Shown piece after piece: positions 1 through 64,000 of a DNA stretch of 64,000 nt; within the stretch, counting starts at the first letter, position 1, and each line of letters opens with the position of its first letter. The notes below the pieces were generated by a model. That model saw nothing but the letters and a program-made list of their open reading frames with translations. It did not search any database and was not told the origin of the DNA. A program made the translations under genes and the position numbers. Origin of the DNA: an uncultured Verrucomicrobiota bacterium (GTDB lineage: Bacteria; Verrucomicrobiota; Kiritimatiellia; JAAZAB01). Location: positions 55 to 64,054 of the forward strand of contig CAZALU010000006.1 in NCBI GenBank assembly GCA_964486075.1. Reading direction: 5' to 3'.

Positions 1-18
1 TCGCCGGAGAAACATAAG

Positions 19-414
19 ATGTCATTGCAGAGCATAGGCGGTTGCCCGTGGTGCGGCGCAAGCATCGACATGAAGAAGAATCAAGGGGCCTTTGAGTGCC
101 CCGTCTGCAATTGTCGATTCCTGCACAACTGGAAACCTTGGGTTGTCGGAATACCGATTGCGGTGGTAGCGGCTTACGCGGTGTTCCATTTCCTGCACAT
201 CGGAACTTTTGCTGCATTCTCCGGAGCCTTGGTGGCGATTACGATTGTGAAGCGAATGGGACTGTACCGAGTCCTTGTTGAGGGGAAGCCGGATGTCGCA
301 GGAGCGGAGGTCGCTGCACACGTGCCCGAAAAGAAGGAGAGCAGATGGGCCATCATCTTCATGGTTCTGCTGCTCCTGGCCATCGCGGTGTTTTTCGTCT
401 TTGCCTTGAAATGA
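19..414 (+). CDS. cassette-borne membrane protein with N-terminal Cys-rich zinc-ribbon-like motif (CPWCG...CPVCNC) and about 3 TM helices
   Basis: ORF track; CxxC...CxxC then hydrophobic helices; followed by attC-like palindrome. Confidence 0.45.
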   Translation: MSLQSIGGCPWCGASIDMKKNQGAFECPVCNCRFLHNWKPWVVGIPIAVVAAYAVFHFLHIGTFAAFSGALVAITIVKRMGLYRVLVEGKPDVAGAEVAAHVPEKKESRWAIIFMVLLLLAIAVFFVFALK

Positions 415-425
415 AAAGCGGAATC

Positions 426-488
426 GGCGAACAACAGGCTGGTGGCTATTCTCGCTCCGCTCGAAAGCCACAGCCTGGGCGTTCGCAC
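426..488 (+). other. integron attC-like site (GCGAACAACAGGCTGG...CCACAGCCTGGGCGTTCGC)
   Basis: imperfect inverted repeat starting ..AAC after the stop codon and ending ..GTT; same pattern recurs between every cassette ORF. Confidence 0.5.
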
Positions 489-543
489 TCAAGAAGATAA
501 AACATACTTGTCTTAAGTGGTTGAAAAAGGTATATATTTAGAC

Positions 544-744
544 ATGACAACGGTTCAAGAAATAGTAAAAGCGGTCAAGCACCTGCCAGAACAGGAGTTG
601 CACTCTTTTCGTTCCTGGTTTGAAGAGTTTGACGCCCAGGCGTGGGATAAACAGCTTGAACAGGATGTTCGGAGTGGCAAGTTGGATGTCTTGGCGGATC
701 AGGCAGTTAAAGATCTCAAGGCCAGCAAATGCACTCGAGTGTAA
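544..744 (+). CDS. type II antitoxin, putative addiction-module component (TIGR02574-like) paired with RelE/ParE toxin
   Basis: MTTVQEIVKAVKHLPEQELHSFRSWFEEF... pattern typical of small helical antitoxins; overlaps downstream toxin ORF. Confidence 0.5.
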   Translation: MTTVQEIVKAVKHLPEQELHSFRSWFEEFDAQAWDKQLEQDVRSGKLDVLADQAVKDLKASKCTRV

Positions 745-995
745 AACATCACGCAAATCCGCAATTCTGGAAAGCTTATTACGATCTCCCAAGCAAGATC
801 CAGAAACTGGCTGATGAGAATTTTGAACTTCTTAAGAGCGATCCACGGCATCCGTCTTTGCACTTCAAGAAAATTAGCCGTTTCTGGTCAGCCCGTGTCG
901 GATTAAGATACAGAGTTCTTGGTGTCGAATCTGATAGTGACATTATCTGGTTCTGGATAGGAATCCACTCCGAATACGACGTTCTGATCAGTTAA
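729..995 (+). CDS. RelE/ParE-family type II toxin
   Basis: C-terminal ...WSARVGLRYRVLGVESDSDIIWFWIGIHSEYD matches RelE/ParE core (R..YR..Y.....I....G.H..Y); 16-nt overlap with antitoxin. Confidence 0.6.
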   Translation: MHSSVKHHANPQFWKAYYDLPSKIQKLADENFELLKSDPRHPSLHFKKISRFWSARVGLRYRVLGVESDSDIIWFWIGIHSEYDVLIS

Positions 996-997
996 AG

Positions 998-1064
998 TGC
1001 GAACCATTTTTTGCAGCGTACTCGGCAACCTAGCGGTTGTCTCGGCGCTGAAAATGACGTTGGG
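998..1064 (+). other. integron attC-like site
   Basis: GCGAACC...CGGCAACCTAGCGGTTGTC...GACGTTGGGG; AAC left end, GTT right end 9 nt before next ATG. Confidence 0.45.
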
Positions 1065-1072
1065 GCACAGAG

Positions 1073-1330
1073 ATGAAAACGATATGGGTGGAAATACTGG
1101 TCATCTCGGCGATCATACTGATCCCTGTATCGTTTGCGTTGCGCGTCATCTACGGCAAGCGGTGGCTTGAATGGGAGAACAACCTTGTCGAGTCGTGGGG
1201 AATGAACGCCGGGGTATACACTCTGGTCAAGATGGGTGTACTTATTTTCCTCGGAGGGTACTGGGTGTGGCGAGAACGGAGAAAGCGGCAGAAACGGGAC
1301 GCCCTGACTTACGAGTTGCCAAAGACATGA
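1073..1330 (+). CDS. small membrane protein (2 TM), cassette-borne, unknown function
   Basis: ORF track; hydrophobic helices; flanked by attC-like sites. Confidence 0.4.
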   Translation: MKTIWVEILVISAIILIPVSFALRVIYGKRWLEWENNLVESWGMNAGVYTLVKMGVLIFLGGYWVWRERRKRQKRDALTYELPKT

Positions 1331-1332
1331 CA

Positions 1333-1407
1333 GGAACACGAAAGATGAGGCCCCAACCAAGCGTCGCAGTTTACGTCGCTTCGCGCCGAAACTGAACGCC
1401 GACGTTG
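1333..1407 (+). other. integron attC-like site containing conserved TTTACGTCGCTTCGCGCCGAAA motif
   Basis: GAACACG...CCCCAACC...GACGTTGTC; 22-bp motif shared with site at 6597-6618. Confidence 0.45.
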
Positions 1408-1428
1408 TCAGAGAGAAGAAAGGAAGAT

Positions 1429-2364
1429 ATGGCCCTATCCAAGCTGAAGAAGATTGACCTACGCGAAGAGTGGAAGCACGAGGCGACCGACTTCACCAAC
1501 TGGCTCGCGCAAGATGAGAATCTACAGCTTCTCAGCGAGGAAATCGGTATCGACATATCCCTCGTGCAGACCGAGGCAAGCGTCGGCAAGTTCAGTGTGG
1601 ACATCCTCGCGGAAGAAGACAACACGGGGCGCAAAATCGTTATCGAAAACCAACTCGAAACGACCAATCACGATCACCTCGGCAAGCTCATCACGTACGC
1701 ATCAGGCTTCGACGCGGAAATCGTGATTTGGATCGTGAAAGACGTACGGGACGAGCACAAGCAGGCGGTCGACTGGTTGAACGAGCATACAGATGACAAG
1801 ATCAACATCTTTGCGATCCGTATGGAGCTATGGCAAATCGGAGATTCGCCATACGCCCCGAAGTTCTATGTCGTCTCGAAGCCGAACGACTGGGCGAAAG
1901 CAATCAAGACTTCCACGTCGCGGTCGGACTTGTCCGACCGCCGCCTTATGCAGCTTGAGTTCTGGACACGATTCCAAGAGTACGCCTCGGCGCACGGCTC
2001 AACGCTACGGCTCCGCAAGGCGTATCCGCAACACTGGTACGACATCAGCATCGGTAATTCTAAGTCGCATCTGTCTCTTGTTGTCGATGCCGACAACGAG
2101 CAGATACGATGTGAGTTCTACATTCCCGACTCGAAACCCCTGTTCAACTCCCTGCACGAGAAGAAGGAATCCATCGAATCCAAGTTGCCCCATAAACTGG
2201 AATGGATGGAGTTGGAGGGAAAGAAGGCAAGCCGAGTCAGAACGATTCACACCATTGACGTTGAGGATAATGCCAATTGGGAAGCCAGCTTCCAGTGGCT
2301 GATGGACACCGCACAGCACTTCCACACAGTCTTTGCAGACCAGATGAAGAAGATGAAGATCTGA
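1429..2364 (+). CDS. hypothetical protein, N-terminal PD-(D/E)xK-like nuclease fold (VDIL...VIENQLE) plus C-terminal DUF4268-like region
   Basis: motif inspection of ORF 1405..2364; start at MALSKLKK chosen. Confidence 0.4.
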   Translation: MALSKLKKIDLREEWKHEATDFTNWLAQDENLQLLSEEIGIDISLVQTEASVGKFSVDILAEEDNTGRKIVIENQLETTNHDHLGKLITYASGFDAEIVIWIVKDVRDEHKQAVDWLNEHTDDKINIFAIRMELWQIGDSPYAPKFYVVSKPNDWAKAIKTSTSRSDLSDRRLMQLEFWTRFQEYASAHGSTLRLRKAYPQHWYDISIGNSKSHLSLVVDADNEQIRCEFYIPDSKPLFNSLHEKKESIESKLPHKLEWMELEGKKASRVRTIHTIDVEDNANWEASFQWLMDTAQHFHTVFADQMKKMKI

Positions 2365-2438
2365 CAACAACACGTCGGAGCTTACCTCTGGGGGCCGCGC
2401 GAACGCGTCCCCCAGAGGAAGCTCAACGTGAGCGTTGG
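2365..2438 (+). other. integron attC-like site
   Basis: CAACAACACGTCGG..ACCTCTGGGGG/CCCCCAGAGG..CAACGTGAGCGTTGG; clean internal inverted repeat. Confidence 0.5.
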
Positions 2439-2463
2439 TCGTTGTGCAAAGAGAGAAGGAAGG

Positions 2464-2934
2464 ATGAAGCTGAAGATCATACTCATGTCGGTGTTCCTTG
2501 CGGGAACAGCACTGGCCGATCATAACGCGATCCGTCTCGACTCCCTGATACTGGGACTTCCAGAGGGATGGGTTGTCTCAATCGTGCGGCCAAGCCATCT
2601 TGACTCGTGCGGGAATAGGCCACTGTTCGAGATGACGTGCGCCATGCCAGATGTCGAATACGAGCACGACACGAAGGTTGGCAGATTGAAGGAGCATCCT
2701 TCTTTGACCCTCATGTTCCATGCGACCTTCTCCGCGGAGAAGAGCGCCGAGTTCAAAAGGAAGGCAGCGGAGATCGAGGCGAGCCCACGAGCCGTAGCGT
2801 CACCTCATATTCTCGCCAAGACAGAGAACTACTGGGTTATGACCTACCAATCCGATGGCTATTTCGATCACCCAAAGGTCAAGGAGCTATACGATCATCT
2901 GAAGACCGTACTGTCGGTCAACAGAAAGGAATAG
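2464..2934 (+). CDS. secreted protein (signal peptide MKLKIILMSVFLAGTALA), unknown function
   Basis: ORF track; N-terminal signal peptide. Confidence 0.4.
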   Translation: MKLKIILMSVFLAGTALADHNAIRLDSLILGLPEGWVVSIVRPSHLDSCGNRPLFEMTCAMPDVEYEHDTKVGRLKEHPSLTLMFHATFSAEKSAEFKRKAAEIEASPRAVASPHILAKTENYWVMTYQSDGYFDHPKVKELYDHLKTVLSVNRKE

Positions 2935-2937
2935 GAC

Positions 2938-2999
2938 TGCACAACACGGCCTGCTGGGTACGACGCACAAGGTGCGCCGTCCCCTGACCCGTGACGTTC
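2938..2999 (+). other. integron attC-like site (shares TCCCCTGACCCGTGACGTTC with site at 4122-4146)
   Basis: GCACAACACGG...CCGTGACGTTCGCC inverted repeat. Confidence 0.5.
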
Positions 3000-3017
3000 G
3001 CCGGATACGAAGACAAG

Positions 3018-3404
3018 ATGAAGAAATGTGAGATCATGCTGGAGCCGCCCCCGCTTCCGAAGCGAATAACTCAGGGTTTCGGACCGGTGCTGCTTTGGGT
3101 TGTCGGCGGTCTCCTGTGTTCCTATGCCGGTCTTTTCTTCGTCCTGACGATAGTGACTCCGCCACCGATTGAACCACCAAGCCAGATGTCGTGGGCGGAG
3201 TTCCAGCACTGGGTTGATTCAGGAGCTTGGTTCTGGGACAGCATGAAGACATGCGCCGTGACTGGGACACTGGGTATCCTTCTGATCGCACTACCTTTCG
3301 TTAGACTGTGGAACAGAAAGACATCGGCGAACCAAGCCTCGGAGGTTACGGCTCGCAAGCTCGCCGAACCTCACCGCAGACGTTCGCTCTTAGGAAAAGA
3401 ATGA
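3018..3404 (+). CDS. membrane protein, unknown function
   Basis: ORF track; several TM helices; ATGA overlap with next ORF (two-gene cassette). Confidence 0.35.
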   Translation: MKKCEIMLEPPPLPKRITQGFGPVLLWVVGGLLCSYAGLFFVLTIVTPPPIEPPSQMSWAEFQHWVDSGAWFWDSMKTCAVTGTLGILLIALPFVRLWNRKTSANQASEVTARKLAEPHRRRSLLGKE

Positions 3405-3760
3405 AAACAATATCAACACATGCAGTTATACTCGTGGTCGGACTGGTCATCGGTTTGTTTCTAGCCGGATGCGCAAGCACAAGAATCAAACAACTCTCCG
3501 GTCAGGAGTTCATCAGTCAAGCAAGCCAGATCGGCCAACTCAATAGTTTTCATTGGACAAGCTACATCGGCGTCACTCCCGGTCGAGCCTATTTGGAGTT
3601 CGGTCACCCCACGCCACTAGGCAAGGGCTCACGAACCACGATCTATTGGACCTCGTTGTCTGAGCTTCCAGAAGATATTGCGTCGCAACTCAAGGCGGGT
3701 AATCCACCGTGGAAACCTTGGCAACCTGGGACAAACATGATGGAGCGAACAAACCACTGA
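3401..3760 (+). CDS. putative lipoprotein (MKTISTHAVILVVGLVIGLFLAGC)
   Basis: signal peptide with lipobox-like LAGC. Confidence 0.4.
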   Translation: MKTISTHAVILVVGLVIGLFLAGCASTRIKQLSGQEFISQASQIGQLNSFHWTSYIGVTPGRAYLEFGHPTPLGKGSRTTIYWTSLSELPEDIASQLKAGNPPWKPWQPGTNMMERTNH

Positions 3761-3800
3761 ACGGTACGGCGTACCGCCGCCCGTTAGTGGTGGCGTTCGA
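3759..3800 (+). other. short integron attC-like site
   Basis: GAACGGTACGGCGTACCGCC..GGCGTTCGA; AAC/GTT ends, GGTACG/CGTACC stem. Confidence 0.35.
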
Positions 3801-3807
3801 TGAAAAT

Positions 3808-4077
3808 ATGAAAATAAAATGGGTAATTATCGCCATCGGCATTGCGGCCATAGGCATATACCTCCTTGGCTATTACTCAGCCCGAAAAGACCATCTTCTC
3901 GTGCGACACCTAACTTTTACATATGGGACTAACGGAGAAATCATCCGAACATACAACATCGTCCCGGGAAATTATGGCCCCGGAAAAGGGGGCATACTTG
4001 TATCTCCCGCCGAGATCCAATTCTGCTACATCGTATTCACCCCGTTAAGAGTAATTGAGGCAGGATATCGAAAATAA
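3808..4077 (+). CDS. small membrane protein, unknown
   Basis: MKIKWVIIAIGIAAIGIYLL TM helix. Confidence 0.35.
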   Translation: MKIKWVIIAIGIAAIGIYLLGYYSARKDHLLVRHLTFTYGTNGEIIRTYNIVPGNYGPGKGGILVSPAEIQFCYIVFTPLRVIEAGYRK

Positions 4078-4083
4078 CAAAAC

Positions 4084-4146
4084 ATCGAACAAGCGGGTGC
4101 AGGGTACCCGCCACAAAGTGTCGGGTCCCCTGACCCGTGACGTTCT
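4084..4146 (+). other. integron attC-like site
   Basis: CGAACAAGCGGGTGCAGGGTACCCGCC...CCCGTGACGTTC. Confidence 0.45.
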
Positions 4147-4157
4147 GCAATGAGGAG

Positions 4158-4418
4158 ATGATGGGGAAGACCAGAAATGGATTGCTGGTGATCGCCCTCG
4201 GGGCGATCGGCTTGGTTGTCCTCTCCGCTCGCGCTCTCATCGCGCACGGATATGAGGCGCACATCGGCCACCCCCAACTCCATGTCTCGGCGCTCATTGC
4301 CTTCTGCCTTGCCTGCTTGGTTGGCGGAGTTGCTCTGATCCTGGTGGGAGCCATCTCCGTCGCGGGATTTGTCCGGAAGAAAAGGCAGGAGGGTGCAGAA
4401 CCAGGCGTCGGAAGGTAG
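4158..4418 (+). CDS. small membrane protein (2 TM), unknown
   Basis: ORF track. Confidence 0.35.
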   Translation: MMGKTRNGLLVIALGAIGLVVLSARALIAHGYEAHIGHPQLHVSALIAFCLACLVGGVALILVGAISVAGFVRKKRQEGAEPGVGR

Positions 4419-4460
4419 CTCGACCCGCGGCGGGTCTCGCACCTTCAACGCCGACGTTGG
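4419..4460 (+). other. short integron attC-like site
   Basis: GACCCGCGGCGGGTC palindrome then CAACGCCGACGTTGG. Confidence 0.35.
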
Positions 4461-4473
4461 CGAGGAATGAAAT

Positions 4474-4875
4474 ATGGAAACGATTCTATTTCGGACGGCG
4501 TACTTCCTGATTCAGGCGGTTCTTCTCGCCATCGTCGTCGTATCCCTCTGGATCGTGGCGAAAGGGAAGCCGTGGGCGAGAGTCCTGATGTTCATTCTGG
4601 CCGTCAGTGCCATCGGAATCCTCGGGCTCGCCACTGGCATCTCGGCCAACAGGCACACTGAGCAGCACCGTTTCGCGGACGAGTTTGCTCGGCCCCAGAG
4701 ATTGCTGATCGAACATCTCAGCAAGTTGATGGAGGAGAAACGGTACGCCGACGCGCAAGCATGCGTGACAGGGTTGAAGAGTTACGAACTGGAATTTCAT
4801 CCGAAGAATGGGCAGCCCCACACCAACTACACCGAGGTCGTGATGGGGTTGATCGAATCGCAACAACAGAGATGA
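4474..4875 (+). CDS. membrane protein (3 TM) with soluble C-terminal region, unknown
   Basis: ORF track. Confidence 0.4.
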   Translation: METILFRTAYFLIQAVLLAIVVVSLWIVAKGKPWARVLMFILAVSAIGILGLATGISANRHTEQHRFADEFARPQRLLIEHLSKLMEEKRYADAQACVTGLKSYELEFHPKNGQPHTNYTEVVMGLIESQQQR

Positions 4876-4946
4876 GGCGCCAACAACGCCTCGCAATATA
4901 TTGCTCACCCTGGCGGGTTCTCAAATGTTGAAGGCGAACGTTCGGG
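4876..4946 (+). other. integron attC-like site
   Basis: GGCGCCAACAACGCC....GGCGAACGTTCGGG. Confidence 0.45.
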
Positions 4947-4985
4947 AACGATAAAACAAAGAGAGGGTCACGCGGAGAGGATTCT

Positions 4986-5076
4986 TGACAGGATGAACAG
5001 GATGAAACAGGATTGAAGACGGAGAAGACAACCGGTGGGGCGAAGCGCCCATCCCGTTGAATCCTGTTTATCCTGT
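4986..5076. repeat. large hairpin inside an ORF-less cassette; arms carry 9-bp iterons (CAGGATGAA x3)
   Basis: GACAGGATGAACAGGATGAAACAGGATTGAA ...45 nt... TTGAATCCTGTTTATCCTGTC; no ORF >40 codons between attC sites 4876-4946 and 5096-5154. Confidence 0.5.
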
Positions 5077-5095
5077 CAGAAAGCTAAACTGATTT

Positions 5096-5154
5096 CCGAA
5101 CAATCCAGCGCACCCTAGCTCGCAAGGCTCGCAGAGTGACCGGTGACGTTCGGC
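5096..5154 (+). other. integron attC-like site
   Basis: CCGAACAATCC...GTGACCGGTGACGTTCGGC. Confidence 0.45.
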
Positions 5155-5178
5155 AGCAAGAGAGGGTAGAGAAGGATC

Positions 5179-6408
5179 ATGTTCGACGACAACGACAGGC
5201 AAATTCTACGCGATCTCGCCAAGGAAGTCTTGGAAATCGCAACAACATCGGTGATGACGAAACGCCGGAGGCTTTGGCGGCGACACAACGCAAGGGAAGG
5301 CAACAGGCCCGTTGTCTATATCGATCCGCAAGGTGCGTGGGGCGAACTCATTTCCCAAGTCAGCCTGCTCTGCCGGGACGAGACCGCCCGGAGTGTAGAG
5401 GAGAATCTGCGAAGACGTATCTACGCCTTCAAGCATTTTGCCAGCGACAACGTCGTGGAGCCAGAATGGATTGTCCGAAAGGTAATCCACAGTTCCGGAT
5501 GGGGGCTGACCGCTGTGCGTTCGCACAGCGGTGACCCTCGGGGCGCGTTTGGCTTCCAACCTCTCATCTCTTCACCTGCCGATCTGGCGAAGTTGAGGCA
5601 CCCGACCATCACCTTTGACGAGGCGGCCACCCAAGCGAACGAGGAAAGCTTCCAGGTCCTGTTCGGCGACATTCTGGAGATCCGCGTCAAGGGAATTGAC
5701 GATCTCTCCTATCACCTCATGAACCAGTATTCAGCCCTGCGTGGTCTCCAGGAACTCATGATTGACATGATCGAGAACCCCCAGATGGTGCATGACACGA
5801 TGGCCTTTCTTGAAGAAGGCCATCGTCGCATCCTTCAACAGTACGTTGAGCAGAATCTGCTTGATCTCAACAACGACAACACGCCCATTTACACGAGCGG
5901 GCACGGTTACACCGACGAACTTCCGGCGCCCGGATACCGTCGGGGGTACGTTCGTCCTATCGATCTCTGGGGGTGGGCGGAGGCCCAGGAAATGGCGCCC
6001 GTCTCGCCTGACATGCACGCGGAGTTCGCATTTCCCTATGAGAAGCGGCTGTTGCAGGCATTTGGGCTGAATGGATATGGCTGCTGTGACGACGTCACCC
6101 GGAAGCTGGATTTCGTTCTCACCATTCCGAACTTGCGCCGTGTGTCGGTCTCACCTTGGGCAGAGATCGAGCAGTGCGCGCGGAGGCTCAAGAGCGAGGT
6201 CATCCTCATGTGGAAACCGAACCCCGCACACTTGATTGGCGCTTTCAACGCACCGATACTTCGACGTTACCTGCAGCACGGGGTAGACACGGCACGCGCC
6301 AACGATTGCGTGCTGGAGATAGTTCTACTCGACACACATACATGCGAGAACCGCCCTGAAAGATTTGATGAATGGAGCCGGATTGCCTGCGAAACAGTCG
6401 CCGGATGA
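5179..6408 (+). CDS. hypothetical 409-aa enzyme-like protein (possibly URO-D/MtaA-like TIM-barrel fold), cassette-borne
   Basis: long ORF, no recognised signature motif. Confidence 0.4.
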   Translation: MFDDNDRQILRDLAKEVLEIATTSVMTKRRRLWRRHNAREGNRPVVYIDPQGAWGELISQVSLLCRDETARSVEENLRRRIYAFKHFASDNVVEPEWIVRKVIHSSGWGLTAVRSHSGDPRGAFGFQPLISSPADLAKLRHPTITFDEAATQANEESFQVLFGDILEIRVKGIDDLSYHLMNQYSALRGLQELMIDMIENPQMVHDTMAFLEEGHRRILQQYVEQNLLDLNNDNTPIYTSGHGYTDELPAPGYRRGYVRPIDLWGWAEAQEMAPVSPDMHAEFAFPYEKRLLQAFGLNGYGCCDDVTRKLDFVLTIPNLRRVSVSPWAEIEQCARRLKSEVILMWKPNPAHLIGAFNAPILRRYLQHGVDTARANDCVLEIVLLDTHTCENRPERFDEWSRIACETVAG

Positions 6409-6584
6409 AGGGACATCTTTTGCTGGTTCCTGACGCTCCGTGTGGTACACTTCTCTTGCATGGATGATTCCTTTCGGCGGGGTCTGCCGACGGACACAAT
6501 GTCCGCTACAGCCACGCCAAAAGGATCATCTTCGTAAATCACGCAATTTGGGAGACATTCTGCCGGCCTTGGGTCGGCTTAGTC

Positions 6585-6653
6585 CAACCAGCGCCTGCAT
6601 TTTACGTCGCTTCGCGCCGAAAATGAGGCTCAACGTTTATCCTGAACGTTGGA
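6585..6653 (+). other. integron attC-like site with conserved TTTACGTCGCTTCGCGCCGAAA motif
   Basis: second copy of 22-bp motif; CAACGTTTATCCTGAACGTTGG right end. Confidence 0.4.
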
Positions 6654-6703
6654 TTGACAAAGGAACCGGACAGAGGTATTCTTCAAACATGAGGTGAATA
6701 ACC

Positions 6704-6916
6704 ATGGCAAACACATATACGGCAGTGATGAAACAGGATGGCGGTTGGTGGATCGGTTGGATTGAGGAAGTGCCCGGTGTGAACTGCCAGGAGCGCACAC
6801 GCGAAACGCTCCTCGACAGTCTCCGCACCACGCTGGGTGAAGCACTCGAACTCAACCGCAAGGATGCCATCCGTGCGGCGGCACCCGACTACACCGAAGA
6901 ACAGGTTACCATATGA
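6704..6916 (+). CDS. hicB: HicB-family antitoxin (UPF0150)
   Basis: YTAVMKQDGGWWIGWIEEVPGVNCQERTRETLLDSL typical of HicB/UPF0150; 4-nt overlap with hicA. Confidence 0.65.
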   Translation: MANTYTAVMKQDGGWWIGWIEEVPGVNCQERTRETLLDSLRTTLGEALELNRKDAIRAAAPDYTEEQVTI

Positions 6917-7101
6917 AACGCAAGGAACTGCTCCGGTACATGCGTGAGCAGGGTTGCGTCTTTATTCGGGAAGGTGGGAGCCATTCATGGTGGGGCAATC
7001 CTGCGCAAAATCGTCGTTCTTCCATCCCCCGTCATTCCGAGGTTAACGACACCCTTGCCCGGAAGATCTGCAAGGATCTCGGGATCCCGTTTACACGATA
7101 A
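6913..7101 (+). CDS. hicA: HicA-family toxin (YcfA-like mRNA interferase)
   Basis: KELLRYMREQGCVFIREGGSHSWWGNP...IPRHSEVNDTLARKICKDLGI matches HicA motif (GSH...PRH...DLGI). Confidence 0.7.
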   Translation: MKRKELLRYMREQGCVFIREGGSHSWWGNPAQNRRSSIPRHSEVNDTLARKICKDLGIPFTR

Positions 7102-7103
7102 CG

Positions 7104-7170
7104 GCACCGAACCAGCAAATTCAGGCTATCGCCCCGCAAGGCGAGGCTCAGCCTGATTGGCGACGTTCGC
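7104..7170 (+). other. integron attC-like site
   Basis: CGAACCAGCAAATTCAGGCT..CGCCCCGCAAGGCGAGG..AGCCTGATTGGCGACGTTCGC. Confidence 0.45.
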
Positions 7171-7198
7171 TATAGGAGGAGATATTGCGGCAATAATC

Positions 7199-7429
7199 AT
7201 GAAGATCGAACTTAATCTCGGAGAGCAACCCATAGCGCGAATACTGGCTGAGCATGGGCTCAAGGCACATGACCTTGTTGCAATATCAACGGAGCAGCTC
7301 ACCCACAAGATGGTCTCCCGGGCGTGCAAAGGCAGAAGATTAACACCCAACGTCAAATCCAAAATGCGCAATGCATTAAACAGCTCTGCCAACAAAACAT
7401 ATGCCTTGGAGGAACTTTTTACCTATTAG
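7199..7429 (+). CDS. hypothetical small protein (possible HTH)
   Basis: ORF track; ATG at 7199 preceded by AGGAGGA. Confidence 0.35.
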   Translation: MKIELNLGEQPIARILAEHGLKAHDLVAISTEQLTHKMVSRACKGRRLTPNVKSKMRNALNSSANKTYALEELFTY

Positions 7430-7437
7430 CACCTCAT

Positions 7438-7570
7438 CCACACGAAACCGTTATATCATGCCATAGGCAGGCCCGCCTCTGGCGGGAACACCAAGATCGC
7501 AGGGATTCCGCTCAAGGCGAATCAGCCTTCGGCGGAAAACCCTGCACCACCTTAGGTTGTAGGCGTTAGC
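7438..7570 (+). other. possible long attC-like site or array terminus
   Basis: ACGAAACCGTT...two internal hairpins (CCCGCCTCTGGCGGG; GGATTCCGCTCAAGGCGAATC)...AGGCGTTAGCC. Confidence 0.25.
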
Positions 7571-7658
7571 CAGTTTTAGAAGGAAAACGAACCAAGCCTT
7601 GAGCCATATTTGTGCATAGTCGCCCAAAATGGTGAACGCTGGCGTTGGCACCGAGAAC

Positions 7659-8456
7659 ATGAAGACACTGCGCATAGCTACAGCGCAATTTCCAGTCAGC
7701 GCGCATATCGGCCGGAATCTGAGGCACATGGCTGATCTAATGGGAGCGGGCCGCCGTATCACAGCGGATGTCGTTCACTTTCCAGAGGCCTGTCTCGGCG
7801 GCTATGCCGGGGGCGATTTCAAGACTTGGTATGGCTACGACTGGAAGCGGTTGACCAATGCAGAACAGACTCTTCTCCAGCTATCAAAGAGTTTGCGAGT
7901 CGGCATCGTCTACGGCACAAACCACCGTGTCTCCAGCAGTGATATTCGCAACCGCCTGCTCTATGTGTCGGCCCAAGGCCAGCGTGTTGCCTGCTATGAC
8001 AAGCGCTTTTGCACCAAGGGCGACCTGAACTTCTACAGATCCGGCAAACGCTTTGCCTGTTTCGATATCAACGGATTCAAGTGTGGCATGTTGATTTGCT
8101 ACGATGTACGGTTTCCGGAACTATATCGAGAATACAAAAAACTGAAGGCTCAGGTGATCTTTCATTCTTTCTACAATGCCCGTGCCAAACAGGCGAGTAT
8201 CCACACCACTATCATGCGACCGACGTTGCAGGCCCGGGCGGCGTCCAACTACTTATACGTGAGCGGAAACAACGCATCCGGTTATTACCAATCTTGGCCG
8301 AGCGTTTTCGTCTTGCCTGATGGAACAATCTCTAAAGCCTGCCGGCAACACCGAACAGGGCTGATCCTGAACGAGATTTCCACCAAGGACAAATACTACG
8401 ATGCTTCGAAAGACCACCGCAACCGAGCCATGCGAGGCGTCTTACACAGTGAATAA
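7659..8456 (+). CDS. carbon-nitrogen hydrolase (nitrilase/amidase superfamily)
   Basis: E-K-C triad context: HFPE, CYDKRF, GMLICYDVRFPE. Confidence 0.7.
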   Translation: MKTLRIATAQFPVSAHIGRNLRHMADLMGAGRRITADVVHFPEACLGGYAGGDFKTWYGYDWKRLTNAEQTLLQLSKSLRVGIVYGTNHRVSSSDIRNRLLYVSAQGQRVACYDKRFCTKGDLNFYRSGKRFACFDINGFKCGMLICYDVRFPELYREYKKLKAQVIFHSFYNARAKQASIHTTIMRPTLQARAASNYLYVSGNNASGYYQSWPSVFVLPDGTISKACRQHRTGLILNEISTKDKYYDASKDHRNRAMRGVLHSE

Positions 8457-8765
8457 GCGGTTTGGCCAAAGGCTGAATACTCGACACATCTAGACCCCAT
8501 TCGAAAAGCTTTTTAACCGCGGATTACGCCGATAACGCAGATAAATTGTCAGCAGCAAAAGTTCCCGCGACCTTGCGTCGCGGGTGAAGACCATAATGCG
8601 AATTATTGTCGCAAAATGGAAAGGTGTAGACAGGCTGTCTCCGATTGCTTATCCTTTTGTAGTTAATTTCTAGTAATAATGATTTCACGTTTGCAGACGT
8701 TCCCGCCATAAAATGGCGCATAGGATTGCCGATATCAAAACGAACTGAACAGCAAGAGGCTCAGC

Positions 8766-9557
8766 ATGTCGAAGAAAATCTGCCGTGCCGCGTTAACCGC
8801 CGCCCTGACCGCCGTTGCGGCGCCAGGCCTGTGCGCCGGGAATGCCCCGAGCACGCCAGCCAGGGAAAACCTCATTGCCAAGATTCTTCCCTGGGTCGGC
8901 GCTCCGTCCACCCGTATGCCAAAGGGGCTCCTACTGCAACAAGGCAGCCTGATCGTCGCCATCGGAGATTCCATCACAGAGGCTGGCGGCTACTTGCGCG
9001 ACATCGACACAGCCTTGGCCGAGCTCTATCCGGCCCTGCAGCTCCCCGGGATTATCAACGCCGGCATTAGCGGACAGAAAGCAGAGGACCTGGTCGAACG
9101 CTTTCAGCGAGACGTCGTGGATCGTAAGCCGGCCGTCGTCACCCTCAGTATCGGCATCAACGACGTTTGGCATCGCCTGGGCAAACCGCACGACGAAAAC
9201 GTGCTCAAGGCCTACAAAGCAAACGTGGCGCAGATGGTGGACATGGCTCAAACTAACGGGATCAAGGTCATTCTCCTCACCCCAACGCTCATCAAGGAGG
9301 AGCCGAAGGCGGAAGGCAATCGACGCCTGGCCCGGTACGTTGAGGCCATGCAAGAGATCGCACTCGAAAAGAAATGCGGACTGGCCGACCTGCACGCGAT
9401 GTTTCTTGAGGCCCTCAAGCACAAGCCGGACGGGCTGGACGGGAACTGGCTTACGCAGGATGGCGTGCATACCAGACCGCCAGGCAACGCCGTGATGGCG
9501 ATCGGCGTGCTCCGAGCGCTGGATGTTCCAGACCGAGACATTGCGCGGCTGAAGTAG
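8766..9557 (+). CDS. secreted SGNH/GDSL-family lipase/esterase
   Basis: signal peptide; IVAIGDSITEAGG (GDS block) and DGVHTRPPG (DxxH block). Confidence 0.75.
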   Translation: MSKKICRAALTAALTAVAAPGLCAGNAPSTPARENLIAKILPWVGAPSTRMPKGLLLQQGSLIVAIGDSITEAGGYLRDIDTALAELYPALQLPGIINAGISGQKAEDLVERFQRDVVDRKPAVVTLSIGINDVWHRLGKPHDENVLKAYKANVAQMVDMAQTNGIKVILLTPTLIKEEPKAEGNRRLARYVEAMQEIALEKKCGLADLHAMFLEALKHKPDGLDGNWLTQDGVHTRPPGNAVMAIGVLRALDVPDRDIARLK

Positions 9558-9692
9558 CGCTCGCGGCTGCGACCGTTTGCTCCCGATTTTTTCAGACCTT
9601 CTGACACATTCCAGGGAATGGCTCTAGCCTCTTGTAGTTCAGGCCCGATTTTGATTGAGCATGCTGGTGAGCAGACAGGAAAAGGCTTATCT

Positions 9693-10547
9693 ATGCGACA
9701 CTGGCTATACAAGGCAATTGTAATCGGTTTCGTGATGCATGCGGCTGCGGACGGGATAGCGGATTGCGCAACTTCCACACCGTCGCGCGTGGCTTCGATC
9801 GGACTGGTTCCGCCCGAAAACGGGCGATCGGAGAACTGTCCGGCGGTGGATGCCGATGTTTCCTTGCGCTCGGCCTATGTCTCCCGCGGCCAGGTAGACA
9901 GCGACCGACCTGTGGCTCAACCCCAGATCGTGATTTCAAAGTTCGAGTTTAATATCGGGGTCTGGGGTAATCTTGAGCTGACGGACCGCTCGATCGGGCA
10001 CTGCGGCTTTTCCGAAGTTGATCTGATGCTGTCCTATCAATTGCCAGTGCAGCCGCTGGAAGCGTTCGTGGGGATGATCGAATGCCTGTATCCGAGCACC
10101 ATCCGGCAAACCCATGACGATGGAACTGCCGTCGAACTATCCGTCCCCGCCACCCGTGAGGTTTTTTGTTCCATGACGTGCCCCAATCCCTGGCTCACAC
10201 CCCGCCTGGAACTATATTACGACTTCGGCGAGGCGGACGGCTTTTACGCGAACGTCAAGCTGGCGCACGAGTTCGAAATTACATCAGGATGGACATTGAT
10301 CCCTGGCGTTTCCAGCGGCTGGGGATCCCGGTCTTTCAACAACTATTATTACGGCGCGAAGATCAACGCTCTGAATGACGGCAATATTTATGCCGAGCTG
10401 GAATATTCCTGGCAAAACGGGGTAAGCCTCGGAGCCGACCTGGTCTACACCTGGCTCTGGCAAAAGGACATCCGAGACGGCGCCGGTCAGACGTATATGG
10501 ATAACCGCCTGTTGTACGGCGGCATCACTGGGGCATACGAGTTCTGA
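9693..10547 (+). CDS. putative outer-membrane beta-barrel protein
   Basis: signal peptide MRHWLYKAIVIGFVMHAAA; alternating aromatic strands; C-terminal ...GAYEF. Confidence 0.4.
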   Translation: MRHWLYKAIVIGFVMHAAADGIADCATSTPSRVASIGLVPPENGRSENCPAVDADVSLRSAYVSRGQVDSDRPVAQPQIVISKFEFNIGVWGNLELTDRSIGHCGFSEVDLMLSYQLPVQPLEAFVGMIECLYPSTIRQTHDDGTAVELSVPATREVFCSMTCPNPWLTPRLELYYDFGEADGFYANVKLAHEFEITSGWTLIPGVSSGWGSRSFNNYYYGAKINALNDGNIYAELEYSWQNGVSLGADLVYTWLWQKDIRDGAGQTYMDNRLLYGGITGAYEF

Positions 10548-10557
10548 CATTCTCCGC

Positions 10558-10741
10558 AGCTATAGATGTTCAGGCAATTAACTTCCGAGGATCAAGGAAC
10601 CCACCCCTCGCCCCTCCTTGGAGGGGATAAGATATAGCAAACCAATCAGTTCCCCTACTTGGAGGGGATAGGGGTGGGTTCCCTTAGGACTTCGTCTCGC
10701 ATTGTTACGTGATTTATCTGAAACACTGTAGGCTGGCAAAT
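10558..10741 (+). repeat. 175-bp structured repeat element, copy A (13-bp inverted repeat GGAACCCACCCCT/AGGGGTGGGTTCC enclosing two CCCCTCC..GGAGGGG hairpins)
   Basis: about 93% identical to 27656-27839, same orientation. Confidence 0.7.
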
Positions 10742-10773
10742 TTGCTCCCATGATTATTCGAGCTGATCAGCTG

Positions 10774-11394
10774 TTATTTCGCCGCCAGTTTGCGGGCGAT
10801 CGTTGCCACGTGCTTGCCCTGATATTTCGCGATAGCCAATTCGTTGGCGCTCGGCTGGCGGGCGCCATCCGGTCCGGCCAGAGTCGAGGCGCCATAAGGA
10901 GTGCCGCCCGTGATCTCCGCCATATTCAGTAGACGCTGCTCGACATACGGCACGCCGACAATGATCATGCCTTGATGGAATAGGGTGCTGTGAAAACTCG
11001 TAATCGTGGTCTCCTGGCCGCCGTGCTGGGTGGCAGTGCTGGTGAACACGCTGCCAACCTTGCCGACCAGCGCGCCTTTCATCCAAAGCGCCCCAGTCTG
11101 GTCCAGGAAATTGCGCATCTGGGCGCACATGTTTCCGAAACGAGTCGGCGCGCCGAAGATTACGGCGTCTGCTTCGGCAAGACGGTCCGGCTCGATAATC
11201 GGAATATGTGCAAAGATTTTACGAGCCGCCATGGCACCGCTCTCTTCCAGAACCTTGTCCGAGACCAGCTCCGGAACCTGGTAGAGTTCCACCGCGCACC
11301 CCGCTACTTCGCGTGCTCCGGCTGCTTCCTCTTCCGCCATTTGGTAAACATGGCCATACATGCTATAAAACACAATTTGAATTTTTGTGGTCAT
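10774..11394 (-). CDS. wrbA: NAD(P)H:quinone oxidoreductase, flavodoxin-like (WrbA)
   Basis: [11 protein letters not shown]...GAPTRFGNM...[12 protein letters not shown]. Confidence 0.85.
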
Positions 11395-11717
11395 TGCCTT
11401 TTCCTTTCGTTTCCACGCACGGGAGTTGTGCTTGTTTTAAGGAGTTCTTCCTTTGCGAGAATATTATTCCCCGGATCCGGCGCCGGGCGCCATAGGGCAT
11501 TCCCTGATGTTGAGCTTCGAAGTTTCTTAGCTTTGCCCAACGCGAAAGGTCACGCCGGGATAGCGCCCCGGAAGTGTCGGTCAATGGTCTAAGACATTTC
11601 GAAGCGCAGAATAAGGGAGACTCTGATTGATCGCACCTGTGCAATCTGAAATAATCAGGGCATTTTTAAGACAATATTGGTCCAGAAATAATGCGATGAT
11701 TCACGAGGCAGTATAGA

Positions 11718-11870
11718 ATGGCACGCACGCGTCTAATAACCTCTCGCGAAGCCGACTCGGTCACCAAAGATATTGTAGTGCAGATATTGCAGGATGAGAT
11801 ATTCCACGAGGAAAACCTGCAAAACATTGAAGAAGACATTCGAATGATGGTCAAGCGCAGTCGATGATGA
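11718..11870 (+). pseudogene. bacterioferritin C-terminal fragment (remnant)
   Basis: 50-aa ORF EADSVTKDIVVQILQDEIFHEENLQNIEEDIRMM aligns to Bfr C-terminus ([39 protein letters not shown]); opens directly after a TGA; too short for a ferroxidase centre. Confidence 0.4.
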
Positions 11871-12047
11871 TGTTCCGGCGAAGACGCTTGCCGCGGCAGC
11901 CAGAGTAAGCGCAGTTAAGCATCGATGGCCGAGTGGTAGGCCTGTGATTGTTGTTCGTGAAAGCCCTGTTGATAAAATTAGTGTTACTAAAATGGAGGCG
12001 GCTTGCACGGTGTGCGGGTAGCATCCCCAAGGGAAGGAAACAGTGCT

Positions 12048-12572
12048 ATGCAACTCAAAGAAAGAAATGACCTTGTAACCATGCACGGGAAGCCGGTTGT
12101 GCTGTTGGGAGATCAGGTGTCTTCCGGAGAAAATGCGCCTGATTTCATGGTGGTTGACAAAGACTTCAAACCGGTCGCACTTGCTGACTTCAAGGGCAAA
12201 CCATGTGTCATTAGCGCCGTGCCCAGTCTCGATACGCCGGTGTGTTCGTTGCAGACAAAGCGTTTCAATTCAGAGATTGTGAATTTACCTCAGAATGTCG
12301 TCGTTATGACAATCAGCATGGATCTCCCGTTTGCCCAGAAAAGATTCTGTGACGCCGAGAAGGTTGATCGGGTCCTTGTTCTATCCGATCACGTGCAGCG
12401 CGAGTTTGGAATGCGCTATGGGCTTTTGATCAAGGATATGGGCCTGCTGGCTCGTGCCGTATTTGCCCTGGATGGCGAAGGGAAGATCGCCTACAAGCAA
12501 CTCGTGCCAGAATTGACGAACGAGCCCGATTATGATGCCGCCTTAAATGCGGCTCGTCAGGCGGCCCATTAA
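12048..12572 (+). CDS. tpx: thiol peroxidase (Tpx)
   Basis: SLDTPVCSLQTKRFN...DLPFAQKRFCDAE...EPDYDAAL. Confidence 0.85.
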   Translation: MQLKERNDLVTMHGKPVVLLGDQVSSGENAPDFMVVDKDFKPVALADFKGKPCVISAVPSLDTPVCSLQTKRFNSEIVNLPQNVVVMTISMDLPFAQKRFCDAEKVDRVLVLSDHVQREFGMRYGLLIKDMGLLARAVFALDGEGKIAYKQLVPELTNEPDYDAALNAARQAAH

Positions 12573-12643
12573 TCTGGTGCATAATGGCTGATGCTAGAAA
12601 GGCTATAAGTCTACAGTCAAAAAACACAGAAAGGAACGCGAGT

Positions 12644-12973
12644 ATGAGTAAAACAAGCAAGCCGAAACGGGTACAAACAAAGACGGCGGGCAAAAACAAC
12701 GCTAAACAAGGGCGTGCACGGAAAACGAATTTCAAAATCAAGGCCGCTCCGGGCTGTGTGGTATATGTGGCCGGCACGTTCAACGGGTGGGACCCTATCG
12801 CCGACAAACTGGCAGCCAATGGAGACGGATACTATATAGGCAGCCTCATGCTTTCTGAGGGACGATACGAATATAAATATGTGGTCGACGGGAATTGGTG
12901 CCTTGATCCCGAATGCTTGGAATGTGTGCCCAATGAGTGCGGCTCCCATAATCACGTGCTTGAGATTTGCTGA
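12644..12973 (+). CDS. small CBM48/AMPK-beta glycogen-binding-domain protein
   Basis: VYVAGTFNGWDP...YEYKYVVDGNWCLDPE. Confidence 0.55.
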   Translation: MSKTSKPKRVQTKTAGKNNAKQGRARKTNFKIKAAPGCVVYVAGTFNGWDPIADKLAANGDGYYIGSLMLSEGRYEYKYVVDGNWCLDPECLECVPNECGSHNHVLEIC

Positions 12974-13063
12974 CCGGTTGCGGCACAGAATAAATAAGGG
13001 GCGCGCATAATGGATCTTAGGCGCCAGAGTTCACTGTTTTAATCACATCAATCGGAGAAGCTA

Positions 13064-13411
13064 ATGAAAAACCATCCTGAATATCTTGAAGAAATTAACA
13101 CCTGGATGAAAACATTGGGTCGGGCTATACCAGACGCAATGCAAGGGTTTGGTGCGCTGCATCAAGCAAGTATGAAGACAGGCGCCTTGGATAATAAAAC
13201 CAAGGAACTAATCGCATTGGGCATTGCGATAACCGCTCGATGCGAGGGATGTATTTCGGCCCACGTGCATGCTGCGATGCAGGCCGGTGCCGGCAAGGAA
13301 GAAATCGCTGAAACGGTGTCCGTTGCTATCCTTATGGGAGGCGGTCCAGCGGTTGTGTATGGTATAGCGGCAATGCAAGCACACAGCCAGTTTCAAGAAC
13401 AAGGCTTGTGA
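13064..13411 (+). CDS. carboxymuconolactone decarboxylase-family protein (AhpD-like)
   Basis: CxxCxxxH motif ARCEGCISAHVHA. Confidence 0.7.
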   Translation: MKNHPEYLEEINTWMKTLGRAIPDAMQGFGALHQASMKTGALDNKTKELIALGIAITARCEGCISAHVHAAMQAGAGKEEIAETVSVAILMGGGPAVVYGIAAMQAHSQFQEQGL

Positions 13412-13504
13412 TGCGCTGGTGCATACACGACTTCCACTAAATCGTAAACACTGCATGCGTAAGAAATCCCTAAAATCAAAAACAGTCACAGAAAGGAACC
13501 CAGC

Positions 13505-13900
13505 ATGGCTTCATTAAGTGAAACAATCCAACGCGCCGACTGGAAATCGGAAAAACATGTGCCGGTGATTGAATGTCCGGAGAGCGTCAAACTGGATCAG
13601 TTGTTCGATGTCACGCTTTCAGTCGGCCAGGCCGTTGGCCATCCCAATACCACGGAACACCATATTCGCTGGATCATGTTGTATTTCCGTCCCGAAGGTG
13701 AAAAAGTCACCTACCAGGCGGGGAACTTCGAGTTCACGGCTCATGGGGAATCCGCGAAAGGCCCCAACCAGGGGCCCATCTCGACGCATCATAAGGCGGT
13801 CGTGACCCTGAAACTCATAAAATCCGGAACCTTGCAAGCCCTAGCCTATTGCAATATTCACGGCCTATGGGAATCGACCAAAGACATCCGCGTCGATTAG
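13505..13900 (+). CDS. superoxide reductase (neelaredoxin/1Fe-SOR type)
   Basis: EKHVPVIE, HPNTTEHHIRWI, CNIHGLWE iron-ligand blocks. Confidence 0.8.
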   Translation: MASLSETIQRADWKSEKHVPVIECPESVKLDQLFDVTLSVGQAVGHPNTTEHHIRWIMLYFRPEGEKVTYQAGNFEFTAHGESAKGPNQGPISTHHKAVVTLKLIKSGTLQALAYCNIHGLWESTKDIRVD

Positions 13901-13940
13901 CGACGTCGCGATCGTAGCCATTGGATAAGCTCAAACGAGA

Positions 13941-13975
13941 AGGACGCCGCGTAATACGGCGTCCTTTCTTGTTTT
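13941..13975 (+). terminator. rho-independent terminator after SOR gene
   Basis: AGGACGCCG-cgtaata-CGGCGTCCT then TTCTTGTTTT. Confidence 0.7.
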
Positions 13976-14117
13976 GGGCAGGATATTAGCACGGAATGCG
14001 GGGGCATTGAATTGTTGCGCCTTACCTGTGGGTCAATGTGCTATCATGCCGTGTGTATTTAATCAGTATTGCCAAAAGGATCTGGAAAGAGACAATGCCG
14101 ATATGTGAAAGCTTGAC

Positions 14118-16040
14118 GTGGACTATGAACTAGTTCCGAAATCTGCGACTTCATTGAAGACTGTTCTGCATGCAGTAGCATCAATAACAAGCGCGTTGCG
14201 GACACTCAGCTTGCCCTGCATCAATCGGGGCAGCAAACGGGTGATACACGGGCAGAGAGAAGTGTTCCGGGACGCAAAGGGACGTGCGGTTCGCAGGGTG
14301 GGCACCGACCAGGATATCACGGAACACATAAAAGTTGAACGGCGGGATCAAATGACCACTACGCTTCTGGCCTTGTTTGCCCGGAAATCATCCAGACGTG
14401 AATACCTTGACGCCGTGCTCAAAGTGCTGCATCAGGTCAGCAGTTGTCAATGCATCGGTATTCGCGTCACTGATGAGCAAGGCCGTATGCCCTACGAATC
14501 GAGCATGGGTTTTCCCCCTCATTTTCTGGAAACCGAGAGCGCGCTCGTTATTGGCCGTGATGCGTGTGTCTGTGCACGCGTGATTGCCGGAGCCTCGGAA
14601 CCGCAGGATCTTTCGTGCATTACGCCCGCAGGTTCGTTTCGGTGTAATAATATGGTCGATTTCGTTGAAAACCTGTCGGCAAGCGACCGGGAACGATTCC
14701 GGGGAGTATGCGCCAAGAACGGCTTCGCTTCCGTGGCCCTGATCCCCATCCGTTACCATAATCATTCGTTTGGTGCAATTCACCTGGCTGACAAGCGCGA
14801 AGGTAAAGTACCCCGAGAACTGACCAATTTTATTGAATCAAGTATGGCACCCCTGATCGGGGAGGCGATCCGCTGGTTCGATATGGATCAATCCCTGCGC
14901 CAGGCGGGTGCTTACAACCGCAGCCTGATCGAGGCCAGCCTGGATCCGCTGGTGATGATCGACGCAAAAGGCAAGATCACGGATGCTAACGCGGCAACGG
15001 AGAAGGTCACGGGATGGCCCAGGGCCGAACTCATCGGCACCGATTTTGCCGACTATTTCACCGATTTTGAACAAGCTCAATCCGGATACCAGCGCGTTTT
15101 TCGGGACGGGTGGGTTCAGGACTATGCGCTGGAAATCCGGCACCGGGACGGGCGGTTGACCCCGGTGTTATACAACGCTTCGGTCTATCGGGATGAACAG
15201 GGGCAAATTATTGGCATATTCGCGGCGGCGCGGGACATCACGGAACGTAAGCGGGCGGAACGGGCCATTGAAACCTACCAAAACCAATTGAGAGCGCTAT
15301 CTTCCCGGCTCATTTTGGTGGAGGAGCGTGCACGCCGTCAGCTGGCCGTAGCCCTGCATGACACGGTCGGACAAATTCAGGCCCTGGCCCAGATCAAATT
15401 GGATGCGCTGGGGGAACTGATCACAACCAGAAAGGCCCGCCAGGCCTGGTCCGAGATCAGGAGCATGTTCGTGGACGCCGTTCAACAAACCCGGACCTTG
15501 AGTTTTGACCTCAGCCCTCCAATCCTATATGAGCTGGGTCTTGATCCGGCCCTCGAGTGGCTGGGTGAGGAATTTCAGAAACGGCATGGATTTCGCTTTC
15601 ATTTCGAGTGCTCGGACGATAAATCGACGCTTGACGAGTCTTTACGTGTGCTTATGTTCCAGTCAGCACGCGAACTCCTGACTAATATCGTCAAACATGC
15701 CCGCGCCAAGCACGTGTATATATCGAGCCGACTTGCCAATAGAAAAATCGTGCTCAGCGTCAGGGATGACGGCAAGGGGTTTGAGGTCGATGAACGGGAG
15801 CAGACCGTCCATAATAAAAGTCTAGGACTGTTCAGCATCCGTGAGCGCATGCGCTACATCGGCGGGACGTGCCGGATTGAATCCAGTCCCGGGCATGGCG
15901 CGACGATCACGCTGACAGCCCCGATCGTAGCGAGCACTGAAGCAAGAACTGGCGCCCGCCCGGCGGCGGCAGGCGCGCACAAGGGGCAAACCCCTGCAAG
16001 GAGAAAACACGATGGCGATAAAAATCATGCTGGCGGATGA
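14118..16040 (+). CDS. sensor histidine kinase (GAF + PAS + HisKA_3/HATPase); N-terminus begins with PAC-like motif, possibly truncated
   Basis: GAF-like region, PAS (ITERKRAE), H-box ALHDTVGQ, ATPase G-boxes; GTG start. Confidence 0.75.
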   Translation: MDYELVPKSATSLKTVLHAVASITSALRTLSLPCINRGSKRVIHGQREVFRDAKGRAVRRVGTDQDITEHIKVERRDQMTTTLLALFARKSSRREYLDAVLKVLHQVSSCQCIGIRVTDEQGRMPYESSMGFPPHFLETESALVIGRDACVCARVIAGASEPQDLSCITPAGSFRCNNMVDFVENLSASDRERFRGVCAKNGFASVALIPIRYHNHSFGAIHLADKREGKVPRELTNFIESSMAPLIGEAIRWFDMDQSLRQAGAYNRSLIEASLDPLVMIDAKGKITDANAATEKVTGWPRAELIGTDFADYFTDFEQAQSGYQRVFRDGWVQDYALEIRHRDGRLTPVLYNASVYRDEQGQIIGIFAAARDITERKRAERAIETYQNQLRALSSRLILVEERARRQLAVALHDTVGQIQALAQIKLDALGELITTRKARQAWSEIRSMFVDAVQQTRTLSFDLSPPILYELGLDPALEWLGEEFQKRHGFRFHFECSDDKSTLDESLRVLMFQSARELLTNIVKHARAKHVYISSRLANRKIVLSVRDDGKGFEVDEREQTVHNKSLGLFSIRERMRYIGGTCRIESSPGHGATITLTAPIVASTEARTGARPAAAGAHKGQTPARRKHDGDKNHAGG

Positions 16041-16665
16041 TCACAAGATAATTCGCGATGGGCTGCGGGCGTTGATTGAAAAACAAACCAACATGGAGGT
16101 GGTGGCCGAGGCGTCAGACGGGCAAACGGCTGTCAAAATCGCGCACAAAACCCAGCCGGATGTCTGCATCCTCGATATCGGGATGCCCGAGCTGAACGGC
16201 ATTGAAGCGACCCGGCAGATAATGAAGCTTCCACGCAAGCCCAAGGTGATCGGACTGTCGATGCATGCTGACCGGCGCTATGTGGCGCAAATGCTCAAGG
16301 CCGGCGCTTCGGGATACATCCTCAAGAACAGCGCCTTTGGAGAGCTGGCACAGGCGATAACCACGGTGATGAAGGGGCAGGTTTACCTTAGCCCAGCGGT
16401 AGCGGAGACCGTGGTCGACGACTATCGCCGCGTAGCCAAAAATGGCGACAACTCAGCGTATACCCTCCTCACCGAGCGCGAGCGCGAGGTGCTCCAGCAG
16501 ATCGCGGAAGGCTGTTCGACCAAGGACATTGCCGCCGCGCAAAACTTGAGCGTTAAAACCATCGAGACCCACCGCCTGCATATCATGGAGAAACTTAAAC
16601 TGCACAGCGTGGCCGAGCTCACCAAGTATGCCGTCAAAGAAGGGTTGACGGACCTGGAAACTTGA
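16012..16665 (+). CDS. NarL/LuxR-family response regulator
   Basis: receiver IMLADDH...ILDIGMP; C-terminal LTEREREVLQQIAEGCSTKDIA HTH. Confidence 0.85.
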   Translation: MAIKIMLADDHKIIRDGLRALIEKQTNMEVVAEASDGQTAVKIAHKTQPDVCILDIGMPELNGIEATRQIMKLPRKPKVIGLSMHADRRYVAQMLKAGASGYILKNSAFGELAQAITTVMKGQVYLSPAVAETVVDDYRRVAKNGDNSAYTLLTEREREVLQQIAEGCSTKDIAAAQNLSVKTIETHRLHIMEKLKLHSVAELTKYAVKEGLTDLET

Positions 16666-17097
16666 CGGCCTGTTTTGCGTACAACGCTTGCGCCGACACC
16701 CTGTGCGAACGCCGTTCTGAAACTGCCTAACCCGGCCGATTTGAAAATGGATATAATTCGGAACTTTTTTAAAGATATTCTTATCTGGTTCGCTTGTTGT
16801 GATTTTTATATGGGATTGCCGTAATGGTGGGGCGAGGCGTCCCTGCCGAGCCGTTCCGAGATCGGATCACCCGGAGGGTTCGCCCTACCGCAGGGAGCAG
16901 TTACCGCATTTGGCGACAATATAATTATTTTCAATCCATTTCTAAATCGGCCAAAAGCTCGTTTTCGACCGGCGTTGGCACCCTGCTGCTCTCAGGAATA
17001 TCGAAGGCCAACTTAGTCCTTTTCCCGATTACCCTTTCCCGGCGCCCGCTGCATGGTTGTCATGTAAAATTAAATATTCTGACGAAAGCAAAATACA

Positions 17098-17625
17098 ATG
17101 AAGCCAGACACACTGGGCACATTAAGCGAAAGCCTGACCTATGTCGAACAGCGCCATCACGCCGTCGTGCGGGGTTTTCTGGAAAGCATCCAGGAGCTGA
17201 TGATCGACGTGCTGACAGGTCCAGAAAAAGAGCCGTCGCAGCATAAGCTCAAATCGCTGAACAGTTGTTTTCTCGTCCTGAAAATGGAGCTAAACCACCA
17301 TCTGACGATGGAAGAACAAGTTGTATTTCCCTTGATCAGGAATTTGGAGAACCAACGCGCCGTTTCATCGCCATCGGACAAGTATCCGGTAAAATACCAT
17401 CTAAACCATCTAACGCACGAACATGAATATATCCTCCAACTCCTATCAGAAATCCGCCGTCTGACAGGCATCTTTCATTTACCGCTCAAGGCAGCGCCCT
17501 TGCTGCAAGAGCTATATGAACAGCTGCGACAAATGCACGACGATCTCAATGAACATATAAAATTTGAGCAAAGTTTTATATTCCCAAAGGTTGACGAAGC
17601 AGCAACCAGGCAGCCCAGGGCTTGA
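17098..17625 (+). CDS. hemerythrin-like (HHE cation-binding) domain protein
   Basis: repeated H...E / H..H..E spacing. Confidence 0.45.
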   Translation: MKPDTLGTLSESLTYVEQRHHAVVRGFLESIQELMIDVLTGPEKEPSQHKLKSLNSCFLVLKMELNHHLTMEEQVVFPLIRNLENQRAVSSPSDKYPVKYHLNHLTHEHEYILQLLSEIRRLTGIFHLPLKAAPLLQELYEQLRQMHDDLNEHIKFEQSFIFPKVDEAATRQPRA

Positions 17626-17654
17626 TGCGGGCTGATCGTCGTGCTAATTAGAGC

Positions 17655-17830
17655 CCATTCGAAAAGGTCTTAGAATGGGGCACATTTGTCGACGGGAAAA
17701 GCGTTATAGGCCTGCTGGTCATTGGCGCCGCGAAAGGAACCCAGTTGACCATCGTCGCCGACGGTCCGGATGCCGGCGAAGCCATGAAAGAAATAACATC
17801 CCTGTTTGCCGCATCATTCGGGGAACCATA
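17655..17830 (+). pseudogene. HPr (PTS phosphocarrier) C-terminal fragment, no start codon, lacks His15 region
   Basis: frame translates ...DGKSVIGLLVIGAAKGTQLTIVADGPDAGEAMKEITSLFAASF* matching HPr C-terminal half (KS...L..LG...G......G.DE..A). Confidence 0.4.
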
Positions 17831-17861
17831 GCTGATAATCCTAAAAGCAAGGAAAGCAACA

Positions 17862-18635
17862 ATGCCCTCCCCTCTAGTAGAGCTATTAACACCCAAGCAA
17901 GCCAGCCTGAAAATCGACGAGGACCTGCAAACGTTCCAGGAACGATGCGCGAAAATCGTAGCATGCGACTGCGATGTGTCGATTCCCGACAATCCACTGG
18001 GACATTTACATTTTACCGCAGCGGAAGTTCTCGACTACCTGGACGGCACCATCAATCCCGACCGCCTGCTGATTCATTTAAACACTTTTCACCGCAAAAC
18101 GGATCTGGATGCCGTTCTGGACCAAGTGGCCGGCATGGGAATTCGGCGTCTGCTATGTGTCAGCGGGGATGGCGGCCCACGGTTACCCAAGCTGGAACCA
18201 GCTGATCTTGATTTTTCCGGCAACACAATCACGGCCGTGGAACTGCTTCGCTATATCAACGCACATTACCCGGAGCGCTTTACATGCGGGGTTGCCTTTA
18301 ACCCTTACGAACCTCCGCAGCATGAGCTGGACAAGCTGCGGCGCAAAATCGACGCCGGCGCCCGCTTTATTATTACCCAACCGGTCATGGAGAATCAGGC
18401 GCAGGTCCAGGCGCTGTCCGAATATGGCCTGCCCGTGTGGATCGGCGCCTGGATGTCGAAACGTATCGATATCTTTTATCAATGTATCGGGCGGGACCCT
18501 GGCGCCGGCAGCATGGCGTTTGAGCCATACAAGACCCTCAAGCGAATCCGAACTATTTATCCAGCATTCGGGCTCTATCTTTCCATGATCAGCTTTAAAC
18601 AGGAATGGTGCAGCCTGCTGCGGGAAGTCAACTGA
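17862..18635 (+). CDS. methylenetetrahydrofolate reductase-like (MetF family) protein
   Basis: NPLGH, LCVSGDGG, AFNPYE, ARFIITQPV blocks. Confidence 0.6.
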   Translation: MPSPLVELLTPKQASLKIDEDLQTFQERCAKIVACDCDVSIPDNPLGHLHFTAAEVLDYLDGTINPDRLLIHLNTFHRKTDLDAVLDQVAGMGIRRLLCVSGDGGPRLPKLEPADLDFSGNTITAVELLRYINAHYPERFTCGVAFNPYEPPQHELDKLRRKIDAGARFIITQPVMENQAQVQALSEYGLPVWIGAWMSKRIDIFYQCIGRDPGAGSMAFEPYKTLKRIRTIYPAFGLYLSMISFKQEWCSLLREVN

Positions 18636-18782
18636 TTCACAAGGAACACGAAACATCAAACACGGGTCAAGCAACGGGCTATCGGAACATTGCCATTGAG
18701 AAGATATGCTGCATTCCGCAAGACACAGCGCTTGATGATTTCAGGCTTGCAGTAGATGCGGCAAACCGCCATAAGGCCGACA

Positions 18783-19463
18783 TCAGGCGCGGCAGGACCC
18801 ACAGTCTTGATTTTCAACGGATGACTGATCAGCGGCTTTATTGATCAGACTGACAATGGCATCAAGCGCCGGTTTGGCTTCCGGACCCGTGGCGATAAAC
18901 TCGAGGGCATCGCCCTGCCGGGCAGCCACGCACAGCAGGCCCAAGATAGATTTCACGTTCTGGTATTTCTTGCCTTGCAGAATAAAATTGTAATAATCCA
19001 TTTTCTCCCGGTTGAGATACACTTCGCAATTATACCGGCTTACCAGAACGGCCAGGGTCGATGCCGGCTTGATGTGCAATCCTCGCCGGGAACAGATGAC
19101 GACAGCAACCTGTAGAAAACCGTTACGTTCCAGAGACTCACATTCCATGCGCCAGATGTGCGCGTATTTTTCGCACCACTCCTCGGCGGCAGCGGCCTTG
19201 CCGATATCCCGGCCTTCATCCTTTGATCTAAAATATTTATGTTTTTCAATCTCCTCCCGCTGGGCCTGGGTGTCGCGGTGCAGTTTTTGCTTGAGCCAAT
19301 CCGCCCGGACATGCAGGACGAAATGCTCAATGGCCTGTTCGAGCGAAATATTCCGGCCTTGTTGGGCGGCCATCGCACGGCGGTGTTCGAGAACCGCTTT
19401 TAATTCCGCCGGTGTCAGATTGATTTCCTTGACATTCATGATATGCATGAAAGCATACGGCAA
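18783..19463 (-). CDS. two-domain protein: unknown N-terminal domain (about 115 aa) fused to C-terminal HPr-like domain (GLHIKPAS...)
   Basis: C-terminus RRGLHIKPASTLAVLVSRYNCEVYL...KSILGLLCVAARQGDALEFIATGPEAKPALDAIVSLI matches HPr incl. His15 context. Confidence 0.55.
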   Translation of the reverse strand: MPYAFMHIMNVKEINLTPAELKAVLEHRRAMAAQQGRNISLEQAIEHFVLHVRADWLKQKLHRDTQAQREEIEKHKYFRSKDEGRDIGKAAAAEEWCEKYAHIWRMECESLERNGFLQVAVVICSRRGLHIKPASTLAVLVSRYNCEVYLNREKMDYYNFILQGKKYQNVKSILGLLCVAARQGDALEFIATGPEAKPALDAIVSLINKAADQSSVENQDCGSCRA

Positions 19464-19560
19464 GCGTTATTAGCTTAGGTACCTTGACCCGCAATTGATT
19501 TGTCAAAGTACGAGATCGATCAAGCGCTGTCAATAAAAACACAAACAATAAAGCCACGCC

Positions 19561-20130
19561 ATGAAACACATCCACCTCCGCAGCCGGCAGCTGCCCTTTG
19601 CTTGGCCGGATCCACCCTTCCAAGTGGCGTTGCTGGAACCGGAAATTCCGCCCAATACCGGCAACATCGCGCGGCTCTGCGCGGCTACGGGCACACCGCT
19701 GCATCTCATCGGGCGCCTGGGGTTCCATTTGCATGATGCCGCCCTGAAACGGGCCGGGCTGGATTACTGGGATTCAGTGAGTGTGCATCGGCACTCCGGC
19801 ATGGACTCTTTTCTGCAAATCATCCCGCCGGCGCGCTGTTTTTTCTTCAGCACGCGAGGTCAAAAACCCTATCTCGACGCCGCATTCCAAGCCGGAGACA
19901 CGCTGCTGTTCGGATGCGAAAGCCGGGGCCTGCCCGATGCCCTGCTGGACGCCTATCCCGACAGCGTGCTGGGCGTCCCCATACGAACAGACCACGTCCG
20001 ATCCCTGAACCTATCGACAACCGTGGCTATCGTGCTCTACGAAGCGCTACGGCAAATCCAGCAAATCACATCAAGGATTGATTCAAAGAAACAATCGGCA
20101 GCAGAACGGCCAGGACCACCAGCAGAATAA
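19561..20130 (+). CDS. trmL: SpoU/TrmL-family tRNA 2'-O-methyltransferase
   Basis: EPEIPPNTGNIARLCAATG...LLFGCESRGLP...NLSTTVAIVLYEALRQ. Confidence 0.75.
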   Translation: MKHIHLRSRQLPFAWPDPPFQVALLEPEIPPNTGNIARLCAATGTPLHLIGRLGFHLHDAALKRAGLDYWDSVSVHRHSGMDSFLQIIPPARCFFFSTRGQKPYLDAAFQAGDTLLFGCESRGLPDALLDAYPDSVLGVPIRTDHVRSLNLSTTVAIVLYEALRQIQQITSRIDSKKQSAAERPGPPAE

Positions 20131-21277
20131 ACCCTCCGATAAGCAAGATCAGAGCCGGCTCCAGGAAAGCCAGACGTCGCAAAAGATAGCGGTCCCACTG
20201 CTGTTGAAAGCGCTTGCCGGCGTTTTCCAGCATGCGCTCCAGCGAACCGCTGGCCTCGCCGACCTGGACCCAGCCGGCCAGCGACGTCGCAAATGGCGGG
20301 ATTCGACGCAGTGCCTGAGTGAGGCTCGCACCGTGGCGCACCGCATCCGCCTCCCTGGCCGCCAGCGAACTGACCCAGGCACTGCCGGTGGCATCGCCCG
20401 CCAGGATCATGCCATCGATCAGCGGCACACCACCGCGCAACAAGAGTGACAGCGTCCGCGCAAAACGGAGACTGACCAGGAGCGTATATCCGCGCCCAAT
20501 GATCGGCAAACCAAAGCGCCGGCGGTCCAACGCGCATCCCCACGCGGCATCCCGGCGCAGGCGTCGCACGCCAAGCGCCAGCATTGCTCCCACAAGAACC
20601 AGGCAAGGAATACCCCACAGCGCCACGATATGCCCGGCACGAATCATAATCCGGGTCAGCAGGGGGATCGCGACGCGGGTCTGGTCCAGCAATAGTTGTC
20701 CGAAACGAGGCAAGGCAAAACCGAGCAAGCCAAAGGCGACAATCCCCGCCACCACCATCAGGATGGCCGGATAAATCAAGGCCGTCAGAATTTGTTCTCG
20801 CAGTCGATTTTGTTCCTCCATGAATTCGGCCAGGCGCTCCAGCATCTGGTCCAATGCCGCCGCCCGTTCCCCGGCCGCCACCAGCGCTTTTTCGTGCTGC
20901 CCGATTTCGCCGCCGGCGGCGCACAGGGCTTCAGCCAGCGAAGATCCTTCGCGAATTTTATCACGGACATTGGCCAGGAACGGCTGGAGCCCCCCCATAT
21001 CCGGAGACTGGATCAGAACATCGAGCGCGGATACCAGGGGAAACCCGGAGGACAACAACGCCGCCAGCTCCTGATAAAATCCGACTCGTTGCTCAACGGA
21101 AAATCGTTGCTTGCGCAACCAGCGATAGCCGGTCCGAGAACCGGCTGGCGCGAGCGATTCCGTCAAAACCCCGCTTTCGGCAAGTTTCTCCCGCGCCTGT
21201 TTTAGATCCGGCGCCTCGATCAAGCCCTTTTGCGCCCGTCCGGAGGCGTCATAACCCTTGTATTCGAAAGTTATCAC
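20066..21277 (-). CDS. gspF: GspF/PilC-family inner-membrane platform protein
   Basis: two GspF repeats, ITFEYKGYDASG start. Confidence 0.85.
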   Translation of the reverse strand: MITFEYKGYDASGRAQKGLIEAPDLKQAREKLAESGVLTESLAPAGSRTGYRWLRKQRFSVEQRVGFYQELAALLSSGFPLVSALDVLIQSPDMGGLQPFLANVRDKIREGSSLAEALCAAGGEIGQHEKALVAAGERAAALDQMLERLAEFMEEQNRLREQILTALIYPAILMVVAGIVAFGLLGFALPRFGQLLLDQTRVAIPLLTRIMIRAGHIVALWGIPCLVLVGAMLALGVRRLRRDAAWGCALDRRRFGLPIIGRGYTLLVSLRFARTLSLLLRGGVPLIDGMILAGDATGSAWVSSLAAREADAVRHGASLTQALRRIPPFATSLAGWVQVGEASGSLERMLENAGKRFQQQWDRYLLRRLAFLEPALILLIGGFILLVVLAVLLPIVSLNQSLM

Positions 21278-22857
21278 TCGATTTTCCCGATGGTGCGCAC
21301 GAGTTCGGAAAGGCTGGTCAGCCCTTGCTCCTGCTTGTTCAGACCGTCATCCAGCAGAGTGGTCATTCCTTTGCGTACCGCCAACTCGCAAATTCCACGG
21401 CTATCGCTGCTTGCCGTCCGGATAGCCTCCGCAAGTTCCGCGTCCACCAGCATCAGCTCGAACAAGCCCGTGCGTCCCCGGTAGCCCTCCAGGCAAGCCG
21501 GACATCCCCTCGCCTGCCAAACGGGCTTGCCCAGGAGCCGCGATGCAACCGCCGGCGGCAGCGCCGGCCAGTCGCTCCCTGTCGGCGCGTGCGCCCGGCA
21601 GACGGGACACAGGCGCCGCACCAGGCGTTGGGCCAACACCGCGCGCAAAGACGCGGCCAAAAGATAGGGTTCAATGCCCATGTCGATCAAGCGGATGACC
21701 GCGCTGGGCGCATCGTTGGTATGCAAGGTGCTGAGAACCAGGTGCCCGGTCAGCGAAGAGCGAATCGCGATTTCGGCGGTCTCCAGGTCTCGGATTTCTC
21801 CGACTAGGATGGTGTCCGGATCCTGGCGCAGGATATGACGCAACCCGGCGGCAAAGGTCAGCCCGATCTTCGGTTTCACCTGGATCTGGCCGATATCCGC
21901 AAGCTGGTATTCGATGGGATCCTCGATCGTCAGGATATTGGTTCGATTCTTGTCCAAACGCTGGAGTGCGGCATAGAGGGTCGTGGTCTTGCCGCTGCCG
22001 GTCGGACCGCAGACCAGAATCACACCGCGCGATTCCCGCACCAGCGATTCCAGGCTGGCCAGCATAAGTTCCGAAAGTCCCAGCCCGGACAGCGGCAGGA
22101 TCGTGGTGTTGCGATTGAGCAAGCGCAAAACAACCCGTTCGCCTTCCGCTACCGGAATGGTGGAAATTCGGATATCGATTTCCCGTTCCCCGATGCGGAC
22201 TCGCGCCACGCCATCCTGGGGAAGGCGTTTCTCGGAAATATCCATGCGGGCCATAACCTTCAAACGGGAGATCAGGGCCGGCTCCATGTGCTTGGGCGGC
22301 GAGGCCTGCTCGTAAAGCATGCCATCGATGCGATAGCGCACGCGCAGACGCGATTCGAACGGTTCAACATGCACATCCGACGCGCCCGCCTTGACCGCCT
22401 CCAGCAGGATCAGGTTGATCAACTGAGTTACCGGGGCATTCTCGGCGATCTGCAGCAAGTCGTCGCCACGCGCGGCAACAGCCATGGATATCTCCGGCTG
22501 TTCAAGATCTCGCAAAAAATCGCTCGGCGTTTCCCGGCGGCTGAAATAACAGCGTTCGATCGCAGCCATGACTGTTTCACGGGACGCCAGCACCGGGAGC
22601 AGCTCGCGGCCCAGCAGGAGTTCCAGGTGTTTCTGCCCGCCGATATCGGCCGGCTGGGCGGTCAGGACGGCGACCTGTCCCCGGAACCGAATGGGGATCG
22701 TCGCATGGCCACGGGCCCATTCCACCGACAGGCCGGCAACCAGGTCGGGATCGAGCATGTCGTCGGCAACGGAGGGCAGTGCTTCCAGGTGGAATTTAGC
22801 GGCCAACGCCTCTAAATCTCTGGGATCCGGGCTGGCAACAAGACCTTCATTGAGCAT
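21274..22857 (-). CDS. gspE: GspE/PilB-family secretion ATPase
   Basis: Walker A VCGPTGSGKTTTLYA; tetracysteine CPVC...CPAC; start moved to MLNEGLVA to avoid 110-nt overlap with gspD. Confidence 0.85.
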   Translation of the reverse strand: MLNEGLVASPDPRDLEALAAKFHLEALPSVADDMLDPDLVAGLSVEWARGHATIPIRFRGQVAVLTAQPADIGGQKHLELLLGRELLPVLASRETVMAAIERCYFSRRETPSDFLRDLEQPEISMAVAARGDDLLQIAENAPVTQLINLILLEAVKAGASDVHVEPFESRLRVRYRIDGMLYEQASPPKHMEPALISRLKVMARMDISEKRLPQDGVARVRIGEREIDIRISTIPVAEGERVVLRLLNRNTTILPLSGLGLSELMLASLESLVRESRGVILVCGPTGSGKTTTLYAALQRLDKNRTNILTIEDPIEYQLADIGQIQVKPKIGLTFAAGLRHILRQDPDTILVGEIRDLETAEIAIRSSLTGHLVLSTLHTNDAPSAVIRLIDMGIEPYLLAASLRAVLAQRLVRRLCPVCRAHAPTGSDWPALPPAVASRLLGKPVWQARGCPACLEGYRGRTGLFELMLVDAELAEAIRTASSDSRGICELAVRKGMTTLLDDGLNKQEQGLTSLSELVRTIGKIE

Positions 22858-24937
22858 GGCTCTTTTCTCCCGGAATGTCAGGCGCAATGGGGGCTGAATT
22901 GGTCGCGCCAATGCGGGTCTGGTCACGAATGCGGTTGGATAGCTCGGCAAGCTCATAGAGGTTCGTGGCCACGTGCGGCGTTACAAAAATCAACAGGTTC
23001 GTTCGTTCAACCGTGTCGACGTTATGCCGGAATAGCCAGCCCAGCAAAGGGATATCACCCAGTAACGGTATTTTCCGTTCATTGCTGACCGTATCTTCCC
23101 GAATCAGGCCGCTGATGATAACGGTTTGATTGTTGGGCACCGTCATCGTGGTGACCACTTCACGCTTGGCAATGGTCGGTGTAAACGGTTTGCCGCCGGT
23201 CGATTCCTGCAGAATCGCCTCGAGGCACGGATTCAGCTTCATCAAAACTTCGCCGTTCGGGTTGATGTGCGGCGTCATAGTCAGTTTAATGCCGACGTCG
23301 ATGCGATCGATATTTTCAATATAATCACGGGCCGTGCCGGCCCCGGCCGATACAGTGGATTTCAGGATCGGAATGTTCTTGCCGACGGTGACGGTAGCCT
23401 GCTGGTTGTTCTGAGTCAGGAGTGGAATATTGGAAAGGATATTGAACTTGGCGCCGGTTTTCATCGCATTCACGTTGACCAATGCCGGAAAATATGAAAC
23501 AACCTTGCCCGCCGCATCCAGGTAACTTCCCTTGGCAATGCCAAAAGTCAGTCCGTTCGGCACGATGCCATTCATGACCTGCGACGCGAGCAGGTCATCG
23601 CCTTCGGTCGTCTTCATGCCGCCAATGGCAATCGAAGATCCGTTATCAGGCGATCCGCCGGCCATAAATTCGACGCCGATGTCGCTGCCTTTGGCCATGG
23701 TCAACTCGGCAAACATAACTTCCACCAGCACCTGCTGGGGCGGAATATCCAATTGTTCCACCAGCGCCCGGACCATTTCAAAATCCTGCGGGGCGGCATC
23801 CACCAGCAGCGCATTATTGGCTATATTGGATTCGATGGAGATGGACTGGTTTTGGGGCTTGTCCACACCCTTAGCCAGCAAAGCAGTCAGACTTTTAGCG
23901 GCTTCATCGGACGAAAGATACTTCAAAAAAACAGCTTTCAAATAGCCATGGCCGGTCTGGGGTTCGATATCCATCCGTTCAATGATGCGCTTGAGATCCA
24001 GCAGTTGCGCGGCAGTGCCCGCCAAGATCAAGCTGTTGGAATGCGGGTCCGCCACGACCACGGCATCGCTGGGCATGGCCGGACTGCCGTCAACCTGCGG
24101 CAGCCGCTGCCTGAGGCGTGCCCCCGGCGATCCGTCCTGTTTCGCCGCCGCACCGGTAATAGCCTGGTTCAATTCAACGGCCAGCGCCTGGGCCGGCGCG
24201 TACTGAAGCGCCAAGACCTCTACGCCACGCGCCAGGCCAGGCTTATCGACCTGCGCGATGATTTCCTCAATCCGGCGGATATTGTCGGACGAATCCGTGA
24301 CGATCAGGTAATTGCCGGCCTCCAGCACCCCCAGTCCACCGGTCTTCCCCTGGCCCACCATGGGTTCCAGAACTCTTTTCAGGTCCGCCACCTGTAAATG
24401 AGAGATGCGGAGCACCTTGGTTACAATCCCGGCCCATGGCGTGGGCTGCCCCTCCCCCACCACCGGCGCGACCGGCATTAAACGCGGCTCCCGGGCGACA
24501 ACGTGATGGATGCCGTCCCGCTCCACAACGGCGCATCCGCCGGCCTCCAGAATGGCCAAAAAAAGAGGATAGACTTCGCTAACAGGAATCTGGGGCGGGG
24601 TCACAACCGTGATCTGGCCGTCGACGATTTTATCGATAACCAGACGACGGCCGGTCAAATCACCAACCAGTTTGACCAGGAAACGGATATCCACCTGGTC
24701 AAAGCTGAAATTGACAAAGGCCTCATTGGGGGAAGAACGCTGATCGCGGAGCGCGGATTGCGGATTGTCAGAAGCATCGCTGACCACCGGCGCGGCTAAG
24801 GCAACGGCCGGAAGCGGCGCCAGGCCAGGATCATTAGCAGCCTCTGCCGGCACCTGGCTGTCGGCAGCGATAGCTGCCCAAGCGATCAGGCATCCACTCG
24901 CCAAAACGCAACGCCCATTCATGGATACCCCCCCCAT
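22847..24937 (-). CDS. gspD: secretin (GspD/PilQ family)
   Basis: signal peptide; N-domains; C-terminal secretin block VVTTMTVPNNQTVIISGLIRED...IPLLGDIPLLGWLF. Confidence 0.85.
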   Translation of the reverse strand: MGGVSMNGRCVLASGCLIAWAAIAADSQVPAEAANDPGLAPLPAVALAAPVVSDASDNPQSALRDQRSSPNEAFVNFSFDQVDIRFLVKLVGDLTGRRLVIDKIVDGQITVVTPPQIPVSEVYPLFLAILEAGGCAVVERDGIHHVVAREPRLMPVAPVVGEGQPTPWAGIVTKVLRISHLQVADLKRVLEPMVGQGKTGGLGVLEAGNYLIVTDSSDNIRRIEEIIAQVDKPGLARGVEVLALQYAPAQALAVELNQAITGAAAKQDGSPGARLRQRLPQVDGSPAMPSDAVVVADPHSNSLILAGTAAQLLDLKRIIERMDIEPQTGHGYLKAVFLKYLSSDEAAKSLTALLAKGVDKPQNQSISIESNIANNALLVDAAPQDFEMVRALVEQLDIPPQQVLVEVMFAELTMAKGSDIGVEFMAGGSPDNGSSIAIGGMKTTEGDDLLASQVMNGIVPNGLTFGIAKGSYLDAAGKVVSYFPALVNVNAMKTGAKFNILSNIPLLTQNNQQATVTVGKNIPILKSTVSAGAGTARDYIENIDRIDVGIKLTMTPHINPNGEVLMKLNPCLEAILQESTGGKPFTPTIAKREVVTTMTVPNNQTVIISGLIREDTVSNERKIPLLGDIPLLGWLFRHNVDTVERTNLLIFVTPHVATNLYELAELSNRIRDQTRIGATNSAPIAPDIPGEKSHAQ

Positions 24938-25001
24938 TTACACGGTCAAACTCGATATAGCACATTAGTATGAGGCAGGAAAAACAAAAAAGCCAGCCTG
25001 A

Positions 25002-25775
25002 TTATCGGGCAATGCCACGTTCCGATTGCTCAACGAACGCCAGCAAATGATCGCGCTCGACACAAGCCGGAAGAGTCGCCTTGATCTGCTCCAACGCCGG
25101 CCGCACAGTGAGGTTCTGGCGATATAGGATTCTGAAAGCATGTTTAAGCATTTGCCGGATCGACTCCGAAACATTATGTCGCTGCAGCCCGACGACATTG
25201 ATCCCGTGCGGAACCGCCGGGTTGCCGTCCGCCAGCATATAGGGTGGAATGTCCTGCGTCACCTTGGAACATCCGCCAATGAAACTCATCGCGCCGATCC
25301 GGACGAACTGGTGCACTCCGCACATCCCGCCGATCCCAACGCCATCCTCCACAACCACGTGTCCGGCCAATTGGGTGGCATTGGAAATTACAACATCGTT
25401 ACCAATAATACATTGATGGGCCACATGGGAATAGGCTAGGATATGACAACGGGCCCCGACCCGGGTGATATCCCCTGCATTGGTGCCTGCATTGACGGTG
25501 ACATATTCCCGCAATGTTGTCTGATCCCCGATCTCAACCGAGGTGGCCCCGTCCTTGAATTTCAGATCCTGGGTTTGGGAGCCGACGCTGGCAAATGGAA
25601 AAACAACGCATGCCGCGCCCAGCGTTGTTTGGCCATCCAGAAACACGTGCGGCATGATGCGCGTTCGATCCCCTATTTTTAAATCGGGGCCGACAATTGA
25701 ATAAGCGCCTATTTCAACATCCACTCCCAGTTGGGCGCCGGGATCGACAATTGCTGTGGGGTGAATGGTGGTCAT
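25002..25775 (-). CDS. lpxA: UDP-N-acetylglucosamine O-acyltransferase
   Basis: IHPTAIVDPGAQLG hexapeptide repeats, LpxA length. Confidence 0.9.
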   Translation of the reverse strand: MTTIHPTAIVDPGAQLGVDVEIGAYSIVGPDLKIGDRTRIMPHVFLDGQTTLGAACVVFPFASVGSQTQDLKFKDGATSVEIGDQTTLREYVTVNAGTNAGDITRVGARCHILAYSHVAHQCIIGNDVVISNATQLAGHVVVEDGVGIGGMCGVHQFVRIGAMSFIGGCSKVTQDIPPYMLADGNPAVPHGINVVGLQRHNVSESIRQMLKHAFRILYRQNLTVRPALEQIKATLPACVERDHLLAFVEQSERGIAR

Positions 25776-26218
25776 GACACAGTTTTTTCTTCAGTAACCA
25801 TAAAGAGCAATTCGGCTTCAGCCGCCAACAGGCTGCCCACCAGTATTTTGCCCTGCAGCCTCAAAACCCTGGCGCGGGCATTGATAATTTCCACCTCGAT
25901 GCGCATCTGGTCGCCAGGGATGATCATGCGCCGGAACCTGGCCTTGTCCACGGCCATGAACAAAGGAATCAGCCCCTTTAACCCGGTCCGGCGGCTCAGC
26001 AAAACTCCTCCCACCTGGGCCATCGTTTCCAATTGGAACACCCCCGGCATGATCGGCTTGCCAGGAAAATGCCCCTGAAAAAACGGCTCGTTGAAGGTCA
26101 GGTTTTTCAACCCGACACACTTCTTGTCGTCGTCGCACTCGAGAATGCGGTCCACCATCAGCATGGGGTAACGATGGGGCACGATCCGCAGAATTTCCTG
26201 AATATCTATGGCGGGCAT
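25772..26218 (-). CDS. fabZ: 3-hydroxyacyl-ACP dehydratase FabZ
   Basis: LPHRYPMLMVDRI...FFQGHFPGKPIMPGV. Confidence 0.9.
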   Translation of the reverse strand: MPAIDIQEILRIVPHRYPMLMVDRILECDDDKKCVGLKNLTFNEPFFQGHFPGKPIMPGVFQLETMAQVGGVLLSRRTGLKGLIPLFMAVDKARFRRMIIPGDQMRIEVEIINARARVLRLQGKILVGSLLAAEAELLFMVTEEKTVS

Positions 26219-26345
26219 AGTTTACTCCTTCATCTTTCAACAATTCCGATCTGTGCTTGATCTGATTCACGGCAAACTGATTGTTTATACTATGCTTGGC
26301 CGGTTTCGCCAACTAATAATTGAACCCTGTGCCGGGGGCTCAGGG

Positions 26346-27400
26346 TTATTTCAGCTGGCTCACGGTGGCAAGGGTCACGGAATTTGGGTCACGTCTAACA
26401 TTCAATAATTGTATTGTCAGGTTATAGGCAATGGTGATTTCCCGATCGGTGGCGCGACAACGATTCATGCGCCTGACGCCCTCGCTCACGGCCCCGTAAT
26501 CCATTCTGCCGGCCGCCTGCCCCAGTTCCTTGAGAGTCATCCCACTCCTTTCACGCGCCACCGTCAACGCCAGATAGCGCCCCCAGTCGCCATGCCGCCC
26601 AGCAAACGCGGCCCAGGACTCTCCTTTGACCCGATCGACCGCCCGCACGACGTCACTAAACGAGCACCGGCGCCGCAATTCCCGCTTCCCAGGCCATTCC
26701 CGAGGGATGCTTCGGATGCCCCGCTTGATCCGTCCAATGAATACGTCTCTCCCCACCGCCAACCCGTTCCTCAACCGCCTTGCCCAACTCTCTTTATAGC
26801 CTGCGCGGACATATCCTTCCACCCCCTCCCGGTAGCGCTTCGCGCAGTCCGCCGCGTCGTTCCCGTCGGCCCGCTCAAGAATCGGCCCTGTTTTTAATCA
26901 GGCCGGCGCGCGCTCAGAGCCGGCATAAAGCCGGTAACTGCTCCAACGGTGCCCCCGCAACACCGCCAGCCGCTTGTTCGCTTCCGCCGCGCTGGCCACA
27001 CCTTTTAAGCCCAGCCCTTCCAAGTCGCAGCCGCCGAACCCGGTCATCCGCTGGAGGCTCACGACGGTTCCATGCGCGTCTTTCGCGCTGGTGAGATGCG
27101 GGTTGAACCGGGTCAGCACCCAAGGTAGGGCGAACCCTGCCATCTTCGCGGTGAGGTGCCAGCTTCGACGCGGTAACCCGGGTGAACCGTTCAGTAACGG
27201 ACGGCTCGGCAGGTCCCGATTCCCGGAGATCGGGACGGCTCCAAGAGATTGTCCGCTGACTTGTGCGCCATAACGGTAGCCACGGCGCTCTGCCGCCGTG
27301 CGTAGATTGAAGTTACTATTTCGGATATGAACCCTGCGGCCCTGCGTCTCTGCGCGAGATCATTCCTCGCCTCTCCGATCTTCAAACAAGACAAGGTTTT
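26346..27400 (-). mobile_element. decayed IS200/IS605-family (Y1/RAYT-like) transposase pseudogene with DnaA_C-like HTH tail, frameshifted
   Basis: fragments HRWSSYRLYAG (Y1 transposase C-motif) and YLALTVARERSGMTLKELGQAAGRMDYGAVSEGVRRM (DnaA domain IV-like) lie in different frames among overlapping ORFs. Confidence 0.5.
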
Positions 27401-27655
27401 TTAACCACAAAAGAACGCATAGAACACAAAATGACAAAATATGCTCTGCTGGTTTCTGGCGCCATTTGCTATGCGATCTTTGCGTTCTGTGCGGTTAAAT
27501 ATTTCGGATCTTCCGCGGAATCTGTGGGCACATCGGAAATAATTTACCACGGAAGCACGGAGAAGAGATTGCTTGTAGTTGCCTGACAATTAGCCCCCCA
27601 TAAATTGTGCTATGGAGCCAATATTTCTTAAAATTTGGGTTGCTGGCAGAGCCCA

Positions 27656-27839
27656 TATTGGAGGCACTATAGATGTTCAGGTAATTAACTTCCGAGGATC
27701 AAGGAACCCACCCCTCGCCCCTCCAGGGAGGGGATAAGATATTGCAAACCAAGCAGTGCCCCTCCTTGGAGGGGATAGGGGTGGGTTCCTTTAGAACTTC
27801 GTCTCGCATTGTTACGTTATTTATCTGAAACACTATAGC
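27656..27839 (+). repeat. 175-bp structured repeat element, copy B
   Basis: see copy A at 10558-10741. Confidence 0.7.
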
Positions 27840-27860
27840 CGCGATCTGGCTGCTGACGGA

Positions 27861-29123
27861 TCAGCTCCGCCGCTGTTCCACCCCGGGCCGCTTCCCGTAA
27901 CGGATGTGCACCGGTAAACCGTCCTTGAGAATCGAGAGGCGGGCGGCCTCCACGACCAGCTCGTTGATGGAGCTGTTGGCGGGCGTGGCGATCAGGCCCT
28001 GTTTGTCCACTTCCGCGATGAGTTCCTGGCGTCGCCGCAGGGCGCGCGGTCCCTTGAGGGCAACGGTCTCCGCTTCAATACGGATCATGGCGTTCAGTAT
28101 GGCCCACACCGAATCCACGCCATAGCCGATGGGCTTGAACCCAGCACCTTCCCAGGGCACGAGCTGAAAGAAATCCGGGTTGATGTAATTGTATTGCGAG
28201 CCGGCGCACCCGATCCCATCCGGGTAGCAGTGAATCACGCCCCGGAACTGGTCGTCATGCTGGATCAGCCCGGTCTTGCCCTGCCCTTCGCAGAACATCG
28301 CAAGGCATTGTTCGTTGCTCCCGGCCCCGGCGTCGGGATAGCCCAAGCCGTTGATCACGGAAAGGATGGCACCGTTCTCGAAACGGACCCGGCCGTTGGC
28401 CCAGAGGTAGCCCTCGTTGCCGTTGGGGAATTTACCTTTAACCCCGGCCACGGAAAGCTCGATCGGCTTCAGGCCGGTGATGAAATACACCAGATCCACG
28501 TAATGGCAACCGATGTACACGAACGGATCGGTCTTATCGGTCGTAAACCAGTTCTGAAAATTAGACGAGCGGTAATAGTAGGGTTCGACCAGCTTGGCCT
28601 CGCCCATGACGAACTCCCCGAAATGGCCTAGGCGATAGTGCCGTCGGGCGATCAGCGAGCGGCGGTCGAACCGCTTGTGGTATTCCACGCCCACGAACAG
28701 CCCTCGCTCGGCGGCGAGCTTCTCCACCTCAACCGCCTGCGCGTATTTCAGCACCAGCGGCTTGACGCAGAGAATATGCTGGTCGCGCCGCAGGGCCTCC
28801 ATGAGCACCGGGTAGTGGAACTGGTCCGGCATGGCCACGACCACGGCCTGGCGGGGCCGCATGCCGGCGATGACTTTCTTGTACAGCTCCGGAAAATTCC
28901 GGGACGGCAACTCCGAGAAGGCGGGGTGCGGCGCAAAAGTCTGCCCGGGGAAGGACCGGACAAGGTCCGGCGATTCCTTGAGCGTCTTTAGGGGCGGGGT
29001 GTTCAGAGCGCAGATATCAATTTTACCGACTGCGCCCGTGCGTTGGAGTTGGTAAATCGATGGCAACAGGAGGTCATGCGTGATCATGCCGCCGCCGACA
29101 ATGGTAACATCCAATGGTTTCAT
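27861..29123 (-). CDS. Gfo/Idh/MocA-family NAD(P)-dependent oxidoreductase
   Basis: Rossmann LDVTIVGGGMI, family-typical length. Confidence 0.7.
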   Translation of the reverse strand: MKPLDVTIVGGGMITHDLLLPSIYQLQRTGAVGKIDICALNTPPLKTLKESPDLVRSFPGQTFAPHPAFSELPSRNFPELYKKVIAGMRPRQAVVVAMPDQFHYPVLMEALRRDQHILCVKPLVLKYAQAVEVEKLAAERGLFVGVEYHKRFDRRSLIARRHYRLGHFGEFVMGEAKLVEPYYYRSSNFQNWFTTDKTDPFVYIGCHYVDLVYFITGLKPIELSVAGVKGKFPNGNEGYLWANGRVRFENGAILSVINGLGYPDAGAGSNEQCLAMFCEGQGKTGLIQHDDQFRGVIHCYPDGIGCAGSQYNYINPDFFQLVPWEGAGFKPIGYGVDSVWAILNAMIRIEAETVALKGPRALRRRQELIAEVDKQGLIATPANSSINELVVEAARLSILKDGLPVHIRYGKRPGVEQRRS

Positions 29124-29371
29124 ATTCTCCACATATCGCATTTGTAGATTTCCGTTTTTTTTGTCATGGCGTTCCTCTTATTTGTTTAGGGTTGTTATTG
29201 TTTGACCCTGAATATTGCACGATCATCGTGCAATATTCAGGTCTTAAAACAGGCATATTTCGATGACGGGGAAGACGGCGTTAGCGCCGTCCGTAGGTTT
29301 GTTCAGCGGAATCAATTGCATCGCTTCTGCCCCATTACCCGGACCGCAAAAATTACTTAACTACTCAGGTT

Positions 29372-29445
29372 GTCATCCTGAGCGTAGCGAAGGATCTCAT
29401 GTTGGTTGGCAGACAGATGAGATTTCTCGCTACGCTCGAAATGAC
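29372..29445. repeat. palindromic element GTCATCCTGAGCGTAGCGAAGGATCTCAT...ATGAGATTTCTCGCTACGCTCGAAATGAC ('CHPERSEGS'-type)
   Basis: about 29-bp imperfect inverted repeat with 16-nt spacer; lies downstream of cbpM. Confidence 0.6.
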
Positions 29446-29682
29446 AATCTTTGCTTATCCGGGTTTTTTCAGGCAACCTCCCCAGTAACACGGGATGCCG
29501 AATTTGACATAACAGATTAATATATAACGTGTTTCTTTCTTTGCACCGCCGGCCGCCGGCGGTGGTTTCGCTGAGTAGTTACAAAATTACTGGGCTAGGA
29601 TTTTGAGTTTTACCGCGTCACTCCCACTGCGCCATACGGTCGGTGCGCAGAGCAGTTGTATAGACCGGCTCCTGCCGAAAGA

Positions 29683-30060
29683 TCAGTACGTCGGATCCGA
29701 TTCGGAGAGGCGCTGTTCCAAATCGGCAACGCGGTCGAGCAGATCGAGCACCAGCGGCAGGGACGCGAAATCAATGCCCAACCCAACATGAATCCGCAAC
29801 AGCTTGCGCACCTGGAAAATAGTTTCCACCGGGAAAAATAGTTCCACGCCCGGTCCAGCGGGAACAATCATATCCCACTCCAGCAACTGTTCAATCACTT
29901 CCGGAGTGGTCCCGGCCAGATAGGCCAGCTCAGAGAAGGTCAGCAGGGGCCGCTCTTCCGGCGCTTGCTCCAGCGGACTTTCCATATAATCACGGGTGGA
30001 CGGATCAACAATCATGGCCTTTTTATCCTTGGCATGTACCGTCCTTCGGTCGGGCTGCAA
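29683..30060 (-). CDS. cbpM: chaperone-modulator CbpM (MerR-like)
   Basis: LTFSELAYLAGTTPEVIEQLLEWDMI...; downstream of cbpA; start uncertain. Confidence 0.65.
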   Translation of the reverse strand: MQPDRRTVHAKDKKAMIVDPSTRDYMESPLEQAPEERPLLTFSELAYLAGTTPEVIEQLLEWDMIVPAGPGVELFFPVETIFQVRKLLRIHVGLGIDFASLPLVLDLLDRVADLEQRLSESDPTY

Positions 30061-30090
30061 CCGACTTCGATAAAATCGGTCTTCTTTTCA

Positions 30091-30437
30091 AGGCCCGCGA
30101 TCAACGATCGCGGCTACAACACAATTTCCCTATTAGATTGAATCATGTCGTGCCAGCGCTTTTCTTGCTTTTTCCGAGGCCCGCGATCAACGATCGCGGC
30201 TACAACATAATTTCCCTGTTAGATTCAATCATGTCGTGCCAGCGCTTTTCTTGCTTTTTCCGAGGCCCGCGATCAACGATCGCGGCTACAACACAATTTC
30301 CCTATTAGATTCAATCATGTCGTGCCAGCGCTTTTCTTACTTTTTCCGAGGCCCGCGATCAACGATCGCGGCTACAACACAATTTCCCTATTAGATTCAA
30401 TCATGTCGTGCCAGCGCTTTTCTTACTTTTTCCGAGG
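30091..30437. repeat. tandem repeat, 4 copies of an 86-bp unit each carrying hairpin CCGCGATCAACGATCGCGG
   Basis: units at 30091, 30177, 30263, 30349 differ by 1-3 SNPs; entire unit repeated (not CRISPR). Confidence 0.85.
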
Positions 30438-31406
30438 ATCGAACGTAGAGACGCGCCCCAGCTCCTCGAACAACTGCTTCTCCTTTTCGTTAATATGGCG
30501 GGGAACGGCGATCTGAACAACTGCCATCAAATCTCCGGTCGGCCCGCGCGATCCGCCAGGCATGCCTTTGCCCCGCAAACGAAAACGCTGACCAGCCTGC
30601 GTGCCGGCCGGCAGGGTCAGGGCAGCCTTGCCCTGCATGGTTTCCACGGGCACCTTGGCACCCAAGGCAGCTTCCCAGGGCGCTACCGGAACCGAAACCT
30701 CAAGTTCCCGGCCATTCAGTCGGAACAACGGATGCGGCTTGATATTAACCCGTAAATACAAGTCGCCGGCCGGACCGCCACCCCGGCTCGGCCCGCCCTG
30801 CCCCGCCAGCCTGATCCGTTCTCCATCGAGAGTGCCCGGCGGTATCCTGACCTTGTAACTCCGCGAGCGCCGCTGGACCCGGTTATTCGGCCCCAGTTCC
30901 GCCGATTGCAGAGTGATGGTTTTATGCGCGCCGTGGAAGGAGTCCGTCAGATCGATCGTGACCGCGGCCTCATGATCTTCGCCGCGCGGGGTCCAGGTAT
31001 GGGCACCGCCGGCGGCGCCGGGACCGGCGCCGTGAAACTGCGCACCCCCGAAAAGCGTTTCAAAGAAATCGCTGAATCCGCCCAGGTCTTCCGGACGGAA
31101 CCCGCCCGTGGATTCCGGGCGGCCTTGAAATCCATGACGCATATTTTCCCAGCCAGGTGGCGGGCGAAACTCCTGGCCGTTGCGGTAATCGGCACCCAGC
31201 TGATCATAACGCTTGCGTTTCTCAGGATCGCTAAGCACTTCATAAGCCTCGCCAACATCCTTAAACTTATTCTCGGCGTTCGCGTTCTTATTGATATCCG
31301 GATGAAACTGGCGGGCGAGCTTCCGGTAGGACTTGCGGATATCGTCCGCAGTAGCCGTCCGGGGCACCTTCAGCACCTCGTAATAATCTTTGAATTGCAC
31401 GGACAT
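30423..31406 (-). CDS. cbpA: curved-DNA-binding DnaJ homolog CbpA
   Basis: J-domain DYYEVLKV...HPD; Gly-rich linker; two C-terminal DnaJ domains, no zinc finger; stop codon lies inside last repeat unit. Confidence 0.85.
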
Positions 31407-31416
31407 GATCTTATAC

Positions 31417-33129
31417 TCAAATCGCCGGACCCAGATTCGCCATACTGCTAAGTTGGAGATTTCCGGTTTTCCCGGATAGCGGACGGACCGGCTCCTCGGC
31501 GTTTTCGGCATAATAAATGGCGGTCAACTCCTGCAAAGCCGTTTCGCATGCGTCTGAAATAGCGCCCGCATGCGTCAGCAGTTCATGATCGATCAGCGTC
31601 CGTAGAAACAATATTCTCCAACGCCAACAGGCCCGTGCACGCGCCGGCAGCTTGGCATCAGCTTCGCGCATCAAGGCATACGCCTTGGCAATGCCTTCGG
31701 GCTTGGCGATGACGATTCGCGAATTTTCCGGGCTGTTTTGCATGCGGCGCAGCAGTGTTTCCTCTAGCAGACGAATAGCTTCAGTAACCGGCTCGACAAC
31801 CTCCGGAGAGAATTCGTAGGCGATATATTCGCGGACCACGTCTTCCGCAGAACCGTCGCCGCTCCAGAATAATTGCGTGCAAATAACCTTATTGATGTCC
31901 TCGTAGATTCCTTCGGAATATGGGGCCCCGCCGGCCATGACGGATTCCACCTGGCGCCAGTATTGTTGCAGGCGCGCGGGCAGCGGATTGGCGCCATATC
32001 CCCCCCAGGGATGGCTGCCAAACATGCTGATTTCCGGAAAGCAGACCATTTGCAAACCGCCGGGCGCACCGTGCTTGAGCGGAAACTCGGGAAATTCCCC
32101 AAGATACCCGTCAGCCAGCATATAATCCACCCAGTCCGGGCGTTCACGGAAGGCCTCGCTCAGCCCGGCCCATTCACCCTGCGTAAAATAATCGAGATTC
32201 CAGGTACTGAGAACTATTTTAACGCCGGGGAAACACCTGCGCGCCAGCCGGGCAACCGGCTCCGCAACCTTCAGGTAGCCGTTGGCGGCCCAGGGCTTGC
32301 AAAGAGAACAGGTGCAACCGCCCTGGTCATACGGCCACAAGGCCACATAATCCAGGCGAATATCAGCAAAGGCCGCGAAGACCTCCGCCCGCCATTTCAG
32401 CAGCAATTCCATGGCGCCCGGCTTGTTCGGGCACAGCTCCACATGGTAGTGATAAAGATCACGCGTGTACCCATCGTGTCCTGCCGTCCAGTCCGCTTTC
32501 ATCGCAACCGGGCTCGGGGTAAAGGCTTCGTTTCCAAGAACGATCAGCAAGGCGCCCAGCCCCACCCCATTGGCCGCCTTGAGCACACGGTGGAGCCGCC
32601 CGACCATCTCCTGGGCCGCCGGATCGTCCATCCCGGTGTAATGATGCATATCGAACCAAACGCCAACACAGTTATAGCCCCAGAGTCCCAACTCCTCCAC
32701 GTAGCGCTCCAGCTTTTCAGGCGGGGCGTCATGATACCAGTTATGAAAATGCGTGGCAAAATATATGGCCCGGAACGGCTTGCGCGGGGCCAGGGTCCCG
32801 CGCCAGGTGCCCGGTTCCAATCCGCCTTCTGCATAGTGGCAGGTTCGCAGGAACTTGCCGGCCCCGTAAAGCACTCCGCGCTCGTCGCCGCCGACGATGC
32901 GGATATCCCCTTGCGCGCCGTCCTGGATCTTAAAAGTCTCCTGAGCGAGTTGCGCATCCGTTTCAAGAACAAGCGTCAGTTCGCCCGCCGCGGAGCGCTT
33001 GCCGGCCGCAATCGTTACCGTAAATTTTGCGCCGCAGCGCTCCCTCAGCTCGCGCTGCATTATCTCCGCCGTCCTGCGAAGCGTTGGCGCCGGATTGACC
33101 GGCAATTGAATCAGCATGTTTTTGATCAT
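31417..33129 (-). CDS. putative glycoside-hydrolase-like protein (TIM-barrel; GH20/GH115-like N-domain)
   Basis: weak family resemblance only ([21 protein letters not shown]). Confidence 0.4.
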
Positions 33130-33269
33130 AATTCTACATTTGCTTCTTTCTTGAGTCTGAATGCTATAACTTAAAATAAAAATGTCAATTGTCTTTCATC
33201 GAATAGCTCCAGTTGATATTTGCGCACAGGCCAACAGCGTGCTATGGTAGTGCATTCGTGGAACATAAA

Positions 33270-34490
33270 ATGATTGGCATTCATCCATTTAAAGCCCTGC
33301 GTCCGCTCCGGCGACTGGTAGACCGGGTATCCTGTGTGCCCTATGATACCGTGGACCGGGCGGAGGCAGCGGCGCTGGCCCAGCACAACCCGAGCAGTTT
33401 TTTGCGAGTATCGCGTTCCGAAATCGAGCTCCCGACATCGGTCAATCCTTACAGCGCCGAAGTATACACCAGGGCTGTGGCCAATTTTAAACACTTGCTC
33501 AAGCAGGGGGTGTTCGTGCAAGAATCAGCGCCATGCCTGTATCTCTATCGCCTGCGCCGTGGCGCACATACCCAGGCGGGAATCGTGGCCTGCTGTCATG
33601 CGGACGATTACGAGCAGGACATCATCAAGAAGCACGAAAAGACACGGCAGGACAAGGAAAACGACCGGACGCGGCACATGGCAGCGATCAGCGCCCACGG
33701 CGGTCTGGTATTTCTGACCTATCGCGATCAGACCGATATTGACGCCCAGGCGCGCGCGATCGAAGCGACTCGCCCGCTCTATGATTTCACCGCGCCGGAC
33801 GGAGTCATTCACACGATCTGGCGCATCCGGAAAACGAGATGCCTGGTTAAAATGTTCGAAGAAATCCCGGTCTGCTACATTGCCGACGGTCATCATCGAG
33901 CCGCCAGCGCAGCGCGCGTGGCCCGGGAACAACGCGCCGCCAACCCCGGGCATGACGGCACGGAAGAATACAACTGGTTTCCTGTCGTTCTGTTCCCCGC
34001 CAGCCAGCTTGAAATCCTGCCCTACAACCGCTGCGTGCGGGATTTGAACGGCAGAACGGCACCCGAATTCCTGGCCGCTGTGCGCGCACGGTGTCCGCTA
34101 ACCTCCCCCGGCCGACCGGCGCCCGCTGGGCCAGGCTACGCCAGCCTGTATTGCGCCGGGCAATGGCATGATTTAGCCCTGCCTCCGGCGGCGGAGGCGG
34201 ACCCGGTTGCCACCCTGGATGTCAGCCTGCTGCAATCTCGCGTCCTGGCGCCGCTGCTGGGGATTACCGATCCCAGGACGGACAAGCGCATAGATTTCAT
34301 CGGGGGGATTCGAGGAACGCAGGAACTCGAACAGAGAGTAAATTCCGGGAGAGACGCGGTCGCGTTCTCCATGCATCCGGTCACAGTCCGGCACCTGATG
34401 GCCATCGCCGACGCCGGCCAGATCATGCCTCCCAAAAGCACCTGGTTCGAGCCAAAAGTCAGGTCCGGCCTACTGATCCACACCTTCTGA
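33270..34490 (+). CDS. DUF1015-family protein
   Basis: MIGIHPFKALRP... start typical of DUF1015. Confidence 0.6.
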   Translation: MIGIHPFKALRPLRRLVDRVSCVPYDTVDRAEAAALAQHNPSSFLRVSRSEIELPTSVNPYSAEVYTRAVANFKHLLKQGVFVQESAPCLYLYRLRRGAHTQAGIVACCHADDYEQDIIKKHEKTRQDKENDRTRHMAAISAHGGLVFLTYRDQTDIDAQARAIEATRPLYDFTAPDGVIHTIWRIRKTRCLVKMFEEIPVCYIADGHHRAASAARVAREQRAANPGHDGTEEYNWFPVVLFPASQLEILPYNRCVRDLNGRTAPEFLAAVRARCPLTSPGRPAPAGPGYASLYCAGQWHDLALPPAAEADPVATLDVSLLQSRVLAPLLGITDPRTDKRIDFIGGIRGTQELEQRVNSGRDAVAFSMHPVTVRHLMAIADAGQIMPPKSTWFEPKVRSGLLIHTF

Positions 34491-34492
34491 TG

Positions 34493-35068
34493 CTACTCGT
34501 GATCCTGCCATTCCGAGCGCGGGGGCTGGCGTGGCGCGGTTGCTTCATCAATAACCACGATATCCGTGACATTAATTTTGACATCCGCGATATCCGCTAT
34601 GCCCAGGCTTTCGCGCATGCTGTCGCGGACCCTCTGCTGCAGGGCCTGAGACAACTGCTGGATTTGGGTGCCGGTTTTCACCGTCATATCCAAGCGGACT
34701 TCAATCGCACCCCGGCGCGAGGCCGATACATCGGCGTGCAGCTTTACGATGCCGGCGAATTCGCTTTTCAGTTTCAGCAGGAAAGTGTTGATGGCATTGA
34801 CGCCGATGCTGATCGTGCCGCCATCGCCGGCGAAAGATAGGAATTGCTCGTGCCGGCCGATCGGCAAGGCCGACAACCAGAACAAGATCGACAGCGTGAT
34901 CAAACTCACGCCGAGCGCAAGCTGCCAGGCAAGGCTGTTTTCAAGAACGGGCCGAAAAATATGCCAACAGGAATTTGGAAGCCCGGTAACATTCGCCACC
35001 AGCACCCAGCCCAAGGCCAGTATCGCCAGCGACATCGCGAATCCGATCAAACCATGCACAATTTTCAC
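34493..35068 (-). CDS. membrane-anchored Asp23/Gls24-related protein (AmaP-like)
   Basis: N-terminal TM helices + Asp23-like soluble region; adjacent to Asp23 gene. Confidence 0.45.
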   Translation of the reverse strand: MKIVHGLIGFAMSLAILALGWVLVANVTGLPNSCWHIFRPVLENSLAWQLALGVSLITLSILFWLSALPIGRHEQFLSFAGDGGTISIGVNAINTFLLKLKSEFAGIVKLHADVSASRRGAIEVRLDMTVKTGTQIQQLSQALQQRVRDSMRESLGIADIADVKINVTDIVVIDEATAPRQPPRSEWQDHE

Positions 35069-35529
35069 GGCTTTGCTCCTTCCTCGTCGGTTGACGGCTT
35101 AGTATCTACCAGACTCCGTATGCCCCTGACAACAACATTCACAGCCTTGACCTTGTTGCCCGTCATCTCCTCGATGGCGCGGTAGACTTCGTTCTGAATG
35201 CGCCAGGCAACCCGCGGAATGCGGACCCCATATTCAACGATGATATTCAATTCCAAGCTGACGCAACGTCCTTCCAGCTCCACCTTGATCCCGCGATCAT
35301 CGGCTTTGCTGATCATGCTGGCCAGACCGTCGGCAAACGATCCGCTCATATCAGCGACGCCCGGCACTTTCAGAGCTGCCTGACGGGCAATGGCGGCAAT
35401 CACATCGCGATGCACTGTAATGGCCCCAAGATCTGAGCCCGTGTTCTCCCGGTCATCTATTGCTTCCGTCTCCGGTTTGTCCGTCCGTTTACGAAATTCC
35501 GCCGTCTCAGGTTGTTTGTGCTCGTCCAT
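35065..35529 (-). CDS. Asp23/Gls24-family alkaline shock protein
   Basis: [22 protein letters not shown]... Confidence 0.7.
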
Positions 35530-36934
35530 CGCCAGCCCTCCATGGATTAAAACTCGACATGGCCATTAAGCCCATACCATCTTTCATAAAATTATCCAAA
35601 AATGTCGTGTTGTACTGTCCGCGCCGGAACAACGAATCGTGCATCAGTGCCAAGCCCAGCGGAATGGTCGTCTTGGGTCCCTCGATCAGGCATTCCCCCA
35701 AGGCCCGTGACATGCGCTTAATTGCTTCCTCGCGGCTATTGCCGCGCACAATTATTTTCGCGATCATGCTGTCGTAATACGGCAGAATATCATAACCGCT
35801 GTAAACCGCCGAGTCCACGCGCACACCGATCCCGCCCGGAAAATGCAACCATTCGAGGCGGCCCGGCGACGGCGCAAAATTATTACCGGGGTCTTCCGCG
35901 TTGACCCGCCATTCAATGACATGCCCGCTGGGCTGGATATTTTTCTGCTCATAAGCCAGGCGCTCGCCGGCCGCGATCCGGATCTGTTCCTTGACAAGAT
36001 CCACCCCCGTGGCCATCTCGGTAATGGGATGCTCGACCTGGATCCGCGTGTTCATTTCCATAAAATAAAAATTGCCCTTTGAGTCCAACAGGAACTCAAT
36101 AGTCCCAGCATTGCGATAGCCTATGCACTCAGCGGCCTTGACGGCCATCCGGCCCATGCGCTTGCGCTGATCCTGAGTCAGCACGGGACAGGGTGTTTCT
36201 TCCAGTAGCTTCTGGTGACGGCGCTGGATACTGCAGTCCCTTTCACCGAGATGGATCACGTTCCCAAAATGATCCGCCAAGATCTGCATTTCCACGTGCC
36301 GGGCATTGTCCACAAATTTTTCGAGATAAACATCGCCCCGGCTAAACGCGCGCTCCGCTTCGGCGCGAGCCATGTTGAATCCCTGGATCAGGCTGACGTC
36401 GTTATGGGCAACGCGCATACCCTTCCCGCCCCCGCCAGCCACCGCTTTGATCAGCACCGGGTAGCCGGCAACGCGGGCAATCTCGAGCGCTTGATCCTGG
36501 GTCTGCACGATGGACTGACTGCCGGGAATCGTCGGTAGTCCGCACTTGCGCATGGTTTCCCGGGCCACGGCCTTGTCGCCCATCTTCTTGATATTGTCTG
36601 CGGTCGGCCCGATGAACTTGATATTACAACTCTCACAAATCTGCACAAAATGCGCGTTTTCGGAAAGAAATCCGTAGCCGGGGTGAATAGCGTCCACATC
36701 CGCCACCTCGGCGGCGCTGATGATGTTGGCTATCTTCAGATAGCTCTCGGAGGCCGCCGCCGGCCCGATGCAAATCGCCTCGTCTGCCAGTTGGACGTGC
36801 AGCGAACGCTCATCCGCCTCGGAATAGACCGCGACCGACTTGATCCCCATTTCGCGACAGGCCCGAATAACCCGCAGGGCTATTTCCCCTCGATTAGCAA
36901 TTAGAATACTGTTAAACATGAGATCCTTCGTCAT
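35507..36934 (-). CDS. accC: acetyl-CoA carboxylase biotin carboxylase subunit
   Basis: [13 protein letters not shown]...; ATP-grasp blocks. Confidence 0.9.
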
Positions 36935-36992
36935 GCTCGGGATGAAAGATCATACGGCTTGCCGGTTGAGCAGGCGGCATGCCGTCAAATAA

Positions 36993-37445
36993 TTATAATT
37001 TTTCGATCTTGAACAAGGGCTGGCCGAATTGAACGGAATGCGCGTTTTCCACCAGGATCTCCCGGACGACCCCGCGTATTTCGCACTTGATTTCATTCAT
37101 AACCTTCATGGCCTCGACTATACACAAGACCGCTTCCAAACCGACTTCCTGGCCGACCTTGACGTAGGGTTCGGCATCCGGAGCGGGAGCGCGGTAAAAT
37201 GTTCCCACGAACGGGGCCTTGATCGTCACGAAGCGAGGATCATCCACCGGTGGGAGCGCCGTCAGCGCCGGCGCAGCAACGGTCGGTACCGGCGGCAAGG
37301 GCGCCGGGGCTTGAGCCAGCACGGGAGCGGGCGCGCCCCGTTTAATCGAGAGGCGCATACCGTTTTCCTCTTTTTCAAACTCGGTCAAACCATGCTCAGC
37401 CATTAAATCTATAATTTCCTTGATATCGTCAAGCTTCATATTCAC
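36993..37445 (-). CDS. accB: biotin carboxyl carrier protein
   Basis: EAMKVMNEI biotinyl-lysine motif; Pro/Ala linker. Confidence 0.85.
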   Translation of the reverse strand: MNMKLDDIKEIIDLMAEHGLTEFEKEENGMRLSIKRGAPAPVLAQAPAPLPPVPTVAAPALTALPPVDDPRFVTIKAPFVGTFYRAPAPDAEPYVKVGQEVGLEAVLCIVEAMKVMNEIKCEIRGVVREILVENAHSVQFGQPLFKIEKL

Positions 37446-37906
37446 CTCTTGCGTTGTTTCCCGACTTGGTCGGACGAAAGCATTTCCAACAAACCAATCA
37501 GCGCCAGTTTGTAACTCAAGGCGCCAAACCCCATTACCTGGCCCCGGCAGGCGGCGGCGGTCAGACTTATCCGCCGAAACTCCTCCCGAGCCGCTACATT
37601 CGACAGATGCACCTCCACGCAGGGGGTTGGCACCGACTGCAGCGCATCCCGCAGCGCCACGCTGGTATGCGTGTAGCCCCCCGGGTTAAAAATAATCCCA
37701 TCATATACCCCGGCGGCAGCAAGAATTTTTTTAACCAACTCACCCTCCACGTCGCTTTGAAAGGCATCCATCCGTGCGCCCAGCGCAACGGCCTGCTCCT
37801 GAAGTCGGCGGATGATGACGACCAGCGTCTCAACGCCATAAAGGCCCGGCTCTCTCCAGCCCAAGCGTCCCAAATTCGGGCCGTTCAATAACAACACTTT
37901 TTTCAT
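37442..37906 (-). CDS. aroQ: 3-dehydroquinate dehydratase type II
   Basis: LLLNGPNLGRLG...GIIFNPGGYTHTSVALRDA. Confidence 0.85.
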   Translation of the reverse strand: MKKVLLLNGPNLGRLGWREPGLYGVETLVVIIRRLQEQAVALGARMDAFQSDVEGELVKKILAAAGVYDGIIFNPGGYTHTSVALRDALQSVPTPCVEVHLSNVAAREEFRRISLTAAACRGQVMGFGALSYKLALIGLLEMLSSDQVGKQRKR

Positions 37907-38739
37907 GCCGGGGAATTATGGCTTTTTCCAGACGGATTGCCAAGCACAATTACATCCCGGCTATCGAATTCGAGGACCCGCCGATCCTCGAGGCCCACTT
38001 TGACCCGCTGGGTCAAGACGCGGACTTCCAGCACCTTGCCCGGCCCGGCCGGGCTGTCCACCCTGGCCCCCAGCCTGGGCAACTCCCGCCCCATATCGCG
38101 ATAGCAGTTATGTTCGAAGCGCAAACAGCACTTCAGCCGCCCACACATGCCGTTGATCGCTGAGGGGTTCAGCGATAAGCCCTGGGATTTAGCCATGCGA
38201 ATATGGATATCTTCGAAATCCTCGATCCAGACCGAACAGCACAGTTGGCGGCCGCAGGGCGCCAACCCGCCCAGGATGGCCGCCGCGGCGCGCACCCCGA
38301 TCTGGCGCATCTCGATCCTGGCATGCGTTTCCCCCGCCAGGTCCGCCACCAGTCGGCGAAAATCGACCCGATCCTCCGCCGTAAAAACAATCATCAGCCG
38401 GGAACGATCGAATGAATAACGAACCCGCAACAGGCGCATTGACAAGCGGTACTGCGCGACTTTTTCATGGCACAAACGCAGGGCAGTTTTGGAAAACAAC
38501 ACATTTTCACTGGCGCGCGCCTGGTCCTGCAATGTGGCCCGTCGCAAAACCGTCGGAAAGGACTTCACGGCCTCGTCGGGATCCGCCACCACCTCAACAA
38601 GCGTAACAACATGCCCGAATTCCGGGATACCGTCCAGCTCCACAACGCAAGCGTCGACTTCCTTGATCGCCAAGTCCCCCGGGCCGTAGCATTTCACGAG
38701 ATGCGTGTCGCCACAACTGACATGAATCCATCGATACAT
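37903..38739 (-). CDS. PSP1 C-terminal domain protein (YaaT/RicT-like)
   Basis: Cys-rich CGRQLCCSVW...CGRLKCCLRFE; start at MYRWIHV with GGAGCC RBS. Confidence 0.65.
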   Translation of the reverse strand: MYRWIHVSCGDTHLVKCYGPGDLAIKEVDACVVELDGIPEFGHVVTLVEVVADPDEAVKSFPTVLRRATLQDQARASENVLFSKTALRLCHEKVAQYRLSMRLLRVRYSFDRSRLMIVFTAEDRVDFRRLVADLAGETHARIEMRQIGVRAAAAILGGLAPCGRQLCCSVWIEDFEDIHIRMAKSQGLSLNPSAINGMCGRLKCCLRFEHNCYRDMGRELPRLGARVDSPAGPGKVLEVRVLTQRVKVGLEDRRVLEFDSRDVIVLGNPSGKSHNSPA

Positions 38740-38966
38740 TATAGGCTCCTGATTAAAAGCTAAAAAGAATACCAACCCAGGCCCAAAAAGACAACGGTGT
38801 AAAATGCCAAGACATAAAATTCCGATTTTTGGCATGGTTCAAAAAAGAGTTACATATTTTGTCTTCCCGTGGGGCATACGCGTCATACCAGGCCCGATTT
38901 TTATATTTGCGTCTGCCCCTTCAAGCTGCCATGCTTCTTTATTTAACCAACCCAGGAGATGCGCAT

Positions 38967-41900
38967 ATGGAATCCTTTGCATTCATCATCGCGACGGGAA
39001 TACTCATGGCCGGTGTCTGTCAAACGCGTTCGGCAACTTTGGACAAAGACTGGCGCGTGCGCTACGAGCAAAATTCGTCAAATGCCGTAGTTTTCAATGA
39101 CTGGCTGGCGGCAACCGGAAGTTGGACTGAAAAACAAAACGAACTTCACAAACAGAACGACGACTCCGACGCCCTGCTGCTGCTGCGTGCGCCGGTTGTC
39201 CGGCAGGCGATCTGCGTCGAATACGAAGTCATGTCACAAGCCCCCGGCGATTTAAGCCTGCTGCTGGGCAGCGCCGACGGGACATTTCAAGACGCCCTTT
39301 TTGTGGGTATCGGCTCTCAGGGCAACAAGCTGCACAAGATCGTGTTCAACGGCAGGGAACTGGCAAAAACAGAGACGCATCAGCTCACTCCCGGAAAGTG
39401 GCACAAAATCAGGGTACTCCGGGAAAAAGGGAACATATCGCTCTTTATTGACGGCGAAAAAGTCCTTAAATCGCCGGATGCGCCCGAAGGTTATGCCGGG
39501 CCCTATCTGGCCCTCTACGGATGGAACGCAGGCGCTTTCCGCAATTTTAAGGTGTCCGGCAAAGAAGATCCGGTTTTGATGAAATACCTCCAAGGCCGGG
39601 CCAGGGCGCGGGATATGCTGCTTGATTTCCCCTCTTTCGACCTTTACGCCTTCGCCGGGGCCAAGCGCAAAGAAATCGAAGCCGGCCAAAAACTGGTCTG
39701 CGAAAACCGCCCGACCGCCATGCGGCTCAAGTCCGAATCAAAGGTTATTTGCAAACAACCCGGCCGCTACATCGGCTGGCCGACCATCGCCAAAACTGCG
39801 GACGGTGAACTGCTGACCGTGTTCTCCGGAGATCGCGAAGAACATGTCTGCCCCTTCGGGAAAGACCAGCTGGTGCGCAGCAAGGATAACGGGGGAAGCT
39901 GGACTGCGCCGCAAACCATTCATGATTCGCCTCTGGATGACAGGGACGCTGGCCTCCTCGTAACACGCCAGGGCACGATAATTCTGAGCTGGTTCACGTG
40001 GGACTTCCCCGAATCCCAGATCACCAATAACGCCTCCTGGAACCTGGGCTGGCGCACTTATCTCGATTCGGTTACGCCAGCGGACCGGCGTAAACATCAC
40101 GGCTACTGGACCAGCCGCTCAATTGACAACGGCAAAACATGGGCCGAACCAGTCCGCACTCCATCCTCCGCGCCGCACGGCCCCATCCAACTCAAGGACG
40201 GACGCCTGCTCTACGTCGGCAAAGGGTGGATTGCCGAATTCGGTGGGCAGGCCTTGAGCGTGGCCGAATCGAAAGACGAGGGCCAAACATGGCAAACGAT
40301 CTGGGCGCAGCCCCTGACCAACGCTGAACAACAATGCCTCAGCGAGCCGCATGCCGTCGAACTTCCCGACGGGCGCATTATCGCCATGCTGCGCTACGAC
40401 GGATCGAAAACGGAAATCGAGGGCTATTTACAGCAGATCGAAAGCGCGGATGGTGGCCATTCCTGGACCGCGCCCGTCACGACCCCCATCTGGGGCCATC
40501 CGCCGCACCTGATCCTGCTGAAAGATGGACGGGTGCTGTGCAGCTACGGATACCGCAAAGCGCCGTTCGGCCAGCGCGCCTGCCTGAGCTATGACGGCGG
40601 CAAAACCTGGGATATCGAACACGAGATACTCGTCAGATCAGACGCCTTGAACGGCGACCTGGGTTACCCGGCATCGGTCGAACTCGCCGACGGAACAATC
40701 GTAACCGTCTATTACCAGGTAGACAAAGCGAACGAGACAACCTGCCTGATGATGACCCGCTGGACACCGCCACCGTTCGACCCGCCGGCAAAACACAATA
40801 CCGGCCTGAGCGTAAGTATGGGTGCGCCGGTTGTCATTGCGCTTGCTCCCCCCGCAGAAAGGCGTTGGGGTTTCTACCAATTCCCGATTTTTAAGCGCAC
40901 CAAAGCCGGGGATATCCTGGCCTCGTTCCATGTCGGGGACGATTCGCACGACGGCGCCGGCGAGCATCAGGCAGCGCCGTATTTCATATCAAAAGACAAA
41001 GGCAAAACCTGGGCCACCTTCAACGACAGTGCACAGGTTGTGTCCGGAAAAACATTAAAAGACGGCAGCACGCTTGAGTTCGACCGCTTTCCCCGCATCA
41101 GCGCTTCCGAACTCGGGCTTACTCCGGTGCGCACAGGCATCAGGGACAGCCCCGCCTACGGCAATTGCTTTGACCTTTATCTTTTCGAGGATTTACCGGA
41201 TAACATACGCGGCGCTCCGGTTGTTTTGCGCACCACAGACAGCCTTAAAGACGAGGCCATAACCGCAAAAATAGATTTTCCGGGAGCAGCTGTGCGCGCT
41301 TATGTTAAGACCTGGACATCCGGCGGCGCCGTCAAGCTGCCCGGGTACCTGTATAACAACTTGCCGCCGCTGACGCTGGCCTTGAAAAATAAAAGTTGTG
41401 TTGAACTGTCCAACGGCGCCTTGCTCTGCGCGGTCAACTCGGAACGCATAGACGAAAATCATCCGGACCTGCCCGGCAACCCGCAAATGTATCTACTCGC
41501 ATCACTGGATCAGGGACGCTCCTGGAAATTAAGCTCAACAATCGCCTGCATTCCGGAACGAGTTAAGCATGGCTTGTGGGAACAAACGCTCCAGATCCTG
41601 CCAGGCGGCAGGCTGATGTGCATTATGCGCAGTGAAGTCGGCGGATCAAGCCCGCGGGCCCTGTGGATAGCTACGTCGGACGATAACGGATTGACCTGGG
41701 ATGATCCGCGCATACTTAACGGCTTCGGAGTTGAACCGGAAGCACTGGTCCTGAAGAATGGCATCAGCGTAGTATCCTACGGACGGCCCGGGGTTGAATT
41801 GCGGTTCTGTGCCGACGGACTAGGCGAAAAATGGACGGAACCTTATGTCATTCAGTCGCCAGCCTCCTGCGGCTACACTCAACTCATGTCAACCGGCGAC

Positions 41901-42005
41901 GACAGCTTCCTGGTCATCTTCTCCGACTTTTGCCACAGGGATACCGACTGGCAATTGCACAAGAGTATAAAAGTCATGCAAATCAAGGTGACGCCCGGCA
42001 AGTGA
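38967..42005 (+). CDS. secreted BNR/Asp-box repeat protein (sialidase-like double beta-propeller) with N-terminal LamG/ConA-like domain
   Basis: 8 SxDxGxTW boxes (SKDNGGSWT, SIDNGKTWA, SKDEGQTWQ, SADGGHSWT, SYDGGKTWD, SKDKGKTWA, SLDQGRSWK, SDDNGLTWD); signal peptide at MESFAFIIATGILMAG. Confidence 0.7.
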   Translation: MESFAFIIATGILMAGVCQTRSATLDKDWRVRYEQNSSNAVVFNDWLAATGSWTEKQNELHKQNDDSDALLLLRAPVVRQAICVEYEVMSQAPGDLSLLLGSADGTFQDALFVGIGSQGNKLHKIVFNGRELAKTETHQLTPGKWHKIRVLREKGNISLFIDGEKVLKSPDAPEGYAGPYLALYGWNAGAFRNFKVSGKEDPVLMKYLQGRARARDMLLDFPSFDLYAFAGAKRKEIEAGQKLVCENRPTAMRLKSESKVICKQPGRYIGWPTIAKTADGELLTVFSGDREEHVCPFGKDQLVRSKDNGGSWTAPQTIHDSPLDDRDAGLLVTRQGTIILSWFTWDFPESQITNNASWNLGWRTYLDSVTPADRRKHHGYWTSRSIDNGKTWAEPVRTPSSAPHGPIQLKDGRLLYVGKGWIAEFGGQALSVAESKDEGQTWQTIWAQPLTNAEQQCLSEPHAVELPDGRIIAMLRYDGSKTEIEGYLQQIESADGGHSWTAPVTTPIWGHPPHLILLKDGRVLCSYGYRKAPFGQRACLSYDGGKTWDIEHEILVRSDALNGDLGYPASVELADGTIVTVYYQVDKANETTCLMMTRWTPPPFDPPAKHNTGLSVSMGAPVVIALAPPAERRWGFYQFPIFKRTKAGDILASFHVGDDSHDGAGEHQAAPYFISKDKGKTWATFNDSAQVVSGKTLKDGSTLEFDRFPRISASELGLTPVRTGIRDSPAYGNCFDLYLFEDLPDNIRGAPVVLRTTDSLKDEAITAKIDFPGAAVRAYVKTWTSGGAVKLPGYLYNNLPPLTLALKNKSCVELSNGALLCAVNSERIDENHPDLPGNPQMYLLASLDQGRSWKLSSTIACIPERVKHGLWEQTLQILPGGRLMCIMRSEVGGSSPRALWIATSDDNGLTWDDPRILNGFGVEPEALVLKNGISVVSYGRPGVELRFCADGLGEKWTEPYVIQSPASCGYTQLMSTGDDSFLVIFSDFCHRDTDWQLHKSIKVMQIKVTPGK

Positions 42006-42043
42006 TCCGCACGACGGCGGACACACCAGCATCGTATCCCAAT

Positions 42044-42174
42044 GAGGCTCTTGCAAAACCCCTGCGGACGCGACGGAGCGCGTCCCTCCAGTTCTAAAAC
42101 CAGTCTGTTAGCGCGACCTCGGGAGGGCCACGCTTCGTCGTGGCCATCTTCAGCAGGGGTTTTGCAAGAGCCTC
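42044..42174. repeat. 130-bp nested palindromic element (22-bp perfect outer arms GAGGCTCTTGCAAAACCCCTGC / GCAGGGGTTTTGCAAGAGCCTC with two inner hairpins)
   Basis: between convergent genes; partial copy at 48504-48550. Confidence 0.75.
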
Positions 42175-42338
42175 CAATAACAGGTTGAAAATTGCCCCTC
42201 TTGGCCGAGAATTTTCATTGGTACGATCCGACCAGATAACTTCAGACTTCCTGATCCGGGCGCAACACAGGCTGGCACATCCAGTGGTTTAACGCCAGTC
42301 AGCCCGGATCAGGCAGTCTGAGTACAACGATCGCAAGG

Positions 42339-44627
42339 CTAGCCCGCCGCCGGCACATCGTTTTTCAGCCAGTCCTCAACGGTCCGGATTTGTGCCAGCG
42401 TGCCCAACACCAATAGGGCATCACCAGGTTGAAGTTGTTCAGCGGCGCCGGGATTGATAATTTTTGCGCCGGCGCGATCAAGGCCGATGATCTGCAAGCC
42501 GAATTGACCGGCAATGTTTAAGCGCCCGATCGGCTGGGCACAGTACAGGCAGTTTTCCGGAACGTAAATTGTTTCCAGGTGCACGTCCTCTATCTGATCG
42601 GCAGCGCTTTCATCCATGGACCAGGCCTGGAGAAAAGCGTGGGCGGCCTTGATGTTTTCAGGCATGCCGATGAGCAGCAGTTTATCCTGCGGGTAAAGCG
42701 CGGCGGAGGCGGCGGGATTCATCGTCAGCTCGCCCTGGCGCTCGATGCCGGCAACCATAACGCCGAATCGCGAACGGATGGCCAGTTCATCCAGTGTTTT
42801 CCTGCTATGCCGGGAATGATCGGGCAGCACACATTCCTCGACCCGCAAGTTCCAGTCGGTCATGGAATCCAATCGCTGCGGACCTGGCGTCGACGCTTTC
42901 TGGCGCACCAGGCGATCCAGCCGGCCCTCGACCACGCTGTGCCAATAGATCATTCTCCGCCAGAACACGGCCGCCACAGCAACCAGGCCGCCCGCCACCA
43001 GCGCCGGAATCCAGCCGGCCTGCGCACGAAAGGGAAAAACCATCCAAATCCAAGCGACCAGCAGGAACGCCGCCACGACTCTGAGCAGGCGCTCAAGGGC
43101 CATGGTATAAGGACTATGCGGCTGCTTGCGGATGACGCTCTGCGCGAACATAAGCGCCAAAGCCGACAAATTTCGCCAGATCGCGATCATCGAGATCAGC
43201 AGCAGACAACCGATAACAGCCCAGAACACGGCGATGCCGCTCAGGAATGAATCCGGCGCCAGGCCGGCCCAGGCAAACAGGCGTTCGCCCAGGTTTTCCG
43301 AAAAAACAAGGATCCCGCTGACAAACAGCACCTCGACGCCAATCTGCAGCAGACGTTTGCGCATGAAGCGCCAGAGCCGGCTGGACCCCTTGCGTTGGCG
43401 CAAGCGCACCAACAGTCTTTGGTAGGCATTCAGCAAACCATTGACAGCCGAAGGTAGGCGTTGTTCCAATGCGCGCGCCAGGGATTCCGAACGCGGCACA
43501 ACCAGGGTCGCGGACATTGTCGTCAGCAAGCAAATGCCGACGACCATGGGGTAATAGGTACGTGGCAAAATACCGGCGGTCACACCCAGCATGACAATCA
43601 CAAACGACACTTCGCCAATCGGGGTCAAGGTCAGCCCGACACGCAACGCTTCAGCAAACATACGGCCCGAGACCAATTGGGCAAAAGTGTGAATTGCCGT
43701 CCGTCCGAAAAAAACCAATGCCGCCACGAGCAACATTTGCGGCCAGATTTCGCGAAAAAGCGACACCTCGATCTGCATGCCGATGGCCACAAAGAAAACG
43801 GCGGTAAAGATATCATTGACGCCCGCAAATGAGCGTTCAATCTGTTCGCGCTGGGCAGTTTCCGCGACCACGACCCCGATCAAAAATGCGCCCAGCGCCA
43901 GGCTGTAGCCCGCTTTGGCGGCCAACAGGGCCAGCAGCAGCAACAAAGCGGCGACCATAATCGACTGCAGTTCGGGCGTAGCCCGGCGTTGCAGCAGGGA
44001 AAGAAAGCGCGGAACCGTCAAGAGGGCGGCCACCGCCACGACCACCATGAAAGCCATAAAAATGCCGATAGCACCTACCAAAGAAGATACTTCAAACTGG
44101 CCCAAGCGGATCCAGGAACCCAGGATGCCAAACATGAACATAGCCGCCCAATCCTCAACCAGGGTTATGCCCATGGCCGCCTGGCCGAAGCGCTGGTGAA
44201 TCAAGCCGGTCTCATGCAGCATTTTGCCGATGATCGCGGAGCTGGACACCAGCAGTATCCCCGCCAGAAACATACTCGGCAAAAGATCCAGCCGCAACAG
44301 CCAGCCCGCGGCACGGCAGGCCAGGATGACCAGAGCAACACCGATTGCAGATGCGATAAACAACTGCGGACCCAGGTTCCTCAATTTTCTAAAACTCATG
44401 CTCAGGCCGATGGCAAACATCAGGAACACGAGTCCAATCTGGGACAACACCTGGATGCGCCCGGTATCGAAGACCAGCGAGAAAGGCGGCGTATATGGAC
44501 CAATCAGCATTCCGGCCAACAGGTAGCCGATAGTAGTTGAGAGTCCCAGGCCGCGGCAAATCCAGCCGGCCACTCCCGCGGCTGCCAGCACGATGGCCAA
44601 ATCCTGGATAAAATCAACGCTGATCAT
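42339..44627 (-). CDS. cation:proton antiporter (CPA family) with C-terminal TrkA-C/RCK_C domains
   Basis: about 12 TM N-terminal exchanger + two RCK_C-like C-terminal domains. Confidence 0.7.
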   Translation of the reverse strand: MISVDFIQDLAIVLAAAGVAGWICRGLGLSTTIGYLLAGMLIGPYTPPFSLVFDTGRIQVLSQIGLVFLMFAIGLSMSFRKLRNLGPQLFIASAIGVALVILACRAAGWLLRLDLLPSMFLAGILLVSSSAIIGKMLHETGLIHQRFGQAAMGITLVEDWAAMFMFGILGSWIRLGQFEVSSLVGAIGIFMAFMVVVAVAALLTVPRFLSLLQRRATPELQSIMVAALLLLLALLAAKAGYSLALGAFLIGVVVAETAQREQIERSFAGVNDIFTAVFFVAIGMQIEVSLFREIWPQMLLVAALVFFGRTAIHTFAQLVSGRMFAEALRVGLTLTPIGEVSFVIVMLGVTAGILPRTYYPMVVGICLLTTMSATLVVPRSESLARALEQRLPSAVNGLLNAYQRLLVRLRQRKGSSRLWRFMRKRLLQIGVEVLFVSGILVFSENLGERLFAWAGLAPDSFLSGIAVFWAVIGCLLLISMIAIWRNLSALALMFAQSVIRKQPHSPYTMALERLLRVVAAFLLVAWIWMVFPFRAQAGWIPALVAGGLVAVAAVFWRRMIYWHSVVEGRLDRLVRQKASTPGPQRLDSMTDWNLRVEECVLPDHSRHSRKTLDELAIRSRFGVMVAGIERQGELTMNPAASAALYPQDKLLLIGMPENIKAAHAFLQAWSMDESAADQIEDVHLETIYVPENCLYCAQPIGRLNIAGQFGLQIIGLDRAGAKIINPGAAEQLQPGDALLVLGTLAQIRTVEDWLKNDVPAAG

Positions 44628-44666
44628 GATCGTTTGCTCCACGTGTTTGCGCGCCACCTACTCCGC

Positions 44667-45695
44667 TTAATCGCGGCATAAACCGACCATGGCCCGCTCC
44701 AGCACCATGGCTTCCGGGAGCGATTGTTCCAGCTGGTCTTTCATGGCCTCCACGATCCGTATATTATCCAACGCCTGCCGGTATGTTAATCCGGTCGCCG
44801 CGGCCTGAACTTGGCAGGCCTCGTCCTGGAAATACCACAGGTCCGACCCCAGCCCGCAAACACAGAATAAAATATCCCGACACCAGAACAACAGCCAGCG
44901 CACGGCCAGCATTCGACGTTCACGGTATTGGCCCTCAATCCGTGCATCAACGGCATCCGCCATCTGCTTGCGGATCGCTAAATCCACGTCCGAGCGCCCC
45001 GGCTGCTCCCGCCCCATTTTTTCAAAAATTTCGGATTCCGCGGCCGCGGCTTCCCCATCCTGCGCCTCCTCCTTGAGTGCCTTGAAAAGGTCCAACATCG
45101 CACGTGCGCGCACGATCGCGCCAATCACGCCCGGCGCATCGGATCGCGTTACGATCTCAAGGATCGCCGCTTTCAACACCGCTTCCTCCTCCGAATTTTC
45201 ACCGGACAGGATCACGCGTTGACAGCGCGAAACGATAGTGGACAAGAGAAATTCTGGTTTGCTGCTCAACAGCAGGAAAATACATTTTTTCGGAGGCTCC
45301 TCGAGGGTCTTCAAGAGCTTGTTGGCAGCGACCTCGTTGAGGCGTTCGGCATGCACCAGCACCACGGCTTTCCAGCCGCCCTCCAGCGATGTCTGAAAGA
45401 TATGTTGCTGGATTTCCTCAACCTGATCTTTCTGGATTGTCCGCGATTTTTTACGAGGTTCCATCCAGAGCAGATCAGGGTGCGACCGCCGCGCAATCCT
45501 CCGGCAGCCCGAACATGCCCGACAGGGGCGTTCGCCGGATGCGGAACAATACAGAGTAACCAGCAGTTCATCCGCGAATTGGCCGGCATCGCCGCGTGGA
45601 TTACCGATAACCAGGTAGGCCTGGGCCATACGTCCGGAGGCAATGCCCTTGCGGATCGCGGCCAGGGCCGTTTGCGTTTCATTGATCGAGGACAC
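44667..45695 (-). CDS. holB: DNA polymerase III delta' subunit
   Basis: AYLVIGNPRGDAG, zinc module CRACSGC, LLKTLEEPP, SRCQ. Confidence 0.8.
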   Translation of the reverse strand: MSSINETQTALAAIRKGIASGRMAQAYLVIGNPRGDAGQFADELLVTLYCSASGERPCRACSGCRRIARRSHPDLLWMEPRKKSRTIQKDQVEEIQQHIFQTSLEGGWKAVVLVHAERLNEVAANKLLKTLEEPPKKCIFLLLSSKPEFLLSTIVSRCQRVILSGENSEEEAVLKAAILEIVTRSDAPGVIGAIVRARAMLDLFKALKEEAQDGEAAAAESEIFEKMGREQPGRSDVDLAIRKQMADAVDARIEGQYRERRMLAVRWLLFWCRDILFCVCGLGSDLWYFQDEACQVQAAATGLTYRQALDNIRIVEAMKDQLEQSLPEAMVLERAMVGLCRD

Positions 45696-46326
45696 GCTGC
45701 ACGACCCTCCAGATTTCTTCTTGAACCGCAGGCATCGCGCCGGAAGTATCTACGCGTCGGATGCGATCCGGCCAGCGCCGGGCCAAGTCCAGAAAGCCGG
45801 CGCGCACTTTTTCGTGAAAAACCTGGGACTCGCGCTCGATGCGGTCCTTGCGTGAAGCGTCGCCGGCATTGCGGGTATTGAGCCGCGCAAAACCGGTGGC
45901 AATCGGGATGTCCAGCAGGAGCGTCAAATCCGGCACCAGCCCCTGGACGGCCAGGTCATTGACCATCAGAATGCGCTCGAGGTCGAATCCCCGCCCGGCG
46001 CCCTGGTAAGCGCAGGTCGAATCCGCGAAGCGGTCGCAAATCACATGGACGCCTTCGGCCAGGGCCGGCAGGATCAGGCGCGTAACCAGCTGGGCCCGGC
46101 TGGCCATAAAAAGAAAAAGTTCGGCTTCCCGGCATAGCGGTTCAGTCGGCAAATCCTGCTGAAGTATGCGGCGGATGGCTTCCCCGGCCTGGGTGCCGCC
46201 CGGATCGCGCACCGCACTAACTGGGTATTTACCATCCAGCATGCGCTCGACCAGCAGTTTGAGGTGCGTGGACTTGCCGCTGCCTTCCGGACCCTCGATT
46301 GTAATAAATTTACCGCGCCGGGTCAT
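45679..46326 (-). CDS. tmk: thymidylate kinase
   Basis: GKFITIEGPEGSGKST P-loop; DRF lid. Confidence 0.85.
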   Translation of the reverse strand: MTRRGKFITIEGPEGSGKSTHLKLLVERMLDGKYPVSAVRDPGGTQAGEAIRRILQQDLPTEPLCREAELFLFMASRAQLVTRLILPALAEGVHVICDRFADSTCAYQGAGRGFDLERILMVNDLAVQGLVPDLTLLLDIPIATGFARLNTRNAGDASRKDRIERESQVFHEKVRAGFLDLARRWPDRIRRVDTSGAMPAVQEEIWRVVQRVLDQ

Positions 46327-47732
46327 GCTTGCCCCTTTGGTTTCAACTGATACCCTTCGGCCGTATCCTGGACAAGCCATCCGCGGGTTTCCAGCAAGCC
46401 TCGCAGGCGGTCGGCCTCGGCCCAGTTTTTGGCTTTGCGCGCCGCGATCCGTTCCGTCGCCAAACGGATAACTTCCACATCGGGCTTCATCTCGGGTTTC
46501 TCCAGAAACCCGAGCACGCGGTCGAGCGACTTGAGGACGCCGCTGACCCGGCCGGCCTCGGCCGGCGACAGGGATTTCGCGTCCAAACGTTTGTTGCCCT
46601 CGCGCACGAGATCGAAAAGTGCCGCCATGGCCAGCGGGGCATTCAGATCGTCGTCCAGCGCTTGCTCGAAACTGCGGCGCGCTTGATCGACCCAGGCGCC
46701 GGCTTCCGCCGCCGAGTCAGTTGGCCCTGCCTGAAGCGCCAGCCGGTCCTGGAACTCGTCCAGCCGATTGAGCGATGCGCGCGCCGCATCTAGGGCCGCA
46801 AAGCTAAAATTTAAGACCTGTCGATAGTGTCCCGTGAGCAGCGCGCAACGTATTTCCCGGCCCGTATAGCCGCGCCCAAGCAGATCCCGGAGCGTATAAA
46901 AGTTACCGAGGGATTTTGACATTTTCCGGCCGTCCACCACTAGGTGCGCACAGTGCATCCAGTATTTCACAAACGGCTTGCCCGTGGCCGCCTCGCTCTG
47001 CGCGATTTCATCCTCGTGATGCGGAAAGATGTTATCCACTCCGCCGGTATGCAGGTCAAAAGTGACTCCCAGGTAATGCATGCTCATCGCCGAGCATTCG
47101 ATATGCCAGCCCGGCCGTCCCCGCCCCCACGGCGCATCCCAGCCCACATCGCCGTCCCCCTCCGACCATGCCTTCCACAAGGCAAAATCGGCCAGGTTAT
47201 CCTTCTGGTATTCGTCCTGGTCAACCCGGGCGCCGGGTTTAAGACCGGCCATATCCAGATGCGCCAGTTTGCCGTAGGCCGGAAATTTGGCAATGCTGAA
47301 ATACACCGAGCCGTCTTCGGAACGGTATGCCGCGCCAGCCTGGAATAGTTTCTCAATCAGGGCAATCATCTCGGGAATATGCTCCGTGGCCGCCGGATAC
47401 TTTTCCGCCCGCTCGATATTAAGCGTCAGGATATCCGCGAAAAAGGCTTCTTTGAACGGACGGGTGTACTGATCAAGGGAAACCCCGGCTTGGCGGGCGC
47501 CTTTGATTGTTTTGTCATCTATATCCGTCAGGTTCATGACTTGGAACACCGTGAAGCCGAGGTATTCCAGATAGCGCCGGAGCAGGTCCTCGAAAAGATA
47601 TGCGCGGAAATTACCGATATGAGCGACATTGTAAACCGTCGGCCCACAGGTGTACAAGCGGACCTTGCCCGGCTCCAGCGGCTCAAACCGCTCCAGACGT
47701 CGCGATAATGTATTGAAAATCATTAAAGACAT
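46323..47732 (-). CDS. cysS: cysteinyl-tRNA synthetase
   Basis: HIGN, KMSKSLGN class I motifs. Confidence 0.9.
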   Translation of the reverse strand: MSLMIFNTLSRRLERFEPLEPGKVRLYTCGPTVYNVAHIGNFRAYLFEDLLRRYLEYLGFTVFQVMNLTDIDDKTIKGARQAGVSLDQYTRPFKEAFFADILTLNIERAEKYPAATEHIPEMIALIEKLFQAGAAYRSEDGSVYFSIAKFPAYGKLAHLDMAGLKPGARVDQDEYQKDNLADFALWKAWSEGDGDVGWDAPWGRGRPGWHIECSAMSMHYLGVTFDLHTGGVDNIFPHHEDEIAQSEAATGKPFVKYWMHCAHLVVDGRKMSKSLGNFYTLRDLLGRGYTGREIRCALLTGHYRQVLNFSFAALDAARASLNRLDEFQDRLALQAGPTDSAAEAGAWVDQARRSFEQALDDDLNAPLAMAALFDLVREGNKRLDAKSLSPAEAGRVSGVLKSLDRVLGFLEKPEMKPDVEVIRLATERIAARKAKNWAEADRLRGLLETRGWLVQDTAEGYQLKPKGQA

Positions 47733-47861
47733 ATGCTCGATTTTAAATTTGCGATTGCCGGTTTTCGATTAAAAACTGAGCGAATTGCACAAAGGCAGCC
47801 AGACTGAGCAGACAGAGCACACCCTACTCGTAACCAGATACTGCCTTCTGATCTCTGCGGC

Positions 47862-48386
47862 TCAGTGAGTCTGTGACTCTCTGATCTCTGACTGCTGATG
47901 TCCTTCTTCTCTTTCCTGCTCAACTGTGGCCACGGCCATCACGGCAATTCCTTCCCGGCGTCCCACGGCGCCCATGCCTTCCATGGTGGTCGCTTTGACT
48001 GAAACTCTATCCAGTCGAATCTGCAAAGCGCGGGCCAGGTTGGCGCAGATGGCCTCCCGCTGCGGTGCCAGGCGCGGATCCTCGGCCAGCACCACGGCAT
48101 CCACGTTAACTACCCGAGCCCGCCGCGCCGCCAGGCGCTCGCGGACCCGCGCCAGCAAGTCCAGGCTGTCGGCGCCTTTCCATTGCGGATCGGAATCCGG
48201 GAAATGCCGGCCTATGTCGCCATCCGCCACCGCCCCAAGCAGGGCATCGGCAACGGCATGACAGAGCACATCCGCGTCCGAATGCCCTTCCAGTCCCAGC
48301 GGATGTTCAAAAAGCACCCCGCCCAGAATCAGTTTCCGGCCGGATACCAGCCGGTGCGCATCAAAGCCTATACCCGTTCTAATCAT
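47862..48386 (-). CDS. ispF: 2-C-methyl-D-erythritol 2,4-cyclodiphosphate synthase
   Basis: IRTGIGFDAHRL...GHSDADVLCHAV. Confidence 0.85.
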   Translation of the reverse strand: MIRTGIGFDAHRLVSGRKLILGGVLFEHPLGLEGHSDADVLCHAVADALLGAVADGDIGRHFPDSDPQWKGADSLDLLARVRERLAARRARVVNVDAVVLAEDPRLAPQREAICANLARALQIRLDRVSVKATTMEGMGAVGRREGIAVMAVATVEQEREEGHQQSEIRESQTH

Positions 48387-48503
48387 GCCGTCTGCCTTCC
48401 AATTGCACCGCATAATAGCATGGGACGTCGCGGTTTCAACAGGAATCCACGGCAACCCGGGTTTGCAACGGTTAGGCAAAGATTCAAAACGGAAGTATCA
48501 GGG

Positions 48504-48550
48504 TCGTGGCCTTCTGCAGCAGGTGGTTGCAAGAGCCTCAATAAATCCTG
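48504..48550. repeat. partial copy (right arm) of the 42-kb palindromic element
   Basis: TCGTGGCCTTCTGCAGCAGGTGGTTGCAAGAGCCTCAATAA about 85% identical to 42135-42180. Confidence 0.55.
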
Positions 48551-48598
48551 TCGGCAGATTTTCGCGTAATTCGCGATTAACTCAGGCCGCTGAAGCTG

Positions 48599-49693
48599 TC
48601 ATTTATGATTGCGTCCGGCGGGTAACGCCATCAAAAGCGTGCTCGCTTGATCAGCAATAACACGCTCGGGCGAGGTGTTGAAGCAATCCCATTGGATCTC
48701 GACGGATGGGGCCTTGCGTTTCATCACGAGACGAGAGATCAACAGCGGGCCGATGATTTTGCCAAGGTCGGCGTAACGTCCAGAAAATACGATATGGTTG
48801 ATTCCTCCCATGGCGGCAATCCCGGCACCGCAGGCCAGGAGCAGGCGGTAATTCATAACCTCCCGGGCCAGCGATCCGTCATAACGCGTGGCGCTTAACA
48901 CCTGGTCCAGGGTCGTCCGCACTCCGGTCAGGCCCAGCAATCCGCTTTCGCGAGTCAACACCGCATCGATGCGCTCCGGCCCCCATTTCATTTTGTCGCT
49001 CAAGGTCATGATTATGCCGGGATCCAATTCCCCGCAAGTCGTCTGGCCGGGAAGGCCTTCCAGCGGGCTCAGCCCACCGGTGACCATAACTGGCCGATCG
49101 CGCAGGACGGCCGCCACTTCGGGCTGGGGCTCAAGGCAGACCGACACTATCCGGGGCACAGTCGGCAAATGACTGGCTTTGCGCAGGCGACAGACATGCG
49201 CGCAGGCCGCCGCATGAAGAATCCCTTGATGCCCGAATCGGCGCAGGGCGGCAGCATCCATCAATTCGGAATTCAGCGCATAATCCGCCTCCCGCTGGGG
49301 CAGCGCCACCAAGAAAGCGGTATCGAATATCAGGACCACGGGCTGGTCGGCATAATCATCCTGGAGAACCTTCAGCAGTTCAATGATTGCCGGCAGGCGC
49401 AGGGGTGACAGCGGTATCAGAGTTTCCAGGGAACTGAGCACATCGCCGATCAACAGCGTAGGGCGGTTGAAGATTTCACCGCCAAACGGAATACGAATCG
49501 CCCAAGCTCGGGGACGCTTGGCAACCGGTATCCCCTTCCGGCACGATTGCAATATGCTTTTCAAGGCCGGCCGGCACGCCGCGGCGCCACGATAATTGAC
49601 CATGCGCCCACTGCGCGATGGCAAGCTCTCGTTGCCGATAAACAAGGAAAAGTCCAGCAGCCTTGCGCCGGGATTTAAAACCAGAATATTCAT
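48599..49693 (-). CDS. acetate/butyrate kinase-family paralog with degenerate N-terminal phosphate-binding motif (possible pseudo-kinase)
   Basis: ILVLNPGARLLDFSL instead of ILVLNCGSSS; retains FDTAF, RFGHQG, ELDPG blocks. Confidence 0.55.
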   Translation of the reverse strand: MNILVLNPGARLLDFSLFIGNESLPSRSGRMVNYRGAAACRPALKSILQSCRKGIPVAKRPRAWAIRIPFGGEIFNRPTLLIGDVLSSLETLIPLSPLRLPAIIELLKVLQDDYADQPVVLIFDTAFLVALPQREADYALNSELMDAAALRRFGHQGILHAAACAHVCRLRKASHLPTVPRIVSVCLEPQPEVAAVLRDRPVMVTGGLSPLEGLPGQTTCGELDPGIIMTLSDKMKWGPERIDAVLTRESGLLGLTGVRTTLDQVLSATRYDGSLAREVMNYRLLLACGAGIAAMGGINHIVFSGRYADLGKIIGPLLISRLVMKRKAPSVEIQWDCFNTSPERVIADQASTLLMALPAGRNHK

Positions 49694-49711
49694 GACATTC
49701 CTCCGCAGCCG

Positions 49712-50920
49712 TTAGCCAGCCGCCTTGCGCAGCGCATCATAAGTGCCACGGGCTATCGCCAGCTCTTCATTTGTTTTAACAACCAGGATCCGTACCTCGC
49801 TGGAATCGGCTGCGACATCGGCGGGCAAGCCCGCCACGTCTTCATTCCGCCGCTCGTCAATTTTAACTCCGTAAAATCCCATATCCACGCAGACGCTCCA
49901 GCGGACCAACGGCATGGATTCGCCGATAGTATCGGTAAAGATTATCGCATCGGTGCGTCCCACGACCGCCAGATAGGCGCCCAGATATTTACGGATGCGC
50001 CAGAGATAGACTTGGGCGGTGCGGTTCATGCGCCGAGCGTGCTGTTTCGTTTTTGAAAGCGCGCCGAGCACATCGCGAATGTCGCCCGAAATTCCGGATA
50101 AGCCGAGCACGCCGCTGGATTTATTCAAGATGGATTCAACAGCCGCCGTGCTGCCCAACTCCTCGACCAGCAGTTTCAAAGTCACGCCAGGGTCCAGATC
50201 TCCGCAGCGGGTGCTCATGACCAAACCCTGCAGAGGCGAATAACCCATGGTGTTATCCACCGATTCACCGTTAACCACAGCGCAGAGGCTGGCCCCGCCA
50301 CTGCCCAGGTGACAACTGACCGCGTTAAAAGAATCCAGAGGACGCCCGAGAAAACGCGCGGCTTCTTCGACCACGTACTGATGGCTGGTGCCATGAAAGC
50401 CGTATTTACGGATGCCCATATCATCACGCAAAGCTTGCGGCAGAGCATAGGTCCGGGCATAATCAGGAATCGTGGCATGAAACGCCGTATCGAACACGGC
50501 TACCTGGGGCAAGCTGGTGTAACGGGAGCGGCAGGCCTCGATCAAGGCGGTAGCCGGCGGGTTATGCAGAGGCGCCAACCCCTGGATCGCCTTGAGAACC
50601 TTGATTGCTTCGCGGTCGACGACAGCCGGCCGGCTAAAATGAGAGCCACCATGCACCACCCGATGCCCGATGACATTCGGAATTAACGCCGCATCCCGCG
50701 CTAGAATGGCCATGATCTGGTCGAAGGCCGCAGCATGATTCGCCATGGGCGCAACGTGAATGGTTTCCCGCGCATTACATCTGTGGACAATGCGCGCCGG
50801 TTCGGCCGTTTTAGGCCCGATACGCTGGGCCTCTCCGGCCGCCAGTTCCTTTTCACCCGGCATGGAAATCAGGCGGTATTTCAACGACGAACTTCCGCAA
50901 TTCAACACCAGGATATTCAT
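49712..50920 (-). CDS. ackA: acetate kinase
   Basis: ILVLNCGSSSLKY, VAVFDTAFH, KYGFHGTSH, CGDLDPG. Confidence 0.85.
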   Translation of the reverse strand: MNILVLNCGSSSLKYRLISMPGEKELAAGEAQRIGPKTAEPARIVHRCNARETIHVAPMANHAAAFDQIMAILARDAALIPNVIGHRVVHGGSHFSRPAVVDREAIKVLKAIQGLAPLHNPPATALIEACRSRYTSLPQVAVFDTAFHATIPDYARTYALPQALRDDMGIRKYGFHGTSHQYVVEEAARFLGRPLDSFNAVSCHLGSGGASLCAVVNGESVDNTMGYSPLQGLVMSTRCGDLDPGVTLKLLVEELGSTAAVESILNKSSGVLGLSGISGDIRDVLGALSKTKQHARRMNRTAQVYLWRIRKYLGAYLAVVGRTDAIIFTDTIGESMPLVRWSVCVDMGFYGVKIDERRNEDVAGLPADVAADSSEVRILVVKTNEELAIARGTYDALRKAAG

Positions 50921-50928
50921 AGCATCTT

Positions 50929-52155
50929 TCATATTTCATCCGATGTCCACCCGCAGACGGGAATACCAACCAGACTATGTGCGATGACCGCGCTACCATA
51001 GAGCGCCGCGCTCAACTTGGCAAGTTCCACGTATTCCCCGGGGGCATGGGCCTGAGTTTCCAGCCCCGGACCGTACCCGACGGTTGGAATCTTGTATTCG
51101 TTCACCAGGACACTTCCGGCAGTTCCCATGCCCAGCCGGCCAAGCTGCCATTTGCCGGGCTTCACAGGGCTGCCGGCGGCTTCTAGGGCTTGCCGCGCCC
51201 GGTCCAGCATGGGATGGAAAGGATCCGTGCACCAGGCTCGGGTCACATGCCGCACAACATTAACCTTGCCGGTATAAAGCCGGTGTTTTTCCTGACGCAC
51301 CATGACATCCACGGCCACCTGGCCGCCGGCCGATCCGGCCACTTTGGCCATGCCTTTCTGCACCTCGCCCAGCACGTTTTCAATGTCCTCGTCCGCCTCC
51401 ATGCGGCGCGCCAGCCTGAGCGATGCCGAACGTCCCCCCTTCCCGTTCCGGAAATCGAGTTCTGAAACCTTAAGCATCTCGCGCTGCAGCCGGCCATCGA
51501 CGCTGCGCACGGATCCCTGCCCCAAATCGCCGACAATGGCGTTCACGGCGTCATCCACTTCAAACGGATTCAAGCCCTCGACCCGCACATCCAATTCCAT
51601 CCAGCCGTCATGCCCATAATACAAGCCCAGATCAGTGGGTTCACCCAGCATAACAAAATCGGGCTTCAATCCAAGATCAGGCAGGGTGCTCTCGATCAAT
51701 CCGCGCAAGCCGATGCTTAGCCCGTTTTCTTCCGCCGTGGTCGCGGCGACAATCAGGTTGCCCTTGAGAGGCAAGAGGCTGCGTTTTAGAAGGCTGCCGG
51801 CAAAAATTTGCGCGGCTAAGCCGCCCTTGCAATCGGCCGACCCTAAGCCATAAAGACGCCCGTCAGCAATCTTGCCGCTCAGGGGATCCTTCTCGTTGTC
51901 CGACGGAGCGACCGTATCCATGTGGCAATTAAGCAGGATCGTGGGCGCCTGCCGAACGCCGGACAGCAGGCCGACGACATTGCCGAAATCATCACGAAAA
52001 ACCTTGTGATAGCCTTGCGCTTGCATTGCGGATTCGACCAGATCACCCACCTTGGATTCATTCAGGCTGGGGCTCTCAGTTCGCACCAACTGCTGCGCGA
52101 AATCAACGGCTTCTCCCTGCAAACTGTGCATTTTGTCCTGTAAAATCTTATACAT
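50929..52155 (-). CDS. M20-family metallohydrolase (ArgE/DapE/YgeY-like)
   Basis: NCHMDTV, GSADCKGG, ATTAEEN blocks; AGGAGA RBS. Confidence 0.65.
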   Translation of the reverse strand: MYKILQDKMHSLQGEAVDFAQQLVRTESPSLNESKVGDLVESAMQAQGYHKVFRDDFGNVVGLLSGVRQAPTILLNCHMDTVAPSDNEKDPLSGKIADGRLYGLGSADCKGGLAAQIFAGSLLKRSLLPLKGNLIVAATTAEENGLSIGLRGLIESTLPDLGLKPDFVMLGEPTDLGLYYGHDGWMELDVRVEGLNPFEVDDAVNAIVGDLGQGSVRSVDGRLQREMLKVSELDFRNGKGGRSASLRLARRMEADEDIENVLGEVQKGMAKVAGSAGGQVAVDVMVRQEKHRLYTGKVNVVRHVTRAWCTDPFHPMLDRARQALEAAGSPVKPGKWQLGRLGMGTAGSVLVNEYKIPTVGYGPGLETQAHAPGEYVELAKLSAALYGSAVIAHSLVGIPVCGWTSDEI

Positions 52156-52522
52156 TACCGTTCTCCTATGGAGTTTCCCAATATGTTTCCGACACTTATA
52201 TATATATAGCAGGTTGCATGCCAAGTTTATTAAGAATTAAAAACATAGCTATCTAGTTGTCAATCAATAATATAAATTTTCTTTCCATTAATGCTCTTTT
52301 TTGCAATACTACTACATATTTGAATCACACCAATTCATTATGAAATATTTAAGGCTTTAACCATGCGAAACCTTGATAACAAAAACAAGCGCAGGGATTC
52401 CACCTGTGGCGGATATCCGCCTTCGACGGAAAACCCTGCGCTACCTTGGTTGCAGGCACAACCCGCCTTGGAGTATTATGGCCGTGTGTCTTTCACGAAC
52501 CCTGAACCCTTAATCCTAGCCC

Positions 52523-54157
52523 ATGATTATGAAAGCTGACGACCTTAAACTAAATGAGCTGGTGGATTTTTCCGAAGGCTGGCTGGGCCTGCACGGCAGG
52601 CGCCTGGTGCTGCACGATATCCACGCCTTTGCCCAGTTCCGCAAGGATTTGGTAGACACGATCGGGCCGGGGCCCGCCCGCCGCATGTTCACGCGCTTCG
52701 GCTATTTCTGGGGGCAGGCCGATGCCGCGGCCATGAAACGGGTTTTCGAATGGGACAACCTTGAGGAGTGGATCAAGGCCGGCCCCCGCCTGCATACGCT
52801 GCAGGGCGTGGCGCGCAGCGTTATTAAATCACTGCAAGCGGATGCGTTGGCCAAACGCTTCCAGATGGAAGTCGTCTGGCACGATTCGGGCGAAGCCGAG
52901 GAACATATCATTGAACTGGGCAAAAGCGTTGAGCCGTCCTGCTGGATGCTGACCGGCTACGCCAGCGGCTATGCGTCGTTCTGCCTGAACACGGAAATCT
53001 TTTTCGTCGAAAAGCAATGCCTGGCTAATGGCCATCGTGCCTGTATCGCCATCGGGAAGGACCGCGCCGCCTGGGGCTCGGATATCAAGCCGTACCTGGA
53101 CTTTTTTCAGGCGGAGGACATTCACGGCAAAGTCATATTTCTAACCATGGAATTGAAGAAAAAAACGACTGAGTTGGCCCGTCAGAACCGCAAAATACAG
53201 GAACTCTCCCGGGAGTCCGCGCCGCCTTTATTTGTGGAGGCGCACAGCGAAGCCTTCCGCAAGGTGCTGGCCGTGGCCCACCAGATAGCGAACTTCGACA
53301 CCGCCATTCTGATTACCGGCGAAACGGGCACCGGCAAGGAAGTGCTGGCCCGTTACATCCACAACCAATCGCCCCGCTCCAAGCATCCTTTCGTGGGCGT
53401 CAATTGCGGCGCCTTGCCGGAAACCCTGCTGGAAAGTGAATTGTTCGGCCACAAGACAGGCTCTTTTACCGGCGCGATCAACAATCGCACCGGTTTGTTC
53501 GAAGAAGCCGGCGAAGGCACTATTTTCCTGGATGAAATCGGCGACATCACCCCGGCCATGCAATTAAAAATCCTGCGTGTGCTCCAGGAACGCGAAATCC
53601 GGAGGGTCGGGGAAAGCAAGTCGCGTTCCATCTCCGCACGAGTTATAGCAGCCACGAACCGCAACCTGGTCGAAGCCATCGCCGCAGGCCGGTTCCGGGA
53701 AGATCTGTTCTATAGATTGCGAGTTGTGGAAATCAAGATTCCGCCACTGCGGGCACGCCGGGAGGATATCGTGCCCCTGGTCCGTTATTTTGTCGGCAAG
53801 ATAGCGCATAAACTGAAACTCCCCTGCCTGCGGCTGGACGCCCGCTGCCTGGATATTCTCCTGAATTATGCCTGGCCGGGCAATGTGCGTGAGCTGGAGA
53901 ACGCCGTCGAACACGCCGCTGTTTTTTCGAAGGAAGGACTGATCGTCCCGGAATATCTGCCGGCCCACATTATCCACGCCCGCCCGCCCACCCTCTCCTC
54001 CGCGCAGGCCATGCAACGTTCGCTGGCAGAGGTCGAGCAGGATCACATCCGGCAGGTCCTAGAAGCGACCGGTAACAACCGCGCCCAAGCCGCGCGGACC
54101 TTGGGCATAAGTCCGGTGACCTTGTGGCGTAAACTAAAAAATCAGGAGAACCCATGA
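52523..54157 (+). CDS. sigma-54-dependent transcriptional activator with XylR-N/V4R sensor domain and Fis-type HTH
   Basis: ILITGETGTGKEVLARYIH, ESELFGH, GSFTGA (GAFTGA), C-terminal HTH. Confidence 0.85.
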   Translation: MIMKADDLKLNELVDFSEGWLGLHGRRLVLHDIHAFAQFRKDLVDTIGPGPARRMFTRFGYFWGQADAAAMKRVFEWDNLEEWIKAGPRLHTLQGVARSVIKSLQADALAKRFQMEVVWHDSGEAEEHIIELGKSVEPSCWMLTGYASGYASFCLNTEIFFVEKQCLANGHRACIAIGKDRAAWGSDIKPYLDFFQAEDIHGKVIFLTMELKKKTTELARQNRKIQELSRESAPPLFVEAHSEAFRKVLAVAHQIANFDTAILITGETGTGKEVLARYIHNQSPRSKHPFVGVNCGALPETLLESELFGHKTGSFTGAINNRTGLFEEAGEGTIFLDEIGDITPAMQLKILRVLQEREIRRVGESKSRSISARVIAATNRNLVEAIAAGRFREDLFYRLRVVEIKIPPLRARREDIVPLVRYFVGKIAHKLKLPCLRLDARCLDILLNYAWPGNVRELENAVEHAAVFSKEGLIVPEYLPAHIIHARPPTLSSAQAMQRSLAEVEQDHIRQVLEATGNNRAQAARTLGISPVTLWRKLKNQENP

Positions 54158-54618
54158 AAAACCCCATGCATGCGGCAATCGAATCCGCCCGGGAGGGCAT
54201 CCGTAAGGGCCACGGCGGACCGTTCGGTGCCTGCATTGTGAAGCAAGGCCAGATTATTGCAACTGCCCATAACACGGTCCTGCTGGAGCACGATCCGACT
54301 TGTCATGCCGAAATCAACGCGATCCGTCAGGCTTGCCACAAACTGCAGACCCATAATCTGAGCGGCTGTGTTCTATACGCGACCGCGGAACCCTGCCCCA
54401 TGTGCCTGAGCGCCATATATTGGGCCAGAATTGACGCCATGCAGGTCGGTGTGCCGATTAAGGTTGCGGCTAAAGCCGGCTTCGACGATAGCCGTATCAG
54501 TCAAGAACTCAAGCGACCTCCAAGCCGACGTCTGATTCCCATGCGCATTGGAGTCATGGAGGCGTCCTGCCGGAAACTATTCGAGGAGTGGAGTACAAGG
54601 CAAGGCCTTCTTTATTAA
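54154..54618 (+). CDS. CDA-fold nucleoside/nucleotide deaminase (guanine deaminase/TadA-like)
   Basis: HAE...PCPMC zinc motif. Confidence 0.75.
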   Translation: MKNPMHAAIESAREGIRKGHGGPFGACIVKQGQIIATAHNTVLLEHDPTCHAEINAIRQACHKLQTHNLSGCVLYATAEPCPMCLSAIYWARIDAMQVGVPIKVAAKAGFDDSRISQELKRPPSRRLIPMRIGVMEASCRKLFEEWSTRQGLLY

Positions 54619-54670
54619 AATTCAGCGCCACAGCACGGCACCCAACATTCACCGGCCGACCTCGAACGCC

Positions 54671-57355
54671 TTAAACAGTCTGGCTCTTCAGCATATCCAA
54701 TAACCGACGGTATTTTTCACATTTTTCCAGTATTTCACGGCGGCGGGTCTGTTGCAGAGCAATGACGTCAGGAGGCGCCTTCTGAACAAAAGCTGCGTTG
54801 TCCAACTTCTTGTCGATGCCGGCCAAGCCGGCTATCGCCTTCTCCAATTGTCCGGTCAGACGCAGGGATTCAGCCGCCACATCGATCACGCCTTCGATCG
54901 ACATGTAGAGATTGCCCAGTCGGCTGAGTCCGTTGGGCATCGGACAAGGTGGCGCAAAGCCGGCGTCTATTGCAAGCGGATCAGCCCGCAGCATGGCGGC
55001 AATCGAATCCCGGTCGGCCTGCAGCAGGGCTGCCAGCTCGCCGTTTTCCGGCTTGACGATATAGCGGATCTTCATGGCCGGCGCAATCCCGTAATCGGCG
55101 CGCAAAACCCGTCCGATCCGAATCAGGTCATGCTTGCGCTCCACATAGTCCACCAGTGCGGCGGATACCCCCAGTCCCGTCAAATCCTCCAGCGGCTTCG
55201 GCCAGGGAGCGCACATAATCGTTGCGGATTCCGCGCCGTAGCCCATGCCGTGCCAGAGCTCCTCGGTAATGAACGGCGTCAACGGGTGCAATAACTTCAA
55301 GACCTGGGCAAAAACATAATGCATTACCCGGAGTGCCTGTTCCTTGGCAACGGGATCGCTCCCGTTAAAGACGATCTTGACCGACTCGATATGCCGGTCA
55401 CAGAACTGGTGCCAGATGAATTCATACAGGTCCTTGGCCGCATCGTTGAAACGGGAACGCTGTAAGTTTTCGGTGCAGGCGGCAATCGCCTTATGCAAAC
55501 CCGCGATGATGTGCTGGTCGTCGGGGCGCAGGCAAGCGGGATCCCAGGTCGGCCCGACCAGATCCGCGGTCACAATCGACGCCGAATGCATTTGCATGAA
55601 GCGGGCGGCATTCCAGATCTTGGTCATAAAATTGCGCCCGATCTCGAATTTATCATTGGAGAGGAACACATCCTGACCGGTTGCCGTAACCATGATCAGG
55701 CTGAAACGGAGGGCATCGGCGCTGAAAGTATCGATCACGGCCAGGGGATCGATCGAGTTGCCCAGGCTCTTACTCATTTTGCGCCCCTTATCGTCGCGTA
55801 CCGTCCCGTGAATAATCACTTTGCGGAACGGGATCTTACCCATGAACTCCAGGCCGGACATGATCATACGGGCCACCCAGAAAAAAATTATTTCGGACCC
55901 CGTCACCAGCGTGTCGGTGGGATAATAAAACTCAATATCCTTATTGGGGGCCGGCCACCCCAGGGCACTGAACGGCCAAAGCCAGGAGGAAAACCAGGTG
56001 TCCAACACATCCGTATCCTGGCGGATATTCAGAGAACGACAGGCCGGACAGCCTTCCGGCTGGCCCTTGGCCGCCCATTCATGGCGGCATTCGTCACAGT
56101 AAAACACGGGAATCCGGTGCCCCCACCAGATCTGGCGCGAAATGCACCAGTCGCGGATGTTCTCCATCCATTCGAGATAGACCTTGGTCCAGCGCTCCGG
56201 CAAGAATTCTATTTGGCCGGAACGGACGGCCTCGATCGCCGGCTGAGCCAGCGGCTGCATTTTCACAAACCACTGGAGCGACAGGCGCGGCTCGACCACT
56301 GTGTCACAGCGGTAGCAATGTCCGACAGCATGCATGTGGGGTTCGATTTTCTCCATCAAGCCTGCCTCAGTCAGCTCCGCCACGATCCGTTTGCGGCACT
56401 CGAAACGATCCAGACCGCAGTATGGGCCGGCAGCTTCGTTGAAGGTGCCATCCGCATTCATGACGTTGATCGGCTCGAGTCCGTGACGGCAGCCCATCTC
56501 GAAATCGTTGGGATCGTGGGCCGGGGTGACCTTGACCGCGCCGGTACCAAACTCGGGATCCACGAAATCGTCCTGGATCACCGTCAGCACCCGCTTGAGA
56601 ACAGGCAACAACAATTCCTTGTCGGCCAGGCCGGCATAGCGCGGGTCGCGCGGATTAACGGCAACGGCCACGTCGCCCAGCAGGGTCTCCGGACGGGTAG
56701 TGGCTACGATCACGGACTCTTTATCGCCACCGCCTTTGACAAGATAGCGAATATAATAGAGATGCCCGTTGGTCTCGACATGCTCGCTTTCCTCGTCGGA
56801 AAGCGCGGTGCGGCAGCGGGGACACCAGTTGATGATGTAATTACCCCGATAGATCAGTTTTTTTTCATACAGCCGGATAAACACATCGGCCACGGCGTCG
56901 CTGAGTCCCTGGTCCATGGTGAAGCGTTCGCGATCCCAATCACAGGCCGCGCCCAATTTCTTCAACTGGCGGATAATCGTGCTGCCGTACTGTTCGCGCC
57001 AGGCCCAGACGCGTTTGATAAACTCATCCCGCCCAAGGTCATCCCTAGTTTTTCCTTCCTTGCGCAGGGCGCGCTCGACAACGTTCTGGGTGGCAATCCC
57101 CGCATGATCGGTACCTGGGATCCAGAGCGTATTCCGGCCCTGCATCCGCCGCCAGCGAATGAGGATATCTTGAATGGTCACGTTAAGCGCGTGGCCCATG
57201 TGCAGGATACCGGTCACATTGGGAGGCGGAATGACGATGCTGTACGGCTCGCCGCCCCGGTCCGCCTCGGCGTGAAAGGCCCCCTGTTCCAGCCAACGGC
57301 GATACCATTTTTCCTCGACTGCTGCCGCGTTATAGTTTTTGTCCAATTCTGGCAT
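54671..57355 (-). CDS. valS: valyl-tRNA synthetase
   Basis: HMGHALN (HIGH), KMSKSLGN; about 895 aa; C-terminal coiled coil. Confidence 0.9.
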   Translation of the reverse strand: MPELDKNYNAAAVEEKWYRRWLEQGAFHAEADRGGEPYSIVIPPPNVTGILHMGHALNVTIQDILIRWRRMQGRNTLWIPGTDHAGIATQNVVERALRKEGKTRDDLGRDEFIKRVWAWREQYGSTIIRQLKKLGAACDWDRERFTMDQGLSDAVADVFIRLYEKKLIYRGNYIINWCPRCRTALSDEESEHVETNGHLYYIRYLVKGGGDKESVIVATTRPETLLGDVAVAVNPRDPRYAGLADKELLLPVLKRVLTVIQDDFVDPEFGTGAVKVTPAHDPNDFEMGCRHGLEPINVMNADGTFNEAAGPYCGLDRFECRKRIVAELTEAGLMEKIEPHMHAVGHCYRCDTVVEPRLSLQWFVKMQPLAQPAIEAVRSGQIEFLPERWTKVYLEWMENIRDWCISRQIWWGHRIPVFYCDECRHEWAAKGQPEGCPACRSLNIRQDTDVLDTWFSSWLWPFSALGWPAPNKDIEFYYPTDTLVTGSEIIFFWVARMIMSGLEFMGKIPFRKVIIHGTVRDDKGRKMSKSLGNSIDPLAVIDTFSADALRFSLIMVTATGQDVFLSNDKFEIGRNFMTKIWNAARFMQMHSASIVTADLVGPTWDPACLRPDDQHIIAGLHKAIAACTENLQRSRFNDAAKDLYEFIWHQFCDRHIESVKIVFNGSDPVAKEQALRVMHYVFAQVLKLLHPLTPFITEELWHGMGYGAESATIMCAPWPKPLEDLTGLGVSAALVDYVERKHDLIRIGRVLRADYGIAPAMKIRYIVKPENGELAALLQADRDSIAAMLRADPLAIDAGFAPPCPMPNGLSRLGNLYMSIEGVIDVAAESLRLTGQLEKAIAGLAGIDKKLDNAAFVQKAPPDVIALQQTRRREILEKCEKYRRLLDMLKSQTV

Positions 57356-57404
57356 TCTGACTCCTCGCACCAATCTTTGAGCGCCGCTTTTCTGCTGACA
57401 CTGG

Positions 57405-57600
57405 CGGGAAACCCAGGGGGCGTTCCCGCCCTACAATCCGGAGCGTCCTGCTGTAGGGCAGGACATGTTCTCCCGGCCTCCCGGAGGGTCGGGACGGCAT
57501 TGCCCGCCGCAGGCGGGAAACCCAGGGGCGTTCCCGCCCTACAATCATGAGCGTCCTGCTGTAGGGCGGGGACGCCCTACGGGCTTCCCGCCTCCTCTCT
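57405..57600. repeat. cluster of REP-like hairpins (GTAGGGCGGGRACGCCCTAC, GGCGGGAAACC...GGTTCCCGCC)
   Basis: about 105-bp unit repeated twice; related copies at 59468-59502 and 63808-64000. Confidence 0.7.
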
Positions 57601-57621
57601 TGCGCAATGGCCCAGCGGACA

Positions 57622-59223
57622 TCAATCCGGCTTTTTTTGTTTGCGTTTACGCGCTTCCTGTTCGTCGCGCAGGAGCTTGTATTCCACACTATCCACCAGT
57701 GCCTCCCAGGAAGCCTCGATGATATTCTCGGATACACCCACCGTGCCCCAGGAACTTTCGCCGTCGCCGGATTCGATTACGACGCGGGTCTTGGCCGCCG
57801 TCGCCTCTTCGGGATCCAGGATGCGTACATGGTAATCCGTCAAAGCCATCTTAGCGATGGACGGGTAAAACCGGATCAGGGCCCGCCGCAAAGCGTTGTC
57901 CAGGGCATTGACCGGGCCGCCACCCTCACTGACCACGTGTTCGATCTCGCCGCCCACGTTCACCTTGACGGTGGCCTCTGAAACACAGGGCTCCGTCCTG
58001 CTGCGTTTCTCGACAATGACCCGGTATCCTTCCAGGCCAAAGTATGAGCGATGCCGCTTGAGGACTTTTTGGATAAGCAACTTAAACGAGGCATCGGCCG
58101 CCTCGAACTCATAGCCCTTCTTTTCCATCTGCTCCAGCTTGGTCAGCACCTCGCGGATCTCCGGAGATGATTTGCTGAGTTCGACGCCCATCTGGATCGC
58201 CTTGAGCGAAACATTGCTGCCCCCCGAAAGCTCGGAAATCAGGATACGGCGCGCGTTACCCACGGCTTCGGGCTCGACATGCTCAAAACTGCGCGGATTC
58301 TTCTCCACAGCGTTGACGTGCATGCCCGCCTTGTGGGCAAACGCGCTTTCCCCGACATAAGCCGCCTTGCGGTTATGCGGCAGATTAAAAAGCATATCCA
58401 CGAAACGCGACAAGCCGGTCAACTGGCCCAAGGCGCCTTTACGGGCACATTGGAACCCCAGCTTCAGTTCCAGACTGGGTATTATGGCACACAGATTGGC
58501 ATTCCCGCAGCGCTCGCCATAGCCGTTGATTGTGCCTTGCACCTGCACGGCGCCGGCGCGCACGGCCGCGATGGAGTTGGCCACCGCCAGCTCGCTGTCA
58601 TTATGACAATGAATGCCCAGCGGCGCGCGGACGGCCTGCGCCACCAGTTGGGTGATGTCGTAGATCTCATTAGGCAGACTACCCCCGCGCGTGTCGCACA
58701 GCACCAGGCTGTCGGCCCCGCCCTCCAAAGCCGCCTGCAACACACCCATGGCAAACGCCGGGCTGTCTTTATAGCCATCGAAGAAATGCTCGGCATCGAA
58801 AATGACCTGCCGCCCGTGTTCCTTAAGGAAACGCACAGTGTCCCTAACCATGGCGCGGTTTTCCGTTTCCGTGGTGCGAAGCACGTCACTAACCTGTAAC
58901 TTCCAGGATTTACCAAAAATAGCGGTCACCTCCGTGGGCGCTTCGATCAACTGGCGCGTGCCCTGGTCCTCACCTATCGGCGTGTTCGCCCGCCGCGTGC
59001 TGCCGAAGGCCACGATCTTGGCATGGGTCAGCTTGCGCTTACGGATTTCATAGAAAAACTCCATGTCCTTAGGGTTGGACGCCGCATATCCGCCCTCGAT
59101 GAAATCCACTCCGTATTCATCGAGTTTCAGCGCCAGCCGGATTTTACCGACGCTCGAAAGTGATACCCCTTCTCCCTGCATTCCGTCACGTAGAGTTGTA
59201 TCGTATATCTGTATTTTTTTCAT
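57622..59223 (-). CDS. cimA: (R)-citramalate synthase / LeuA-family
   Basis: IYDTTLRDGMQGEGVS; HCHND; start at MKKIQ after GGGAG. Confidence 0.75.
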   Translation of the reverse strand: MKKIQIYDTTLRDGMQGEGVSLSSVGKIRLALKLDEYGVDFIEGGYAASNPKDMEFFYEIRKRKLTHAKIVAFGSTRRANTPIGEDQGTRQLIEAPTEVTAIFGKSWKLQVSDVLRTTETENRAMVRDTVRFLKEHGRQVIFDAEHFFDGYKDSPAFAMGVLQAALEGGADSLVLCDTRGGSLPNEIYDITQLVAQAVRAPLGIHCHNDSELAVANSIAAVRAGAVQVQGTINGYGERCGNANLCAIIPSLELKLGFQCARKGALGQLTGLSRFVDMLFNLPHNRKAAYVGESAFAHKAGMHVNAVEKNPRSFEHVEPEAVGNARRILISELSGGSNVSLKAIQMGVELSKSSPEIREVLTKLEQMEKKGYEFEAADASFKLLIQKVLKRHRSYFGLEGYRVIVEKRSRTEPCVSEATVKVNVGGEIEHVVSEGGGPVNALDNALRRALIRFYPSIAKMALTDYHVRILDPEEATAAKTRVVIESGDGESSWGTVGVSENIIEASWEALVDSVEYKLLRDEQEARKRKQKKPD

Positions 59224-59280
59224 GGTCATCTCCCGATTAAATAAGGCTCCGCGGCGGAGCGCCTTTATCCCAAGGTAGGG

Positions 59281-59502
59281 CGAACACGCCAAGTGTGCCG
59301 TTCAAAATCAGACAGCCCCACCGGTCCCGATTCCCGGAGATCGGGGCGCCCCACCTTTTTGTCCGCCGGCTTGTCCGCCATAGCTGTAGCTACGGAGGAA
59401 GGCGGATCCGCCTAAGACGGAAATTTCCTATACATTAAATTAGGCAGCAAAGCGGAGCAAATATCTTATTGTAGGGCGGGAACGCCCTACGGGCTTCCCG
59501 CC
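59281..59502. repeat. about 70-bp remnant homologous to IS200-like pseudogene segment at 27116-27245, plus REP hairpin
   Basis: shares CCAAGGTAGGGCGAAC and GGTCCCGATTCCCGGAGATCGGG with 27-kb locus; TTGTAGGGCGGGAACGCCCTACGGGCTTCCCGCC. Confidence 0.5.
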
Positions 59503-59636
59503 TCTGCTCTAAGGACAACATATCCCGCCACCCAATCTCCATCGGGCAATACCGTCCCAACCCTCCGGGAGGCCGGAAAACATGCCCGCTCTAAAATCAT
59601 ACCCGGTACGGACCTCGCCCATCAGCATAACCAAGA

Positions 59637-60875
59637 TCAGCGTTTTTTCGGCGCCCGGCGCCGCCGATCCAATCCAAAAGCCTTGTGCAGCGCTATCACG
59701 GCGCCGTCCGCCAACGCGCGCCTGATCAGCACCGACACCTTTATTTCCGAAGTCGAAATCATCAGGATATTGATACCCTTATCCGCCAGGGCCTTGAACA
59801 TCTTAAAGGCGACTCCCGAATGCCCGCGCATCCCGACCCCAACAATGCTGATCTTGGCGATGTCTTCGTCGACCTTGATGGACTTGACCCCCACCGATTT
59901 CGCCGCCGTCTGAATGGCCTGGCGCATGTCGGCCAGATCCTCCGCCGGCACGGTAAAAGAAATGTTCGCCAGCCCGTGTGCGCCGACGTTCTGAACGATC
60001 ATGTCCACATTGACGCCGGCGCCGGCCAGCTTGCCAAACAGCTGCGCCGCGATCCCGGGCTTATCCGGCAGCCCGGACAAGGTGATCTTGGCCCCGTCTT
60101 TATCCGCCGACACGCCACGTACAATAACATCTTCCATGCTCTTGACCTCCTCCTTGACCAGGGTTCCCGGCACACGTAAAAAACTGGAAAGAACTTCCAG
60201 TTCCACGCCGCACTTCTTGGCATACTCCACCGCACGCGACATAAGGACCTTGGCCCCCAAGCTGGCCAGTTCCAGCATCTCGTCATAGGCAATTTCATCT
60301 AGTTTTCGAGCCTGCTTGACCACGTGCGGATCCGCCGAATAAACGCCTGCCACGTCGGTAAAGATTTGGCAGCGATCCGCTTTCAACGCCGCCGCAATGG
60401 CCACGGCCGTGGTGTCCGATCCGCCCCGTCCCAGGGTGGCGATATCGCTTGCCGGGGTCAACCCCTGGAATCCGGCCACAATAACCACATGCCCTGCTTT
60501 CAAATGTCGCCCAATGCGCTGGGGGTCAATCCCGATTATTTTCGCCTTGCGATGGATGGCATCCGTGGTAATTCCCGCCTGGGGCCCCGTCAACGAGACG
60601 GCGTTCGCCCCCATGGCATTCAGGGCCATGGCCAGCAGGGCCACCGATACCTGCTCTCCGGTGGACATCAACATATCCATTTCCCGGTCGCTCGGAGTGG
60701 GCGTGATTTTGTGAGCCAACTGGATTAATTCGTCCGTGGTATCGCCCATGGCGCTGACCACCACAACCATTGAATTACCCTTACGCTTCATCTCCAGGAT
60801 ACGCCCGGCCACCCGTCGGATGGCTGCCGGATTGGCCACGGAACTACCGCCGAATTTCTGAACTATCAAACCCAT
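59637..60875 (-). CDS. lysC: aspartate kinase
   Basis: IVQKFGGSSV...VVVVSAMGDTTD; ACT domains. Confidence 0.9.
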   Translation of the reverse strand: MGLIVQKFGGSSVANPAAIRRVAGRILEMKRKGNSMVVVVSAMGDTTDELIQLAHKITPTPSDREMDMLMSTGEQVSVALLAMALNAMGANAVSLTGPQAGITTDAIHRKAKIIGIDPQRIGRHLKAGHVVIVAGFQGLTPASDIATLGRGGSDTTAVAIAAALKADRCQIFTDVAGVYSADPHVVKQARKLDEIAYDEMLELASLGAKVLMSRAVEYAKKCGVELEVLSSFLRVPGTLVKEEVKSMEDVIVRGVSADKDGAKITLSGLPDKPGIAAQLFGKLAGAGVNVDMIVQNVGAHGLANISFTVPAEDLADMRQAIQTAAKSVGVKSIKVDEDIAKISIVGVGMRGHSGVAFKMFKALADKGINILMISTSEIKVSVLIRRALADGAVIALHKAFGLDRRRRAPKKR

Positions 60876-60998
60876 ACTCTTCCCTCCCCTCCCCTGCAGA
60901 ATTTTCCCGCCTGACCATCTGAGTCAGGCCCATATGCGCTTCGCGATCGTGACATTTCTTATTGTAGCTGACGTCGTTGACGTCGGACTTCATTCTAA

Positions 60999-61024
60999 AC
61001 CGCGATCAGCGATCGCGGCTACAG
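60999..61024. repeat. solitary copy of the hairpin core of the 86-bp tandem unit (CCGCGATCAGCGATCGCGGCTACA)
   Basis: matches CCGCGATCAACGATCGCGGCTACA of 30091-30437 with 1 mismatch. Confidence 0.55.
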
Positions 61025-61049
61025 AGCCTTGAAACGCATATATCTTGGC

Positions 61050-62354
61050 TCAGAAATCCTCAATCCGGTAGCGCACGGTTTTCGCGCCAACAATATTTTT
61101 CATATTATCGATCTCGTCCAACGCCGCCCGGAATGATTGTTCCTGAGCCTGGTGCGTGATGACGATCACGGGCACCTGTTTACCGGCCTGCACCTCTTTC
61201 TGCAGCAGCGAGGCGATGCTGATCCCGTGTCGGCCCAGCACAGCCCCGATTTGCCCGAACACGCCCGGTTTGTCGAGCAGGGTCAAACGCAGGTAATAAC
61301 GAACCTCGCTGGCGCCGATTGCCCGGATCCGGCCGGCCGGATTATGGTTGGTAAAGCCCGGCGCGCGCCGGGGCGCCTTGCAGACCAGGTTCCGCGCCGC
61401 ATCCACAACATCGCTCAACACGGCGCTGGCGGTCGGGTCCCGACCCGCGCCTTGCCCGTAGCACAGCACCTCGCCCACGCCATCGCCGTCGATCAGCACA
61501 GCGTTGAACACACCATGCACCGAGCTTAAAATGTGCCCGGCGGAAACCAGGGTCGGATGGGCCCGGATCTCCACTTCGTCGCCGATTTCTTTGATCACCG
61601 CCAGCATCTTAATCCGGTAGCCCAATTCCCCGGCATAACGGATGTCCACGGCCTCGACGCCCCGGATGCCTTCAACTGTCACCGCCGGCATGGGCACATG
61701 GAACCCGTACGCCAGCGACGCCAGAATAACCGCCTTATGCGCCGTGTCGATCCCGTCTATATCCAAGCCCGGTTCCGCCTCCGCATAGCCGGCTTTCTGG
61801 GCATCTTTGAGCGCCCGCTCGAACGAGACCCGATCCTGTTCCATGCGGGTCAGGATGTAATTGCAGGTTCCGTTCAGGATACCGTAAATCCGTCGAATGC
61901 GGTTCGACACCAGGCCTTCCCGCAGGGAGCGAATCAGCGGAATACCGCCCCCCACGCCAGCCTCAAAGAAAACGTTGGTTTGATGCGCTTCCGCCAGGCT
62001 GAAAATTTCCTCTCCCCGTTCCGCCAGCAAAGCTTTATTGGCCGTAACCACCGGTTTACCCAAATGCAGCGCTTGCAACAAAAGTTCTCGGGCCGCCCCC
62101 ACCCCTCCGATGAGTTCAATCACCACGTCCACATCCGGCGCGTTCACCACACCGGCCGCATCACGGGTCAGCAAGCCCGGCGCCAGCGGCACACCCCGGT
62201 CCCGTTCTAAGTCCACATCGGCCACCCGGCGCAGGACGAGCTTGAGGCCGGTCCGGCTTTCAATCAGATCGCCGTTATCGCGCAGCGTTTTCACAACCCC
62301 GGCTCCGATAGTGCCGAAGCCCAGCAAGCCTAGTCCTATTTCCCTGCTTTGCAT
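61050..62354 (-). CDS. hom: homoserine dehydrogenase
   Basis: LLGFGTIGAGV NAD site; C-terminal ACT. Confidence 0.85.
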   Translation of the reverse strand: MQSREIGLGLLGFGTIGAGVVKTLRDNGDLIESRTGLKLVLRRVADVDLERDRGVPLAPGLLTRDAAGVVNAPDVDVVIELIGGVGAARELLLQALHLGKPVVTANKALLAERGEEIFSLAEAHQTNVFFEAGVGGGIPLIRSLREGLVSNRIRRIYGILNGTCNYILTRMEQDRVSFERALKDAQKAGYAEAEPGLDIDGIDTAHKAVILASLAYGFHVPMPAVTVEGIRGVEAVDIRYAGELGYRIKMLAVIKEIGDEVEIRAHPTLVSAGHILSSVHGVFNAVLIDGDGVGEVLCYGQGAGRDPTASAVLSDVVDAARNLVCKAPRRAPGFTNHNPAGRIRAIGASEVRYYLRLTLLDKPGVFGQIGAVLGRHGISIASLLQKEVQAGKQVPVIVITHQAQEQSFRAALDEIDNMKNIVGAKTVRYRIEDF

Positions 62355-62641
62355 AACTAATCCAAATTCTTTAACCGACCATTGCATGCGCAAAATCAAA
62401 AATGGTCGGACGCGACTAAACGTGTCTCTTCATATAAACTACACTTTAATGTTAGAGAGCCATATTGCGTTATGGCCGTTCCTTCCGATTTGTTTAATGG
62501 CTTCTCTAACGGCATGAATTAGGGAAATTAACATGCTCGCCCGGTCTTTCAAGCATAAATATTATTTGAAATCTACGTTGACATTTCGCGCCGCTGCCCT
62601 ACAATGCCAAACTTTGTCTTATTCAACACTAGGAGATTTTT

Positions 62642-63802
62642 ATGGACTACGGACTGACCGAACAACAGGTAATGATTCAGGATATTTGCCGGCAAATTGC
62701 GCAGGACAAAATAAAGCCGGTGCGAGAACACTATGACGAAACCGGCGAATTCCCCCACGAGATCCTCAAGATTTTCGCGCAGTCCGACCTGTGCGGCCTG
62801 TACATCGAGGAAAAATACGGCGGCATGGGCGGCGGAGTAATGGACCTCTGCGTGGCCGTCGAGGAACTCTCCAAGGTCTGCAGCGGCATCGCCCTGAGCG
62901 TGGCGGCTACCGCTCTGGGCACCTTCCCCATCATCCTTTACGGCAACGATGAACAGAAGCAGAAATACCTGCCGCGCATCGCCAAGGGCGAATCAATTGC
63001 CGCGTTCGGTCTTACCGAAGCCAATGCCGGCAGTGACGCCGGAGCCATCGCCACCACCGCCGCCCGCGACGGTGATTGCTACGTGCTAAACGGCACCAAG
63101 CAGTGGATAACCAACGGAGGCGAAGCCGATATTTATACGGTAGTGGCCAAGACCGACAAGACCAAAGGCCCGCGGGGCGCCAGCGCCTTCATCCTGGAAA
63201 AGAACATGCCCGGATTCACCTTCGGCAAGAAGGAAAACAAGATGGGCATCCGCGCCTCCGCCACGCGCGAACTGGTGTTCCAAGATTGCCGTGTGCCCAA
63301 GGCCAACCTGCTGGGCAAAGAAGGCCTGGGTTTCATCGTCGCCATGAAAACGTTCGACCAGTCCCGACCGGGCGTTGCCGCCCAGGCGCTGGGCATTGCC
63401 GCCGGCGCGCTGGACGAGGCCGTGCAGTACAGCCGTCAACGGCGTCAGTTCGGCAAACCGATCTGCTCGTTCCAGGGCATCCAGTTCATGCTGGCCGACA
63501 TGGCCACCCAGGTCGAGGCCGCACGCCTCCTGGTGTACCAGGCCGCCCGCCATATCGATAGCGGCGCCAAGGACGTCGCCAAGATCTCGGCCATGTGTAA
63601 AATGTATGCCTCGGACACAGCCATGCGCGTTACTACCGACGCCGTTCAGATCTTCGGCGGCTACGGGTACATGAAGGAATACCCCGTCGAGAAAATGATG
63701 CGCGACGCCAAGATCACCCAGATCTACGAGGGCACCAACCAGATTCAGCGCGAAGTAATCGGCCTGAATCTGATCAAGGAAGCCGCCGGCCGGAAGGCCT
63801 GA
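62642..63802 (+). CDS. acyl-CoA dehydrogenase (short-chain/butyryl-CoA type)
   Basis: ACAD N/M/C blocks; YEGTNQIQ. Confidence 0.9.
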   Translation: MDYGLTEQQVMIQDICRQIAQDKIKPVREHYDETGEFPHEILKIFAQSDLCGLYIEEKYGGMGGGVMDLCVAVEELSKVCSGIALSVAATALGTFPIILYGNDEQKQKYLPRIAKGESIAAFGLTEANAGSDAGAIATTAARDGDCYVLNGTKQWITNGGEADIYTVVAKTDKTKGPRGASAFILEKNMPGFTFGKKENKMGIRASATRELVFQDCRVPKANLLGKEGLGFIVAMKTFDQSRPGVAAQALGIAAGALDEAVQYSRQRRQFGKPICSFQGIQFMLADMATQVEAARLLVYQAARHIDSGAKDVAKISAMCKMYASDTAMRVTTDAVQIFGGYGYMKEYPVEKMMRDAKITQIYEGTNQIQREVIGLNLIKEAAGRKA

Positions 63803-63807
63803 GAAGA

Positions 63808-64000
63808 GAGGCGGGAAACCCGTTGGGCCTTCCCGCCCTACAATTCGGATTGTCCTGCTGTAGGGCGGGCACGTACCGTCCGCGGGATTGCCCACCGCAT
63901 CCGTTCCAAGGTGTATTGTAGGGCGGGCACGTCACGTCCGCGGGATTGCCCGCCACATCCGTGCCGAGGTTTATTGTAGGGCGGGCACGTCACGTCCGCG
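63808..64000. repeat. REP-like array, about 58-bp unit TATTGTAGGGCGGGCACGTCACGTCCGCGGGATTGCCCGCCACATCCGTGCCGAGGTT repeated about 2.5x, truncated by window end
   Basis: direct sequence comparison. Confidence 0.7.

Follow-up and report, generated by a model that had tools for sequence, protein, structure and literature searches.

A probable chromosomal integron-type gene-cassette array with heterogeneous attC-like sites at the end of a bacterial contig

The left end of the window (the whole stretch of DNA analyzed here, 64,000 nucleotides long and numbered from its first base) very probably holds a chromosomal integron-type gene-cassette array, or more precisely its promoter-distal part, at positions 1-7645. 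Between position 1 and about 7645 we delimited 14 cassettes with 15 ORFs, and every cassette is bounded by an imperfect palindrome of 58-80 nt that runs from ..AAC to GTT.. (Table 1). The cassettes are 314-1487 nt long, except for cassette 11, which lacks an ORF and measures 208 nt; the 13-15 sites lie 150-1490 nt from their neighbors, and the right flank of the array consists of housekeeping genes. The array adds one more instance of a well-known system and does not represent a new type of element.

A first-pass annotation had already read this region as an integron-type array, a reading supported by the geometry and covariation of the palindromes, their cross-recognition with authentic attC sites, cassette mobility, and the absence of comparable matches in the other 56 kb of the window. 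The uniform + orientation of the cassette ORFs (15/15), the single ORF-less cassette (4941-5148), the two toxin-antitoxin pairs, and the ..AAC and GTT.. ends of all palindromes (left and right, respectively) were likewise borne out. Other details had to be revised: its count of at least 17 small ORFs became 15 ORFs in 14 cassettes, and its palindrome length of 40-75 bp gave way to the range measured above. The palindromes were said to follow directly after the stop codon, which does not always hold: in the case of S0, S6, and S9, the ORF runs into the site, and S12 begins 173 nt past the stop. The motifs described as shared between sites are present, but 2-5 nt away from where they had been placed (TCCCCTGACCCGTGACGTTC at 2980 and 4126; TTTACGTCGCTTCGCGCCGAAA at 1370 and 6601).

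Table 1. Cassettes, attC-like sites, and first flanking gene. Site coordinates include both 7-mers, with R'' giving the first base and R' the last. R1 is a covariance model trained only on the array's own sites; S9 to S13 were held out of its training.
Feature	Coordinates	Strand	Content	Site	R1 (bits)
Preceding site	L002:68-131		window begins within the GTT of S0	S0	
Cassette 1	1..481	+	ORF 19-414 (131 aa), Zn-ribbon-like CxxC pairs and hydrophobic segments	S1 426-487	48.3
Cassette 2	482..1059	+	toxin-antitoxin: small ORF 544-744 and ParE-like toxin 729-995 (ParE_like E 3.4e-5)	S2 998-1065	7.9
Cassette 3	1060..1404	+	ORF 1073-1330 (85 aa, hydrophobic)	S3 1351-1410	44.4
Cassette 4	1405..2434	+	ORF 1429-2364 (311 aa), DUF4268 (E 4.9e-32)	S4 2362-2440 (79 nt, long terminal stem)	
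Cassette 5	2435..2996	+	ORF 2464-2934 (156 aa, signal-peptide-like N-terminus)	S5 2939-3002	no match
Cassette 6	2997..3382	+	ORF 3018-3404 (128 aa)	S6 3326-3388	46.9
Cassette 7	3383..3795	+	ORF 3401-3760 (119 aa, lipobox-like LAGC)	S7 3744-3801	48.3
Cassette 8	3796..4142	+	ORF 3808-4077 (89 aa, one hydrophobic segment)	S8 4084-4148	match
Cassette 9	4143..4456	+	ORF 4158-4418 (86 aa, hydrophobic)	S9 4395-4462, overlapping ORF end	29.4 (E 4.9e-6)
Cassette 10	4457..4940	+	ORF 4474-4875 (133 aa)	S10 4878-4946	18.1 (E 0.009)
Cassette 11	4941..5148	+	ORF-less, 208 nt	S11 5095-5154	33.4 (E 3.4e-7)
Cassette 12	5149..6635	+	ORF 5179-6408 (409 aa), 173-nt spacer	S12 6582-6641	18.3
Cassette 13	6636..7165	+	toxin-antitoxin: HicB-like ORF 6704-6916 (weak UPF0150/HicB-like, E 0.007) and HicA 6913-7101 (E 1.8e-11)	S13 7106-7171	23.1
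Cassette 14	7166..7645	+	ORF 7199-7429 (76 aa), structured 150-nt stretch	ends in S14 7483-7562 or S15 7586-7649	S15: 12.3 (E 0.44)
Carbon-nitrogen hydrolase	7659..8456	+	CN_hydrolase E 3.7e-22; first gene past the array, without attC after it		

The attC sites of integrons have a variable terminal structure and range from 57 to 141 nt in length; G is usual at position 16, and the R-box consensus is RYYYAAC/GTTRRRY. Their extrahelical bases fall at positions 16 and 23/24 (a conserved T), opposite the bottom-strand AAC and on either side of a 6-bp stem; their central spacer usually leaves 5-6 nt unpaired per arm (PMC5027507). In the array, the AAC and GTT triplets are invariant (15/15 sites) and 12 of the 15 sites share a single bottom-strand register: R' 7 nt, 3 nt, 6 bp, 6 bp, and, returning from the terminal structure, T23, 6 bp, base 16, 6 bp, 2 nt, and R'' 7 nt. 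Positions 16 and 23 are extrahelical, lie in the arm opposite the bottom-strand AAC, and are separated by a 6-bp stem. The T at position 23 is present in 14/15 sites, and base 16 is C in 12 sites, G in two, and A in one. Past the triplet, the R boxes usually read (G/C)(G/C)CGAAC/GTTCG(C/G)N, typically GGCGAAC/GTTCGCC, and so depart from the consensus, as do several authentic class 1 attC sites. Folding of the bottom strand, which the first-pass annotation had recommended as a check, recovered both the extrahelical bases and an unpaired central spacer; this internal loop occurs in all in-register sites and is short, with only 3 nt + 2 nt unpaired.

A minority of sites deviate from this scheme. 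S2 is weak and off register, has a 2-nt bulge, keeps the top-strand G..A signature, and receives only a low R1 score. The register of S5 is 1 nt short, and S5 and S8 have identical 3' halves. Stem 1 of S6 pairs poorly, and the terminal structure of S12 has a 22-nt core in common with S3. S14, which is off register, and S15 are weak, degenerate terminal candidates.

Several measures indicate that it is the structure, more than the sequence, of these sites that is conserved. Fold z-scores of the best sites range from -5 to -9 (S7, -5.3; S8, -5.6; S4, which is in register, -8.8), and 13/15 sites fold better as bottom strand than as top strand, with a mean gain of 1.9 kcal/mol. Cells of the alignment predicted to pair do so in 86.5% of cases, compared to 64% in shuffles (none of 500 was as high) and 33-44% when the partners were slid. 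Mean column identity across sites is 43-51%; the L-stem nevertheless shows double-sided changes in 11 of its 12 pairs, and the covariation score is 0.652 versus 0.208 in shuffles. Compensatory changes can also be followed between homologous sites: S1 has CAGGCTG/CAGCCTG where its counterpart at L003:2780-2841 has CAAACTG/CAGTTTG.

Within the window, the sites are confined to the array. R1 matched 11 times at E<0.02 in the 64-kb window, always on one strand and within 426-7170, and five of these 11 matches were to sites held out of training. Across 7.7-64 kb, R1 had no match below E 0.2. We also built a geometry descriptor from authentic attC sites alone, with no parameter taken from the array. 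This descriptor found eight candidate sites and one overlapping match in the 7.2 kb of the array, where shuffles predict about 0.06, and four matches in the rest of the window (2 x 56 kb; the mean for shuffles is 0.93 per 128 kb). By both R1 and the descriptor, the array ends at cassette 14, with no attC-like match further right.

The reciprocal comparison used 16 authentic class 1 attC sites. All have the same arm lengths as the array's sites, and the descriptor matched 16 authentic sites and nothing outside authentic arrays. When R1 was run on plasmid DNA (2 x 91 kb), 9/9 matches at E<0.03 were authentic class 1 attC sites (aadA1, three copies of aadA2, aadB, VIM-2, aadA16, qacL, and HAD), on the correct strand and with boundaries exact or ≤4 nt off; nothing else on this DNA fell below E 0.4. 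In the opposite direction, a small model of authentic attC sites (R2) recognized the window weakly: its best match was S7 (17.0 bits, E 0.05), followed by S11 (10.9 bits) and S3 (9.6 bits). R2 is too sequence-specific, missing 3/5 held-out authentic sites.

Besides this mutual recognition, strong for R1 and weak for R2, the array's sites resemble class 1 attC sites (such as those of the aadA1, aadA2, aadB, blaVIM-2, and cmlA1 cassettes) in their AAC...GTT ends, their G|TT crossover, and their arm lengths, the second stem being reached after 16 nt on one arm and 15 nt on the other. Both groups also have extrahelical bases 16 and 23 on either side of a 6-bp stem, a length of 58-80 nt, and a single site closing off every promoterless ORF at its 3' end. 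The main structural difference is the short central spacer: the array's sites pair three further bp inside the usual spacer and leave arm lengths unchanged. Position 16 is mostly C instead of G, and the R boxes are GC-rich. Unlike class 1 integrons, the array is chromosomal, carries cargo other than antibiotic resistance, and has no IntI, attI, or 3'-conserved segment in view. Sedentary chromosomal integrons such as the Vibrio cholerae superintegron offer a parallel in content, with a long chromosomal array of short, mostly uncharacterized ORFs in the same orientation, ORF-less cassettes, housekeeping flanks, and interspersed toxin-antitoxin cassettes that have their own promoter-like sites. 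VCR repeats, in contrast, are highly uniform, whereas the array's attC sites are heterogeneous and form small subfamilies; moreover, the array shows only about 14 cassettes, and no integrase end is in view.

Each cassette consists of a promoterless ORF, a toxin-antitoxin pair, or no ORF at all, followed by attC. For each attC, the predicted fold of the single-stranded bottom strand starts from an R box in which 5'-AAC-3' pairs with GTT and continues through a small internal loop and a first 6-bp stem to extrahelical base 16, a second 6-bp stem, extrahelical T23, and a variable terminal structure. By analogy with the known integron mechanism, IntI would bind these folded bottom strands and cut between G and TT, attC x attC recombination would release cassettes as circles that are then reinserted at attI, and the polarity of the cassettes would place intI, attI, and the promoter Pc to the left of the window.

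Evidence for cassette movement comes from the first cassette. It starts with the TT of S0 (L002:125-131), the site just before it, and the second T is the first base of the window. This ORF1 cassette occurs in five contexts (the window/L002, L003, L004, L007, and L020) with five unrelated upstream neighbors, and homology starts at G|TTCGCC each time. The cassette is thus a discrete mobile unit with its boundary at G|TT. The four other contigs that carry it are metagenomic, and two come from Kiritimatiellia MAGs, which is the only taxonomic lead; the host is probably a Kiritimatiellia bacterium.

One of these contexts also places a group II intron in the site. In L020, the 3' end of this intron, which lies on the opposite strand (RF00029, 40.2 bits), interrupts the attC of the ORF1 cassette at GGCGAA|TCGGG. 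The attC of an authentic class 1 cassette in L012 is interrupted at GCCTAA|TCGGG by an intron in the same position and orientation; over 73 nt, the ends of the two introns share about 85% identity. Because this identity covers domains V-VI, the L020 intron appears to belong to the IIC-attC lineage, whose targets likewise place the intron 3' end in the R'' box on the bottom strand, as in L012 (PMC3001079). The comparison is limited by the short L020 contig, on which only about 100 nt of the intron are present, and the window itself contains no intron.

As the first-pass annotation had stated, the integrase is not in view. The window holds no IntI-like ORF: tblastn with IntI1, a query 100% identical to annotated intI1 in >5000 plasmids, returned nothing better than E 1.5 on the window and L001-L006, no tyrosine recombinase was detectable in the 64 kb, and neither attI nor Pc is in view. 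The relatives in which the left array boundary is visible (L003 and L004) have no integrase beside the first cassette. The array abuts the end of a contig that appears to be only 64,753 nt long, with ≤753 nt further left. Clusters of attC sites lacking an integron integrase (CALINs, a category of IntegronFinder) comprise ≥2 attC sites spaced <4 kb from each other, have no integrase in the vicinity, and occur commonly in bacteria (PMC4889954); the array resembles them in its heterogeneous attC sites at such spacing, the lack of a nearby integrase, and uncharacterized cassette functions (PMC4889954). Since the window has no integrase and the array sits at a contig end, the array is operationally a CALIN, although it could just as well be where a complete sedentary chromosomal integron ends distally. 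In this case the CALIN label may be an assembly artifact, with an integrase just beyond the contig end; conversely, the available 64 kb give no grounds for calling the array a complete integron, which has an adjacent intI (a tyrosine recombinase with the IntI-specific insertion), attI, and Pc.

It is possible, if rather unlikely, that the attC array is genuine but dead: an ancient CALIN in a lineage without any IntI, whose cassettes are now fixed chromosomal genes. Such a remnant would account for the integrase-free contig, for the L003 and L004 cassettes without an adjacent integrase, for the degenerate sites (S2, S5, S14, S15, and the sites flanking the L004 cassette), and for the fact that all array copies in public data, which come from two samples, are identical. 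However, at least 10 sites retain the complete geometry and show compensatory changes, which speaks for ongoing selection on their structure, and the presence of the ORF1 cassette in five different contexts of related genomes implies that recombination took place as these lineages diverged. Most CALINs are, moreover, thought to be usable in trans (PMC4889954), and the absence of an integrase concerns an array whose left side is missing because the contig ends there.

We consider it very unlikely that the cassettes owe their movement to a recombinase distinct from canonical IntI, one that recognizes a related hairpin whose likeness to attC is convergent or partial. None of the three arrays with visible surroundings has an IntI beside it, and both the short central spacer and C16 are unlike the commonest form of attC. 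Yet arm lengths, extrahelical positions, and the crossover point agree with attC to the base, C16 is also found in authentic sites (12 of the 16 have G, and VIM-2, cmlA1, estX, and dfrA5 have C), the model of the array's sites recognizes authentic attC, an attC-type group II intron uses sites of the ORF1-cassette family, and bacteria commonly carry CALINs with no IntI close by (PMC4889954).

Least probable of all, to the point that we set it aside, is that the palindromes are REP/BIME-like or MITE-like repeats, or terminators, between the short genes of ordinary operons: they are intergenic and imperfect, and some share sequence blocks (S5/S8 and S3/S12), but they are diverse in sequence with structure kept by compensatory changes, gene and hairpin move together among different neighbors with base-exact junctions, and the fixed unpaired bases and AAC/GTT ends have no role in terminators. 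Dispersed REP/BIME palindromes were rejected because matches were limited to one strand, none below E 0.2 lay outside 1-7.65 kb of the window, and sequence conservation is low; a species-wide REP family, which the first-pass annotation had allowed for, likewise finds no comparable R1 match in the other 56 kb. Intrinsic terminators were excluded as well: no T-runs follow the hairpins, terminator-like sites are as numerous as expected (10 versus 10.0), and none of the 10 coincides with an attC-like hairpin on the + strand.

Returning to the integron-type array, its cargo and layout (two toxin-antitoxin pairs, an ORF-less cassette, a defense candidate, and a housekeeping flank) are typical of chromosomal integrons. 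Toxin-antitoxin cassettes stabilize other chromosomal integrons, and by analogy the two found here plausibly stabilize this array; cassette 13 has a promoter-like site at 6654-6682. The cassette 4 ORF aligns over its full length with the PADLOC defense candidate PDC-S11 (E 2.8e-124), making it a candidate phage-defense gene. Domain and defense-family searches gave no family match for the 409-aa ORF of cassette 12. Cassette 11, without a match to any Rfam family, contains a long hairpin at ~4986-5080 whose stem measures 18 bp (RNA fold z -5.06). The cassette 6 ORF runs across its own attC and stops 22 nt inside the next cassette. Beyond the array, the true start of the carbon-nitrogen hydrolase is likely ATG 7659, downstream of the last GTT, because, when the ORF is read from 7629, the alignment begins at its residue 15.

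The left end of the window, from position 1 to ~7645, is an integron-type gene-cassette array. All plausible ORFs in this region lie on the + strand, and they are organized into 14 units carrying 15 ORFs, one unit (4941-5148) being ORF-less. Each unit is closed by an imperfect palindrome, 58-80 nt long, with ..AAC at its start and GTT.. at its end. The first-pass annotation had described this same-strand arrangement of small ORFs and palindromes, including the ORF-less cassette, although its count of "at least 17" ORFs was too high and its palindrome length of 40-75 bp requires revision; the motifs that it found shared between sites do exist, though their starts lie at 2980/4126 and 1370/6601. 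A short ENA contig (L002) matches the window without a difference and adds 126 nt on its left, containing one further site and the 3' end of one further ORF; the first base of the window is the second T of the GTT in that site. Exact-protein look-ups for the left flank matched only short contigs of 0.9-3 kb, and the gain in sequence was these same 126 nt, reaching into that one further cassette. The identification of the palindromes (S0-S15, numbered left to right, the last two being candidates) as attC sites is supported by their geometry and covariation, by cross-recognition between them and authentic sites, by the shuffling of cassettes in relatives and by targeting by an intron.

Positions of attC and attC-like sites in the array (window coordinates unless a contig is named)
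Site	Position	Remark
S0	L002:68-131	extra site left of the window
S1	426-487	
S2	998-1065	
S3	1351-1410	
S4	2362-2440	
S5	2939-3002	
S6	3326-3388	
S7	3744-3801	
S8	4084-4148	
S9	4395-4462	
S10	4878-4946	
S11	5095-5154	
S12	6582-6641	
S13	7106-7171	
S14	7483-7562	degenerate terminal candidate
S15	7586-7649	degenerate terminal candidate

Folding the bottom strands as single-stranded DNA, a check proposed with the initial annotation, yielded the attC shape with its extrahelical bases and unpaired internal loop: an R stem leads through a small internal loop into a further stem, whose 3' arm carries single-base bulges. The best sites had fold z-scores between -5 and -9, and in 13 of the 15 sites the bottom strand was the more stable of the two (mean difference 1.9 kcal/mol). 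Once all sites were anchored on their outer 7-nt boxes (R'' and R'), 12 of 15 showed a fixed register. Read outward on the bottom strand, this consists of R' (7 nt), 3 unpaired nt, two consecutive 6-bp stems and a variable end; the return arm comprises an unpaired T23, 6 bp, an unpaired base 16, 6 bp, 2 unpaired nt and R'' (7 nt).

In canonical attC sites, the extrahelical bases lie on the arm facing the bottom-strand AAC and are separated by a 6-bp stem; base 16 is usually G, base 23 or 24 is a conserved T, and each arm has a 5-6 nt spacer (Nivina et al., PMC5027507). We measured the same quantities in 16 authentic attC sites from plasmid class 1 integrons, 13 of which followed a 7/(6|5)/3/e16/6/e23 pattern, with position 16 occupied by G in 12/16 and by C in 4/16 (VIM-2, cmlA1, estX and dfrA5). 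Because their register matches both this published description and the measured authentic sites, arm lengths and extrahelical positions in the window's sites are exactly canonical. Three features set these sites apart from class 1 attC sites: they form 3 extra base pairs within the canonical spacer, C prevails at position 16, and the sequence of their R boxes is rich in GC (GGCGAAC/GTTCGCC). The array documents an attC form that combines canonical arm geometry with a shorter central spacer and C16, and on which attC detection models and integrase specificity can usefully be tested.

Since whole-site MAFFT alignments placed gaps within the stems, we used arms-only constructs (the first 25 plus the last 26 nt per site). 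When nine sites were aligned by their arms alone, 86.5% of cells paired, compared to 64% in shuffled alignments (0 of 500 shuffles reached the observed pairing) and 33-44% when partners were slid, and compensatory changes occurred in 11 of the 12 L-stem pairs. A covariance model built from these nine sites (R1) was scored at every window position on both strands. All 11 of its matches with E<0.02 fell within 426-7170 on a single strand, and it recovered five held-out sites (S11 at 33 bits, S9 at 29, S13 at 23, and S12 and S10 at 18 each). Applied to seven authentic class 1 arrays, R1 detected 9 authentic attC sites at E<0.03, on the correct strand and with boundaries exact or at most 4 nt off; these arrays contained no further match below E 0.4. 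A model trained on 11 authentic attC arms (R2) was dominated by aadA-type sequence and too sequence-specific, missing 3/5 held-out authentic sites; its three best matches in the window had exact boundaries but low scores, namely S7 (only 17.0 bits), S11 (10.9) and S3 (9.6). A Python descriptor of canonical geometry alone matched 16 authentic sites, with none outside the arrays, and 8 of the window's sites, compared to a shuffle mean of 0.93 matches per 128 kb. A strict regular-expression scan demanding 6/7 R-box matches found only 3 sites.

Intrinsic terminators can be dismissed: the hairpins have no T-runs, and terminator-like sites are not enriched. A dispersed REP-like family, spread equally outside the region, had been named as the alternative in the first-pass annotation; it is ruled out within the available sequence, as R1 found no match below E 0.2 in the remaining 56 kb of the window. 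An Rfam scan of 1-9000 returned no family, the best hit being a chance miRNA match (E 0.11).

The first cassette of the window (ORF1, 19-414) has homologues, 58-67% identical, in two Kiritimatiellia MAGs and three short metagenomic contigs. The genome scan supplied the two MAGs (61-67% identical), and a metagenome scan with a three-sequence profile supplied one 1-kb contig. Wherever upstream sequence is visible (window/L002, L003, L004, L007 and L020), it is unrelated among loci, and homology begins each time at G|TTCGCC, ~17-20 nt 5' of the ATG, which is the integron crossover point. On L003, a MAG contig, the attC of this cassette is homologous to S1, with compensatory changes in its stems; the L021 copy bears a different attC, whose geometry is the same.

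On L020, the 3' end of a group II intron (1166-1276, opposite strand; RF00029, 40.2 bits, equal to the gathering score) interrupts the R'' box of the ORF1-cassette attC at GGCGAA|TCGGG. In an authentic class 1 array from a Raoultella plasmid (L012), a cassette attC is split at GCCTAA|TCGGG by a similarly oriented group II intron, which matches RF02001 (134 bits), RF01998 and RF00029 and adjoins an annotated ltrA. Over 73 nt, the intron ends from L020 and L012 share ~85% identity. The insertion is independent biological evidence for attC behaviour of the window-type sites. The same plasmid array matched the Rfam AAC_AAD_leader (a putative aminoglycoside riboswitch / attI site) at 5842-5911, in the attI1 region; this match was expected and serves as a positive control for the Rfam scan.

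As first annotated, no integrase is in view: no tyrosine recombinase was detectable in the window with an IntI1 query, which was validated by its 100% identity to the annotated intI1 of >5000 plasmids. The exact ORF1 protein is recorded on an NCBI contig of 64,753 nt, so the window appears to be nearly all of its source contig, with the array abutting the contig end; cassette arrays are a common spot for assembly breaks. A 58-nt tandem repeat (63859-64000; 2.4 copies, 91%) is cut by the window's right end, and as the contig apparently runs no more than ~750 nt beyond the window, repeats may occupy both of its ends. The array may be a true CALIN, a cluster of attC sites lacking an integrase, or else the distal end of a sedentary integron that is complete. 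Two MAG contigs, L003 and L004, expose the left edge of a cassette cluster, and no integrase is present there. One L004 gene, at 7401-8324 (-), was considered as a divergent integrase because of its position and rejected, being a hydrophobic membrane protein with no family match. It is improbable, in our estimation, that Kiritimatiellia carry several small chromosomal cassette clusters at separate loci, none adjoining an integrase, on which a distant or horizontally arriving IntI acts in trans, with another recombinase as a conceivable substitute. Were this the case, the short-spacer, C16 attC form would represent a lineage-specific recognition mode, and the system would be the first of integron type described for the host phylum.

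L003 has ~40-nt tandem repeats (GATCGCCGACGTCGCCGCCCACCGGGTGA...) at 1131-1330, between housekeeping genes and the first cassette, and a 2 x 55-nt direct repeat at 3010-3130, past the last visible cassette. On L004, two copies of a ~75-nt element with internal inverted repeats (CAGTGCAGTAGA...CTGCAC) occupy 8690-8850, directly upstream of the small cassette cluster.

The cargo includes the two toxin-antitoxin pairs already annotated, namely a ParE-like toxin with its partner ORF upstream and a HicA/HicB-like pair accompanied by a promoter-like site. Another cassette ORF (1429-2364) encodes a DUF4268 protein that matches the PADLOC candidate PDC-S11 along its entire length (E 2.8e-124); on the strength of this match it would be a candidate phage-defence gene carried as an integron cassette, which would fit chromosomal integrons bearing defence genes. 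A 409-aa cassette protein has no family match, and several small proteins are hydrophobic or carry a signal peptide. The ORF-less cassette contains a long hairpin (~4986-5080; 18-bp stem, repeated ACAGGAT units, RNA fold z -5.06) and matches no Rfam family; the hairpin may represent a small RNA or a regulatory element, or else an inverted-repeat element that has decayed. The last cassette ORF and the terminal attC-like sites are separated by non-coding sequence with strong predicted structure (7430-7590, RNA fold z -4.2).

Integron cassette arrays act as stores of mobile adaptive genes, and those known come mostly from Gammaproteobacteria. The present array would widen their range to Kiritimatiellia (PVC superphylum) and adds ~14 cassettes, nearly all of unassigned function; the concept of how integrons work is unchanged. 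Integrons and CALINs have already been reported from many phyla, including Planctomycetota, and from Archaea (PMC4889954, PMC9024848, PMC9668308). Our literature search found no paper on integrons in Kiritimatiellia, and papers containing both words name them separately.

The remainder of the window is ordinary chromosome, encoding a two-component system, type II secretion, LpxA, DnaJ, biotin carboxylase, DNA polymerase III delta', CysRS and acetate kinases. Read from its listed start (ATG 7629), a carbon-nitrogen hydrolase ORF overlaps the last of the attC-like sites; its Pfam alignment and N-terminal motif (MKTLRIATAQF) suggest ATG 7659 as the true start. An 86-nt tandem repeat (30091-30437; 4 copies, 97% identical) is intergenic beside the dnaJ-like gene. 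Two neighbouring acetate-kinase-family genes lie at 48599-50932 (-), one full-length to the profile (E 4.8e-115) and the other divergent and partial (E 4e-34).

Follow-up and report, generated by a model that had tools for sequence, protein, structure and literature searches.

In Escherichia coli, intercistronic REPs of the malE-malF type stabilize the mRNA of the upstream operon segment, and mycobacterial MIRU-VNTR loci consist of tandem units of 40-100 bp that are found within operons, extend over the stop of the preceding gene, and vary in copy number. GTAG-tagged REPs occur in the PVC superphylum, their GTAG termini can donate TAG stops, and REP singletons reiterated in tandem with flanking DNA are a described class (Di Nocera, De Gregorio & Rocco 2013, PMC3733652). 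REPs of group 3 have a length of 23 nt, with a perfect 8-bp stem and a 3-nt loop, and cleavage takes place at C|T on the 5' or 3' side of the hairpin (PMC8266576). CbpM inhibits CbpA and has been described as conserved in gamma-proteobacteria (PMC4063869).

Here we describe a tandem array between a cbpA-like and a cbpM-like gene in a 64-kb window, that is, the whole stretch of 64,000 nucleotides that was analysed, of a metagenome-assembled genome (MAG). We consider it probable that the array is a REP cluster of the type "singleton reiterated in tandem with flanking DNA", made in place; an effect on the expression of the two genes is plausible.

Tandem array between the cbpA-like and cbpM-like genes

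Tandem Repeats Finder (TRF) detected a single strong array here, with a period of 86, 4.0 copies, 97% matches, and a score of 659. Its exact periodicity covers 347 nt, which corresponds to 4x86 + 3 or 4.03 copies, arranged head-to-tail. The four tandem 86-bp units described in an earlier note on this DNA are thus borne out. Units are numbered in transcription order.

30091-30437, minus strand: tandem array, 4.03 copies of an 86-bp unit (TRF, unit alignment, and exact periodic extent)
30352-30437, minus strand: u1, first unit (unit alignment)
30266-30351, minus strand: u2, second unit (unit alignment)
30180-30265, minus strand: u3, third unit (unit alignment)
30094-30179, minus strand: u4, fourth unit (unit alignment)
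30091-30093, minus strand: 3-nt CCT overlap beyond u4 (exact periodic extent)
30423-31406, minus strand: cbpA-like gene for a class II J-protein of 327 aa (Pfam DnaJ and DnaJ_C)
29683-30015, minus strand: cbpM-like gene, intact, 110 aa, MerR_2 (Pfam PF13591, E = 3e-11)
30016-30090, minus strand: unique spacer of 75 nt from the array to the cbpM-like start, with no other copy in the window or the fetched loci

The cbpA-like protein aligned over its full length with NCBIfam NF007618 (curved DNA-binding protein) at 265 bits, which is below the 403-bit cutoff. The cbpM-like protein is 87% identical to its closest relative, and its best PDB match was CbpM 3UCS, a weak match (E = 0.045, residues 25-100). 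Its start was set at the ATG at 30015 by alignment to the relative L122, and an AAGGA Shine-Dalgarno-like motif is retained 10 nt upstream of this ATG. A protein with a J domain and DnaJ_C, without a zinc finger, is followed by a small protein of the MerR_2 fold, which is the layout of a cbpA-cbpM operon, and this order is conserved in relatives. The gene pair is best called cbpAM-like, with a predicted function. As a separate observation, this pair (29683-31406; relatives L122-L131) is found outside the gamma-proteobacteria, with a MerR_2 partner that resembles 3UCS weakly at the E value given above.

On the minus strand, the order is cbpA-like gene, array, and cbpM-like gene, all co-directional, in agreement with the proposal that the tandem amplification took place within an operon. 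The gap between the two genes measures 407 nt (30016-30422), of which 75 nt are unique, so that the array does not fill the whole intergenic space as had been stated. Directly upstream of cbpA lies a 570-aa ORF (31417-33129, minus strand) with no Pfam match at E <= 0.001, and the same sequence is present on Logan contig L001. About 235 nt downstream of the cbpM-like stop, we observed an 82-nt near-perfect palindrome (29367-29448, GTTGTCATCCTGAGCGTAGCGAAGGATCTCA...TGAGATTTCTCGCTACGCTCGAAATGACAAT; DNA fold z = -6.6), which looks MITE-like and gives spurious ORFs containing "HPERSEGSH" and "YARNDN".

Unit composition and REP palindrome

A 26-nt core consisting of the hairpin and CTACAAC, CCGCGATCAACGATCGCGGCTACAAC, occurs exactly four times in the array, and there were 0 matches at up to 3 mismatches in 100 dinucleotide-preserving shuffles. 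The absence of the core from shuffles, together with the strong TRF array, indicates that the array is real in the sequence and not a chance pattern. Folds agree with the perfect 8-bp stem and 3-nt loop followed by CTACAAC that had been noticed before.

Read on the sense strand, the unit is CCTCGGAAAAAG-(T/C)AA-GAAAAGCGCTGGCACGACATGATTGAATCTAATAGGGAAATTGTGTT-GTAG-CCGCGATC-GTT-GATCGCGG-G. It is a composite of 12 nt of the cbpA 3' coding end (P-R-K-K) with TAA or CAA, 44 nt of unique DNA, and a 23-nt GTAG-tagged REP. The stop codon of the cbpA-like gene is the TAA at 30423-30425, and the last four codons and the stop (30423-30437) lie inside u1. The earlier note had correctly placed this stop inside the unit at 30352-30437 but had called it the last; because the genes are on the minus strand, it is the first unit downstream of cbpA.

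The units are near-identical (97%), as had been claimed, but they do not carry 1-3 SNPs each: relative to the unit consensus there are none in u1, none in u2, three in u3, and two in u4, and the cbpA-proximal pair u1 and u2 are exactly the same. Units u1 and u2 have TAA and units u3 and u4 have CAA, seen on the window strand as A at 30425 and 30339 versus G at 30253 and 30167; beyond this position, u3 has two private SNPs and u4 has one. The polymorphism proposed to create the TAA is therefore real, but its direction had been assumed and cannot be inferred from the data. If a CAA-type unit were placed first, CbpA would gain 17 residues (QEKRWHDMIESNREI(V/M)L) and end at the TAG of GTAG. Given a period of 86, which is not a multiple of 3, the array is non-coding. 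A coding repeat or a CRISPR-like array was considered and rejected, based on this period and on the lack of unique spacers.

The REP within the unit is 23 nt in length and comprises GTAG, unpaired in the fold, and a perfect 8-bp stem with a 3-nt loop, which is within the 20-40 nt and the 6-9-bp stem that characterize GTAG-tagged REPs. We write the REP of the source genome as GTAG-CCGCGATCGNTGATCGCGG.

30353-30375, minus strand: REP of u1, 23 nt, GTAG + CCGCGATC + GTT + GATCGCGG (8-bp stem in fold)
30267-30289, minus strand: REP of u2, GTAG-tagged (core search)
30181-30203, minus strand: REP of u3, GTAG-tagged (core search)
30095-30117, minus strand: REP of u4, GTAG-tagged (core search)

Predicted RNA folding

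Single-unit RNA folds predict a second hairpin, repeated in every unit.

30374-30409, minus strand: second hairpin, example of u1 (single-unit RNA folds)

In this hairpin, ACGACAUGAUU pairs with AAUUGUGUUGU over 11 bp, including 3 G.U pairs, around a loop of 14 nt. The hairpin takes in the first two bases of GTAG (G and T) and is specific to the sense strand, the plus strand lacking it in RNA folds. Support for it is weak, with z about -2 to -2.6 per unit and one supportive SNP, a change in u3 from a U.G pair to U-A, which is a single data point and no evidence of selection. The sense RNA thus has two predicted hairpins per unit and eight across the spacer. A region of 471 nt folds with z = -5.5 versus shuffles, a value that is expected, since tandem copies of a palindrome would fold better than shuffles anyway.

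REP copies elsewhere in the window

In BLAST comparisons with the window and 119 fetched loci, only the (T)GTAG and hairpin part of the unit recurred outside the array, and the non-REP 59 nt of the unit and the 75-nt spacer had no second copy in either. The REP core is present again at 61000-61022, with a GCT loop instead of GTT. Although this copy does lie between hom and lysC, where a "solitary" core had been described at 60999-61024, it is one arm of an inverted pair.

60964-61022: inverted REP pair (REPIN-like) between hom and lysC, arms GTAGCTGACGTCGTTGACGTCGG (plus strand) and GTAGCCGCGATCGCTGATCGCGG (minus strand)
61050-62399, minus strand: hom, flanking the inverted pair
59637-60875, minus strand: lysC, flanking the inverted pair

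Read along the window, the pair runs from 60964 GTAGCTGACGTCGTTGACGTCGG to CCGCGATCAGCGATCGCGGCTAC 61022. Its arms have the same architecture, with stems that differ by paired changes. The 64-kb window therefore contains two REP loci with five core copies and one variant arm; GTAG abuts the stem in five of five window copies, and all copies are extragenic, between Pfam-supported ORFs (the cbpA-like and cbpM-like genes, and hom and lysC). Loose matches to a GTAG hairpin numbered 7 in the window versus a shuffle mean of 4, an excess that is not clear. We also considered the 75-nt spacer as a decayed inverted partner of the REP and rejected this, as 297 of 2000 shuffles aligned equally well to the left arm of the doublet at 60964. 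The window had no tRNAs that we could find.

A second REP-bearing tandem array is located at 63859-64000, where it runs off the end of the window. It has a 58-bp unit (TGTAGGGCGGGCACGTCACGTCCGCGGGATTGCCCGCC...) in at least 2.4 copies that are 91% identical, and it begins exactly at c|TGTAG. A GTAG palindrome of opposite orientation (GTAGGGCGGGAAGGCCCAACGGGTTTCCCGCC, 63811-63842) precedes it, immediately downstream of the stop codon of an acyl-CoA dehydrogenase gene (62642-63802). The presence of this array points to tandem REP clustering as a general trait of the genome.

REP copies in other genomes

An exact-match scan for the 23-nt REP core GTAGCCGCGATCGNTGATCGCGG, with one genome per species, returned at least 119 loci (L002-L120) with at least 133 exact REP sites in MAGs of several phyla, and we found no match in viral contigs. 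Among the matches listed, approximately 38 loci are labelled Alphaproteobacteria and other proteobacteria, approximately 36 Verrucomicrobiota, approximately 22 Planctomycetota (Tepidisphaerales and Phycisphaerales), and approximately 18 Lentisphaerales or Victivallales, with a few others. The GTAG REP type is thus common to MAGs labelled Verrucomicrobiota, Lentisphaerota, Planctomycetota, and Alphaproteobacteria. Other MAGs contain at least 13-19 REP loci each. The closest DNA matches to the window among the fetched loci, in MAGs of Verrucomicrobia and Phycisphaerales, are approximately 70% identical.

Elsewhere, the REP mostly occurs as an inverted doublet TGTAG-hairpin...hairpin-CTACA among the matches listed. 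GTAG was demanded by the search pattern and is hence present at all 133 listed sites; the preceding base, left free by the pattern, is T in 132 of the 133. The doublet form and the T before GTAG are a signature of GTAG-tagged REPs and REPINs. Inverted dimers are thus seen in the pair at 60964-61022 and at most foreign sites, and the array itself is composed of singlets. The designation of the unit as REP-like holds, as a GTAG-tagged palindrome that recurs in the window and, mostly as inverted doublets, in at least 119 foreign loci. The presence of an identical REP in MAGs labelled as at least four phyla might be explained by horizontal transfer of a RAYT/REP type or by contaminated bins. Partner hairpins differ by lineage: GCGGTC..GACCGC in Alphaproteobacteria, CCGGCCTCACCGAGGCCAGC in Lentisphaerales, and CCGCGATG..CATCGCGG in Tepidisphaerales.

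Further tandem arrays on the same REP core were found at L065 (63 bp x 16.7), L103, and L104. The one at L065 (4996-6047) has a REP doublet as its 63-bp unit, with copies 96% identical, on an alphaproteobacterial MAG contig of 1.0 Mb, and is a much larger example of REP/REPIN tandem amplification.

Origin of the array

The cbpA-cbpM junction of nine relative contigs was compared with that of the window.

L122, L123, L129 (87% CbpM identity): junction of 7 nt, reading ...GATCCTCGGAAAGGTTGAACAGGCCATGA...
L127, L128, L130, L131 (79% CbpM identity): junction of 8 nt
L124, L125 (67-68% CbpM identity): unrelated 77-nt spacers

Both the REP and the array are absent from the junction in all nine. In the two nearest sister lineages, seven contigs show a junction of 7-8 nt that lacks the REP, which indicates that the array, and with it roughly 390 extra nt, is specific to this lineage. 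The last approximately 20 nt of the spacer (AAGGATAAAAAGGCC) look homologous to the ancestral tight junction of L122. The opening 9-12 nt of the unit are cbpA coding sequence, and GAT CCT CGG AAA (D-P-R-K) is conserved at the cbpA 3' end in relatives. Because each unit opens with cbpA codons, it must have been copied from host DNA in situ rather than imported as a block.

The duplicated segment extends from the CCT codon of the terminal P-R-K-K of cbpA to the first base after the REP hairpin. Its two ends have only the trinucleotide CCT in common, and both ends and every internal junction read CC|T. An overlap restricted to CCT fits slippage or template switching at the hairpin, although the duplication mechanism cannot be told from 3 nt. 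We propose that a GTAG-tagged REP and some unique DNA would have settled in a cbpA-cbpM junction that was ancestrally 7-8 nt in length, and that an 86-bp local segment would then have given rise to a head-to-tail duplicate and, by further amplification, to at least four copies. At the hairpin, the replication machinery may have slipped or switched templates, with unequal recombination between copies thereafter. The order of two identical TAA units and then two CAA units fits stepwise duplications.

Alternatively, a RAYT could have made the duplication by a C|T cut three bases 3' of the hairpin and another in the CCT codon of cbpA, with joining of the ends and multiplication of the unit. The CC|T at both segment ends and at each internal junction agrees with this, as does the 23-nt group-3 architecture of the REP, given that, in vitro, RAYTs carry out strand transfer and cleave C|T on the 5' or 3' side of REPs (PMC8266576). 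However, CT is frequent, and by a rough estimate the chance of a 3-nt overlap containing CT is approximately 1 in 8. Motif and tblastn searches found no RAYT gene in the 64-kb window; the sole Y1_Tnp gene in the 119 fetched loci (L028, Pfam E = 1.7e-9) is flanked by different, unrelated palindromes; and other arrays on this REP core start at the GTAG end rather than at a distal CT. We therefore regard a RAYT-made duplication as unlikely. A still more far-reaching possibility is that the array is a contingency locus built by a REP-associated transposase, which would have copied host DNA together with the cbpA end by cutting and joining C|T at the REP; the gain and loss of units would then reversibly reset cbpA/cbpM spacing, mRNA structure, and the CbpA C terminus. 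If this were true, a REP/RAYT system would reversibly remodel a coding end and the stoichiometry of an operon; we consider it highly improbable.

Assembly and copy number

The window derives from a MAG contig of 64,753 bp, on which one NCBI protein is identical to the window protein. In an independent k-mer assembly, Logan SRR8925755, contig L001 matches 100% over 30408-34425 and stops exactly 30 nt into the array, and the exact CbpA protein was found solely in one Logan contig of this accession. Logan assemblies are de Bruijn assemblies with k = 31. A break 30 nt into the array is thus as expected at a true repeat of at least two copies, and not at a single copy.

Could the four copies be an expansion caused by short-read mis-assembly in the MAG? 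In favour of this, the sequence comes from a MAG contig (64,753 bp), two of the units are identical, and the short-k Logan assembly breaks at the array. On the other hand, there are three distinct unit variants with 5 SNP positions in an ordered layout, where an artefactual expansion normally yields identical copies; the Logan contig end points to a real repeat; and collapse, that is under-counting, is likelier than expansion. An assembly artefact thus appears very unlikely. Considering that the MAG contig is probably based on short reads and that u1 equals u2, it is safest to put the copy number at four or more, and the true count may exceed four. Searches for exact copies of the cbpM-like protein, for which three alternative starts were considered, and of P0001 found no other assembly, no match to a 24-nt unit-specific word came up in a metagenome scan, and a second assembly of this lineage spanning the array was not found by protein look-ups or the word scan.

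The array should act as an unstable minisatellite. Its chief use would be as a VNTR-type strain marker, and it cautions that, in MAGs assembled from short reads, such repeats cause breaks or wrong copy counts.

Possible effect on expression

The best-supported statement is a structural one: a junction that is tight enough in relatives for translational coupling has given way, in this lineage, to a spacer of 407 nt with eight predicted hairpins. Transcribed as part of the operon mRNA, this spacer would bear four modules of two hairpins each, and tight translational coupling of cbpA and cbpM would be abolished. By analogy with the intercistronic REPs of E. coli, the upstream cbpA segment would be protected by the hairpins against 3'-to-5' decay, and the balance would shift to the benefit of the co-chaperone CbpA and at the expense of its inhibitor CbpM. 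The likely consequence, we infer, is a loss of tight coupling combined with stacked mRNA hairpins favouring CbpA over CbpM. As CbpM inhibits CbpA (PMC4063869), the net effect of a lower relative level of cbpM would be more active CbpA.

Altered cbpA/cbpM coupling had been suggested in the earlier note. The tight junction, 7-8 nt in relatives, is indeed physically broken. Attenuation or termination is unsupported: there is no terminator-like site on either strand of 30016-30437, where the sense-strand hairpin is followed by GCCUCGGAAAAAG and not by a U-tract, and Rfam 15 gave no match at gathering thresholds in the whole window and none at E <= 1 in 29600-30600. The array also has no promoter-like site. 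The earlier functional idea is plausible and reasonable, if unproven, and its mRNA-stability part is drawn from the analogy with E. coli REPs.

A serious rival, and quite possibly the correct reading, is that the array is a neutral selfish or junk repeat, a by-product of REP-associated instability that is tolerated and has no meaningful effect on cbpA/cbpM expression. It is absent from all relatives and so is not a conserved regulatory feature, similar arrays exist at unrelated loci, and terminator-like, promoter-like, and Rfam signals are lacking. Moreover, the cbpM-like gene is intact and has kept the AAGGA motif upstream of its ATG. Yet a change from 7-8 nt to a structured spacer of 407 nt is unlikely to be wholly silent for a downstream gene that was probably once translationally coupled. 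This reading shares its origin with the best explanation and differs from it in effect size only.

Alternatively, the array could be a selected cis-regulatory RNA (an attenuator, thermometer, or riboswitch) or a MIRU-like minisatellite that relays translation via small ORFs. It is situated inside a stress-chaperone operon, it has a sense-strand-specific hairpin with G.U pairs, and each unit contains a mini-ORF of 10 codons that starts with ATG and uses the TAG of GTAG as its stop. Against this, the Rfam search was negative even at E <= 1, no terminator-like site was found, the array is conserved in no relative, the 86-bp period is not a multiple of 3, the mini-ORF is without a Shine-Dalgarno motif, and covariation cannot be assessed at a single locus. 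Either role is hence very doubtful.

We continue to favour a REP cluster made in place that would uncouple the two genes. If this effect holds, the locus offers a clear natural before/after case, a 7-8-nt junction in sisters versus a structured 407-nt spacer, and it would show how REP-driven amplification can uncouple the cistrons of the stoichiometric inhibitor/target pair CbpM/CbpA.

Comparison with known systems

Mycobacterial MIRU-VNTRs resemble the array in their tandem units inside an operon, their overlap with an upstream stop, and a copy number that is expected to vary here too. There is no sequence relation, however, and the unit here is organized around a REP palindrome, has a length not divisible by 3, and lacks a relay ORF overlapping the downstream start. 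With the E. coli malE-malF REPs, the locus shares stable stem-loops between two operon genes on the transcribed strand and the absence of a U-tract. It differs in having four direct copies rather than an inverted BIME, and its host is uncultured and known from sequence.

Similarity to REPIN/RAYT systems (Bertels & Rainey 2011, PMC3116915) is seen in the inverted doublets that this REP core forms elsewhere and at 60964-61022. By contrast, the array units are REP singlets in direct orientation and not doublets, the unit was copied along with host DNA and not transposed, and the window has no RAYT gene. Group-3 REPtrons (PMC8266576) likewise have a 23-nt element with an 8-bp stem and a 3-nt loop, and here, too, C|T dinucleotides adjoin the hairpin.

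The closest match is with GTAG REP clusters (PMC3733652), of which the E. coli BIMEs are the classic case. They have in common with the array a short perfect palindrome with an unpaired GTAG at one end, an extragenic site near a stop codon, and a host of the PVC superphylum, and their tandem-with-flank class has exactly the structure of the cbpA-cbpM array. The donation of TAG stops has a parallel as well, in that the GTAG of the array would end cbpA if the first unit had CAA. A difference is that the reiterated flank here includes four codons and the stop of the upstream gene. In conclusion, the array is a real and ordinary REP cluster of an already described class, in an uncultured organism.
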